A DNA stretch of 64,000 bases from Chlorokybus atmophyticus (lineage: Eukaryota; Plantae; Mesostigma and Chlorokybus algae), in the NCBI GenBank assembly GCA_009103225.1, contig RHPI01002069.1, positions 1,155,389 through 1,219,388 on the forward strand, written 5' to 3'. The notes under the pieces are model-generated. The model saw only the letters and a list, made by a program, of their open reading frames with translations, was not told the origin of the DNA and did not search any database. The position numbers were made by a program, and so were the translations under genes. Positions 1 through 64,000 of this stretch are shown piece by piece. How positions within the stretch are numbered: position 1 is the first letter of the stretch; each line of letters starts with the position of its first letter.

Positions 1-77
1 GTGCACTGGGCTAACGCACGCACAACGCTCTAAACTATCGCGAGGGTTATGCCAGAGGTTCTAGAATCTTTCTGCCC

Positions 78-87
78 AAACCCTAAA
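78..87 (+). promoter_or_regulatory. Telo-box (AAACCCTAAA) ~90 bp upstream of APX ATG
   Basis: Exact interstitial telomere motif; similar copies sit upstream of three other gene starts. Confidence 0.45.
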
Positions 88-178
88 CGAGCTCAGAAAC
101 AAACTGGCTTGTGCTTGAAGTGCAGCAGCTACACATTGTTAGTGCAGGTTGCTGGTGCTGTGAGTCGGCGGCGTAATC

Positions 179-2245
179 ATGGCGGCGGCGGTGGTGGGTT
201 CTGTCTCTGTGGCGAAGGCGGCTGCCTTGTTTGTTGCATCCGGAGCACCTCAGGCTGGGAAGAAGAGCAGGCGCGCTGCCACACCAGCCGCCGTACTGCA
301 GACTCTGTCCCTGAGGTCGTCCCAGGCCGTGGCTTCCAGGTCTGCCCTCCAGGTAAGGAGCTATTTCGCATGCAGGTTGCTTTAGGCGCTGAGCACAGCC
401 ATTCCATCTTCATGCATGCTTCTGTACGCTGCTCGTGGATGTATGAGCGGCACCCGTGCGCAAGTCGCTGAGCGCGTGTCCATCAATTGCAACAGTAGAC
501 GTTCTTGCATGCCGTACTGTTCATACCAGCATGCGCACTGCATTGAACTGTTGTAGGTGCATGCATGTGTGAGTGTGTAGAGTCTGCCACCAAATCTCAT
601 GCACACGCAGGCCACGTGTTGAATGTTTTATGCCAATACGCAGCGCAAGAGGGTCAGCTGCAAGGGCTTGCATTTCTTGTCGCTTATTCGTCTAGAGTAG
701 TCCTTGCACTTTTTAACCGCTCACGAAATCCGGGTCGCAGATGTAATCAGGTCGTAGGTATAGTATGTTGCTCTGGATACGGATGCCAGTGTTCTGTGCA
801 TGCGCTCATCAGTTCTGGCCATCTATTGCGCATGTGTTCCTCTGTGCGACATGCAGACAACCTTTGCCATGCTTGTTTTACAGATTTTGTGAGCGCGGTT
901 TTGGCCATGCTTCTTGCAAGCAAATAGTGGTATAATGTTTTTCGTTGCGCTGTGGTGATACCCAAACAACAAGAGCCGTTACCTTTTGTGTGTTTTGTTT
1001 GACAATCGCACTGTGTGTTAACAGGCTAGCAGCAAGTGCATTGTACCCAAGGCATCCCGCGGTGTCCTGCATATTACCTGCGAAACTGATGTTGCAGCGA
1101 CGCCTCAAGTGGACCTTGACACCAAGAAGAAGATCTACAGGGATTGCAAGCAGGCGGTGGAGCAGCTCATCAAGGACAGGAACTGCAACCCTATTATGAT
1201 TCGCGCAGGCTGGCATGATGCTGGCACGTACAATGTGAACATTGAGGAGTGGCCCCAGAGGGGTGGTACAAATGGCAGCTTGCGATTCCCTATTGAGCAA
1301 GGCCATGGAGCTAACGCAGGCATGGTTGTGGCTTACAACCTGTTGAAGCCCATCAACGTAAGTGATTGCTACTTTCAATTGTTTTTCAAAAGTTCCATGC
1401 AACACACTTGCTGAATGGTCTTTTGTACATGCAGAAGAAGTTCCCAGAAGTGACTTGGGCTGATCTTTTCCAAATGGCTGGCGCTGTGGCTATTGAGGTT
1501 GCGGGTGGACCTGCCATCGACATGAAGTATGGGCGGGTTGACACAACTAGCGATGCTGATTGCCCGGAGTCTGGCAGGTAATGAGAGTGACATTCTGGAT
1601 TGTCTGCTGTCACAATCTTTCAGCTGCTCATGCAGTTGTTCAAATCTGATTGTACAGGTTGCCCGATGCTGACCCAAAGACAACTGGTCGGGGAGAGCCA
1701 GCAGAGCATCTGCGTAACGTCTTCTACAGAATGGGCCTCAATGATCAGGATATCGTTGCATTGTCAGGTAACTACACCACACGAGTGGTATGTGTTAAGG
1801 CATTTCTGAACCAGCACCTGCAGCATGAACGCGCTGGAGCAGCTGCAGGTTGTGATGGCCAGTGTATGTATTTGCCTGTATCACTCGCATGTGGTCATCT
1901 GCAGGTGCGCACACCATGGGTCGCGTGCGCCAGGACCGCAGCGGGTTTGGAGTGAAGGAAACAAAGTACACGAAGGATGGCCCTGGCATCAAGGGTGGGC
2001 AGTCGTGGACCCCGGAGTGGCTGGTCTTTGACAACTCGTACTTTGTGGAAGTGAAGGAGAAGAGGGATGCTGACCTGGTTGTGCTGCCAACTGATGCCGC
2101 TCTCTTCGAGGATGATGGCTTCAAGCAGTACGCAGAGAAGTACGCAGTTGACCAGGAGGCGTTCTTCAAGGACTATGCAGTCTCGCACAAGAAGCTGAGC
2201 GAGCTTGGGGCAAAATGGAACCCTGAAGACGGGTTCTCCATCTAG
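179..2245 (+). CDS. APX: Chloroplast-type L-ascorbate peroxidase (5 exons: 179-352, 1025-1357, 1435-1577, 1658-1767, 1905-2245; 366 aa)
   Basis: Motifs [33 protein letters not shown] and the plastid-APX insert [19 protein letters not shown]; Ala/Ser/Arg-rich N-terminal transit-like peptide; GT-AG introns give a continuous 1101-nt frame ending TAG. Confidence 0.95.
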
Positions 2246-4084
2246 GTTGGGACTTTGTGTACTATATATCACTTGTCCTTCAATCTGATTGTAGTGCCCG
2301 CTGCGCCTAACAGCCCAGCTGGCGGATTGCACTTTTGTACGTAATCTATTAGGCAAGCACATCTGGCTTTGATTTGCGGTTAGTTCACTCAGATGCTCTG
2401 GGCTTGCATCATCGTCTGAGTTGAGTCACATCCTTGCATATGGTTGTGACTGCGAGTATTGTGGTGCACTAGATTACATGCAATGGCTGGCCAGTCGGCT
2501 GATTGTAAGGCGATGTCTGCAACTTCAGGCAGCTGCGCTTGGCATGAACACTGCTTGAAGGATCAGTTCAGCATGTCTTGCCTGGAATCGAGCAAGGTCG
2601 TAGATTAGTTTATGCCGCGGATTTCGTATGTGCCTTGTGAGTATCTATGTGACTAATAATTGCTTCTGCTTAGACATATTTCTGCTTGCAATGTCTTAAA
2701 CATTGCATGACACAATATTTCACATGGTGGTTTGTACAATCGTAGTTAACACAAACTCAGTTGAAGCTTTCCTCCACCCGAGTTCAAGCGTCAATAATGG
2801 TGGTATGATGGGTGCAAAGGTGCATAAGCAATTATGTTGCATGACATACGCTCTGCCACGCGCCGTGCGCATACAAAATACATGCTGAATAGTCGTAGAC
2901 ATGTGTATATGCATTATTGCGTGCACATCAGCTATTAATTAGTATCACCTACAATGGTAATCGGCATGCACATGTACATGATGAGTGAATATTGCTGAGT
3001 GCATTGTTCACCAAGTCGCTCTCATAGCATGTGAACGTGTGGATTGAAAGGTACATATTCATATACTTGATATGCAACATGATGGTAAGTCGATTATGCT
3101 ACCTGCTTGCTCGTACCCACTTGCCCTTGCACATGCACATAGCACATCGGAGCCTTGCTTGGACCCTTGGTGTATTTGATTTTGCCCCTGCTGTCTTGTT
3201 GTCCTCTAATTGTATGTGTGGGTGTGTGCATGACTGTGCATGACCTACCCAACTTTATACTATATGCGTAGTCAGGTGACACGGTTGTTGTCACATCTAT
3301 TGTGATAGGAGTTTATAAGACAATCGTATCATCCTTGACGGCGCGGGGCTGCAGCTGTGCGTGGTCCAGCTTTTTTGTACTTTTGGTTAAGATCCGGGCC
3401 AAACCTCTCTCTCTCTCTTTATATGTGCAACCTTTGCAAGTAAAGCCTTGCTATCCCCCACAGTCCCTGCCCGCTTGCTCTGCTGGCCACCGGTTCTTGC
3501 ATTTGAAACCAGCCCCCTTAACCTTAATGATTGTATATATTGCAATGGACTTGCTTGTGCTTGCGTAATGTTATGGCTTGTGTATGTGTGCTGCTGCTGA
3601 TGTGACTGGAACCCCTAAATTACAACATATGCAAAATTGTGGCTGTCGTGACGGTTATATTAGCAAGCTATTTTGTCTACACATGGCTTCCCATGATAGC
3701 TGAACATTCGTACATATAAATCAAGGGGAATATGTGACGTAAGAATAAAATCAAACAATACTGCTTCATCATTTATATAGCTATAGACTCATTCTATATG
3801 TATGTCGTTTTGTTGGAAGCATACCATCGGCCCACAATAATATGACGCCATGCCATGTATGATGAATATTTGGACTTGCAGACTATGCGGTTTTTGTTAC
3901 ATGTGACGCGTTACGTGTCAACGTGCTCTATGACACAAATCGCATCCTACCCCGCATCTCAATTCACTGTACTCATGTACATAAAGGATCTGATTGTTGA
4001 TAGTAAGTTGCTTTGCTGCAGCCTTTATCTTGCTTGCTGCGCTGGAGTTTGTAGAAATACGGCGGGGGGGGGGGGGGGGGGGGG

Positions 4085-4149
4085 NNNNNNNNNNNNNNNN
4101 NNNNNNNNNNNNNNNNNNNNNNNNNNNNNNNNNNNNNNNNNNNNNNNNN
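4085..4149. other. Assembly gap (65 N) preceded by G21
   Basis: N run in sequence. Confidence 1.
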
Positions 4150-4448
4150 TCTGCCGGTTGCGAGGACAGGGGGGGGAGCGGCAGGCAATCTTGAACTTGT
4201 AAGGTAGGCGACGAGGAGTTGACAGAACGCATGTCACAAGTTGCATGCTGACTCACAACGTATGCAACTTCTGACTGCATGCCGGCTTGCCAGCCGGCAC
4301 TGCAACTCGCAGTGTGCGCATTTTCCTAGACCTGCAGCAGTGCTGGCAGACTCCTTGGTGGCGGTGGCGGTGCCGGTGGCGGCGGTGAATGTGGCGGGGC
4401 AATCAAGCCTCGCTCGCAGCTGCATAGTTTCGGCGGTCGGCGGCCGCT

Positions 4449-6764
4449 ATGACGGCGGCGGCGTTGGCTGCCGCCACCGCATGCTCGGCCGGGTCGTTGC
4501 CGGCCAGGTTGCGCAGCCGCTGCTGCTCGGTGGCGCCTTCGCGGTCTCTGACGCAAGCAGACGTGCAGCGTGGCCAACCTCTTCTGCTTTCAGCTAGGGT
4601 TTTGTCTGTGCGGGCGAGACATTGGCGCAGCAGCCGTGTACATCATCTTGGCGCATGTCGGGCGTCTGCGCGAGAACAGCAGGCGACCAGCGACGTAGGC
4701 GAGGCTGCTGGAACAACGTCAACTTCCAGGTAAAGCCGAACAGTGTTTACGGCATGTATGAGAACCTGGTCTTAATGTGTGTAGTGGCATTGCATTCTTC
4801 GCGGAGGGTACTCTGCGTCGCTTACTACACTTGCCGCATTGCCATGCCGTCATCACTCATCAATTATACACTGACTACTTATACGCACGCGTGCGGTCGT
4901 GCTGTTACCTATTGAGCTCAATGCAATAACATGTTATGCCACTGTAGAGCCGACTGCTTAAAACTTGATACCACCAAATCGGTAACCACTGCGGGTGGTT
5001 GGGTTGGCATGGCAGATTGTATTGTGTGCATGCATGCATGTATCGTAGCTTCGTGCCATGCAAGAACTACATTGACGAACGCCTTGTCATAGGCAGGAAC
5101 TGGACTGCATTGGCACAGGTGTGGACGTTTCATGCTATGTGAAGTGCAATTCGGACGACAGCAGCAGCTCCAGCAACAACGCTGAGGACAGGAGTGGTGC
5201 GGATGCGGCAACCAGGCAGCCAACATTTACAGAGCAGCTGCTTGACAATGCGCTTCTTATTTCTCCATTCTTCTTTTGGGGCACAGCCATGGTGGCCATG
5301 AAAGGCGTTCTCCCTCTAGCAGGTAGCCTACGTAATAATCTATATGGTTCAATTATGGCACCGTCTTTGTCTGCCAGCTGCATGGTTACACTGCCTGACA
5401 CTGTTGCCATGCAGGGGAGATGTCAGTATCATCGATTAGGCTTATACCAGCGGGCATGTTATTGGTAGCATATGCCACGTACAGCGGGCGGTCCTTTCCG
5501 AAAGGCTTCCAGGCCTGGTTTGCAATCACTCTCTTCGCCCTTGTGGACGGCACCATGTTCCAGGTACGCTGCTTGCTAGCGTACACACCACTCAAAAGTC
5601 AATCTTGATTGCAGTGTGCGTTTGTTGTATTGCTCAGGGCTTCCTGGCGGAAGGGCTGCGAAGAACCAGCGCTGGGCTTGGCAGTGTACGCGTTCTTGAG
5701 TAAAGCATGTGCCAATGTGAGTGATGCAGGTGGATGGCTGTTCTCAAAAGTTGTGCGCAGGTGATTATTGACTCTCAACCTCTTACTGTTGCTCTGCTGG
5801 CGTCGTTGCTATTCGGGGAGAGGCTGTCATACATTAATGTGCTGGGTTTGGGAGTTGGGGTGGCTGGACTCTGCTTACTGGAGGCAAGCCAGCTCTGCAC
5901 GAGATTGCAGCATCCTATAGTACCCGAGTTATGTTATCAACGCAGGGACAGATTGTATGCTTGCCTTCCAGGTACCAGCAGAGACAATAGCCGCAGCGTT
6001 GTCCGATGCGCCGGGCACGGTGGCCAGGCTATGGCAAGGAGTTGAGTTCGGGCAACAGAGTGGGCTGTGGGACAGCGGCGAGTGGTGGATGCTGCTCGCC
6101 GCTCAGAGCATGGCTATAGGCACTGTCATGGTGCGGTGGGTTTGCCAGTATGTCGACCCCGTGATGGCCACAGGATGGGTGCGTGTGGGAACCTTTCAGT
6201 CGTGGCATGTTGTTGGGTGCGGGTTAGTTCAACTGACCACGTCCATTCTTGCAGCACTTACTCCTGGGTGGTGTGCCGCTTGCGCTCTTAGCTGTGGCGA
6301 AGCACGAGCCTGCAGTATCAGGCGGCCTCGCCAATCTGACATTCACCGACTACCTTTCCCTAGTGTACACATCTTTGTTTGGGAGCGCCATCAGCTACGG
6401 CGTGTTTTTCTACAACGCCAACAAAGGTTTGTTTACGACCAGCTCAGCTTTGTGCACTTGCGTGTGTGGCACCATCGAGTTTTGAGTTTTGCGTCATTGT
6501 TGAGTGCGTCACACTGTGGCACGCAGGCAACCTGACCCGCTTAAGCTCGCTTACTTTCCTTACCCCAATGTTCGCTGCTGTGTTTGGGTAAGCTCATGTG
6601 ATTTTATCTGCTGCTCACTTGTACTATGGCAACCAAGACGCGGTTAACAATGTGTGTCCTGGTTGTGCAGTTACCTCTTTCTAGGAGAGACGCTGACGCC
6701 ATTGCAACTCTGTGGAGCAACAGTGACTCTTGGTGCCATAGCGCTGGTCAATAAAAAGTCATAG
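4449..6764 (+). CDS. EamA/DMT-family (WAT1-related, probably plastid) membrane transporter (9 exons; 454 aa)
   Basis: Exons 4449-4729, 5093-5322, 5415-5563, 5638-5685, 5761-5883, 5972-6178, 6255-6426, 6527-6587, 6671-6764 sum to 1365 nt in frame; motifs ELDCIGTGVDV, SPFFFWGTAMVAMKG, RLIPAG, SAGLGSVIIDSQPLTVALLA, LSSLTFLTPMFA; multiple hydrophobic helices; one GC-AG intron. Confidence 0.9.
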
Positions 6765-7269
6765 CGGTTTCTGTGGCCAGACTAATAGATAGGGTTAGCT
6801 ACAACACATAAATTGTGATTCTACATTGCATATATTACAGCCTGTAATGCAGATGGTACGGCTCTGTCCAGGACAGGTTATGCACGTAAGCACACCAATT
6901 CATGTCTTTGGCCCCGTCCAGCAATTACTAGCATCTGCTTTCTGTGGTTTTCTCCAGGTTGCCAAGGCACCAAGCCATGCTTGCCATCAACAGCAGTAAG
7001 TGTGTTACAGAAATTCTGTCCCACAAGCTGTACATGTATCAGCTGTGTCTTGATGTGCGCATCTGGTTGATAGTCTTTGCTGAGTCATGCGACAAACAGC
7101 GGGTTTTCTTGTTCCAACCTTGCATCATGCTGGGAGGGTAACCAAGGACTCTCCGCCAAAGCTTGCACCGATCAAGGGGCTGCAATGCACTCATGTCCCC
7201 AAAGCAACAAGTCACGATGTTCAAACAACCACATGTAGTATTTACAAGCCCGTTAACGTGTACAAGCAT

Positions 7270-8503
7270 TCAATCAGAACTGAGGAACTCCGTTGCCGAC
7301 TCAGGTCCGTCATCATCATCATCAGGGAACCACAAATCATCTAAGGACAATGGTGGTAATGAAAACTCCTCTAGCCTGGACTCCCACTCCGCTGCAGGAA
7401 TACCACAGCATGAATACAGAGGTCAAATTTTGCAAGCACAATGCTGAGCACAGCTGTTGTTGGGTCTGTTATATCACTTGAGAAAGCAAGCTTGCTGAGC
7501 TGATTGCTACATGTGCTGAATCGTGCAACACATGTACATGTGCGAGCAGGTCGTCCTCAACAACCAATGACTCTCCAAGAGCAATTGTCTAGCAAGCGAG
7601 CAGCAAACTTAACACTGGGTGAAAGTACAAACATTGTGCGGATGTCTGCTGCTTGATTGAGCTGTGCTCTATGCTTGTCATGCATTTACACAAGACATCA
7701 ACCATGTATGGGAGAGAAAACAAAACTGGACACGCACTGCGTGGCTGTGCCAATGTGTGCGTGCAGCTTCACACGTATGACATTGTCTCACGTGCAAGGG
7801 GTCCGGTGCCAGCTAGCAGTGCAGCAGGAGTAGGCGGTGCTGGAGGCGAAGGGGGCATTAGGGGCGGTCTAGCCAGCCACAAATCTTCTGCCTCATTATC
7901 ATCCTTCTCCTCCTCCTTGTTGCCGCCAGCAGAGGCGCGGATCCAGTTTGCCATCGCCATAACAGCCCTGAGATTACCACCATTTTCGCGGGCGGCAGCT
8001 GCACGGCCGACAAGCTCAGCAATCTCCCTGTCCTGGGCTGCAGCCGCCTCTGCCTCAGCCCTCTCCTCCCATCCGGCCGGCGGGCCCACCTCCATTCCAT
8101 CCTTGGCCCACTCCTCCGCCCGCTGCTCCGCCCACGCCTCCCATGCGGCGTCGGAGGTGGGCGGCAATGACGCCACGGAGGTCTGTGCTGGCTTCCTGGC
8201 AGACTCCAACACTGGGGCAGGCAGCAACTTCCCGGCTGCCTTAACAGCGCTAGAAGCTCCTACACCCGGCTGCTGTTTCCCAAACCCACCCTTCTCACCG
8301 CCACCGCCGCCGCCGACCCGCTGGGCCTTGACGTTGGTGATGTCCCCGAGGGCACGCCTGGGCGTCGGCCCTGCTGCTGCTAATCCTCCTCCTCCTCCTC
8401 CTCCTCCTGCCCCCAGCTTCCCGCCCGCGGCCTTGCCGCCCCTCGCAGGCGTCGCAAACGCCGCGTTCTCATCCCGCCACGCCGTCGCCGTCCTCGCCTG
8501 CAT
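7270..8503 (-). CDS. Disordered DEN-box/D-box/WAGE-motif protein, RSS1/PATRONUS-like (securin candidate); exons 8503-7792 and 7391-7270; 277 aa
   Basis: MQARTATAWRDEN...PRRALGDITN...EEWAKDGME...; phase-1 intron (C|GTGAGA ... CTGCAG|CG) joins an acidic last exon EWESRLEEFSLPPLSLDDLWFPDDDDD..SSD*. An upstream in-frame ATG at 8572 is possible. Confidence 0.7.
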
Positions 8504-8669
8504 CCCGCCGCCGCCGCCAACAACGGCAACAACAACGACGACCCTCACACTCCCGCGCTCTGTTTGAAGCACTCAAACCCGGCTCATTGATCTCATGCCA
8601 AACGTCTACGAAATCACAGAATCACACGCAGTCGGATCAGTAACCGTCACGGGGTGCTCAGTGAACTCA

Positions 8670-8678
8670 AAACCCTAA
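8670..8678. promoter_or_regulatory. Telo-box (AAACCCTAA) between the divergent securin-like and GID4 genes
   Basis: Motif 100-170 bp upstream of the minus-strand gene start. Confidence 0.4.
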
Positions 8679-9912
8679 CTTTCGAATGAATACTGACGAA
8701 CTGGCCAGGTGGCAGGCTGTGAGAGGAGTGCGAGTTGTGCTTTTTTGCGTGCGAGCTTTGACAGATTGACAGGTCAGCAGTTGGGGGTGGTGCCTGTTGC
8801 TGCCGCCGCCTTCTGTGTGTAGGCGTCGTAGTTTTGGACCGGCGGCGTACTCAGCTGGCGTATTGCGAGGTACACATACCTGTGTCGGGTTGAGAGCGGA
8901 CGGCAGCATTGGCAGCAGCGGGGGCGGGGGCGGGGGCGGGTTCCGTCTTTCCTCCAGCTTCAGCTTCAGGTCAGGGAGGCGCACTGGTCCGGCATGGTTT
9001 GAAGGGAGGGTCTGTCCACCAGACCGTGCCGCATCTCAATATTCCTGTGGGGGGTTAGCCGTAAGTTTCAACCAACCGGCCAGAAGCGAGTGCAGCGTTA
9101 CTTGACTTGACGGTTGACGCCTGCACGGAGCTGGTGCTGGGAGCGGCAGGATGAGCCTCTAGGTAACGCAAGCATGTGTGGGTGTTAGGTTGCCGCCATT
9201 GAGACAGATCTTGATAAATTCCGAGAGTGCTTCTGTCCACAATGCCAAGCAAGCTTGCGTCAAAAAGTGATCTGCCGGTTGCGAGGACAGTTGCAAAGCA
9301 GGCAGGCGGCTTGGCTTGAGTGTTCATGCACGCACAATCACAGCGTTGGACTGCAACAAGCCCAAGGTTGACATGTCAAACGCTGCAGAGCTTTCAGGGC
9401 TTTGTGTCAGTGCAACGTGTCACGTGGTCAGTGCTGTATGACTCTTTGACAGCTATTGCTCGCAGTGCATGGAGTCACGCAGCATGCGCATAGTCTGCAA
9501 GTGCGCCTGTTGGCCACCTGTGATATCTTTAGCAGAATGATGTCTTGTCTGCATGCTTATTGAGGCCCTTCTTCGTTTCCCACTCATTTTGCATGTTCCG
9601 TAGATAGTCAGCACATGCGATCAGAATGATTTACGTTCTGCGCAACTGAGTCGATGTGCCAGAGCTGGTCAGCCATGTCACCTGACCAAACGCTGCTGAA
9701 GTTGTCAGTCCGTCCCAAGTATCGCTTTGGAGTGTCGTGCAATGGGCGAGATGGTTATTTCCCGCTTGTGCACACCTTGCAGCGCCCTCACGTGCTTGGC
9801 ATTGAGTCTTATGGACCTCATTTTATGGCAGGTAGGCGAGTGGTTGGGCGGCTAGGCGGCACAACGTGGAGAGGACAGCATATACGATCACTAGAACATC
9901 GACGGTAGGATC

Positions 9913-10593
9913 ATGCCCAGCAGGTCGCTGCCGGCACAATGTACATTTCTCACGTCGGGGCAGGCGTTCGTGGGCACGCAGAATGTGTCGCACAGCAGCA
10001 GCAGCGTGACCATAGGAGATGGAGGAGTTATAGGTAGCGGAGTTATAGGCAGCGGCGCTCTGTCAGGTGGCGGTGCTCCCGCACCAAAAGATGAGGCGTG
10101 GAGCGTGAACGTGCGCGTGCAAGGCAGCAACCCGCAGTGCGGGTATGTGTGCGGCTCAATGGAGGCGCTGAACGTGCCTTCGGCGGAGTCAAGCGTGGTC
10201 ACCTTCTGGGAAGGTGAGACTGTCGACAATGTCAACTACACCTTCTTCACCCACAAGTGGGACGCCGACAGAGACACCGACATGAAGCACTGGCTTCGCT
10301 TCGATGCCTTTGCTCCCTTGCATGAAGCCGTTCTTCGTGATGGTGGTCGCTCCATCGACCTGGCGAGCTACCCCTACCTCTTCATGCGCTGGAAGGAGAA
10401 GTTCTTTGTCAATGTGGGTGCCGAGTGTGGCCTTACCATTGCCGGCTTCTACTATGTATGTTTATCTCGCCGTGACGGCTCAGTGGATGGATTCTACTAT
10501 GACCCCAACAGCAGCCCTTATCAGAAACTGGAACTGCGCCCGACGGCGGAAGGCCGGCGTGGCCACGCCTTTGCCACCTACAGTTTGTGCTGA
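9913..10593 (+). CDS. GID4: GID4/VID24-like substrate receptor of the GID/CTLH E3 ligase (single coding exon, 226 aa)
   Basis: FLTSGQAFVGTQ, YVCGSMEALNVP, VTFWEGE, TFFTHKWDA..DMKHW..F, YLFMRWKEKFFV, LTIAGFYYVC, GFYYDPNSSPYQKLEL match the GID4 family pattern. Confidence 0.92.
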   Translation: MPSRSLPAQCTFLTSGQAFVGTQNVSHSSSSVTIGDGGVIGSGVIGSGALSGGGAPAPKDEAWSVNVRVQGSNPQCGYVCGSMEALNVPSAESSVVTFWEGETVDNVNYTFFTHKWDADRDTDMKHWLRFDAFAPLHEAVLRDGGRSIDLASYPYLFMRWKEKFFVNVGAECGLTIAGFYYVCLSRRDGSVDGFYYDPNSSPYQKLELRPTAEGRRGHAFATYSLC

Positions 10594-11393
10594 GTGGCGT
10601 AGTTGCGCAAGTTGACCTGTGCACAGTCCGCCACTGCCTGATGCCTCCTGTAACATAGCAACCCCTAGCCTATGTTTGCCATGCTTATGTAACTCTATAC
10701 ATAACTGTATACAGCGTGCACCATTACAATCCACATTTTGTGCTGTACGGCAGATGTACTTGCAGTGTTTGCGTATGTTTTTGCTGTGCGACCTCAGCTG
10801 GTGTGTCAAAGAGATAGCATGCTACACTACCAGTAGTCGCATGCAGATGTCACGCACATGCAATGTCATGCACCACACTCAGCAATCAGCACATGCAATG
10901 ACATGCCAATACTTCATAACGCCGAGCGGCTGCTAAGTTTATCCAACGCTCCAATCCCTACCCTGTTAGTTCACTCCAGCATGCAAGTAGACAAGCACAG
11001 TATTCACCTGCCCACAAGGGCTCTGTGTAACAGCAAATGGTGAATTGCTCTCGCGGGACAAAGAGTAAACAATGCAGAGTACAGGCCACCACTAGTTATC
11101 ATCAACACTGCTGCTTACAGTTACCAGCTCAGCACAGGTGCAGTAACTGCTCACAAAACTGTCACTGCAAGTATGTTGTAATAGTTGCAGGGTCGCAGCC
11201 GCAGTACCATAAGCTCTGGTCAACCGGGACGCCAGCTTCACACAACAACCTATTGACAGTACAGCAACTGCTATATACTACCTCCGATCACATGCCATTC
11301 CTGCTACAACTACACCCCACACTACACATGGACACCAACAACAAACACAACAGCCTTCTTCGGTCTCCCAATTGCATAAGCCAACCCTCGCAA

Positions 11394-14300
11394 TCAATCA
11401 ACAACAAGCGCAGCAGCCAGCTTCGTCTCAACTTCTACACTGTCTCCATTTGTGATCTGTTCACCGGCAGGTTGAAGCATGCTGAGCAACGTTGCAGTGT
11501 CCCTTCCAATGACATCAAGGGCTGCGATCGCTGCCATCTTCTTCGCCATCTTCTTCTCTGGATTTTTGGCTCTCGCAATCTGGATAGATGATAAAACCGC
11601 ATCGGTTGTGTGACATGCGCATGCCAACTGATGCAGTGTTTTCTAAACTCAGTTTTCTACCTTGCGTCCTTCGATACACACTTCCACATGAGTGCTGCCA
11701 CCCGATGAAGGTACCTCCTCAAAACGTAGCCGCACATGCACTTGCAAACATGAAATGCACAGTGTATGACGCTCGCCCATACAGTCATCAGTCTCATGGT
11801 ACTGCTTCAATAAGCCTACCATCTGGCAAAGTTCATGCAACTCCGTGACAGGGTGCAAGTTTCCGGTTACAGGCACTTCTGCTGGACGAATCAGAGGTTC
11901 CAACACCTACACATCACTCACACACTTGAATGCCTGTCTTGCCGCCCTGATGCATGTACTATTGATGGGTAAGCGCTCATCAAACCTGCCATGTGCGATC
12001 AATGTCCATGCCAGTGTCAAGATACACCGCGCCCGCAAGGGATTCGAGAATGTCGCCCAAAACTTTTGGTGCACGCACATCATCCGTGCCGAAACCGGCA
12101 AAAAACTTCCGAAATTGACTTAATTTATTGGTTGTTTGAGCGGTTGCTTTCTCCGCCTCACTCGCTTCCCTTCTTTCAACAACTGCAGCAAACTCGTTGA
12201 TGGCTGCAGTTAAAGTGGGGGACGCATGCAGCAGGAACTTCTGCAATCCCGCTGATGAATCGCCTCCTGGAGCCAACGCAATGCGCGCAAAGCTGCACAC
12301 AGCACAACAAAATTTCCTCAGCATCATAGACGACGGCTTGCCTCTTCACCAAGCTAACTCAGTACACACTCACCACTCATTGTTTGTGAGTTGTGCGCGC
12401 AGGATGCTTAGCATCCCGGGGTCAAAGTGTCCGTACGCAGAGAATGCCCATCGCATGACGCAGCAATCAAGCACAGCATCACCCAAAAACTCCAGTCGCT
12501 GGTAGCATGAACGCGCCTGTCAACGCACAAGTTTAAACATGCAATTTGCGACATGCACACCGAACATGCAACGCAAGTTCTCTAACCTTGGACCAAGTAG
12601 CGTGTGTGAAGGCCTCTTCTAGAAGGCTACCATGCTTGAAAGTGTAACCAATAGCGCGCTCCAACCGCATGAAGCAAGTGGACTGAGACACCTTTGGGGG
12701 GTACTTTGCCAGAAGCTCACTCAGCAACTCGCTCTCCTTGTCTTCATCCAGGACGCTGATGCCCACCCACCTACACACGCTGATGGTGAGAGCCGCCCGT
12801 GGACACTCAAAAGCGTGCAAGGGGCATTACCGCATAAAATAGCGAGCAGCTGAAGGGCCGCCCTCAACAAGGTACGCTCCAATCAACGCCTCAACAGCGT
12901 CAGCAAGTGTTTTGCCAGGAATGGTTTGACCAGTGGATGAATCATCGAGCTGTGAAGACCCCAACCCGGGTGCACACCATGTCTGCAACACACACAGTGC
13001 TTCAGCGCTTTTGGACAAAAGCAGCACAGTGCACATACTGCCTTCACGGTCGTCAATTCGCAATGCTAGATCAAGCCCCTTCATTTGGCATAGGTAGTAG
13101 CAATTATGGCTGCAACTTGCGCTGCTGGCTTTTTGCAGCGTACCCGCATGTCGAAAGCCTTGGCTGCAGTCAGGCCCGACAGGCCTGTCTCAGTGGCCAG
13201 AGCGCTGAGAGTCTTGTTGCACACGGCGTTGCTTCGCGCGGCGCTCAGCTGGCCTTCATGCCAGGCTGGCTGTAGCAGCATCAGCCCAGAGCTAACATGC
13301 AGCTTCAGGGCCGCATCCCCGAGCACCTCGAGCCGCTCCAGCGTTGTCGGCACACCCACCGATGCGGCCGTCAAGGCTTCAACCACCTGATGCACATTGT
13401 CCTCTGAAACATATTGTCATGCATCCAGATGGGACATGCAACAGCCTCAAGCATTGGGCATACCCGTTCAAGTGGGATGCAGGACCTCCATGCAACCTTC
13501 TCTCTCAACTCATGCGCACACAGGAAGGTCTCCAATCGCCATATTGCCGCAGGCAGCCAGGACACGGCGCGCCAAAGGGACGCCGGGATGGGATGCATCC
13601 AACAAGTCTGCATGCATTGCAAGGTGAGGTAGGGTCGTGGCAGCTTGCAACTCTCTTGGAGACAACTCAAGTCACCTGTGGCACCAAGAAAACTGGAGGG
13701 GACTTTGCTGCTGCTTGGTTGTCCTGATGGCCGTCTACATCACTATTAGCTATGCTGTTTGCAGCAGTGCCTGCGGCCTTCCTCTTTACTCTATCCTTGG
13801 TTGCTTTTGCAAGCAGCAGCGGACATGATGCAGAAATGTTTCGTACTTCCAACATGGGCTGTGACATGTCGACGGCGACGCGATATCTGATAAGGCATGC
13901 GGATCATTTTAGCAATGGTGATAGGAGCAGCAGTACACAAGGCTCGTAGCAATTAATATAAAAGGCACCAGCTTACTTTTCAGTGTGGTAGTCAGCAAAA
14001 GACCGTTCATTCTGCTGACGGCCGCTTAAAAATGTTGAAGCAGGGCTCATATCATTTCGCACTTGAAGAACAAAATGCTCGTGTCCTTGGGACATGCCTG
14101 TTACCACCCTGTTCGCGAAACAGGCGTAGTCGCCGACGCTTGGATGGAGCCAACCGTCAGAGTTTACAGCCTCTGCTGTATCTACGTTGACTTGCTCCAC
14201 CAGTTGCCAGTTGATGTCCACGACATCACTATTGACATTACTACTGCTGGAGTCGGCAACAGGCAACACCAGGTAGCTCCTCGACTCGTCCTCAGCAGCG

Positions 14301-17300
14301 GCTTGATTACGTGCGTGGCTGCGAGTAATGGCAGCAAACACAACGCTTTGGAATGTGCGTGCAGCGTGATACTGCTCCATTGTGAGTGTGAGCATGCGTG
14401 CGGGACTGAAGCGAAGCCCCCCGTGCAGGTTGTGGCTGAACTGCAGAGCGACTTCAGGTAGATCGTCTGCATTGCCGGCACAAGCAAACAACATCACCAT
14501 CAGGACCAGGATGTCAAGCAGTCCTGCGGCTGCATACCTGGCGTAGGGCCCCATGCGAGTAAGGCTAACGGAGCCACATCTCCGCAGGTGAATGAGGATA
14601 TTGTGGAGTCACCCGACAGCGATAGTGGATAAATGCGGTGTGCATACATGGTTACGGTTGAGCAGGCAGAAATGGCGCGAGGAGCGATGAAAGCAGAGGG
14701 AATAGTGGGTAGCACGGCTGTAATAGCTGCATACTTCCGCTTGCGAGGAGATGCCCTTATTCCTTCAGGCAGCTGCATGAAGAGCAGTATGCGTTTGTAT
14801 GCGCATGTACAAAGCCAACTTGACACAACTCTCAACCTACCTCCCGCACATCTGGCAACAAGTGGTTATTTATAGCTCCATGCTTGTGCAGAACGATGCA
14901 CGCTTCTAAAGCCGCAGACTGTTTGGCTTTCTTGGTGTTGAGCTGCGGCTCCCCGCGAATGCACTTGGATGGGAGGGGGCAGTTGGCAGGAAGATGCACC
15001 TCCGTGCAATACATGTGGGATACGCACCCGTGAAGCCAGCCAATCTCCTTGAACACCGGACGCGTGTTGATGCAGTACCTGCAGGCCGCTTAGCAAGGAT
15101 GGTGCAGCAGACTTCTAGGCCCTACATATGTGTGCGAGGGGACTTACTATACATGTGCATCAGTGAACTTACTCATCTTGAGGGAGAGTGACGCAGTAGT
15201 TGTGCAGGAGAGAAATGCTGGAGTCGAATGTGATTATGGCACCAGTTGACTCTACCTTGTATTCTTTACCCATGTACAACTACAACAGGACGTTCAGTAC
15301 GCGTTGTACGCATGACAATGTTGTCAACCACTCAGTGAGGGCGTAGTGTTGTGGGCACCGGGAGTACCTGTGGAGTGCCAGGGTCAACAGGCACATTTGC
15401 AGGGTCGGTGCGGGCCAGAGCCATGGCAAGCATGTGGCCTTCAGTCTCATGCAACGAGCGCAGGATAGCCTCGTGAGCAACATCACCCCTGAGTGTGCAT
15501 CGCTCAGCATTTTAAATCATTCAACACCCCTGAAAGGCACACATGCACCCCCAGTTGTACCTCTCAACCATGTGCACGTAGTCGGAACCTTGCTGGCGTG
15601 CACGCCCGCGAGATTGGATGTTTGTCGCAGCAGTAGCGGGAGAATTAAAGCGCACCACACAGCGGCACCGCTGTATGTCTATACCTTCCTCTGCTACAGA
15701 TGTTGCTATCTGCAGTTTCATGTCATGTCAAACTTCAGCTTCAGTATGCATGTGTAAGCAAGCATGAAGTATACCAAAAAGGCAGCACAGACAGGTGCAA
15801 AGCCCCTCGTGCTTTGGCTTACCAGCACATTCAACCTGCCGTCCCTAAACTTCTCTAAAAGCGCCCGCTGCTTCTTTGTGTCCGCTCCACAATAGCCGGT
15901 GGCACTGCGCGAGTGACCAGTTATCAAGCCCACACGCAACCTTTTGGTCCCGCAGTCACTGCCACCATCATCTTCAAAGGTGAAGGATGGAAGGCGTGTG
16001 AGAGTGTTAAGCAGTGCTGCCGCTACGTCACGCCGCTCCACGAACACAATCGCTCGCAAATCAGGCTGGCAGGCGTACTCGTGCAGCAAGTGCACTAACG
16101 AGCATGCCTGCGATCAAACAAGACATTTGTCAACGACCACAGCATACATGTCTTGCACACAATGATTGTAAGCATGCGGTGACCTTGCGGGATAGCAGCA
16201 CAGGTTCAGTCAGGGTAAGATCGATGGTCAAATCCTCGCCAGTTGCACAGTTTGTAAGCTGCACTCCTGACGTTACCAGCTGAAGGGCGCTGAGCAACAG
16301 ACTATCCTGGTGGACAGTGGACACCGCGTGTTACAGAAGGAAAGGCAGAACACCAGACGTACGGCCACAACAAGGCTCACACGCATTACGGCATCTCCAT
16401 CATTGAGCATTTTGGCCTTGCTGCCTTCTTTGTCATCGACGTCCATCTGTTCCTCAATGTCCACATTGCAGGTGGAGACTGTTGTGCCTGAGGTATGTTT
16501 ATGTTTATGTTTTAACGCGTCCTGAAGGTAGTTTGCTGCAGCTAGACGCCCAACCTGCGTACATCAGATACGGTAGAATGGCATCAATCATGGCATCAAA
16601 TATTGACAACTGACATTGCCACAGGTGGGCCAAAACCCCCTGGTACCTGCACAAGGAAGGCGTGTGCGGACAGTATCTGCCGACGCACAAGCTTGTCCAG
16701 CTCGCCATTGGCTGTGCATATGTCCTGCGCCACAGGTGATTGGGTGAGACCTGCGCACACATACTCGTGCACTCCTGAGGGTGGCTTCGCCTGCACTTGC
16801 AGGCAAAGCCACCTCTAACACGCTAAGATGCAACCAAGATCACTACCAGCGTCCAATTACACTAATCTTGCAAGGAAGGCTACAAGGCTGGCAACCGACA
16901 ACAGACTCTGCCATGCCTCAGCCTAGACTTGGTTAAGCTATGAATTAGGCGCATGCACTCGGTGTTGCCCAGGTATACATTCAGTGGCATGATAGTTGCT
17001 CAGGTTATTATCGATAGATAACACATGAATACTCAAGCAGCAGCGCACTGAGCAGACAGCCAAACTGACATACAAGCAATGACATGAACAACTTACCACA
17101 CGGCAGGTGGGGATGTCACCAAGGACATGACTACCATGTGGTGGTCAAGCCCTTGGTGACAGCCCCAAGTGCCGCACTAAGGCATTATCGCTGCTATCAG
17201 ATTGCGCACAAGACAGACACACCTCGCTGAGGCCAAACAGCTGGAATGCAGGCTTGAGAATGCTGTCCGCTGGTGCGTCGTAGTAGTGCACGATCTCGCT

Positions 17301-18474
17301 AGGCGTGGGCGTGTGCGCCTCAACTGCGGCGCGATCGCTTGGCGTTAGAAGTGTTGCATGCAGCCGCGCCTCCAACTCCTGGACACATATCATAATAGAG
17401 TGCTGCCAAAGCCGCATGCGAGCTTGCGCTAATCTGTGTTAAGTGCACCTGAATCTTCTCATTGACTACTTCACGCGTTCCGCCCTTGCTTTTGCCAAAG
17501 TAAGGGGAGGCAGTCATGCCGAATATAATTGGTAGCTCCCCAGCACTGGAGCTTCCTGAATTACCTTCACTGGCTGCAGTTTGAGCTTGCAACAGACGCG
17601 CGTAGTGCTTGGACATGATCAAAGCATAGGGGTGGTTGCCGCGCGCATGATGGCATTCGTCAATGATGATCAAGCCGGCTCGTGAAAGGTGAAAAAAGCC
17701 GTGGTCGAGAATGTTCAGTAGAATCTGATGTGTCATCACCAACACCTGCATTGCAACGAGTTCAACGCCGTAAGCACCTCCGTGCAGTGCATGTGACCAA
17801 AGTGCATCAGCTTGGGCACAGTGTGCTTGCAAAAGAGTGTCAACCAGAGCACATGCCATGTGTCGCCCGCTGCAATGGTGAGCACCTCGTTCTCTGCAAA
17901 CTCCTTTTTCCAACGTTGCAGGTCCCACATATCAACACCACAATCGCCCCAATACTTGCCGACCTTTAGCGCTGTGTGGCGCTCTACGTAAGCCGCTTGC
18001 TGCACAATCCACCAACAGTCACATCACACAGCATCCCCTACACCATTACGCAGTGCGCGAGGTTACGATGTTGCTGCCTCACCTGTGCCACAAGAGGCAC
18101 CTTGGGCACCAGGAAGAATGTATGTCGCTTGCCAGGTTGTGCATGACGGTTGCGTATCAACAGGCAAGCTATCAGCGTCTTGCCTGCCATTGCACAGACT
18201 GTTGAAAGAACACCCTACACCTGAACACGAGCTGCTGCACAATACATAGTTACTGTGGCAGTTTTTAAATCTATGCAAGCTCACCTGCCCCTGTTTCAAG
18301 GTACACGAGCGTATTTCTGGCAAGCGCACGCTCAAGAAGCTCCAGCTGATACTCGCGCGGGGTCTCACCAAAATCATCAGTTGCAAGCATGCATGAATCG
18401 CGGGTATCGCATGCTTCGTCTTGCTTGCTGTTGGTTGGTGTGCCAAGCGTGTCTTTAACACTCGCAGTCGCCAT
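11394..18474 (-). CDS. DCL: Dicer-like protein (DExD helicase, HelicC, DUF283, platform/PAZ, RNase IIIa, RNase IIIb, dsRBD); many exons, boundaries partly approximate
   Basis: TPREYQLELLERALARNTLVYLETGAG, LIIIDECHHARGNHPY, IFGMTASP, TSVAEEGIDIQ, IQSRGRAR, KKAKQSAALEAC, LERLEVLGDAALK, KTLADAVEALIGAY, YQRLEFLGDAVLD, PKVLGDILESLAGAVYLD, HPVTELHELCQ in correct N-to-C order on the minus strand. Confidence 0.95.
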
Positions 18475-19811
18475 GGCGAACACTATGTAACAGTGACAGC
18501 GCTGGGTTCTAGATGTCTATAATACGAAGTTGCTGGCCAACAAGGTCCGAATCTCACAGCAATACAAACGAGACGGACGCAACGCCAGCGGAGCAGTGCA
18601 AGCGGGACAAGCAACAACTGCGTACACGCTGATTGCCCAGCGTCGCTGGTCTGCTGTCACGTCAACATCAGGTGGCAAGGCTGAGGTGGACGTGAGGTCC
18701 TGCTCTAAACAGTGAAGTAGAGCAGCCTGTGAAGTTAATGGTCGTCATCAAATCAAAGTACACTGCAAACATAAAGCACTGAGTGTTGCGTTCGCGTATG
18801 ACTGCGCGTTGCAGATGGTGTGTTGCGTTACAAGCAGCGTGGGACAATGCTAGACGCAGTCGACTTGTTATTTAAGGCTTACGCAGGAGCCACTAACTAT
18901 CACGCAAAGTGGCAAACTGTTTACCAAGTGGATTACAACAGCACACAAAACTCAAGCCTCCGACAAAACTCTTAACAGTCGCGTCATACTTTACATAGAT
19001 TTCGCATGCGAGCACCACGCAGCAGCGGAACGAGCATGCATCTTTCAACAAGCTGTAAATTGATGTTACCAACCTGAACAAGCCAGGGGCACAATTAGCC
19101 CCGGCGGAAATGCGGTCAGATCATGCTGGTTGCCACCGCCTCAGCAGCACCAACTGCCAGTCTCGGCATGCATAAGGAGAGTACCCACAGCCGACCAGCG
19201 GCCGTCAAGGCCAGCTGTCCATCGCCGCCAAGCCCATCTCACACATTGTGCTGCACTCAGCGGCACAGCGACGCAGCGACCGAATGCGACTTTGCTTTGC
19301 TTTCTCTCCGCTGTGCCATGTGTCAAGCCCTAGATCGGACGGTCTGCGGCAGACAGAAGATACCTGTGCCGGCTGCTGAGGCCCACATCGGCCGTACGAT
19401 GGCCTTCATCTTGAGCTTATCCGCAGTATGCATTGTATGCGAGACCGTAGGCAGGGCGGCGGCGGCGGCGGCGGAGGTGTGGTGGGGTCCCTGCAGCAGG
19501 GAAACCGCATGCTTCAAAGCGTTGGGTCTGAACACCTTTTCTGAACGGTAATGCTACTTATTGCTGGTTGCCGAAGGCTTACATATGCAATATGCGGTGG
19601 GCTCTGCTTGCTGAGCTGCGAGTCTTGCTTGCAATGGCCTCTAGCATTTGGTTATCTTGCTGCCTCTTTGGTTACGTTACAAAGTGAAAATGAAAGGAGT
19701 GATTGACAGTGTCCTGCATGCTGCAGCAGCGGCCTACAGCGGTTGCATTGCGCGCGACGCCTGTGAGTCCGCTTTTCATTGTTTGCATTTGTTGCAACGC
19801 AGTTAATAGCT

Positions 19812-21134
19812 ATGGCTAGCGCGGCTCTGTGCGCGTGCTCCACGTCGCCATGCTGCTCAACCGAGCATACGGCGAGGCCATGGAGGCTAGAAAGAAGCAC
19901 GTGCATGCCGCACAAGGCGATGGGCACGGCGATAAAAGCATCGCATGCACGCACGCATTTCAGTATTCGCGCCAGCGCTGGCAATGGTGTGAGCAAGCTT
20001 GAGACCCAAGTGCAGAACGAAGCCGAGAGCAGCACCAGTAGCACGAAGTTTGACGTCAGCAGCAACTGTGTCACTCCCGTTTACAGGTAGACTGCCATGC
20101 TGAGGACATGTGCGCATGCACCAGCACTGCGGCCATGCTGAGCTCACATATGCTTGCTGGATGCAGTGCTTTCTGAAGCACTTTGTCACAACAGTACTTG
20201 CAGCGGTGGCATGCGTTTATAGCGAGGTGTTGGCTGCAGGTCTACGCCTTGGAAAGCTGAAGCAAGCAAAGCAGCGACAGCCACCAGCCAGATTAGAATA
20301 CTGTTTGTTAGCGAGGGGAACGTGTGCCGCTCTGTGCTAGCAGAAGCGTTCTTCAATGCAGTGTTGAAGGAGAACGGGCTCAGCGAGTTGGTAGAGTGTG
20401 AGTCGAAAGGATCCAGAAACTACAATGAGGGAGAGGAGCCCGATGAGCGAGTAGCAGAGGTGATGGTAGCACTGCTGGGAATAATCAGACTTCACACCAG
20501 TTTGCGTGTTTCTTACACAGTAGTGTTTCTCAGGTTGCCCAGGACATGGGAGTATCACTCCCTGAGGGCATGACCGCACGCGTGTTTGTACCTGCTGAGG
20601 ACATTGTTGCGTATGACCTAGTGGTGGTGATGGACAAGTTCAATGCTTCGGATGTTCTGAAGGAGGTGTCTGTGTACGACACTATCCACAAGTCGGGGAA
20701 CTATTCTGTGCGCGTTCGCAAATTAGGTGAGAGGCTAGGTCAGAGCATCATACAATTTCTACCCGTTGTGGTCAGCACGCAGCACTGCACTGCGCTTGCG
20801 TCAAAAGCCTGAGAGCAGGCTTTTGACGCAGGCTTTTCATACAACATGTTGGTGATTCATCTAACCGTTGCTGCCAGGCGAGTTCCGCACACCGCCTGTT
20901 GACGATATTGACGACCCATTGTACGGGAACGATGAGACACCGGAGGAGATGGAGTATTTGCGCGCAACAGCAAGAATGCTGCAAGAGTCTTGCAAGGGTC
21001 TTGTGGACTACATCATTGGTGTGCGGCAAGCATGTGCCAAAACGCAGCAGCCCTTGAAGGAAGCTTTCTCACAGTCAATATGCGGCATGCAGGCCATGGA
21101 CTGGCTCGTGCCACCCATGCTACAGAAGCGTTGA
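19812..21134 (+). CDS. Low-molecular-weight phosphotyrosine phosphatase-like protein with transit-like N-terminus (exons 19812-20086, 20240-20459, 20534-20726, 20878-21134; 314 aa)
   Basis: RILFVSEGNVCRSVLAEA P-loop region, YDLVVVMDKFN, DIDDPLYGN; exons sum to 945 nt in frame. Confidence 0.85.
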
Positions 21135-21602
21135 ATTGCTCGGTAGTCATGCAGCGGTTGTGTTGACAATTACAAACACTAGACATACCCACAACATGTA
21201 GCAGCGTTAATGTTTGGACTTGGTTACTCTCTTACTCCCTCGATGGAGGCCCTTGAGGAATATGTGGGATAGCTGAGCTCGAGGGGAGGCAGTGAGTACA
21301 ACCAGGAGCAAAAGCCAGGTCATGTCGTGTATTGGCAATGATTAGCAAAGAAGTAGCTCAGCAGACCTTCGAGGTCGCCTGCCTTGATAAAGAGTTTGAG
21401 GTTGCAGTCAGCATGATGTCTGATCTGTGCTGTTGCATAACACACCCTTGGGATTGATGGGACGGCTGTTGAATACGGTTACTCTCATAGTTGCAAGTCA
21501 GATTCTGCAATGTCATTGTACAAAGGATGCCAGGCGGGTCACACGCATGCAAGTAACATTGCACTCATGATATACATGAACTTAGCACAGAGCCCGTGTG
21601 GG

Positions 21603-21785
21603 CAGGTAATGCACAGATACGTATGTATGCATGCCTAACGGGGAGGTCTAGACTAGTGCAGTGTAGTGAGGAACAAACAGTGTGTATAGCCCGGTGGTTG
21701 TGTTGTAATGTGCTTGCATGTTGCTGTTTGGCATGCTGTGAGTGAGGTGATGCATGTCTCGAACTACTGCCAGCATATCCTATAC
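21603..21785 (+). repeat. Dispersed repeat, copy 1 (related to 58944-59130)
   Basis: Shared core ATGTATGCATGCCTAACGGGGAGGTCTAGA and ATAGCCCGGTGGT with alignable flanks. Confidence 0.8.
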
Positions 21786-22093
21786 AAGCGTCCGACACTT
21801 TGCATGCAGCCTACGTAGCGTACCATCTCTTATACACCATTGCCACCATGCGTTCACATACAACACCACCGGGCTACACACCAACATACTGCTACTACGC
21901 TACTCACTAAGCACAACGCTAACTGATCACTTACCGTACTCAATCAACATTATGCATGAGTACTTTTATGTACGCAAGTAGTGGTAATCTATTATTGCCT
22001 AGAAAAAACAACTGCACAAGTGAGGAGTACAATGTCTTTGTATTTTTTAGGGAATTTTCTAGAGAAGCCCCCCCCTCAATCTTCACATATTTT

Positions 22094-22371
22094 NNNNNNN
22101 NNNNNNNNNNNNNNNNNNNNNNNNNNNNNNNNNNNNNNNNNNNNNNNNNNNNNNNNNNNNNNNNNNNNNNNNNNNNNNNNNNNNNNNNNNNNNNNNNNNN
22201 NNNNNNNNNNNNNNNNNNNNNNNNNNNNNNNNNNNNNNNNNNNNNNNNNNNNNNNNNNNNNNNNNNNNNNNNNNNNNNNNNNNNNNNNNNNNNNNNNNNN
22301 NNNNNNNNNNNNNNNNNNNNNNNNNNNNNNNNNNNNNNNNNNNNNNNNNNNNNNNNNNNNNNNNNNNNNNN
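22094..22371. other. Assembly gap (278 N)
   Basis: N run in sequence. Confidence 1.
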
Positions 22372-22993
22372 CCCCTTTTACAAGACAAAAAGCACTGCAC
22401 TCCAAAATTTTTATGCTTCTTTGATGGCGGGCGCAGGCTCTTCCAAGTAAATACGGTAGTGACGGAGCTGCATACATAGTCGTGTATATAGCACGAGGTG
22501 AGTGTGTTCTGCAGAGTGTTGCATGCGTGGTGTGGTCTGAATGGGCATACCCCTCTAGCATTTTCTGTACAACTTGTGTATGCAGCTCCATCACTACCAT
22601 TCACACGCTTGTATACCACAAGCGTGTGTATGGTGGTATGTCATTTACTGTAACAGCATATCGCGGGCCAATGTCTGCGCGCAGGAACATTCTTACGTCG
22701 AGGGGCCCAGCGTACCTTCGGCGACTGACGTGCATCGCTAACCGAGGTGCTGACACGCCACGTGGGCCGACCACTACTGCATGCTTATCCCGGAATTCAT
22801 CGGACGGCAGCGGTAACATTGACGCCATGCCCAGCACCTGAAGACCGTCGGATGTTGTATCTGGACCTCGCCGATAATTAGGCCACAAAGTAACTACCGT
22901 TTATAAATAACCTAACGTGGCTTCACCGCAGCAAGGTGGCTAACATACTTCAAGCCGCGGATGTCACGAAGGTTGCTGAGTTGAGTTTATCGC

Positions 22994-23001
22994 AAACCCT
23001 A
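22994..23001 (+). promoter_or_regulatory. Telo-box (AAACCCTA) ~125 bp upstream of catalase ATG
   Basis: Exact motif in proximal upstream region. Confidence 0.4.
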
Positions 23002-23123
23002 GCCTACACACTGACGTTGTTGCCTTGGGGCGCTGGTGCTACGCGGGGCAGCGGCGAGCGAGGTGTGGGCATTGTTGCCGGCGTTGGACTGACAGGACAG
23101 CGGGTTGTTTGAGCCTCTGCATC

Positions 23124-25894
23124 ATGGATCCCTACAAGGTGAGTTCTCATGCCTGTGCTGGTTGGTTCTGATTTGCTTCCGAGCTAGGGCTTTCTGCCGC
23201 TGGTCCCCGCATGTTGCAAAAGCCGTCGGCGCTTAGCTCTCGTTGCTGTCGGGTTGCGTGAAAGCGTCCTACATTTTGAGCGACGTTGCATGGCTGTGGT
23301 TTCCCAGGCCGTTCCGCCGGTAGCAACATGCACATCATGTGCGTGATTGTGTGCATGTCGTTGTGATTGTTAGTGTAGCTTGCTCTGCGCATGTGCGTAC
23401 CCTGTGCAGTGCAACTGGCCGGTGGGACGTCTAAATCAGCGATTGTGTGCTAGGCTCGGTTGCAATGCTTGCAGTGTGCGTCTGGGAATTTCAAGGGCGT
23501 CTTTTTGCTCCATGGCTGCGTGCGGTTCTTGTCAACCATTTGGCCATCCACTCATTGTATTTTCATTCGCAGTATCGTCCTTCCAGTGCGTACAACACTC
23601 CATACTACACAACCAACACTGGTGCTCCGGTCTGGAACAATCTCAGCTCCTTGACTGTTGGCCCCCGAGGTATGTTGTGCTTGGCAACATAACAGCATTG
23701 GTGTACTTAAGGCATGCTGTCACCACGGTCTCTCCTTCAAGTTCAGTGCGGCACTCATTGGGTTGTGGACGCAGAGGGCAATGTGTGCATAGTCGCATGC
23801 ATGGCCTTGCATGCCTGCAAAAACAATCACTTTGTCTCAATCAATCCACTGCACAAATATGCAGCATGGTTGTTGAGTGAGGAGATTGCAATGGTCGACC
23901 GAGCAGTTGGAGATTTGCCAAGTATTCGTTTGCAGGTCCTGTGCTGTTGGAAGACTACCAGTTTGTGGAGAAGATTGCCAACTTCGATCGCGAGAGGATT
24001 CCGGAGCGTGTTGTGCATGCACGTGGAGCAGTCGCCAAGGGCTTCTTCGAGGTTACGGCAGATGTCACCAATTTGACGTGCGCAGACTTCCTCCGTGCAC
24101 CTGGGGTTCAGACGCCTGTCATTCTTCGTTTTTCCACTGTCATCCACGAGCGGGGATCTCCAGAGACTCTTCGTGATCCTCGTGGTTTTGCTGTCAAGTT
24201 CTACACACGAGAGGTAAGTGCTTTCCAAGTGTGCTTTGTTAGGCTTTGCCCTTAGGTCGTGTTTTGATAATCATGTTCGGGGCCGTGGGAGGGGAGTAGT
24301 CGTTACAGCGTTTACTGGATTGATTCTTGCATGTGTCTATGCTTATATGGTGCGACTGTGTGGGCTGCTGGTTGATACTAGGTGTACGCAGTGTTGCACA
24401 GTTGTGTATAGTGGTCGCAGCATCAATTATATGGCTGCAAGCTTGTCTCCTATTGTCTGGATGTGTATGGGCAGTGAGTGCGCATCTTCAACAATTTGTT
24501 GTCTTGTTGCAGGGCAATTTTGATATGGTTGGCAACAACATCCCGGTCTTCTTCATCCGTGATGGCATGCAGTTCCCTGATATGGTGCATGCGCTGAAGC
24601 CAAACCCCAAGAGCCACATCCAGGAGGACTGGCGGATTATGGATTTCTTCTCTCACCACCCAGAGAGCTGCCACATGTTCACCTGGCTGTTTGATGATAT
24701 GGGCATTCCTCAGGACTACCGCCACATGTTCGGGTTTGGTGTGCACACCTTTAGGCTCATCAACCGCGAGGGGAAGGCCACATATGTCAAGTTTCACTGG
24801 ATCCCCAAGCAGGGCATCAAGTGCCTGCTGGATGATGAGGCTGTCCTCATTGGCGGAGCCAATCACAGCCATGCGACCAAGGTAGAACTTGTTTATTGCA
24901 GCTGACATCGATTTGCTGCCTGGCTGTTGTTTCATTCCTGGCATTTGTGGGTTAACAATTGCCCTGTTAACTTTAATCGTACATTTTTACGGATTTCTCT
25001 TTCACATTGCTGACCACATATATGTGCAGGATTTGTATGATGCCATTGCTCGTGGAGATTACCCAGAGTGGAAGTTGTGCATCCAGACCATGGACCCTGC
25101 TGATGAGATGAAGTTCGACTTTGACCCTCTGGATGACACCAAGATCTGGCCTGAAGATCAGTTCCCATTGATGGAGATTGGACGCCTGGTCCTGAATCGT
25201 AACCCAGACAACTTCTTTGCTGAGAACGAGCAGGTTGCATTCTGCCCTGGTCTCATTGTCCCAGGTATCTACTACACGGACGACAAGATGTTCCAGACTC
25301 GTGTGTTCTCGTACTCGGACACCCAGCGCCATCGCCTTGGACCCAACTACCTTCAGCTGCCTGTGAATGCGCCCAAGTGTGCGCACCACAACAACCACCA
25401 TGAGGGTTTCATGAACTTTATGCATCGTGATGAGGAGGTGAACTACTTCCCGTCGCGCTTTGACAATGTGCGGCATGCTGAGAAGCATCCCATTCCTTCC
25501 GCCACCCTGCACGGGCAGCGCGAGCGGGTAAGCGCAGTACTCTGGTTGTGTATGCTTTCTGTTGGTGCCTGGTTGAGCACTGGTTGAGTCTGCAGCAGTG
25601 GCAAATCCAGTTGCAAGTTTTGGTTTTGGTTTTGTTTGTCTGTGGTCAATTGTTAGTCTGTGCTTTTCACAGGTGTTTATTGAGAAGGAGAACAACTTCC
25701 AGCAGCCTGGAGAGCGCTTCCGCTCGTGGCCTGCTGATCGTCAGGAGCGTTTCATCAACCGGTTTGCCTCGGCACTGTCGGACCCGCGTTGCACTCACGA
25801 GATCCGGCGCATCTGGATTGGCTATTGGTCGCAGTGTGATGCTTCCCTGGGCCAGCGGATTGCCAAGCGTCTCAACATGAAGCCCAACATGTAG
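23124..25894 (+). CDS. CAT: Catalase, plant clade 1 type (6 exons; 492 aa)
   Basis: [13 protein letters not shown]..., [54 protein letters not shown]; exons 23124-23138, 23573-23669, 23936-24213, 24513-24881, 25030-25527, 25673-25894 sum to 1479 nt. Confidence 0.98.
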
Positions 25895-26226
25895 TTTCCT
25901 GATCTTCTCAATGTATAGAACTCTGAACCATAGCTTGTAGCCTGTCCTGTTGTCCGGCCAGTCACCCAGAGCATGGAATTGCAACAGACTAGTACTTGGA
26001 ACCATAGCTTGTAGCCTCAAGGCTGGTGTTTGTCATAATATCATGGTTGTACCCAGCGGCCGTTGCCTTTGCATGGGTATGTACACAAAATGCAAGACGT
26101 ATGCGCATGCATAGAATATGCGACGCACCCCACTCGCATGTCTGCTACATACAAAACCACGGGGTGTGTACTGGGTAGGCAGCTGCGGGGTGCTATACCA
26201 TACATGTTGCAGGTGTGTTCACACGT

Positions 26227-26436
26227 GCGCTCAGTTGGTAGATATGCACATTCACATGCACAGCAGCCATCAATCACCTATTAGCACAATCAAGTTACCA
26301 CCGCTAGGCTACATGCTTCATCAACTACACCGCCCGGCATGTTTGCATGCGCACTCAGTTGGTAGACATGCACATTCACATGCAGAGCAGCCATCAACCA
26401 CAGCTATTAGCACAATCAAGTTACCATCGCCAGGCT
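26227..26436 (+). repeat. Local ~85-bp direct repeat pair (26227-26310, 26350-26436) downstream of catalase
   Basis: CTCAGTTGGTAGA(T/C)ATGCACATTCACATGCA...CTATTAGCACAATCAAGTTACCA present twice. Confidence 0.85.
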
Positions 26437-28437
26437 AAGTGTATTATTAACTAAACCCACTCACCCCACATGCATAGCCCCTTCGCAGCAGCCAGTCATA
26501 CTTGCCACAGCGCCGTCTTGTGTGCGCGAGTGGCATGGCATACGCAAGGACAATAGCATGATTGACACAGCAAATCCAACTACATAGAGCGTACACATGG
26601 CAAACAATGGCAGTGGATGGGTGTTGAGGTAAAATGGGGATTGGGTGAAGGAGGTGGTGCCAATAAGCAAAAAGTCAGCGATAGTCAGCAAGAAAGCAAA
26701 GCATAGCATAGAAGTGTACCGGGCCCTTTAGCAACACGTGCGTGACTGGAAGCAGCATCAAGAACACAGCACCGCACCTGCCACGCAGTGCGCATGTTGC
26801 AATGACAAGTATGCGATCAATGTAATCGCAACATATCGCTATTATTTTCGCGCTAGCCAGAATGTGAGCACGATGGCAGGGTAAGACATGTCAGTGTCAG
26901 TGCGCGGTGCTAGCGTGACATGCGCTGCAACTTGCAACTACAATTGTACATTGCACTTGAACATATCAACAAGCGTGTGACAGCTTAATTGATGTCAAAT
27001 TGTGCTGTGCTCTATGTGTGCGATTGTGGTGTGTGGCTAGGCATGCTTGAGATGATAAATGAACAGTTAAATCTGTATTGTGATAGAGTGGGAAGTGAAA
27101 TGGTACCACCGGTATAGCTATGCTATGCCTCCCCGTATCCCCACCCCGCAGCATAAACAATACAAAGCATAGTGTAGCCATCAAGGTACACTATGTAATT
27201 AAGTAGATTATGCCTCTTGCATCTTATCATACGCTATCTGTATTACAATCAAAGGAGTACAAGCAATTATCATATGAATGTGTCTAGGTCTCCATACTCG
27301 TCGTCACAACATCATCAATTGCAACCACGTTGTAATCAACACTAATGTTATGACTAGCAACATTTGCTGTGCTATCACTAGCAACCAACAGCGGCACAAA
27401 ATCAACATTCAAACCTTGTTGTAAGCGCATCATTGATGGCCGGCATTGATGTGCATTTAGCGAGGTGTGCCTCGCTTCATGCACAATGTGCCTACAGCGA
27501 GATTTCCCGTCTTGCATGCACATTGTGCATACTGCGACGACCTCTTTGTATGCGCATCGTGCTTGCATAAAGGGAAGCAATAGATTTTGGACAGTTACCC
27601 TCGCTGTACACGTTTGCACAACATAACTGTTTCAGCTGTGCTTAGATGAAGTGCGGTGCTTACACATGGTGGTACTTTGCCATATGCCGTTGTGTTCCCA
27701 TGCATAACGTGCATTCAGGTTGTGCACATGCTGCAGTGTACATACAGACAGGTTAGACTGTACTGACTTGGTACAATTAAGCCTTGGCAACATGGTATCT
27801 GAGTATAAAACCCATCTATGGTTCAGTAATCCTACCTACATTGTGTAACACGTTCGCTGCACACGTGCCCTTGGAGGATAGGGATAACACAGGGCAGCTG
27901 CTGACTACAGCTCTGTGCGCTAGCTGAGTGCAGTGCATGTGGCGAAATGGGCAGGAATGGACGGGAAGTTGCCAAAGCAGTACAGATAGCATACCTGGAG
28001 CCAAAGGTAGTTGGCTGTTTAGTGCTCGGGGAGTGGTGGTTCAGAGGGTGGAGAGGGTGCAGTGCAATGATGTGCTGCGCGCCTGTGTATCTGCCGTTGT
28101 CCCGCCAACTGTCCACCGACTGCTCTGTCGAATGATCATGCCTGTTAGTAGAGTCCACCGGCTTATTCAGCCACACATCGAGAAGCTTGCACATGCATTA
28201 GAGTAGTGCAGATAAAGGCGTCCACTTGTCCCTCAACACCCTCGTCACCCTTATGACGCCATCAACATCAGGAACGGTCACTGCGCTTCCATTTGCATGT
28301 CGCAACTACACCACGTTATTGTAACAAAATAACGCTTGTGCAGTCTGCGACACGGCAACAATAGATGAAGCATACATATAATTTTGACTCCAGCGGACTA
28401 CTACACACATTCTATAAGCAATCAAACTACTAAGACA

Positions 28438-31400
28438 CTACATATCGCTGTGCGGGCGGAACCGGCTCACAACATCAGCAAGCACTACTTGCGTGGCCTG
28501 CAGCTCGCCTTGCATCTGCTGGATGAGCTCCCACAGCTGCTCATCAGTCATGGTGCTGATATCCCTAGTAATGAGGTCTTCACTCTCGTCCCACCCGCCC
28601 GTATCCGCATGCAGGATAAGCGAGACCTCTTCCATGGCAGCCTCCACAGTGAGGTTCCCTGCCGCGTCCTTGTTGTCATCGAAGTCATCCGTGAAGGAGT
28701 ACCGCTTCTTGATTTCCTCTGTGGGCGCAAACTCCGTGCTATCGACACGCAGGTTGGGATCAATGTCTTCCAGGTCCTTCATATTGATGTGCATCTTCGC
28801 CGCAAGCCAGGTCCCGAACGCCTCCATCTTGGCTCTAGTCTGCGTGTACGCGTACGTGGCGCCGCGCGTGACGCCATGATAGATGATGCCCGGTATGTGT
28901 GTAGCCGCCACTACTCGCTTGCGGAACTGCTTCCAGGTCAGCTCCCTGTTGACATTCTTGGGGAGGTTCACTATCGTGTCTTTTGCCGTATACGGCAGGT
29001 CCAGCAGTTGTTCCTTTAGCGTCGGGTCGTCCTCCACAACCGGCTGGACCTCTCCTCGACCTTCCATGATCTGCAGGAACAGGTGTGTGTTACTTAAGCA
29101 GTGAGCTTTGTGTTGTTGTTGTCCACAGTGTGGTGGTCATGATCACGCAAAGCTCACCATCCCAAGCACCAAAGCCTGGTTTGCTGCTCGGCGCTCGACA
29201 CCATACTCTGCCAATCGGCCAATGCGCACTTTGTCTTCTCCCAAGACAGCCCCGTGTGCTTTGACCTGATAGAGCATTCATGTCAACGAAAAGTATTACA
29301 TGATGTTGCCTGCTGCGTGCCCATCCCAATGAGCACAACGCGTGTCATACTCAACAACAAAGTGGTGATATCAGACCTGGTGATGGCGATACTGTTCTTC
29401 AACAAAACGATCCTTGAAGGACTTGGTGACTCCTAACCCATCATCACCGGTGTACTTGATGTGCTTGGTCTCCAGTACGTGCTTCCTTGTTTCGGCAGCC
29501 AGCAGTAGAAGAATAATCTGCATGGTGTGTGCGACATGTAGCATTATCATCCGCGCTTACACGAGCATACACAACATGTCATTCATAACTCACCCTCTTC
29601 CAGTTTTCCAGTGCACTCCTCTGGTCGTACAGTTTATTCAGCAGCTTGTCGTCATATCGGAGGCGCCTAATGCGCAGCTCGCCCTGCTTGACAATGAAGG
29701 TGAACAGCGAGACGCTGACGATATAAAGCCCACCCAACTTTTCCAAGAAGGTGAGGGCGCCTGCATGTTGTCCAACAGTCAACATCATGGCACCCTACTG
29801 GGAACTGCTCACACACTACAAAGAAAAGTAAGCTGCCAAGTCACCTAGGTTTCTTGAGTATTCTCGCTTGTAAAGCAGGTCGCTTGGGTAAGTGACATCC
29901 ATTACGATGCTGACACTTCCAGTGGCAAAGAGGTCCGCTTGCTGCATGCCAGAAAGGGAATACAGGCAGACATTGAAAACAAGAAACCATACATCATGAT
30001 AACGAGTCAGCGAAGCAGGGACCCCACTGCTGCTTGCTGGCACAAGAAGCAAAGCTACAGCGCTTTGCGCACAATGCAACCCATCCGGCAACTTACCGTG
30101 CTCACGGTGCTGCCGTAAGTGGTGGCGAGGTACAGCACTTCAAAAAGTTGAGCCTTCCCACTTCCCGCACTCGGCTGGTAGATGACAGGCAGGAGGTGGA
30201 ATATGCTTATGGTTGAAAGGGAGCCTCTAAATGAGGCGGGCCGGCTCTGCTCTGAGGCCAGAACCTGTGTGCATGCAAGAGTTTGTTGAGTTTGTTGAGT
30301 ACTACAGCTAGCAACTGGCTTGTTGGTTGCTAAACTATCTGGAGTACTCACCGTGCCAACCGTGCAAGACTCCTGCTGAACTTGGCCGACAGCATCTACA
30401 CAGAAGGAGAAGTTGTAACCAGCTATGGCAACTGGTGCGGCTGGGCTTGGAAGATCAAAAAAACTGAACTGGAATCGCGCTCCCTGTGAGAAAATCCAGT
30501 TAATGGGCCACTGATAATACCAACAATGCGCCAGCATGCATGAAACAACTCGTAGTAATAGCTAGGCTGCAGGCTTTTCACTTCAACAACTCGCACAGAC
30601 GCAAGCACACGCCAACAAGCTTTCAACCGTATGTGTGTACCACCCAGCAATCCTTTTTGTTAGGCATCATCGACACGCCACTGCCATAGCAACAAACTCT
30701 CACCTCAGCGAGTTGACCACAGCTCAGGCACGTGAAATTTACAAATAGCACGCCGTCATTTGAGTAGACGTCTGTGTGAGCCCAACAATCAGCATCTACA
30801 TCATGCAACAAGCGAAGCAGTGGTAAACATATATCCATCATGACACACTTTGCGTGAGACGCGGGTCGCTGAATACAGAGCTGTTGTCGCTGGACTGCGT
30901 CACGACTCGAAATTGGTAAGCCGCTTCATCAACGTTGCCGAAGAACGCGGCATTGAAGTGGTAATCCACCACCGTTTGGTTCAAGTCCGCCCTGGTCAAC
31001 ACCTGGACTTTCTGGACAACCAGAAGCTCGTACCGGAATAACTCTAGAAGCAATCTGCATTGCATGCACGTATTGGCCAACAGTCATGCTCATGCGGTTT
31101 CATGTATACATTGATGCAGTCTGCAAAGCATGGAATAGCAAACCAACATACCCAATAAGAGCCCCTGTGAAGAAGATGTATGAGGCCACCGTCACACAAC
31201 CGCCATACTCCGTGAACCGCTTCACATTGGTTTTCTGCGCAGCATCACATTATATTCAGCATCAACATACTGTATGCATGCCGTTGTGTACAGTCTGATC
31301 ACCTGCTCGTCAATCCAATGCCTATTGCGGAAGCGAGTATCGAACCGCGACAGCTGATACCGGAACTTGAGCCAGAAGCCCTTCAGAGGCATGAAGCGTA

Positions 31401-31743
31401 GGAAGATGGCGAACGTGATGAAACCCACCAGCACGAGGGCAGTAATCTCGGTGGCGACAGCCTGCAGCTTCTTCGGCTCCTGGTCGTTGATGGTTCGGCC
31501 AGGCGGCTCCAAAAAACTGTAAGACGCCTGCCAGACAGATAATCAGATCGTACAACACCCATGCATACAATGTGCTGGCTGTTGAACGCGTGTCATGTGT
31601 ACCTCTAGTTCGCCTGTTGGTGATGGCTGCACTGCCGAGTAGTTGAAAGTGAGGCAGCAGCTCTGTGAACTCGGCACGAAATACGTGCCGGCAGGGCAGT
31701 AAGAGACGCCCTGGTAGAAGCTCTGCCCCTCGCACTGCGCCAT
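28438..31743 (-). CDS. Uncharacterised multi-exon membrane protein: three predicted TM helices, large Cys-containing loop between TM2 and TM3, long acidic C-tail
   Basis: Spliced frame MAQCEGQSFY..., TM ALVLVGFITFAIFLRF, LSRFD...KRFTEYGGCVTVASYIFFTGALIGLLLEL (TM), ~300-aa loop, YKREYSRNLGALTFLEKLGGLYIVSVSLFTFIV (TM), last exon 29067-28438; consistent GT-AG sites. Likely spliced 5' UTR exons upstream to ~32,900. Confidence 0.75.
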
Positions 31744-33322
31744 GGTGATGATGTATGTTTAACAGCTACTGCTACGCTTCAATGGCTGGGGTCTCAACTT
31801 CTGCGCCATCTGGCAAGCCGTTTGCTAATCTGCAAGACAGCATGTGTCACTGCATTGCTTGAGTTGATCATCAGCTGAGCGCATTCAGCTATTGCTGATT
31901 TGCAGAACAGTGCATTGTTCGACCGAAGACAGCTTCGATCAATTGGTATACAAAACGCTACGAACAAAGCTGGGGACACACTCACATCTTTGTTTCCTAC
32001 GTACGCGACTACAGGTCGGACGACAGCCAGGCGCATTGCAGCAGCAGGCTCAAACTTGCGCAGACATGAGCGTTGCAGAACTTGGCCGGCAACCAGACAG
32101 CAAACATGCCATAACCATAGCTCCCAACATTCATCTGTTCTAAAACACCAAGCATGAAAGGGGTCGCCCAAGCAGCCTAAGAGGCAAGCTGAGACCAATG
32201 GCACGACAGTTTGCCAACGCTTTTACCTGAGAATGTCGAAGCCCCTCATGCTCATGGTAGCGACGGCGACATTTCTGATGGCATGGCACCCGCAAGCAGA
32301 CTGCCACAGGACAGTCTTCAAGCGCCAGCCTGGCAGGCGCCCACCTGCATGCACGGCGACAGTGCCCACCTATCCTGCGACCAACACGGCATACCACCTC
32401 CTCAACCTCAACGCCTTTTCCTTCTCCTCGTCCTGCGTACAGAGCGCCTCACTCGCCCGACCGACCGCCAGCACGCCACGTGGCAGCAGCCCAGTAGCAC
32501 AGGCGACGGCACAATGTCGCCACTGTTCAGAACAGTCCGCTTCACGACTGTTTCGCTTTGTTCACATGACTCCCGAGTCTCAACTTGATTCACTCACCTG
32601 TTACCTGAAACAACAAACTGAGGCGAAGAGTTTGTTGCTACTGTGGGTATTGTTGTTGGTGGTGGTGTTGGTGGAGGCGGCGGTGGCATTGGCGCTGGCG
32701 TCGGTGCTCGCGCATCGACATGCAGGTGTAGTGGCTGAATGTCTGTTCGAAAATTTGTCCATTCCAGCCCTGGGCAGGGCTGCAGCAGCTCACCATCACA
32801 GCCATCAAGGTGAGCTGCCTGTGCTACTGTGCGTTTACGCAAGGTTGCCGTCCTGTGGGCGCTATCTGTCATTATGCTTGTAATCCGAAGCAAGCGATGA
32901 CAATCACGCAGTCACTGGGTCATAAAATCTCATTTGATTGGGATAACATTTTGTTCTTTGTCTCGGCATGCCTGACTGATGGTCAGTTAAGCATGCTTTT
33001 ACTCTCTTCTGCCTCGTTTGCATGTAGGGTAGATTGATAGCATATGAATGTTTGTAGCATGCGGTTGCATGCCAATTTGCTGTCGCTGTCATCAACAGCG
33101 CTGTTGGCACATCAAGCTCGTATTGTGGATCTTCTCAGCCCAACGCTCTGTGCTTGTGAATACAGCTCGCCTGTAACATACAAAGTAAGTTGAGACCGCT
33201 GCATCAAGTGTACTCACCAGTGGCATGCAACTCTGTGAACAGGGAGAAAGCTTCTTCGGATCATGTGAAGACTACTGCCTGAGCTGCTGAGACACTGAGT
33301 GCGGACAACTGCACAGACAAGC

Positions 33323-36300
33323 ATGGAGCAGGCAGTGGCGAAAGATTCTCTTACCAATGGAGATTGCAGCAGCGTTACGTCCAACACATCCCAAGCAACA
33401 GCAACAGGAGATGTGGTGTCAACACCGCTGCAGCAAAGGAGAGGCCACATTGCGCGCAGGATGGCTGCGGCTTCATTGCTGATGGCGCTCGCAGTGTTGG
33501 TGCACGTTGCATTGTTCCCAAGGCTTCCTGAAGTCTCACAAGCATTGCAATATCAGCTGGACGCCCCTGACCCAGCGTACACGTTGTTGTACGAGCTCAC
33601 GCGCCAGCAGCAGCTAGAGTATCACGCGCGTCGCTCCCTCAGTGCAGTCGAGCCATTAATCAGCAATGGCATGCAGACAGACGTTCCAGAAGATCAGCAG
33701 GTGTGATTGTCAGATATGTTTGTTCATGACATTCAATGTTGTTTACGAACAAACATGATGTTAACAATGTGGTGTTTCAGATGAGGTTGTCTGTTGACAA
33801 TGATGTGGCAAAGGAGGTTTGCGACAGGCATTGGGCGCGTGGCTTGCACGAGTTGGTTGCGGATCGCCTTGCGGGTCTGAAAGTATTTGTGGCTATGAAC
33901 CTGCATGACAATGCACAGGTAACTCAGCCAGGTGCATCATGTATGGTGATGACAATGGCTGGAAGCTTGCCTGCGATCTTTGTTCGCAAGCATGTTGTGC
34001 TGTTGCAGTCAGTCTCTCCTATTCATCACAATATTGTGTCATACAGGTGGCAGCGCACATGACCAACCAGCTTCACCGGCTGCTCCTCATGCTGAAGCCA
34101 GAAAACTGCTTTGTATCCGTGTACGAAAGTGGCTCACACGACACGACTCCGGGACTTATGATTATCCTTCACAACCTGCTAAGGTGGCCTTTTACATGCA
34201 TGTGTGCGTGCACGAGGGTGATGTTATATACTTAACCAATTTCCATGACTGACGACTGTCTGTGCGTTGTTGCAACAAGCAGCTACATGAATGTTCCGCA
34301 CCGCATCATTGGCAGCTCCGGTGATGTGCGCGGCAGCAAGGAGCGGATAGACTTTCTGGCAAGTGTCCGCAATAAAGCAATTGAGCCGCTTATTGAGCCG
34401 GGCAGCATAAAGTATGACAAGGTAAGAGGAGGTTTACTGATGGTCAGGTGATCCTCCTGGCCTCTGCGTGCTTGTTTGCATGGCTGATAATTGACATGGG
34501 ACTTCTGCAGGTTCTCTTCCTGAATGACGTGTACAACTGTGCGGAAGACATGTTGGAGCTTCTGCTTCATGACGCTCACATGGTGTCTGGCTGGGACATC
34601 GGAAACATCGACTGGGGCAAGCGCAAATTGCGCTACTATGACTATTGGTGTGTGTGTGTGTGTCTTCTTTGCTACTTGGACTATCCTCGCTTTGTTTGCG
34701 TAGTACTTGTGGGTAGACAACCTGCATGGTTTACGGTTATGGCAGTGAGACGTGGTGAAGCATGACGGGTTGTGTGTGACAGGGTTGGGCGGGACATTGA
34801 CGGCTCGCAGATGACCATGTGGTGAGTAGGTTGCCAGTTAGCAAGCAGGGTACTTGCTGAAACAGCAAGCAGAACCCTACTCAATGTTGGCTCAGTGCGC
34901 TAATGCTGCGAGGGTTGACTGAACGTCGTACCTGTACCTTCGCAGGTACCCATGGGTGGAATCGCAGCCAAACAGAGGTCGCCTTGATGCAGGCCTTCCC
35001 ATCCCAGTCTACTGTACATGGAACGGAATGGTGGCCATCAATGCAGCGCTGTTTCAGGTACAACTGTGACACACGCACACGCAAACGCACGCGCGCATGC
35101 ACGCAACAAGCGCAGCATAAACATGTGCAAACTGCCATTGCGCCCATGAGGCATGCTGCGGCTATTGCGATGATCTGTAATACGTGTGGTTAAGAAGTTG
35201 TGTTTGCACTTGTGCAGAAGGACAAGTTGCGCTTTCGGTTCCGCAAGTGGCGAGGAGAGTGCTCGTCATCTGAAATGACGCACTTCTGTGATGACATGTG
35301 CGTTGCAGTTTGTCTGTTTCTAACCGCATGCCACCACAACTAGCCATTGAGTATGCACCTGTACTGTTACTGGCAGTTGGGCCAAGCACAAGGATGACAC
35401 ACGCATTGTAGCGGACCCGCGCGTGCTGGTAACGTATGGCATAAAGGAGTTCCTGGAGGTCGACCTCGCCAGGCAGAAGAAGACAATCTGGAGGCAGATT
35501 AGCTTTGACATCGGCATATATCCCAACCCGTGGAAACCAGACTATAAACCCGGTCAACCGCTTCTACAGTCGTTTCTCAACTCGCTCAACTACACGGATG
35601 TACCAGTAGTCGCCCCAGAGTTGGTTGTCTGCTGCCCAATGCAGGTAGTACCGTGTCTTGCGTTATTAAGCATGTACCATTTGCATGAAAGTGTCTTAGT
35701 CACAGTGATGTGCGTTTTTCAGTATAAGATTTGCAGTGTACACACCCAATCCGTACTTGCCCTCTCATCCCTGCAGGATGGCCACTCGTATGCTAATGAG
35801 GGAGCTACCTGCCACTGGGAGCCGACACTAACAGGGCTCATGCACGAAGACCCGTGCCCGCAAGGCAGGTGCATGCCGCGCGGCCTCTGCCCGGACGTGG
35901 CCAACCCGGGAGGCGGCAACACGCCCGTGTTCATCGCCATGACGCTTCACGAGGATAAAGACGTACCTGTTAGCCTTGGATGGCAGGTGTGTTGGAATGG
36001 CATGCTGGACAGGGTGTGTGTGCTGACATGCGACAGACTGCTGAGCGGATGGCATTACATGCGACAGATCTTTAAGTTGGCAGAGAAGCTCGGGCATCGC
36101 CTTCACGTGTCGTTGATCGCGCATGGCGAGAACAAGTGGCCTATCTGGCGGTCGCAGATTGCGAGCATCCTCTGGTCGCTCAGGATCCCCAGCCACCATG
36201 AACACGCACCACTGGACGAAGACTATGGCCTCATGCAGGTACACTGCCAGCATACGAACTTGCTGGGTCCCTGTCTACTATCTCAAAGCCACACACAGCA

Positions 36301-36637
36301 CCTCGATGTTTCACAAAGCATTGCGATACAACTGCAGCTGGGAAAATGTCATGCTTCTGCCTGTGCTGTATGTGGTGCATGTGTGGCAAGTGCAAGCTGT
36401 ACCATACGATGCTTATTATATGCTGCATTGATGCAAGTTACGCGCTGGCAGTGGACGGAGCTCAGGACGCTTTGCGGGAAGGTGTATGTGTTTCTGGTGG
36501 ACCCACACACGCCGTTCTGCGCGGCCCACGTACTAGCAAGCCTCTGGGATACGACTCCCTGCCTGCCGGCCGTCTTTACGCACAAAGGCCAGGACACAGG
36601 CATAAAGCGATGCCATTTCCAGGGCAAGCCTTGTTGA
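33323..36637 (+). CDS. CAP59/GT69-family (alpha-1,3-mannosyltransferase-like) type II membrane glycosyltransferase with a second partial domain; 3' end approximate
   Basis: N-terminal TM (SLLMALAVLVHVALF), KVFVAMNLHDN, FVSVYESGSHD, ERIDFLASVRNKAIEPL, VLFLNDV, YYDYWVGRD, PVYCTWNGMV, LRFRF...ECSSSE..FCDDMW are diagnostic of CAP59_mtransfer. Confidence 0.85.
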
Positions 36638-37967
36638 GCATGCGTGTCTTTGTTTTACGTGAGTGTTAGGCGAGCGCTCAATAACTGTGTATGTGGCTGG
36701 GAGATCTGTTGCATAGGCAACGACTTGTTGCCTATGCATTGTTTCATGGTGGAATAATTGCATTTGGGGTATTTGTTGTGCGGTTGTATGAAGTCATACT
36801 TGCTGCACTGTGTAGCTGTGATCCAGATGGCCTTTGTAAAGCGCATGGCCGACCAATCCTTAACAATGCACAGTCTGATAGCTGTGAATACGGGTAAGCA
36901 GTGGTTGCAGATGACTATTATGCTTGCCCGTAACCCTGTTCTCTCTGCTGCGGCAGTTGCCGCCTACCATGCATGCAGCTCACAGCAATCAGCTGCCCGA
37001 CCACCGGTAGGCGGCCCCCATCAGTGTGCCAAGTCTTTCTACCTGTTCTGCTATGCTGAGTTGCATGGCAATGCATGTCGATATGCATGAGCTAGCAAGG
37101 CACAGCAGACACCTTGAGAGTTATGCAATATGTATATGGTATAGCAGTCGGGGCCATTAGCACAAGTAGCACACAAGACCAACCATCATTAACCATAGAG
37201 CCAACAGCCAGCTTACAACCACACAGCAAGCTAGCACAGCTACGGGGGGCTGGTCTATGTGCACCTATGTGCGTGCAATGGCAACAGCAACCGAGGGTGG
37301 ATGGTCACAGCACAGCAGCTGGCAGCTACCTGCACAGCACGGGAGAGGAGCAGGGAGGGAGGGAAAAGCAGCAGTTAGGCCGTGACAGACCCTGACCACA
37401 AGAAAATGCTCTACCAGCCCCCAGCCGCCAGAGCGCACCGCCCAAGTAACTTATACCCCTGTTAAGAGCAGTGAAACAACGGCTGCAGGCATAGCCTATG
37501 CCAACATAGCCGTTAGCCAACGCAGTAGGCATAGGTCCGTTAGTGTGCTCAAGACAGCACACCCATACACGCAGTGCCAATGCGTGGACACCAGCACACC
37601 AGTATGTATGTCTGGCGTGAGACACTACTGACAGAGCACAAAGGTGATAGATTTAGCGGTAAGCTGCGGTCCCAGGTCTACAGGTCAAGTCTTATGCTAT
37701 GCGCAGTAGATGACCTTACATTGCGATACCACGCAACGTCGCCTGCAATCACCAATGCAGACCTTGACACGCGCACATGTCGATGATTTCGATGGTGGCT
37801 GCCGTATTGCAACGGCTGTTTCATGCTCATGCACACTGTGCTTATTTGCTGCTAAGCATAGCTACACATATCGAGCTTTGTACGTTTGATGCCGGGAAGT
37901 TCCAATGCGGGGTCTACAACACCAATTCTAGGCCCTTGACATACCTACGACTAGAATCCAGTCACTG

Positions 37968-40900
37968 CTACAATCCTTGCGACTTGGCAAGCTGCGGCAG
38001 CAGACTCGTCCTCACTGGCGTCACCACACATGACTTGTTCAGCCTCCCTGTCAAGCCAGAGAGAAGCAAAGGGAACCATCAGTCCAACATGCTCTCCGTG
38101 TGTTTATGTTTATGCGCGTATGGATGCGTGCATGCGTGCGTGCGTGTGTGCATGCGTGTGTGCACCCTATGTGCGCACGCGCCCTCTGCTGACCAGTGGC
38201 AACCACACTCTCTCACCTGTTGCGAGCATGGCCGCTAGCATGGCTCTTCTCCTCGCCGGCGTGTGTCCACTCACGGCTGCTGCAATCGTACTCGTGTTTG
38301 CCTCTCCGCTGCTGTGCGGTCTTCCCGATCCTCCGGCCGGTGCGTTACCCCCTCCGAAAACCACGTCGTTGGCGTCGCGGTTCTTCAGGAGGAGAGTCAG
38401 CTGCTCCTCGGCCTGCTGAGCGGAACGGAGCTGCGCGCGCTGGAGACGACCCTCGCGCTCCAACTGCAGGGAGTGGGGTGGATGGGTGAGTGTGTGTGTG
38501 GGGGGGGGGGGGGGGGGNNNNNNNNNNNNNNNNNNNNNNNNNNNNNNNNNNNNNNNNNNNNNNNNNNNNNNNNNNNNNNNNNNNNNNNNNNNNNNNNNNN
38601 NNNNNNNNNNNNNNNNNNNNNNNNNNNNNNNNNNNNNNNNNNNNNNNNNNNNNNNNNNNNNNNNNNNNNNNNNNNNNNNNNNNNNNNNNNNNNNNNNNNN
38701 NNNNNNNNNNNNNNNNNNNNNNNNNNNNNNNNNNNNNNNNNNNNNNNNNNNNNNNNNNNNNNNNNNNNNNNNNNNNNNNNNNNNNNNNNNNNNNNNNNNN
38801 NNNNNNNNNNNNNNNNNNNNNNNNNNNNNNNNNNNNNNNNNNNNNNNNNNNNNNNNNNNNNNNNNNNNNNNNNNNNNNNNNNNNNNNNNNNNNNNNNNNN
38901 NNNNNNNNNNNNNNNNNNNNNNNNNNNNNNNNNNNNNNNNNNNNNNNNNNNNNNNNNNNNNNNNNNNNNNNNNNNNNNNNNNNNNNNNNNNNNNNNNNNN
39001 NNNNNNNNNNNNNNNNNNNNNNNNNNNNNNNNNNNNNNNNNNNNNNNNNNNNNNNNNNNNNNNNNNNNNNNNNNNNNNNNNNNNNNNNNNNNNNNNNNNN
39101 NNNNNNNNNNNNNNNNNNNNNNNNNNNNNNNNNNNNNNNNNNNNNNNNNNNNNNNNNNNNNNNNNNNNNNNNNNNNNNNNNNNNNNNNNNNNNNNNNNNN
39201 NNNNNNNNNNNNNNGGGTGCGTGCGCGTGCGCGTGTACACATATGTCTCTGTGTGGGTATGGTCTTGCACTTGTGTGTGAGTGCATGTGCGTGGGCATGC
39301 GTACCAGCGCCACAGCGTTCGCCAGTGCCGTTTCTCCCTCCGCCCGCACTTGCTTCAGCTGCGCTTGCGTCTCCAACCTACACACTCCCATTCATCACCC
39401 ACCATCACTCAACACAAAGCCCCACTTCACAACCAAATCACAATCACCAAGCTCACCTGTCGGCGGCCCGCTGCTCGCGCAACAGTCCGATCTCGCGCGC
39501 GGCCGCACGCTCCGCCTCCGCCAAACGGGAGGCAGCAGCCGACGCCGCCGATGCCAACCGCTGCTCCCCGTCCTTCCTCAACTGCACACGAGACACACAC
39601 ACACACACAAGCAGCATCAGACAAACAGCCGATCAGCAGTGTTCACACAGCAACAATCACGCACACGTAAGTGATGGTGAGTATGGTGGCTGTGTGGCAT
39701 ATGATCGTGTGCGTGTACGTAGAGACGAGAGATGAGACGGCGTGTGTGCGTGTGCGTGTGCACGTGCGTGTGTGCGTGCATGTGTCTCTCACTTGTGACA
39801 TCTGTGCGTGTGTGGCCTGTGCCGCCGCCTCCATCTCCTCTCTGAGTGCTTCCACCTGGCTCTCCGCGCCCGCGAGTGCTTCCTCCGCCCTCTCCCGCGC
39901 CTCCGACAGCACCCTCTCTCCCTCGTCGCGCATCGCTTTAACCTGACGGTCGTGCGCGGAGGCGGCGGCGGCCAGCGCGTCGCGATGCTGACTTGTCAAG
40001 TCTGATAGAGAGGCGGCGTGACGGTCCTCGAGGTGGCGGAGAGTCTCCTGCGGGTGGTACGTGTTGTGTCGGGGGTGTTCGAGACACACGCAGACGCACG
40101 CGCATGCGCATGCGCATGCGCACAGACGGCGTGTTGTTTACAAGTACCTGTTGTAGGGCCTGCTGTTCCTGCATGTGGGCACGCAGGCGCTCCCCGCGCT
40201 CGCGGGCCTCGTCGAGCTGGTGCGACACGCTCGCCAGCTCCGTCCGCACGCTCTCCACCTCCCTCACACTCGCCTGCACACGACCAGAAGATTGTGACAT
40301 CCTCGATCCACAACCCGGGTTCCGTTTGCTCGTGAACATGCACGTGAGCGCGCAGGCATCAACACACGCACCTGCAAGGCGTCTTCTGCTGTGGTGCGCG
40401 CGGCCGCCTCGCTCTCCCGCCCCGCGCGCTCCGCCTCCAGCTTCTCCTGCAGCTCCATCACTCGACTCTGAACAAATAAATACATCCAACAAGCGTCAGG
40501 TATCTCTGCTTGCGTAGTTCTGGTTCTTGTGATCCCAACACGGCTGTGTGTCTCTCACTTGTGCTGCGGCTGCGAGGGCGGCCTCGTTGTCTCTCAGGGC
40601 GGCGGCGAGGCGTGCCTCGAGCTCGGCGGCGCGGGCGGAAAGGGACGCGCGGTCGCGGCGGTCGGAATCGGACTGGGCGCTTAGAGTCTTGACCTGAAGG
40701 AAGGGACGGTGAGGTGTGGGTGTCACTATACCAGTGTCTCTACCCAACACTGTGACTGTTAATGGGGCTCGAGAGTGAGAGTCTCTCACACTGCTCACAG
40801 CACTGCTTACTTGAGCAGTGAGTTTCTCCCTCTCCGTGGCGTGCTTCTTGGCCTCCTGCTCCAGCTTGGCCTCGCGCTCAGATATACCCTGTCATGAACA

Positions 40901-43080
40901 GGGAGGTAAATTGGTATAGAAAGCCTGAAATGGCTGGCAGTGTCCGTGTGATTTGTTTCGAGAAGTACAATTGCTGTTATGGATGTTCCACTTTGTGTCC
41001 CNNNNNNNNNNNNNNNNNNNNNNNNNNNNNNNNNNNNNNNNNNNNNNNNNNNNNNNNNNNNNNNNNNNNNNNNNNNNNNCTTACCGCCCCTTGTCTTACC
41101 TGTTTGACGGACTCAAGTGCTTGCGCGCGCGCTCGCTCCTGCGCCTCGAGCTCCTTCTGCAGCGCGGCGATCTCCTTGTTCTTGCTGTTCAGAGCCACAT
41201 CCAACTCCTGATGAAGAAACCACACAGAGTTGTTGTCTACACGCGTGTGCGTGTACGAGCGCGTGTGCATGGTTGGCCTTTCATTAGCGTAGCCGTCATG
41301 CAGCGCGTGTGCGTACCGCGGCGTTGACTTCTGCGGCGAGCGCGTTGACGTCGATGCTGACCTCCCCCGCGTTGATCACCGCGTGGGTCTCGATGCACAT
41401 CGCACGCGACGCAAACTCCAACGTGCTGTCACAACAGATTCCATTAGACACACCATACGTGTTCTGCTGCTGGATCTCCACATCCAGCCAGGCTCTCTTA
41501 CGCGATGGTTTCGTTGACGGAGTCGTGCGCTGGCGACACGCACACGAGCAGGCTGGTCTTGCAGTTTCCGCCGACGCTGTCCTCGAGGATGCGCGTCAGC
41601 TTGCTGTCGCGGAACGGGATGTGCTTCTTACGACCCGCAAGAGCCTATGACATGAACAACAACATCAACATGACCAATACTGACACCAACAACATGCACC
41701 AGGTACTCGATGTGTGTGTGTTTTTCATCGTCATCAACATCGTCATTGGTTTGATATGTGTGTGCCTTGCCTGCACGACGTTGCCGAAAGCGAGGAGGGA
41801 TGTGTTGATGTTGGTGGCTTCCTTGAAGGACTGACCCGTCACGCCGCTCTTCTTCGTGCGCTCGCTGTTTGTCGTTGTTGTTGTGTCAAGTTTGCGGACT
41901 CGTTGACGGCGTGCAACAGTTATTGATGAAGACAATAAGGACAACCCACCTGCCGGCGAGGTCGACGACGGTGAGCTTGCCAAACTTGGCGGCGACGCTC
42001 TGGCCAGCCTGGCCCTTGTCGCGCTTCGTCACCTTGAACTGGAACACCGCGTGCGACCTGTGCGCACACGTGCGTATGTGGAGTATGTTGGGGTGTGGGT
42101 GGGTGGGTGTGGATGTGGGTGGGTGTGGGTGGGTGGGTGTGGGTGTGGGCACACGCACCTGCGCATGCGTGCGTGCTTGAGCGCGTGTGAGCGGCACGAC
42201 AAGTGCAGGGGCAGACACAAGGGACTTTTGTATGTGAATGCAAACAACATATGTGTACCTGCTTGATGACTTGTTCATCTTTGTCTCTGCGTAAACGAGG
42301 TTCTGTCGTCCTCTCTGGAACAGCGCCATGCACTCGGCCGGCGACCGGCACGTCGTCCACGCCAACCCCTCCACCTGACCACCCGTGCGTATCTGCAGGT
42401 CCTGGCCTTTGCTCCTGTCCTCCGCAAGCAGGTCATCAACCTGCTCATTGTAGATCTACACACACAGAAGGTTAGGATTACTTTCCCTAAGAACATCATA
42501 TCATATAGATACCCACGCACACACACCTGCAGCATGGCTGCCTGTACGTGGTAGGCATGGTTGGTATCGGCGGCGGCGTGCACAAACAGGGCAGCGACCA
42601 GTCTGGGTAGTAAGCCTTGCTCGCTGGCTGGACCACTCCCATTCAACAAGCTGTGGGTCTTGCCCGCACCAGTCTGACCATACGCCAACACACTGGACGA
42701 CAAGCAGAACGATGAGTACAACAACAACGACAAGGACATAGACATTAACAAGCTACATGCCTGCCGTTGTAGCCCTGTAGTACGTCCTTCAGTACTCCCC
42801 TCCCCACCGCTTCATACACGTCTTTCTGCGTGGCCGTCTGCGCGAAGGCCCCGTCGAAGTTGAAGGGTCTGGGTCTGAGTCGCGGGGCGGAGGCGTCCCC
42901 TCCCGCCAGGACCCTGTCCGTGGCGCTCCCCTCCTCCATGTTGATTATCACGCGACCCTCGTCCTCGCTGTCGACCACGGCGGCGGCGGAGTGGGGACCG
43001 TCCATGGCCTCGCGGGGGAGGGGAGGACGGACGCGAGCGAAGACGAGGACACGGCCGCCGCCGGGGGTTGTGTCGGCCAT
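37968..43080 (-). CDS. Kinesin with N-terminal motor and long coiled-coil stalk; two assembly gaps inside
   Basis: RVLVFARVRPP, FNFDGAF, GYNGSVLAYGQTGAGKTHS, NKSSSRSHAVF, LTVVDLAGSER, INTSLLAFGNVV, HIPFRDSKLTRILEDSVGGNCKT, STLEFASRA; E/A/R/Q-rich coiled-coil exons; last exon ends ...AKSQGL* at 37968. Confidence 0.93.
38518..39213. other. Assembly gap (696 N) inside kinesin gene, preceded by a G run
   Basis: N run in sequence. Confidence 1.
41002..41079. other. Assembly gap (78 N) inside kinesin gene
   Basis: N run in sequence. Confidence 1.
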
Positions 43081-43093
43081 CGTGGTGGGAGAT

Positions 43094-43164
<71 letters not shown>
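43094..43164. repeat. 71-nt poly(dG) tract just upstream of the kinesin ATG
   Basis: Directly visible homopolymer; exact length may be an assembly artefact. Confidence 0.9.
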
Positions 43165-43186
<22 letters not shown>

Positions 43187-43369
43187 GTTGGTGAAGGTGA
43201 TGCCGCCGCCGCCGCCTTCAAACGGGCCAGGCCGCCCCCAGGCTAGGCCAGGCCACCAGGCCGAACACACCAGGCCAGGCCAGGCCAGACGCCAGGTCAC
43301 GTGACTGAGCCCACGCGAAGCGACAATATTTCCGATTTGTGCGCTTGTGCGATAGCCGCACAAAGCAAG

Positions 43370-43378
43370 TTAGGGTTT
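43370..43378. promoter_or_regulatory. Telo-box (TTAGGGTTT) in the kinesin / Mini-III divergent region
   Basis: Exact motif ~40 bp upstream of the putative Mini-III ATG. Confidence 0.4.
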
Positions 43379-43413
43379 GGCACTCTGGCTGGCTGGTGGC
43401 AGTGTTGCTGGCC

Positions 43414-44894
43414 ATGGCGGCGGCGGCGGCGGCCGTGTGTGGGACGGCCGGGGCGGAGGTAGGACCTAGGAGCGGGAGGTCTCAGGTGTACCGCTGCTGT
43501 GACACCGCAGCTTCAGACCAGCCCAAAGGTGCAGCAGGCGTTGTAGCTGTGCGGACAGTTGGTTGCACGATGGCAATGCACGCTTTGTGATGCTGCCAAT
43601 GCCGTGTGCCTAAGAAGATTGCGTGCTGGGAAGACAAATTGTTGCGTGTGGTGGAGTGCTCTTTGAATAGGAGTAACATCAGAACAATCCTGGTAGTTTA
43701 GACGACTTGCCTTGCAATTGCCAACAATTGCAACAAAAAAGTTGGCGAGTACTGCAGGTTGCAGTTGCTAGTAAAACAAACCACGCAATTGCAACTAAAC
43801 TTATCACGTGTTTTCGTCAAGTATGCATTGATTATGGAGGCACAGCTGTCATGCGTTTAAGCTGTGCGTTGGGAGCTTGAAGGAGCATAGCAGTAGCAAG
43901 CTAGCAGTACTGAGCACAATGACAGTCACTGTCAAGTACCAAACACAACCTCACAGTCACGCCAACACCGTCCTCATCAGCCACAGGGCCTCCCCTCGCC
44001 TCCCGTCTTCTGTCATCTCGACGGACTTCCACCCCGCAGACCTCATCGATAGCCTGGGTGCCGCCACCTCTGCCGTCATCGACCGCCCGCTCCCCGCGCG
44101 CGTACTCGCCCTCCGTGCTCGCGTTCCTCGGCGACGCCGTGTGGGAGGTGGGCATGCTTGTTGGAGTCATGGGGTGATGTGCGGATGTGTCGTGTTGGGA
44201 GTGAGTGAGAGAGTGCTGTTATCTGCAGTTGTATGCGAGGAGGTGCTTTCTGGCGCCGCTGAAGGTGACGGACTATCATCAGAGAGTGGTGGCGGCGGTG
44301 CGGGCTGAGGCGCAGGTGCGCAGTGGATGTGTGTAAGCGTATGTGGGTGGGTGGGTGAGTGGGTGGGACCGTCGTCCGCTGACATTGTATTGACAGGGAG
44401 CTCTGTCGTGATCATCAGGATGCGCACGTGCAGACGTTGCTGGCAGGAGACTACATTACAGACGATGAGAGGTGCTATAATGCTGGGTTGCAATTGGTCA
44501 TTGCGCGTGCATGCATGTGCGTGTGCATATACTTAGGAAGTTACATAAACCTCATGACAGCGTTGCGTTTGGGTTGAGTGTCTTTGCTGAAGCTATCAAT
44601 GTAGGGATGTCTTGAGATGGGGCCGCAACGCTGCTCCACGCGGTTCAGGCGTCCCAAAGCGTCTATTGGGGGGCACGTACAGGAATGCTACCGCCCTTGA
44701 GTGCCTGGTCAGTTTGCTTTGGAAGTTGGGTGCCTTGTGGATTGCAGCGCTTGTTGGTTGCTGAGCAAGTTTTGCTTCAGACTGAACTCTTGGTGTTGCA
44801 ACAGGTTGGGTATTTGTACCTGTCAGACCCAGCTAGGCTGCAGGACCTCATGAGCCATATAGGAATGGATGGCGAACGTGCAGTGGGCTCATGA
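43414..44894 (+). CDS. mrnC: Mini-ribonuclease III (Mini-III, plastid RNC3/4-like); start exon uncertain
   Basis: Not in the ORF track as one ORF; spliced frame WVPPPLP...YSPSVLAFLGDAVWE|LYARR...VRAEAQ|...DDER|DVLRWGRNA...YRNATALECL|VGYLYLSDPARL (exons to 44147, 44229-44315, 44419-44471, 44605-44707, 44805-44894). Confidence 0.88.
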
Positions 44895-46353
44895 CAGTGT
44901 TCATCACAACTGCTAGCCATTGTATCTTCAAGCGATGTGGAACTTCTTCGAGTATTTGGCCGGGGATGCCACGACACATATCAGTAGGTGCTGTAGTACA
45001 TGACATAGCTGGTACCGACCCCAGTTGTGATATTGCAGATGTCATGAACCAACCAATGGTAGGCAGTGCTGTCGTATTGTGGTAGTGAGACAAAAGTGTG
45101 GTAGCGAGTCACTACCACTGTGCTGCTAGGTTCCTTTCTACTATGAATGTTGCACTTGCAACTGTGTATGCTCGAGGCATTTGCCAAGCCTGTAGCCGAT
45201 GCGCTGATGGCGGCCTGACATTCTCTGCATATGTAGTATAGCAAGGTAGTGCGAATGCTATGCCAGATAAGATTGCAAGGTAGAGCTGTGCAAAGGCAAT
45301 GCGTGTGCAACAAGTGTACGGGCTGGCCCAAGCTTTGTGTACCCGGTGTATTGTGCTATGCTTAATTAAAAAATGCTATGCAACATAAAAAGCATGCATT
45401 TTGAGCGCTCTCGCTGATGTACATGTAAAAGAGTTAGACTTTGGGTGCCTGCCGCTGCCGCTGCTACTGCCCGGCAATTGCATTGCATATAGAAGCACGC
45501 AGTACAATATAGGTGAAGGCCACGGGTATCATTGATGGTTGTGTGGCCTGCCTATGCCTGCATGCCTGTTGTACACGCTGTAAGTGTCTATTCATATGCA
45601 AGTACAGTACCAAGCCCGCTAGCAAAGCAAGCAACTGTGCAGTGTGAGCTAGGGCAGTCGGTGGTAGTGAACGGGCAAGCAACAAAGCATCAAGTTAGTG
45701 TTAGACAAGCACGGCAAAGGCAATGCGCTGGGCCCTTCAGTCGCACACCAAGCAAGGAGCGGCAAAGCAAGACAAGCAGCTTCCCACCTGACACAGCAGC
45801 GCCACAGTTAGCCAAGTGCCAAAGAAAGGGGGGCAGATGCATGCGTCTGAGCATGAATGCCCACTATCATACCCTGTACATAACAGCACATTTGATGCGA
45901 TGGTGCACCGTGGCACCATCGCATCAAATGTGCTTAGTAGGACAGAGTGCTCATTGCTGTGCCTGACAGCAGCTGTTGCTCCTGTTCCAGTAGTGCATTG
46001 TGGTTATCACTATGGGTGTGGACATGAGAACTTGGCTTGCTTCGTGACAATTGTTGCAAAGCATATATAAGATCACAAGGTAGTGCTGATATGTGGTGGC
46101 CTGTTTGAGTGCGCAGCATGACATGTTCCTGTGCAGCTGGTATTGCATATGTAACGCGTACTAGTCAATGATATCAGGTTGCTACTCAGGTCTGTATGGA
46201 TGTGAGCCACTTGCACTCAGGCCAGCGGCTCTCAGACAGCTGCAGTGCCAAAACTCCTGTCTAGCATGCAGATTCTGCACAGATGTCCTCATGCTGTGTC
46301 CCCAGTCCCCAACAAAAATGATGTTGACAAAATTGTTCACGAGATGTGAATGG

Positions 46354-47866
46354 TCAAGCCATCGGTGCAACTGCGTCCTGGGCATCCAGGGCAGCCTTCT
46401 TATCCAGGCTCTCAGCTTCCGTGAGAGCATCCTCTGCTTTGCGCTTGAGGCTTGCATCCGCTGGCTCCGCCTCAACGACAGGTGCAGCGGGCTTCACCTC
46501 TGCAGCTGCATCCTCTGCAGCAGCAGGTGTCTCCTGTACAGCTGGCGCAGGCTCGCAAGCAACCTCCTTTTGGTCAAACTGAGCGAGGTACTTGGATCTG
46601 CAACGCCAACGGAGAGGACGGGATTGAGAACTTTGCTAGCTTCAGCAACTTTGTCACTTGTTCAACCTCAACGAACAGCAGGGAACGGGCACTGACAACA
46701 GGCTTGCTTCACATGGCCTCGCGACCAAACTTGGCCACATATCGATTTCTGCAGGTTTATGCACATGCAGCTCAGCACATGCACATGCAACTGTCCACCG
46801 ACACACATTAACTCTGAACAAGGCAACATGCATGCATATGGCATGCACGTTTTGCTGCTAGCACGCATTGGCAATGACTGACATAATGCACATACCGGGA
46901 TGCATGCTCTTCCTGAGGTCGGTTGAGAGGTGTCCAGACAGGGTCGCCAATGAACAGGCGGAGAGCCTTGATGTAGTTGTCGCTGTCCAGACTGAACCTG
47001 TGGTAACTGCCTTCGGGTAGCACAATCATGTTGCCCGAGCGGACGAAAATGCGGATCCACTTGTCGTCGAGGTCGCGGATATCAAAGTAGCCACTGCCCC
47101 CAAGCACAACACGGATCTCCTATTGCAGTTGTTTCGTCACGTCAGTGACTTCAGCTTCAATCTTGCACGCAATGCACACCAGCGGCGACAACACATGCTA
47201 CACAGTTGACGACAAGCTGTCAACAACAGCTGCACAGGAGCTACCATCGTGCCCGCTGCATGATGAAAGCAGTCAACCAAGTCACTGCCTTTTGCAGTGA
47301 CAGCAGATGGCGCTGGTCAGAAGCGTAAGGTGTAGTAAGGTGACAAGCGGTGTTACGGGGTACCAGCAATGCCTTGCACACAGCCCTGAGCGCTTGCATT
47401 GCATGGGAAAATACCCCATTCGTAGACAATGGCATTGCAAGGGAAGACATGCATGTCAGTACACAAGCAAGGCCAACGAGCTGTGCCTGGCCCATACCTC
47501 GTCGGTGTGAATATGCTCCTCGTAGAAGTACTTCAGCTTCTGCTCGTAGTTCTCCAGCTTCTCCGGGGACACCTCAATGATGTCCATGTAGCTGTAGCCG
47601 CGCTCCTCCCGGAGTTTGGCGAGCAGCGGGTCGTGTTCCGGGTCCTTGGGGTCCAGCTTCCAGGACAAGACGCCCAGCTTCTCGAGCATCTCGACGCTCA
47701 CGGTGGCGTCCTCCCCAGCCCGCCGGTGCGGCAGACGCTGGTCCTCATTGCTGTCGTCCATGTACCACGCCTCCAGGTCGGGAGCCTGTTGCTGCTCCAC
47801 AGCCTTGCTGGGGACGTCCGCCGCCGGCTCGGCCACAGCCACGGGCGCCTCCATCGCAGCAACCAT
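46354..47866 (-). CDS. ARD: Acireductone dioxygenase (methionine salvage, cupin); exons 47866-47498, 47119-46896, then either 46748-46709 or 46597-46354
   Basis: [69 protein letters not shown]; possible upstream exon/extension near 48,000. Confidence 0.95.
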
Positions 47867-49499
47867 GATGACAGGCCTTCTGAGACCACACAGCACCTGT
47901 CGCAAAACAACCCCGCCGCGTACCCCGCCAACCCCGATGATGACAACGACACAGACGTTATAGTAAGCCACTAGGTGTACTTTGATGCTTTCCACTTGCT
48001 GGCTGCCCTGGTGCGGGTGTCGGCTGTGTGGCGCAGTGCGCAATCTCGGGAGGGTTGCCCGGCTGCGGGGTTTGCTCATTCAAGTGCGCGCGGCCTGTGC
48101 CACGTTGCTCTCTCCTGTTGGTCACATGCTCGCGGGCAAACCGGTGTGCGCTGCTTCCTTCCGTTGTCACTGCGCACGTTTCCCGCCATTCATGACGTGC
48201 ATGAAACGTTGCTTTTTCCCCTCTTGGGTTCCATCGTGTGCAAATCCCCCCCCCCCGCTAAAGTACTTTGCCAGCTGCCCGCCTGCAGTATGTAAGCTGA
48301 TTTGTATGTGCGCTAGTTCCATTAGCAATGCGCACGTTTCCCGCCACTCCAAACTATCATAAAACATTTCTTTCACACCCTCTCCAATGAACGCTTGAAC
48401 ACTCCATTATAGAGTCTACATTGAAAAGTCTCTATGTGTCGTGTTCAGTCGTACGCAACTCTCATATCATGTGACATTTCGGCTACCTCATTTGTGGATT
48501 CATTTCTTGTATACTGACAGCAGTCATGATGTATACATGTCTTAAAGTTACCATACAAGAGTACCCATAGTGCATGTATACATAAACGCAAATGCCAAAT
48601 TTTGTATACCATGCCACAACATTTGCGTGTGTAAATCATGTATATCTTGTGTATCGTGCTGGTAGCCATTGTGCAAGCTAGTGCTTGATATCCACCCTCA
48701 TGGTGAATTCGGTGTTTTGTTCCCTGGGAGTCGAGATGACGGCCTGTGATCTCAAGTGTTTACAATGCCTTCGATTGCATGCTCTCAGCCTTATGTATGT
48801 CGGCTAGCTTGTCAACCATGGCGGCGACGCGGCAATATGCGTGGCCTAGCAAAATCAAGGCTAGCCCCGTGAGCGCCGGCCTCCTCGCAGCAAATGCGGA
48901 GAAGGAGATGGAAGTGACGGAGCCGTGTTGGGGCGGCATAGCGATGGTGATCCCACCACCCCCGCTCACCCGACTGTTGACTGGTGCGTGGCCTAGCTGG
49001 TACATGCCAGCATACAGGTCACCTCTCCGTTTTCGTGGCAGCCCCTTCCCATGCGCGCGTACGAGCCAACGTGGAAGGATGGATCTAGCAGCTGCTCTAC
49101 CACACCTTACTTCTGTGTGGGAGGAGCGACATAGTGCTAGTGTCACCAATCAGGGTGATCTTCTCTTAGTGCCCCCTTTCCGGATATGCAGGGGGTTGTG
49201 CCAGTCTGGTGAGCCCGGCTGGTCACACGCGTGGTGTCAGCAACAGCGTTGTACACGAGGTTGCCATGCACTGCACCGCTCCGTAGTGCGATGGCACACC
49301 AAGCCACCTGATCCCGAAAAAGATGCAGGCTAGAATTGTTGAGAATAACTGTACATGTGCAACCGTAACACTTGTGCTGCTCTGTGCATCAGAGATGTTG
49401 CTCGCTGTGTGTCGACGACCTGGTCATGCCTCAAATGTGAAAACTCAATGTTGACCAGGACAGCGAGCTCCCCTACCCCCTCCAATTGGTTCCTTCCTC

Positions 49500-50420
49500 T
49501 CCAGAGTGGGCCAACTGCATCTGACAGGCCTCACACATCCAATCTCCCTTGGGAACCTTATTCGATGGTGGCGACAGGCATCATAATCCCCGCCAGCCAC
49601 GCATTTGTCACACAGCAGCATGCTTACTTCCCCGTCAGCACGTGCGCAGCCTTCACATCAGGCTGGTGTCGGGAATAGCTGCCTTAGGGTCCACAGCCCC
49701 ATTGATGTTGGGTAGTTGGCAAAGAGCACAGCGTTTCATCTGTTCTGTGCATGTTCTGGCATTGCTGCCCTTGAGTAAAAGTACGCCGTTGTTGCGCACC
49801 TCTTCAACTCTGAAGATTACATATTCCTAGCTCTGGTGTCCAGCGTGTGCTTGCTTTGACGGTGGAGATCGACATAATTCCCCCAAACTTCTACATGCAG
49901 GGCTTGCACAAGCCGCTGCGCACTCGAGCGAAGCGCTGAGAGTCTCCGTGTTGCGCAATGATCAGATTGTCCATCGCAATCGGCACCATGCGTTTGAACG
50001 ACGCCCTAGCAATGAGCTTTTTAACAAAACTTTGCTCATCTTATAAATCTACAATTGCCTCTGCAGACTTTTTAAACCTGTGTCCCATTATAATCCATGG
50101 CAGCTGGAAATCCCAGCTGCTCTTATCGTAACCGCGACAAAAATTTGCGCAGTCCTCTTTTCATAGTCTGCATTATTCTCTTAATGAGTTCATTTGCTGG
50201 GGGATGGTTGCGGTGCGTGCGACGATAATAAATGAAGTAATCATGTAGCAAGTCATCAAACTGGCCCCGAATCTGTGCCTTGATCTATTAGCAGTTCCGC
50301 ACATCCCTCAAATCTGCTCAACATCGAGTTGAGAAAAGCCTCTTTAAAAGTGTTGATGTCTTTGTTCGCAAGTGGGGTTACCTCCACTGTAACGGATCGC
50401 TACCTCCAAAGAGGTTCCTG
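49500..50420 (-). mobile_element. Degenerate Ty3/Gypsy integrase followed by a PHD finger (REM1/Chlamyvir-like remnant)
   Basis: With stops/frameshifts: VEVTPLANKD..AFLNSMLSRFEGCAELLIDQGT, RIMQTMKRGLRK, MDNLIIAQH, VLLLKG; then CEGC..MLLCDKC..CLSPPSNKVPKGDWMCEAC. Confidence 0.8.
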
Positions 50421-50523
50421 CCCTTATTTAGGATTCATAAAGGGTCTCAACGAATTTACAGCCAATTAAGCCATATCAGGGCCGTTGACCTAATGTTAAT
50501 GCCCTAATGTAGTGTTAATTATC

Positions 50524-50728
50524 TGTAACACCGATTTACTATTGATATTTACATGAGATTTTTGTCTCATGTCGATATCAGTTGTATGGCAGCACTGCCA
50601 ATGCAGCAGCAGCCATAGCCTGGGCATCTTCTGTTCCGGCGGTGTGGTCCGAGTGGCTAGTGGCGATGTTGGGGTAGGGGATTTAAGGGAGGAGGTAGCA
50701 CCCCCTCTCCTTACATTGGTATCGGAGC
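50524..50728 (+). mobile_element. Putative 5' LTR (50524-50715, TGTAAC...TTACA) plus primer-binding site TGGTATCGGAGC
   Basis: TG...CA termini followed after 1 nt by an iMet-tRNA-type PBS; no second copy seen in the window. Confidence 0.65.
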
Positions 50729-51599
50729 AAGGGTGAAGAAGGGCCTGTGGGGGGCGGCGGCGGCTTGGGCGTGGAGGCGGCAGTAGTGACCAATGGCGGA
50801 AGCGACTGCAGCAGCGGCGGCAGCAACTGCAGCGGCCGCCGCGGCAACTAGCAGTTGTTACCCATTATGGTGGGTAGTGGTGGTTAATAGCTGATTGTTG
50901 TTGTGGTGGTCATTGTCGCTGCTGGTGTAGCTTAGCTTTGCTCGCTTGCTTGCTTCGCTGAGCCTAGCCTAGTTGCCCTGGCCTAGCCTAGCTTGCTATT
51001 AGGGAAGGCGGCCACTCACCTTTCCTTCAAGTATTGCATGCCCATTACTTGGTGAAACACATTATATTTCACTTATGTATGCTTGCCACCACATGGATGC
51101 GGGTGGTGTGAAGGGTTTAAAGATTTTTTTACATTTGCAACGTTTCGGGGGGCAGTCCGGTGGCAACATCGGCTGCTTTCCACCACTTTTAAGTGCGGTA
51201 AGGCCCGGCCTCACGGGCGGGCAATACATCGCCAGGATCACTCTGAGCGGCTGATATCAATCTCACAACTTGTTAATGTCGGCCTGTAGGGCTTATTTAG
51301 CGATATTTTGACATCTTGTGTATCAATTGCAATTGTAAGTTCAGCTAAGTTGTGACAAAGTGAAAATTTTGAATTGCTATAGCTTGTAAACCGTCGCGTG
51401 GATTTGCGCGCGGTTTATGTCAAAGCAAGTGCCTAGTTGAGAGGTGTGTGGAGAGCTCTTGTTTGAGCTGAATACTTCACGTTAAGCACTTGAAACTTGA
51501 CGAGGCGAAATCAATAGATTGTAACACTTCTGAAGTGCACAACTTGTGTATTTGAGCACTTGCACACTTTCAATATTGACGACTTGTGACCTTAGGCAG

Positions 51600-54200
51600 A
51601 TGTCTGACGAAAGAGAGGAAGGTGTGGGGTATCCTTCCATGGCTGAAAAGCCAACATCATACGAGCCATCTAGTGATGAGGAAGTGAATGACTCGGACAC
51701 GAGTGAAAGCTGTCAGCTTACTGCAGTGACAAGGAAGAAGAAGGCACGCAGCAGAGCAATGCTTCTCTCAACCAGTCTTGTAAACGTGGACCAGTGGTCA
51801 GTTAGAGTGTCATCGGCGGGGCCTTTGAGAAGTATGCCTCGGAGCGTAAGGCTCTGATTGCTGCCCACCCTCAGCTTCGTTAGGAAACGTGGATGCATGG
51901 GCGCAGAAGGTTCGTAATGGCTATGAGACAGACTTTGCCACACTCCCTCGCGCAAGCAAGGAGATGGTGATCCGCATGCTTGAGCACGAGTTGACGAAAA
52001 ACATCCCGCCACTTGTGCGAGGTGATCCGATGGTGGCTGCTCTCATGACCATATATAATAAGCCACTTACAAACGAAGGGAAGCGCATGGCGTTTGAGGC
52101 TTTGGCCAACTTAGTGGTGGAAGCCTCACAGTGTTGCAAGGACGTGTGCTGCTAATTGCAATCTGACTTGGAAAACAAGTTGACAGGTTGAGTGAAGTTG
52201 GCGGCACGCCTCGATAATGTGCAGTTTGAGTTGGTGGCGCTGCGCCAACAAGTGGCGGGTGCTACTTGAGCAACAAATGCATCAGCGGGGCTGCCGATTA
52301 CAGCGCTGAACAAGCTTAAGGAGTTCAAGCCCCACCGTTGTGTCGGCATCCACGACTGGGTGGTTACTGTTGAGCGCTACTTGGTAGCAGTGAAGTGCCC
52401 AATTGGTGAGCACATTGGTGTTGCTGAGTTGCTCATGCCATGTGACGCTCTTGCCGAGTGGGCAAGGCAGAGAAGAAAGGATGGTGCGGCCAAAACAGTG
52501 GAAGCACTATTTAAGTTCCTTGTGGAGCGCTATGGTGGCATGGATCCCGCTATTCAGGCTTGCAACAACCTTAACAAGTTGCGACAGAATGGCCGGGCGG
52601 GTTCAATCTACCTGCAGGAGTTCTAAGCATTGGTGGGTCGCGTGAACAGAGGCCTCATGCCCATGGACAAGGCAGAGCACTTTGAGTGGTACAAGCGTGG
52701 TTTGAATGCACGTGTGCGCGATCAGCTGCAATACAACACGGCAACAAGACTTCTTTGAGTTCCTTACTACTTGGCCAATTTGTAGATTTTGAGCGTATAT
52801 CTATAAAGGGATGAACCGGCGGTGCAGGAGAAGGCACATGTGGCAGCTGCGGCCAAGCCGCAAGGGGTGGGAGGAAAGCATTACTGTCACGAATTGGGAT
52901 AAATTGTGACAGACCTCACTCATGGTAGTGTCTTGTACTACTATAGCCTAGTGGTCGGGCCCCAATTGTTACAATGGTAACGGAGCTTGACGTATCAGGT
53001 TCAATTCCCGTAGGGAACTGAGGCAGATCCAAGGCGAAAACAAAACATTTGGGGCGGCTTGCCCTAGGCTGGGCGCGGGATCACAACATGCGCACCGAGC
53101 TAGTTCAACCTAAGGCCGTGTGAGCGGTCGCGCTGCGATGGCAGGTCGCGCGGTGAGGATGGCTGTTCGGTCGGTCAGGACCGTTCGTGGGCCGGATCCA
53201 ACAGGCCGCGGGCAGACTAATCGTGGTACGGTCGCGAATGCGGCGACGTGGGCTAGTGCCTAATTATGAGGAACTCATGGGTTAGACTGGGGAGGAATGT
53301 CACGAATTGAGATAAATTGTGACAGACCTCACTCATGGTAGTGTCTTTTACTACCATAGCCTAGTGGTCGGGCCCCAATTGTTACAATTACCCTCAGCCG
53401 AGTGCGCACACGGTAAAGAAGGTGAAGACATTCACGCCTCATATCGGTGGCACATCTGCTGGTGGTGCTACACCAACAGCGGCTTGCACTTGTTGTCTAC
53501 CATCAGCCGAGCCACATTGCGAAGAACTGCCCCACCAAGAAGGGCAAGGCTATGAAGCGTGAATAGCATTACGCCGTGACCGATGCAGATGCGGGTGATA
53601 GCCAGTTGCTTGAGATGCAAGCAGCAAGCTGGTTTGATGACCTATCCTAAGTGCATGTAATGACACATGCATGACAAGTACATGACAAGTTGCCACTCTT
53701 TGATGTTGAAAAAGTGGAAGAGAATGCTTGTGTGCTGATACAAATATAACATGCTTACCGATGTGTTGCATGCATTAACCGAGTTGCATAAGTATAGTAT
53801 CGAACCTTAAGTATGGTGGTAATGGTGCCCGAGTATCATGGCCCATGGTTAAAGCATACCTAGGGGGGTCTGTGTTTAAGCAACTTTTCAATTGTGAAAC
53901 AAGCACAGTGCGGTTGTTATTAATACTAATCAACCCTTGCAGTAGTCACGGACTCTTGGCTACATTTCAACTGGCGGTAGCTCTGTTGTGGACACTCAGT
54001 GGCACAATGCAGGGTGTAAATAGTTCGTTCTTGATTAACACTTGTGCAACACACAACTTTGTTGAGGAACAATGGGTTGTGCGCAATAAGATAGCGTGTA
54101 AACCCTCAGCATTTTCAGCTGCCGGTGCCGCGGGTGCGTTGCCAATGAAAGGGGGAATAAAAATGAAGGTAAGATTGGTAACTATCATGCCACTCCTACT
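51600..54200 (+). mobile_element. Degenerate Ty3/Gypsy gag-protease remnant (probably belongs to the 50524 LTR)
   Basis: Retrotransposon-gag-like ...FLVERYGG..QACNNLNKLRQNG..YLQEF*..WYKRGLNARVRDQL; decayed knuckle HIAKNCP (~53515-53533); protease-like FLINTCATHNFV (~54025-54062); many stops. Confidence 0.75.
52885..53386 (+). mobile_element. Complete 502-bp TRIM (miniature LTR retrotransposon)
   Basis: 89-bp LTRs 52885-52973 and 53298-53386 (3 mismatches, TGTCAC...GTTACA), PBS TGGTAACGGAGC at 52975, PPT GGGGAGGAA before the 3' LTR, exact 5-bp TSD ATTAC (52880-84, 53387-91). Confidence 0.95.
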
Positions 54201-54312
54201 TTCATAGTAATATCCATCGACATATCTGGTGTGGATGTAGTATTATGACAGGAATGGCAAGAGAATGTCAAATTGACATTGAATACCGTTGCAAATTTTA
54301 CACAGTGACTAA

Positions 54313-55500
54313 TTAGGGACTGAGGGACAACAAGTCTTCTGCTTCAACATCGGAGTCATCTTCATCTGCAGCCTTGCTCGCTGACAATACAGCGGCTACT
54401 TCGTCCTTCAGCTTGAATATCAACACCTCGCTGTGCGCTTGATGGTTACTTTGAGAGTGACCACCTGCATTTGGTATTGCTGTAAGAGTGGCGTGCTGCC
54501 AGAAGACTAGCCCATCAACATACACATGCTTACCTCATCTTTTGCTTTGTTGCACTCCGCCAGGCAAACAGCTAGCCTGCCGCGCTGCTCTCGGTTCACT
54601 CTAACCAACATGGCAATCTGCAAGCATACTGATTAATTGCCGCTGAAACCTTAAACTAGGTCATGGGTTACCCATTCGTGGTACTCCGCAGCTTCTCTTT
54701 TACGACTTGTGAGCTCCTGCAAGTAGAATTAGGCTGTGCATTTGCGAGATTGGTCATGCTGTTCATGTGCATTACACTGGCGGCTGTGCATGAGGGTGTG
54801 CATGTGGTATTAACAGTGTATGTCATGTGCAAGATACTTGAGACTGTACATGTGCAAGAGAAAAGAACCCTATCGTGTGGCATTGAGAGTGCATCGCAAC
54901 CCACCTTGGTCATGCCAATCTTGTTTGGTCCCTTTAATCATGTCGCCGTGGTCGCAGCTGCTGGTGGGTCGGATGTTCTTAGAGGCGGTATTGTGGTGTG
55001 CCTTTGCCCACTCGGAGGGGGAACCCTGTAAAATATCGCCCAAGACACTGTTGTCATTGGCTGTGCCCTTCGTAGGCATGGTGGGGTTTGACACCAAGGA
55101 CACCCCACCGGCACCTTGCCCGCCCTATGCAAACATGGGTTTCATCCCGGTCTTCAACCACAACGCCCACTATGCCCCTGGAAGCGCCGCCAACGATCCA
55201 CTAAACGCCACAAACCCTCGTTACCGCCCTGTAAGGGCATAGCTTGGCGGAGCCATCAATGGTGTTTTTATGCGCAGGGACTGGCATTGCCAGCAGGTGT
55301 CAATGGTACGAACTGCCAATGCCACTGTACAAAAGTACCATTTCAATGCTACTTTTTGGCAAAGGCATCTTCGTTCCATTGAATCGGTTCAATCAGGATA
55401 TTTATGCAGACTCAGCCCACCTTGGACGTGCAATGGCTCAATCGCACTATAGTATTGGTACAACGGAGCCGTCACGCCAGTAAATGGCGGCCAAGTTTCC
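54313..55500 (-). pseudogene. Decayed spliced gene of unknown family, head-to-head with the Plavaka transposase
   Basis: Frame with stops: LNRFNGTKMP...HVCIGRARCRWGVLGVKPHHAY..CLGRYFTGFP...HSQCHTIGFFSLAH|, then GT-AG-bounded coiled-coil-like exons ELTSRKREAAEYHEW, IAMLVRVNREQRGRL..., ending ...EDLLSLSP*. Confidence 0.5.
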
Positions 55501-56596
55501 CGCCTCTTACATGCAAGGGTAGCGGTGGCGGCGGCGGCTGTGCGTGTCGCTGGATATGATGATGCAGGTTACATTGGCGACACCTATGTCGACGTCAGTA
55601 GTGAGCTATGGGAGTTCTTTGTCCGTATTGCCACATGCGCTTCGCCACACGCAGCTCGGTCTACATGCACATTGTTAGCAGCAGGGTGTGCAAGCAAATC
55701 AAGCTGTATGTCGGCCAGTGTCCATTACAGTACAATGCGGGTCATGTTGAACCGGGGAGTTCGATTTAAGATGCGCACATGCTTGATGCTGAAGGACCTC
55801 TCCAGGAGACACACGCACGGCAGCAACAGGAGGAGGAGGAAGTGCACAAGGGCTTTCAATGTGTGCGTTTGCCTGAGAAACCTGTGGCACGCCACCATGG
55901 AAGAGGCGTCCCTTCGCATGTGTCAAAATTCAGGTGGTATGGCTTGGAGCATGCTCTTGCAGTGGCATTCGTGCAGTGCAACAACGGCCAAGGCCTGTCG
56001 GCCTCCAATATGGGGCGAATCATCAAGTGCATCCAAAATGCACACTTCCTAACGGAATAGCTCAAGTGGGAAACCGGTGTGCATGTGGCCAGCTACCTCC
56101 GGACCACAATTGCTTTCTCTTAGTCTAAGGTATGTTCACGGTGTGCGGTGCCTGTGCTTCAACCATCAGAGCCATGTCACATATGCACATGCGAGTGTGC
56201 TGCCGTATCAGAACTACGTGACGGCTGACCTGCTCAACCACACTGCTTGACGTTAATGGACCATAATTGGTCCGTGCCTTTAAGCCGGGATTTTGCCCTG
56301 CTTAATGAAATCGGTGGGTCATGTATAGTCCGGCGTCATTGACAATCGGACCATGCATGGTCTAAACCTCACGTGAACGGTCCCATGTTTTTTGGGGGTC
56401 GCACCATGTTTGGTCCGGCCGGTTTCCGGTCGCGTCAGGACCAGGTACGAGCCAGGCAGCGGACCAGGAACTTAATCATAAAAATGTACTTAAACAATTA
56501 TTACTGGTTCGGCCAGCGGACCATTGACCGCAGTATTTATTTATTTATTCATGAGCATCAGATGCTATTGCAAATGACGAAAGAATGTTCTATCTT

Positions 56597-57630
56597 CAGT
56601 CGGGTCGCCCGAGGGGCTTTTTCCTGCTACCCATCTTGCAAACCTCGACCCCGTGTGTCGGGCGCGATCCGCGTGTTGCGCGAGGAGTCGCATGGCAAAG
56701 TGCTGGCTGCCGGGGTTGGGCAGTCCTGTATTTGCGCGTGGATTCATGGCGGATCGAGGTGGGACGTGATGGGTTGGGAGGATTGGGTGGGGTGGTGAGT
56801 CCTCAAGCTTCGATGCGGGTCGCGGCGTTACGTGGTATAACGGCGTCGTGACTCTGCAACCTATTTAGCGTTTTAACTGGATATGACCGGCCAAATGTCG
56901 ATGCTGTTGACGAGAGATCAACGATGGTGTTATGTTGCGAGTACTTGATTGTCAACGCATGCATGTCAACAAATGGTTATCGTATGTTGTTGTGCTCATG
57001 CAAGCGATGTGCCTCGTCGACGATCCACGCGACCTTGCATGCATCCAAGCCAGACCGCCGCCGGCCTGGTGCCCAGGCAGGCGGCGGTCACAAATGGCGC
57101 AATGAGGGTCGGCGCTGACTGGCTGGTCGAATCTAACGCCCCCCCACTACTACAGGGCACATGCTGCAATGCCGCCGCCGCCTCTCCCTGCGGCACACAA
57201 CGACACCGCCCTCCCCACCAAGGAGGAGGTGACAGTGGCCCGGCATGACCGCGCGGACAACCCGAGCAACCCGCGGACATGACACGCATGGCATCGACAG
57301 CCCGATTTTACGAGCGCGGCACTTCACGTCGGTCCGCGGCGACACACGCCGACCAGACCGCGCAAACCATTACGAAACGCACCGACATTCGCTGCACACG
57401 GCGTGTCACATCCTGCTCGACCAACCGAACAACACAGGACCCGCCGTGCCCCAGCACGGCACATCCCGTTAAAGTAGCGAGTTTTTGGCTCCCGAGGCAA
57501 GGCACATCCACGCGGATGCGCAGACCCTAAACCACTTTGTATCCAGGCCAAACCCTCGGACACACAGCATGTCGCGCGGAGGCGACAAGCCATTTTCTGC
57601 GAGATGGAAACCCCTCGGGCGACCCGACTG
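56597..57630. mobile_element. 1,034-bp non-coding TIR element
   Basis: Perfect 20-bp TIRs CAGTCGGGTCGCCCGAGGGG (56597-56616) / CCCCTCGGGCGACCCGACTG (57611-57630); splits one copy of a ~148-bp tandem duplication. Confidence 0.85.
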
Positions 57631-57635
57631 TCCTT

Positions 57636-57867
57636 AGCTGATGGCACCAGCCACGCCCGGCGTGCGGGGCCGCAGGCTGCAGCGCACGAGGCCGCGGCAT
57701 CTTAGAAAGAATTAGTGAAGACCTATTTATGTATTCATAAGCATCAGATGCTATTGCAAATGACGAAAAAATGTTCTATCTTGAGCCGACGGCACCAGCC
57801 ACGCCCGGCGTGCGGGGCCGCGGCCTGCAGCGCACGAGGCCGCGGCATCTTAGAAAGAATTAGTGAA
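57636..57867 (+). repeat. ~148-bp tandem duplication (intact copy 57720-57867; other copy 56530-56596 + 57636-57719)
   Basis: GCATCAGATGCTATTGCAAATGACGAAA..AATGTTCTATCTT and GGCACCAGCCACGCCCGG...TTAGAAAGAATTAGTGAA each occur twice. Confidence 0.85.
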
Positions 57868-58943
57868 AAACACATGCATCCACCGAGAATCGGCCCCAGC
57901 CACAAACGACACTCTAACCACTAAGCTACATGTGCACGTACCGCTAGGGACAGTACTTGCATTGTAGACTGTACCGACGGCCGCTTGGCGACTGTCGGCG
58001 GAAAATTGGTGCACAGGAAGTCGGCGTTGTGAGTTGACAGGCCCATAGGCAGTGCATGTGCTATCAATTTGCATAGGCTATACCAGTATTAATCCATGGT
58101 ATCACATTATTTAGTTCATTATTGATAACACAGACAGCCGCAACTCGGCGGCTGCCAAGGTTTGTAAACTACAATGCTTTGCTGGGGGCTGTCCATAAGT
58201 ATGTAACCTTGTTTGGGGTTGTCAATATCCTGCTTGCGTGCGCATACACACACCCACATGTGTATATATGTAAGCATTTTTGTATATATATACACGTTTA
58301 CATGATATACATACCAAACACTGAGCATTGCGGCACCAACGTAGGTGTTTACTGGCTGGACACAATGCTTGGTCGGGGCTGTCAATTATTGTGCGGTCTC
58401 ATAAAAGGCTACTATAAGTGACGTGATTTATGTATACTTTTAATACGTATTTTTACATGCGACATACCTTGTATACGGCTCACCCCAAATTACGATTGAG
58501 ATAACCATTAAAACCTGCGTATTTATGCGTGTAGGATTGAACCCATTTGTGCACACGTTTTATTTCTAATATTTATTTATATTACATATATATTATATGC
58601 TAGCCATAATGCATTGACGTATACACAGCCAGCCTGCGGAACGAGAGGCTGGGCAGAGGGGCGGGGCAGAGGGGCCTTGCCAGATCAGCGGCGACAAGGG
58701 TTTGCAGTTGAGGCGACGGCACAATGACAGCAAGAGGAGTAGGGGGAGGCGGAGGAGAGAGAACACGCGGAGCGGGGGACGAAGAAGTAGGGAAGCAGGG
58801 GAAGGACAGATGGAGAGGGAGAGAGGGAGGGAGACTGTGGGAGAGGGGGAGAGAGGGAGGGAGAGGGAGTGTGCTGCCTGCTGCCTGCTGCTGTTACGCT
58901 GCACCTGGACTACCGTGGTTGACGCTGCTGCTCGTGTGTTGCA

Positions 58944-59130
58944 CAGGTAATCAACCAACAATACGCATGTATGCATGCCTAACGGGGAGGTCTAGAGTAG
59001 GGTAGTGTGGAGGGTAAACAGGCAGTCAATAGCCCGGTGGTGGTGTATGTGACTGTGTTTGCATGCTGGTTGGTATGCTATGCTGTTGTGACGTCATGCA
59101 TGTCGCCAATTGTCTCGCGCATATCTTGTA
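58944..59130 (+). repeat. Dispersed repeat, copy 2 (related to 21603-21785)
   Basis: Same core as copy 1. Confidence 0.8.
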
Positions 59131-59602
59131 CATGCATAATATTCATATTTACGTAGATACTTAGATAAACGCATAGAACATGTTAATGGTGCATGTTCAC
59201 AAATTTTTGCAAGTGCACGTACGGTACTATGAAGTATGTTGATTGCATAGACAGCTCCTTACAGCTTAATTGACAGCCGGCCGGCTGGCAATCAGCCGCC
59301 GACCATTTGCGGCTATCCACTGGCGGTTGTCCACGGTGTATAGCCGACAGTCGGTGCGGCTGTCGGCTATACACGCCGTACATTAACACGTTAAGTGCAC
59401 TTGTGCAATCAGGCATTTAGGCAATCTATTGTACCTTACATAGGTTGTTGCTACCTACTCATGATAGCGGCAGGGCCGCGGTCATTGGTCCGTGCCGCAC
59501 CGTACAAAGTGCGGCGCGGACCGTGTGGCACCATGTACGGTGCGTGCTATTAGGGCCACAGGACTGCGGGACCGCACCTGGTCCGCATTCAGGGCCAGCG
59601 TA

Positions 59603-60070
59603 CAGTCTTACCCCGTTAAAAGACTTCGCTTTAAGGGAATAACCCCGCTAAGATCATGGATTATCAAAAGACCAATGGTTTTACAGGCAAATATCTTCGG
59701 TTAGTGGAATAGTCTTGTACGTAATAAGACTAAAGAGAAGGCTTGCAAATTTAAATGGGCTCAGTCTTGTAACGGGGGAATACCTTGTTAATAGCATGAT
59801 TGTCTTGTTGATATTAGAATAATTATATAAACTAAATCATTAAGTTCATATATTATATTGTATGGTTTATAGAGGAAATATGAATATAAATTTTACCACG
59901 TTAGCAAATGATGACGTGGCTTGAGGTTATCGGTCGATACCCCCATTAACAGAATATATATCCTTTAAACAATAAAAGAATATATAGTTTTATAAGCGCC
60001 AAGAGAATAACCCCGTTAGTGGAATAAAAAGCTGAAAGATAAACGTGATTTCTATAACGGGGGTAGCCTG
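59603..60070. mobile_element. 468-bp AT-rich Tc1/mariner-type MITE
   Basis: TA|CAGTCTTACCCCGTTAAAAGA ... TCTATAACGGGGGTAGCCTG|TA: imperfect TIRs starting CAG with TA TSD; internal CCCCGTTA motifs. Confidence 0.7.
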
Positions 60071-62682
60071 TACATTACTGGTCCGTGCCGCACCATGGAT
60101 GGTGCGGCACGAACCATGCGTGGTGCGCGTCGCCGCGCCAACCATTTACAAACCGCGGGGCCCCGAACGGGCGGGGAACGGTCCGTCCCCCGCGGACCAG
60201 GCAGTCCTAGCCCGCGTGGTCCGTGAAAGGACCATGCATGGTTCTTCAACGTCAAGCCGTGTTAACCCTGAAGACCCTAAGGATCAGGACATCAGCGTCA
60301 CATGTATGCCGACAAAGGTCTGTAACATGCAGTATCTAATGGAGTATCTAATCTGAGCCAGCATGCCTGTTACTGCTCTTCGTCGGAGCAGGTATGGCTC
60401 GCGCGGTTATGGCAATCCACATGCCGCTAATGGCTTCAATCTCCAGTACAGTGGTGACGAGCACAGCTTTGGCCATCCTTCCACGGGCGATTGGTGGAAG
60501 GATGTGGAGGTGGATTTGAGGAGTGAGGTGGGGGAAGCGTCTTACTTGGCGCCTTCCATTCCGTACAGTAACAAGGCCACGCTAAACAGCGCGGGCAAGC
60601 GCTCTGGCTACCCTCTGATAGCATTGCTTGCCAACTACAGTTGGAACATGTATGCTATCAACATGGGGATTGTTATGATAGCGCATCGGCCGGTGGTTCA
60701 CGCAGTGGCCGGGCATCCCACTTGGGCGCAGAACAAGGAATCGTTCTCAACTCGACAATGTGAGATTTTTCATGACGCTTGAATGTAGTGTTAGGGGATG
60801 TAAAGTGGGCGAGCTGAGAAGGTCTGCAGCTCATCGATCCGAATGGCATTGAGCGTCGTGTGTTTCCCGCGCTTGCCAACCACATCAGCGACTTGCAAGT
60901 AGTGGGCATGCATGGTTGTAACTGAATGCAACATGCTGGCAAACAGTGCATGGAGGATATTGTCAGTGAGCATCTAAGTTTGCCGTGTTGCATGGTACTG
61001 CCACACTCGCACGCACTGTGTCGGGCAATCAAACGCGACAAACATCCTTCCCGATGTTTGTCTCGTCACCAAAGCAGATCTGTTGGAGATCGATGAGGAC
61101 CGGGAATTGAAAACCGAGGCTTTCTACACACCAGCAACACGTCAGCTGCGCGCGGACCTGCATAGCCGTGTTAGGAATGCACGCCAGACAGCCAAGGCTT
61201 TTAAAGAGCAGCACTCCATGCATGTCGTGGAGGTAATGGTTCAATTACTGGCATTTGTGAGAATGAATGGCTTTCCGTGTAACCAGGCAATGTGGTTTGG
61301 CAACGGAATGCACTGTGGGGTTGGCGACAGTCGCGGGTGCTGAGAGCTGACTGCTACTCTCGTCTTGCCCCTAACGCAATGCATGTGCTGAGAGGCATCA
61401 TTGACCACCTGCTTGCTGCTGTGTACGAGGCTGCGAAGGAGCGCATGCGTCCATCCACGATACAGATTCTGCAGGCCAGGCATGTTTTTGGTGTTGCTTT
61501 TGTGTTGAACACAAAAGCCAACGACACGTGCTCACAAGCAGATGTATACAGGTTGAATGCATGCAAGGCGACTCTACGGGTTTCGCACTTCAAGGCACCC
61601 ACAAGCACAGTAGATTTCTTCCTGTCCGACCACTCCTTTCAGGTGGTGGAGAAAGTGGCGGTGCTGCAGCTGCTGCCAGTCCTTGCAGACAGTTTGCTGC
61701 TCGACAATGAGGGCAATGATTTCTTCACCATTGCTGCCGCATCGCTTGCCCAGTGAAACAAGAAGTTGCTTAAGGCACATGAACACACAAGAGAGACCCT
61801 GATCACAGCCAACAACGAGCTGGCTGCCTTCAAATCTGCAGTGTTGCATCCGCTATTGTCATTATATTCTGCACAGAAGTCAGGTTGAAAGATTGAGAAG
61901 ATGCATCAGCTCACTCATTTTGGGCCGGCAATTGTCAGCAGTGGACACCCAGATTTGTTCGCGCCAATTGCATGGAGCAGACGCACGCCCAAAATATCGA
62001 AAAGTGGGCCACGTGGTGGCAACAACCGGGACTACCAGGCGCGTATCCTGAAGGTATGAAGCTGTGCGAAATATGTGAGAGAGGATGGCATGGTCGTGAC
62101 TCCCGAGATGCGCTCGAACATGGCGCAGGCGCGGCAGCAATGCTGTAACGCAACAAGACGGACAAGTTGCTACGGATGGATGTGCTGACAAGGAGGGAGT
62201 CTTCCCGTACTGAAGCGGTTCTGCGTAGCCGCCAAGTCGCCCCGAGAGCTCCATTCGCCGACAAGCTGGCTGCCACCCTGGACAGCTGGTTAACGAGGGA
62301 ACAACTGGAGTTGGCCGACGGGTGGCGTGCTGTTCGCGTGGTGACGGAAGCGCAGCGGTGTACATGACATCCGGAGTCAGCATGGCGCGCGCAACTGGGA
62401 TGTTCCATGGGCGGCCTTGGTTCTCTACACTTGAGTTGAAAAGTGATGAGGACGGTGTGAACGTGATGTGGTGGGCTCAGGCATTCCTTTTTTGCGCGTG
62501 GTGGTGTGGGGTGGTAGCGGCGAGCGCGTGTGAAAGGAGGTCGTGTTTGTCCGCTGGTACGTGAAGCTGGATGTGACGAGCGACATAAAGTGCATTGCTT
62601 TGGAATGGGAAAAGTGTCGAGGGGTTCCACATCGCGATGTCGTGACTCTGGAGCAAGTAAAAGGCATTGTTTAGCTGCTCTC

Positions 62683-63067
62683 TGTTGAGAACTAGTGATG
62701 CGCCTAGTGTGTGTGTAATTGCCTCTTACATACAAGTGTGCACACACTAAGGACAAGTGCAGCAAGCACGCCAACTATAGAGATAATGTGCGACCCACTG
62801 TATTAAGCATTATACAGTGTCTTATATACTATGCTACTAAGCACTAGTCAACTCTAGTCAACTCTAGTCAAAGTCAACACTAGTCAACACTAGTCAGTGG
62901 TCAAAGTCAATGTTGACCATGGTTGACCATAACTGCCGTAACTGCCGTAACTCCCGTAACTCTCGTAACTCTCGTAACTCCCGTAACTATAAAGGTTAAG
63001 CTGATCGTACCAACTACATGTAGGCGCCGCCTATACATGTACTTTCAACAAGCTATAACATCTAACA
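62683..63067 (-). mobile_element. 3' LTR of a Ty1/Copia-like element containing 10-bp and 9-bp tandem repeats
   Basis: Minus strand GTGGGAG (PPT-like)|TGTTAG ... CAACA; TATATAAG box at ~62820-62828; (CTAGTCAACW)n 62844-62897 and (TAACTSYCG)x6 62930-62983. Confidence 0.75.
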
Positions 63068-64000
63068 CTCCCACGCGAGCAGCTTGACCTTGAACTCCAA
63101 GTCCTTCTCGCAAGCTTACCCACATTAACTTACTCCATTGAACACTCCCACGGATCTGTTGCTCCCACGGACTTGATGCTTGTCTCCATGACACCATCTT
63201 CTCCTCATGCTGCCACCAAAACTACAAGGTTCCAATACTCCTTGTTTCCTCCTCATAGTTGTCGCATCAGGTTCCACCACGCCACGCCTGACCTTGCTCA
63301 GGTGGTTTCGAGGACTCCCTCAATGGCAAACTATGCTATAAACTACACTGAGTTCTCTACCTTAGCAATGCTGTACCAGAGTGTAGGCCGTGCAAGGGTT
63401 GATCAGACCCTTCTACCAATGAAAGCACCCCTCCCATCTCCTGTTAGCTAGCTATACAACCCAGTCTTTGCATGCCAATCAAGTGAAGTGTTCTAACTAG
63501 TACCGCACATGTGTGCTACCAAAAAACAACTCCACAGCAATGCAACCTCTGGTGTATGCAGCTCAACACCAGCAACTACTCATAGGCTAGCAGTAACTCT
63601 TACAGACCTTTGTGTCTACGACCTCCGTCTGCGCATGTCCTTCACGCGCCCTTGCAGTGGGAGAGGACGGACGAACACCATCCACTGCAACTCCTTGAGG
63701 TCCTCACCAATGCTAGAAAGCAATCGCCATCGTGGCGTGCTCCTCCTTGGTTGCCTCATCGTGGATCCTCTTCTGGCACTCGCGAATGAAGTGGCCCTTC
63801 ATCTTGCAATAATGACACTCTTTGTCACGTGATGGCTTCCCACCACCTGCTTTGCTCCTGCTTCGTGTGTGTTGAGAAGATGAGGCAGAAAGTGCAATGG
63901 GTTCTCCACCATTCTCTATCTCCTGAACATCCAACTTGCCTTCCACAGCTAGCAGCTTAGGCACTACATCAGCAAACTTTAAAACCACATTTGAGGACTC
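63068..64000 (-). mobile_element. Copia-like gag remnant with CCHC knuckle, runs off the window
   Basis: KFADVVPKLLAVEGKL...KECHYCKMKGHFIRECQKR (CX2CX4HX4C); only ~650 nt between knuckle and PPT, so IN/RT/RH are largely missing. Confidence 0.7.

What the first reader, a model, noticed from the sequence alone, without database searches (positions are those of the whole stretch)
7270..8503. Algal RSS1/PATRONUS-like securin candidate (DEN-box, D-box, WAGE motif)
Seen: a 277-aa low-complexity, acidic-tailed protein with WRDEN near the N-terminus, RRALGDITN (canonical RxxLxxxxN destruction box) and WAKDGME (W-A-x-x-G-x-E); its true last exon (7391-7270) is hidden from the ORF track. Established: rice RSS1 has DEN-box, D-box and WAGE motifs, and Arabidopsis PATRONUS (DEN/KEN + D-box) is the plant securin and an APC/C substrate. 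Inference: this is a divergent algal member, potentially the elusive algal separase inhibitor; such proteins escape normal BLAST because only short motifs are conserved.
Basis: partly seen in the sequence, partly recalled or inferred. Interest (0 to 1): 0.72.

Follow-up and report, generated by a model that had tools for sequence, protein, structure and literature searches.

The report
Green-algal RSS1/PATRONUS-type securin candidate
This small, mostly disordered algal protein carries, in the same order and almost the same positions, the signature motifs of the plant RSS1/PATRONUS securin family, so it is probably this alga's anaphase inhibitor; algal members were already reported in 2019, which makes it a new member and not a new kind.

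Summary
On the minus strand, exon 1 (8503-7792) encodes DEN at residues 11-13, RRALGDITN at 49-57 and WAKDGME at 132-138. A GT/AG intron (7791-7392) can join it in frame to a 39-codon acidic exon (7391-7270), giving 277 aa. The motifs are far beyond chance: the strict WAGE pattern is expected 0.005 times per window.

Single-sequence searches, Pfam and PDB found nothing. Rice RSS1 also has no Pfam family, so that blank says little. A degenerate DNA search for the WAGE motif retrieved real grass RSS1 genes, including rice RSS1. They place DEN at 11-15, the D-box at 40-46 and WAGE at 92-125, followed by a near-invariant E-[IF]-L-P and an acidic tail. The algal protein is collinear with this, and exon 2 supplies E-F-S-L-P-P and the acidic tail.

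Statistical homology to the grass proteins is only weak: the grass HMM ranks this ORF first of 2333 pieces at E 0.074. The splice is not covered by any read data.

Cromer et al. 2019 already reported algal PATRONUS/RSS1 homologues with the WAGE glutamate conserved, so "elusive" is overstated. The scan also noted this same stretch once more from another window (s1-190680).

Verdict: probable family member and likely APC/C-degraded separase inhibitor. It is a new member of a known kind, of modest interest.

The parts
7792..8503 (-). Coding exon 1: ATG at 8503, 237 whole codons plus the first base of a split codon. It encodes the disordered N-terminus and a helical middle part.
   Evidence: Translation. 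The ORF is listed. AlphaFold single-sequence model: residues 1-110 have pLDDT below 50, with helices at 118-134, 145-173, 178-193 and 198-209. Run X1 has exact contigs at 7900-8089 and 8169-8331.
8465..8473 (-). DEN box (residues 11-13, context AWRDENAAF), a KEN-type APC/C degron.
   Evidence: It sits at the same distance from Met as in 18 grass RSS1-family proteins, where [DNS]EN lies at residues 11-15.
8333..8359 (-). Destruction box RRALGDITN (residues 49-57).
   Evidence: The first D-box of the family lies at residues 40-46. hhalign of the grass profile aligns exactly this segment.
8441..8452 (-). TPAR (residues 18-21), a full CDK consensus site just after the DEN box.
   Evidence: The regulatory meaning is inference.
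8354..8365 (-). TPRR (residues 47-50), a full CDK consensus site overlapping the first Arg of the D-box.
   Evidence: The regulatory meaning is inference.
8090..8110 (-). WAGE motif WAKDGME (residues 132-138), followed by VGPP. Glu138 is the candidate pseudosubstrate residue, in the context E-V-G-P with no Arg at P1.
   Evidence: The motif is defined in PMC3104554 and its Glu is proposed as the separase-inhibiting residue in PMC6690013. In the model the motif lies in the break between helices 118-134 and 145-173.
7392..7791 (-). Predicted 400-nt intron, GTGAGA...CTGCAG, GC 0.465 against 0.669 in exon 1.
   Evidence: It is not verified by reads. Run X3, which looks like DNA, has a contig at 7440-7619 inside it.
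7270..7391 (-). Predicted terminal coding exon: 2 bases of the split codon, 39 codons and the stop TGA at 7272-7270. It forms the acidic tail.
   Evidence: Of 58 AG acceptors downstream of the donor, this one has the best pyrimidine tract plus CAG and gives the only hydrophilic acidic peptide.
7351..7368 (-). E-F-S-L-P-P in exon 2. It resembles the near-invariant E-[IF]-L-P of grass RSS1 proteins (EILPE in rice RSS1, EFLPP in the paralogue).
   Evidence: The loose pattern E[IF].?LP occurs only twice in 127,996 six-frame residues of the window. The pattern was defined after seeing the data and was not picked up by the grass HMM.
7309..7341 (-). Acidic run DDLWFPDDDDD in exon 2, the counterpart of region III.
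7242..7246 (-). TGTAA, the candidate polyadenylation signal, 24 nt after the spliced stop.
   Evidence: The convergent neighbour's transcript contig ends at a TGTAA too. The role of UGUAA in green algae is from general knowledge.
7769..7771 (-). Alternative stop used if the intron is retained (protein ends RETMSYV*). TGTAA at 7690-7686 could serve that form.

Best explanation
The locus is a two-exon gene for a 277-aa (244 aa if unspliced), largely disordered protein. It is the green-algal member of the RSS1/PATRONUS family, the securin of the green lineage. The likely mechanism follows, and each step is inferred from the family and from securins in general; none is shown for this protein. The N-terminal DEN box and D-box are read by APC/C with CDC20 or CCS52, so the protein accumulates from S phase to metaphase and is destroyed at anaphase onset. 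The two CDK consensus sites next to the degrons (TPAR, TPRR) may delay ubiquitination while CDK is high. Until destruction, the middle and C-terminal part lies along separase. Glu138 of the WAGE patch (E-V-G-P, with no Arg at the cleavage position) would occupy the active site as an uncleavable pseudosubstrate. The E-F-S-L-P-P and acidic tail would contribute further contacts. A second or alternative role as a PP1-binding regulator, as described for rice RSS1, is possible.
For: All motifs are present and beyond chance. The architecture equals the published family definition of regions I, II and III (PMC3104554). PMC6690013 shows Arabidopsis PANS1/2 bind separase and APC/C, links them to RSS1 and to algal proteins by iterated PSI-BLAST, and states that the WAGE Glu is conserved into algae. 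A degenerate WAGE DNA pattern fetched 94 metagenome loci. The 12 of plant origin, which are grass RSS1 genes, all carry upstream D-boxes, and none of the other 82 ORFs does. The profile search then returned rice RSS1 itself, P0052, whose KTVIF and HVLF fall at the residue positions given for RSS1 in PMC12109034. Positions are collinear: DEN at 11 here against 11-15 in the family, D-box at 49 against 40-46, and WAGE at 132 against 92-125. MAFFT aligns DEN-x-RG-GK, the D-box, KGxxxK and EWAKDGxE in register. With the WAGE residues masked, local alignment of the N-terminal 90 residues still beats shuffles for several members: z 3.5-4.0, with 1-3 of 500 shuffles reaching the score, for P0072, P0071 and P0020. 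A grass-only HMM ranks this ORF first of 2333 six-frame pieces at E 0.074, with the next at 9.5. The protein is 73% disorder-promoting residues and has a low-confidence N-terminal half. In ESM Atlas feature space, rice RSS1 and this protein share the same first named neighbour, chordate securin PF04856. This is lead-level evidence only.
Against: No statistically solid homology was found. phmmer against 1.84 billion representatives returned zero hits, as did two word searches and tblastn in metagenomes. hhalign to the grass profile reaches only 66% probability, on the D-box alone. The HMM score is only 9.4 bits. Short degrons and an 8-residue patch can arise convergently: EWAKDG[VI]E is also conserved in a large unrelated prokaryotic enzyme family. 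Position 6 of WAGE is Met, not the published V/I. The Cys two residues before EW and the FTGND block, invariant in grasses, are absent. Exon 2 shows no significant similarity to family C-termini and its splice is unverified. No algal, moss or dicot family member could be obtained for direct comparison. Separase or APC/C binding was not testable.
Confidence: 0.62

Rival explanations
1. It is a true RSS1-family member, but its main job in the alga is to regulate protein phosphatase 1 or the G1-S transition, as proposed for rice RSS1 and wheat TdRL1, and not to inhibit separase.
For: RSS1 binds OsPP1 through its middle region, and the rss1 phenotype is a stress-dependent cell-cycle defect (PMC3104554). 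TdRL1 inhibits TdPP1 in vitro (PMC12109034). Securin function has been shown only for the dicot PANS1/2.
Against: No RVxF-type motif ([RK]x0-1[VI]x[FW]) is present in exon 1, whereas RSS1 has KTVIF and HVLF. Cromer 2019 argues that all family members are securins and that the WAGE Glu is the inhibitory residue. The two roles are not mutually exclusive.
Confidence: 0.15
2. It is an unrelated, lineage-specific APC/C substrate or other disordered protein. On this reading the DEN box, D-box and WAKDGME arose independently, so the resemblance to RSS1 is convergent or chance.
For: All database searches with the protein itself were blank. Profile statistics are marginal. The WAGE octamer recurs in an unrelated prokaryotic enzyme family. 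Low-complexity Ala/Gly/Pro-rich sequence inflates casual similarity.
Against: The joint occurrence of three motifs in the family's order, at nearly the family's residue positions starting from Met1, is very improbable by chance. Similarity of the N-terminus survives masking of WAGE. The literature reports that the family extends to algae with just this motif conserved.
Confidence: 0.17
3. It is not a real protein-coding gene, only an open frame in GC-rich low-complexity DNA. The opposite strand also has a 304-codon ORF.
For: There is an overlapping + strand ORF at 7653-8567. No gene product is on record in the public collections. Transcript evidence is thin: two low-depth contigs in a run only guessed to be RNA.
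Against: The motif set exists only in the minus frame and is far beyond chance. The gene fits its surroundings, with a 3' end convergent with the + strand transporter-like gene that ends near 6842 and a promoter region divergent from the Vac_ImportDeg gene at 9913. Consensus splice sites and a TGTAA signal are in place.
Confidence: 0.05

Closest known systems
Rice RSS1 (Os02g0606700; P0052 here) and its grass orthologues
   Same: Small disordered protein (243 aa against 277). DEN at residue 12 against 11, even with a similar start (MAAPTATAVFLDEN against MQARTATAWRDEN). A D-box of the R/KxALxD[IV][ST]N type. EWAKDG[VM]E in the middle. An acidic C-terminus with E-[IF]-(x)-L-P.
   Different: There is no detectable global similarity. 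Grasses have 1-3 D-boxes, an invariant Cys before EW, the block HFTGND and KKKVEK-MSAL, and RVxF-like PP1 motifs, all absent here. The alga has Gly/Ala runs, Met at WAGE position 6, VGPP after the Glu, and a longer WAGE-to-LP distance (114 against about 70 residues).
Grass RSS1 paralogue (Os01g0898400 type; P0072, P0073, P0065, P0071)
   Same: This is the closest of the sequences obtained. It has N/D-EN at 11-15 followed by F-RG-x-GKKAG and Ala runs, RRALGDL as the D-box core, S-D-x-x-W a few residues before EWAKDG, and EFLPP in the C-terminal third.
   Different: Its D-box ends in K or R instead of N. It has CCEW instead of EEW. Similarity is significant only against shuffles (z about 4), not at database level.
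Arabidopsis PATRONUS1/2, the experimentally established plant securin
   Same: An N-terminal DEN/KEN box plus D-box read by APC/C-CDC20, a small disordered protein, and a conserved Glu-containing patch proposed as pseudosubstrate (PMC6690013).
   Different: Dicot PANS lack the WAGE motif and have E-x-F-L-H-D/N-H instead.
Published green-algal homologues (Ostreococcus lucimarinus XP_001422400.1; Micractinium conductrix)
   Same: The same claim, an RSS1/PATRONUS relative in Chlorophyta with the WAGE Glu conserved, was made in 2019.
   Different: These are different species, and their sequences could not be fetched here, so identity and orthology are untested. None has been tested functionally, and a 2022 Chlamydomonas study still speaks of a 'hypothetical securin analog' (PMC9448001).
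Animal and fungal securins (PTTG1, Pds1, Cut2; Pfam PF04856)
   Same: The same logic applies: N-terminal KEN/D-box degrons, intrinsic disorder, and a Glu-containing pseudosubstrate lacking the P1 Arg (human EIEKFFP, PMC6858450; here E-V-G-P-P). An L-P-x docking-type motif lies downstream. Chordate securin is the first named neighbour in Atlas feature space.
   Different: There is no sequence match to PF04856 or to securin chains in the PDB. Any relationship is at most very remote.

Membership tests
RSS1/PATRONUS (green-lineage securin) | Region I: DEN/KEN-type box close to the N-terminus | tested here: met
   DEN is at residues 11-13. In 18 grass family members [DNS]EN lies at 11-15.
RSS1/PATRONUS (green-lineage securin) | Region I: D-box RxxLxxxxN downstream of the DEN box | tested here: met
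   RRALGDITN is at 49-57. The family's first D-box lies at 40-46. hhalign aligns this segment.
RSS1/PATRONUS (green-lineage securin) | Region II: WAGE motif W-A-K/R-D/E/G-G-V/I-E with its conserved Glu (PMC3104554, PMC6690013) | tested here: met
   WAKDGME is at 132-138. Six of seven positions fit the published pattern, position 6 is Met instead of V/I (a conservative change), and the Glu is present.
RSS1/PATRONUS (green-lineage securin) | Region III: acidic C-terminal region | tested here: met
   Exon 2 has 14 D/E and 1 K/R in 39 residues, against 8-12 D/E in the last 40 residues of family members. This depends on the unverified splice, although exon 1 also ends with an acidic patch (NKEEEKDDNEAED).
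RSS1/PATRONUS (green-lineage securin) | Near-invariant E-[IF]-L-P about 70 residues after WAGE (seen here in grasses, probably the 'C-terminal third' Glu of Cromer 2019) | tested here: inconclusive
   Exon 2 has E-F-S-L-P-P with one inserted residue, 114 residues after WAGE. The pattern is rare in the window, but it was defined after seeing the data and was not detected by the HMM.
RSS1/PATRONUS (green-lineage securin) | Statistically supported sequence homology to accepted members | tested here: inconclusive
   The grass HMM ranks the ORF 1 of 2333 pieces at E 0.074 and 9.4 bits. hhalign gives 66% probability. Shuffle z reaches 4 with WAGE masked. phmmer and word searches were blank. The literature needed 7-13 PSI-BLAST iterations to join algae with RSS1 and PANS.
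RSS1/PATRONUS (green-lineage securin) | Small, intrinsically disordered protein | tested here: met
   The protein is 277 aa, with 73% A/G/P/E/K/S/Q/R residues. pLDDT is below 50 over residues 1-110, and only four helices are predicted in the C-terminal half.
RSS1/PATRONUS (green-lineage securin) | Binds separase and APC/C co-activators, with D-box-dependent degradation | not testable with these tools
Animal securin (Pfam PF04856) | Match to the Securin profile | tested here: not met
   There was no Pfam hit at E up to 10 for either exon. The only link is a feature-space neighbour at 0.85.
OSD1/UVI4/GIG1 APC/C inhibitors (considered because they also carry a D-box plus a GxEN/KEN box) | C-terminal MR tail (family definition recalled from memory) | tested here: not met
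   The spliced protein ends ...EFLSSD and the unspliced one ends ...RETMSYV. Neither ends in Met-Arg.
PP1-interacting proteins of the RSS1/TdRL1 type | RVxF-type docking motif | tested here: not met
   There is no [RK]x0-1[VI]x[FW] in exon 1. Rice RSS1 has KTVIF and HVLF.

The most novel reading that the evidence does not exclude
The WAGE glutamate followed by a downstream E-[IF]-L-P-[EDP] element may form a two-part separase-binding module conserved from chlorophyte algae to grasses. It would copy the layout of cohesin itself, where the cleavage site is followed by an LPE exosite motif 50-100 residues downstream (PMC6858450). In the alga the module would read E-V-G-P-P and E-F-S-L-P-P, with CDK sites gating both degrons. 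If so, this gene would be the missing 'securin analog' of chlorophyte multiple-fission cycles, and it would fix which of the two candidate glutamates discussed by Cromer 2019 does what.
Probability: 0.3. Interest if true: 0.5.

Novelty: new member of a known kind. Interest (0 to 1): 0.3.

Why it matters
Securins evolve so fast that genome annotation usually leaves them as hypothetical proteins. No gene product for this locus is on record in the public protein collections searched here. A motif-and-position match gives this alga a concrete candidate for the APC/C-controlled inhibitor of separase. In green algae that role has so far been inferred only from sequence, and the Chlamydomonas genetics papers still call it hypothetical. 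The candidate is directly testable, for example by D-box mutants, by converting the pseudosubstrate into a cleavage site, and by separase binding. The grass-to-alga comparison also points to which residues are ancient: DEN at residue 11-12, the D-box core, EWAKDGxE and possibly E-[IF]-L-P. The family and its presence in algae are nevertheless already published, so this finding extends existing knowledge and does not change it.

Tried and rejected
- Pfam scan of both exons: no family at E up to 10. This is uninformative, because rice RSS1 itself has no Pfam family.
- Word-index protein search with exon 1, over the whole sequence and over residues 105-237: no hit.
- phmmer against 1.84 billion representatives: 0 hits at E <= 0.001, not even a self-cluster.
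- PDB sequence search: only Gly-linker noise.
- The search for related loci in metagenomes: 329 pattern matches, none confirmed by tblastn.
- Exact look-ups of the unspliced 244-aa ORF and of the neighbouring Vac_ImportDeg ORF in public assemblies: not on record. As a result, neither the organism nor a public gene model could be obtained.
- Reads: four runs, all contigs. None spans 7792/7391, none covers exon 2, and one (X3) covers part of the intron and looks like DNA. The splice therefore stays open.
- Grass HMM and local alignments against exon 2: no signal.
- Plant-type MSA (AACGG) and E2F promoter motifs within 800 nt upstream of the ATG: one CCGTT and no E2F site, which is background density.
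- The supplement of Cromer 2019 with the algal alignment is not held, so no published algal sequence could be compared.
- OSD1/UVI4-type APC/C inhibitor: rejected because there is no MR tail.
- Complex prediction: not run, for want of a separase or CDC20 sequence.
Full report
**What is there**

On the minus strand, an ATG at 8503 opens a frame of 237 codons. It begins MQARTATAWRDEN. It holds RRALGDITN at residues 49-57 and WAKDGME at 132-138. It is rich in Ala, Gly, Pro and Glu, with 73% disorder-promoting residues.

The frame meets a consensus donor, CAC|GTGAGA, at 7792/7791, 22 nt before its own stop at 7769. Four hundred bases downstream an acceptor, TTCCTGCAG|C, at 7392/7391 restores the frame through a split Pro codon. 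It adds EWESRLEEFSLPPLSLDDLWFPDDDDDGPESATEFLSSD and a stop at 7272-7270. A TGTAA lies 24 nt after that stop, and another lies 79 nt after the unspliced stop.

The gene sits between a convergent + strand transporter-like gene and a divergent Vac_ImportDeg (GID4-like) gene at 9913-10593. For the transporter-like gene, a run X1 contig confirms the last intron (6589-6669) and a 3' end near a TGTAA at 6844.

**Is it more than chance?**

Yes. In the six-frame translation of the whole window, the strict WAGE pattern occurs once, against 0.005 expected per shuffled window. R.ALGDI.N occurs once, against none in 200 shuffles. DEN occurs three times, one of them here.

**Searches with the protein itself**

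All of these were blank:
- Pfam.
- Two word-index searches.
- phmmer over 1.84 billion cluster representatives.
- PDB sequences.
- tblastn-confirmed metagenome loci.
- Exact look-ups.

This fits what is published for the family. Cromer et al. needed 4 to 13 PSI-BLAST iterations to connect PANS1, RSS1, mosses and an Ostreococcus protein (PMC6690013). Pfam has no model for the family, because rice RSS1 itself gives no Pfam hit.

**What the literature defines**

Ogawa et al. 2011 define RSS1 homologues by three regions (PMC3104554):
- Region I: a DEN-box plus D-box or D-box-like motifs.
- Region II: the "WAGE" motif W-A-K/R-D/E/G-G-V/I-E.
- Region III: a moderately conserved acidic C-terminal region.

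Cromer et al. 2019 show that Arabidopsis PANS1/2 bind separase and APC/C and act as securin. They argue that RSS1 is the monocot counterpart. [quoted passage not shown] They propose it as the pseudosubstrate residue. A 2022 Chlamydomonas paper still refers to a "hypothetical securin analog" (PMC9448001). Algal members therefore remain functionally untested.

**Getting real family members**

I searched the metagenome contigs with a degenerate DNA pattern for E-W-A-K-D-G-[VIM]-E. It gave 94 loci. About seventy are long prokaryote-type ORFs with the block MDIEWAKDGxENKLYIVQA. This enzyme family is unrelated, which shows that the octamer alone is not diagnostic.

Twelve loci are plant contigs in which CHEWAKDGVEG, or CCEWAKDGVET in one, is preceded in the same frame by one to three D-boxes (RKALQDVSN and the like). 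Where exon 1 is included, a DEN is also present. None of the other 82 ORFs has an upstream RxxLxxxxN.

A profile of these plus the algal exon 1 (A1) then returned 75 grass proteins. Among them is rice LOC4329928/Os02g (P0052, 243 aa). It carries KTVIF at 103-107 and HVLF at 165-168, exactly the positions quoted for RSS1 in PMC12109034. P0052 is therefore RSS1. A second grass subfamily (P0065, P0071-P0073) is probably the RSS1 paralogue mentioned by Cromer et al.; that identity was not checked here.

**Comparison**

| Feature | Alga | 18 full-length grass members |
|---|---|---|
| [DNS]EN box (residue) | 11 | 11-15 |
| First D-box (residue) | 49 | 40-46 |
| WAGE (residue) | 132 | 92-125 |
| E-[IF]-L-P after WAGE | E-F-S-L-P-P, 114 residues after | near-invariant, about 70 residues after |
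| D/E in the C-terminal tail | 14 of 39 (exon 2) | 8-12 of the last 40 |

- MAFFT puts DEN-x-x-[IF]-x-RG-x-GK, the D-box, a KGxxxK patch and EWAKDGxE in register.
- The very N-termini resemble each other: rice has MAAPTATAVFLDEN and the alga has MQARTATAWRDEN.
- The paralogue shares S-D-x-x-W just upstream of WAGE, Ala runs after the DEN box, and RRALGDL.
- Exon 2, which played no part in any search, supplies the E-F-S-L-P-P and the acidic tail. The loose pattern E[IF].?LP occurs only twice in the 128,000 six-frame residues of the window. The unspliced form would end RETMSYV and lack both features.

**Statistics of homology**

These remain weak:
- A grass-only HMM ranks the ORF first of 2333 six-frame pieces, but at E 0.074 and 9.4 bits, aligning the D-box through WAGE in one domain.
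- hhalign gives 66% probability, on the D-box segment only.
- With the fished WAGE residues masked, Smith-Waterman scores of the N-terminal part exceed all but 1-3 of 500 shuffles for P0072, P0071 and P0020. This does not hold for rice RSS1 itself.
- Exon 2 gives no signal.
- Grass-specific invariants are not shared: the Cys before EW, HFTGND and KKKVEK-MSAL.
- The ESM Atlas gives a parallel picture for the two proteins. Chordate securin (PF04856) is the first named neighbour of both rice RSS1 (rank 15, score 0.89) and the algal exon 1 (rank 20, score 0.85). This is a lead, not a test.

**Structure**

A single-sequence AlphaFold model has low confidence (mean pLDDT 57). It shows a disordered N-terminal 110 residues holding both degrons, then helices at 118-134, 145-173, 178-193 and 198-209. 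DGMEVGPPAG forms the break after the first helix. This is compatible with an extended pseudosubstrate segment.

**Mechanism (inferred)**

- Two full CDK consensus sites, TPAR at 18-21 and TPRR at 47-50, abut the degrons. They could modulate recognition, as is known for yeast securin (from general knowledge).
- Separase cleaves after ExxR. Securins present a Glu-containing pseudosubstrate without the Arg: human EIEKFFP becomes cleavable when FP is changed to RE (PMC6858450). Here the WAGE Glu is followed by V-G-P-P, that is E-x-x-P.
- That paper also describes an LPE docking motif downstream of the pseudosubstrate in securin, and 50-100 residues downstream of the cleavage site in Scc1. The family's E-[IF]-L-P-[EDP], which is EILPE in rice, may be its counterpart. 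This is my speculation.
- No RVxF motif is present, so the PP1 link of RSS1 is not evidently conserved.

**Gene model caveat**

The four runs that hold parts of the stretch are assembled contigs. X1 has exact pieces inside exon 1 (7900-8089 and 8169-8331) at low depth. X1 is probably RNA, since it carries the neighbour's spliced junction. X3 covers part of the intron and the upstream region and looks like DNA. No run shows a joint or covers exon 2. I put the splice at about 65%.

Following the operators' note, exons were searched separately by reference, and the joined 277-aa sequence was not submitted to any tool.

The scan's index holds one other note on this same stretch read from another window (s1-190680). 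It makes the same proposal and is not independent evidence.

**Verdict**

- The family assignment is probably right, at about 0.7 for membership and about 0.6 for securin function.
- The "elusive" framing is overstated, because algal homologues were published in 2019.
- This is a new member of a known kind. Its interest is modest, and it is raised a little by the testable pseudosubstrate-plus-docking idea and by the lack of any functional work on algal securins.

Noticed in passing
metagenome loci L001-L094 (e.g. L001:5712-5735): The octamer E-W-A-K-D-G-[VI]-E is also part of a conserved block, MDIEWAKDGxENKLYIVQA, in about 70 long prokaryote-type ORFs of 500-1300 aa. By my recollection these are PEP-synthase-like, but this was not tested. 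The WAGE motif alone is therefore not family-specific.
   Followed up: partly
P0001-P0005, P0010-P0013 (grass proteins of 340-380 aa); L048:7080-7697: Some grass RSS1-family proteins are tandem duplications of the whole unit. They have two sets of D-boxes and two WAGE sites, the second degenerate (CHEWANDMSEG).
   Followed up: no
window 5957-6842 (+): A convergent neighbour with a membrane-transporter-like C-terminus (no Pfam hit for the two ORF pieces tried). A run X1 contig confirms its last intron, 6589-6669 (GTAAGC...TGCAG). The contig ends at 6842, right at a TGTAA (6844-6848).
   Followed up: partly
window 9913-10593 (+): A single open frame of 226 aa matching Pfam Vac_ImportDeg (GID4/Vid24 type, E 1e-44). 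It is divergently oriented to the securin candidate, with about 1.4 kb between the two start codons.
   Followed up: partly
window 8194-8205 (-), residues 100-103: ESAR, a minimal separase cleavage consensus (ExxR), lies between the D-box and the WAGE patch. ExxR is common, so this may mean nothing.
   Followed up: no
window 8587-8596 (-): Two short upstream ORFs (7 and 4 codons) start at ATGs 8596 and 8587 in the presumed 5' leader, in frame with the main ATG but closed by a stop.
   Followed up: no
window 22100-22500 and 38500-39200: Runs of N (assembly gaps). The window comes from a draft assembly.
   Followed up: no
window 24327-25587 (+) and 47456-48079 (-): Catalase exons (Pfam Catalase, E 3.5e-64) and an ARD/acireductone dioxygenase exon (E 1.9e-16). 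These are ordinary housekeeping genes.
   Followed up: partly
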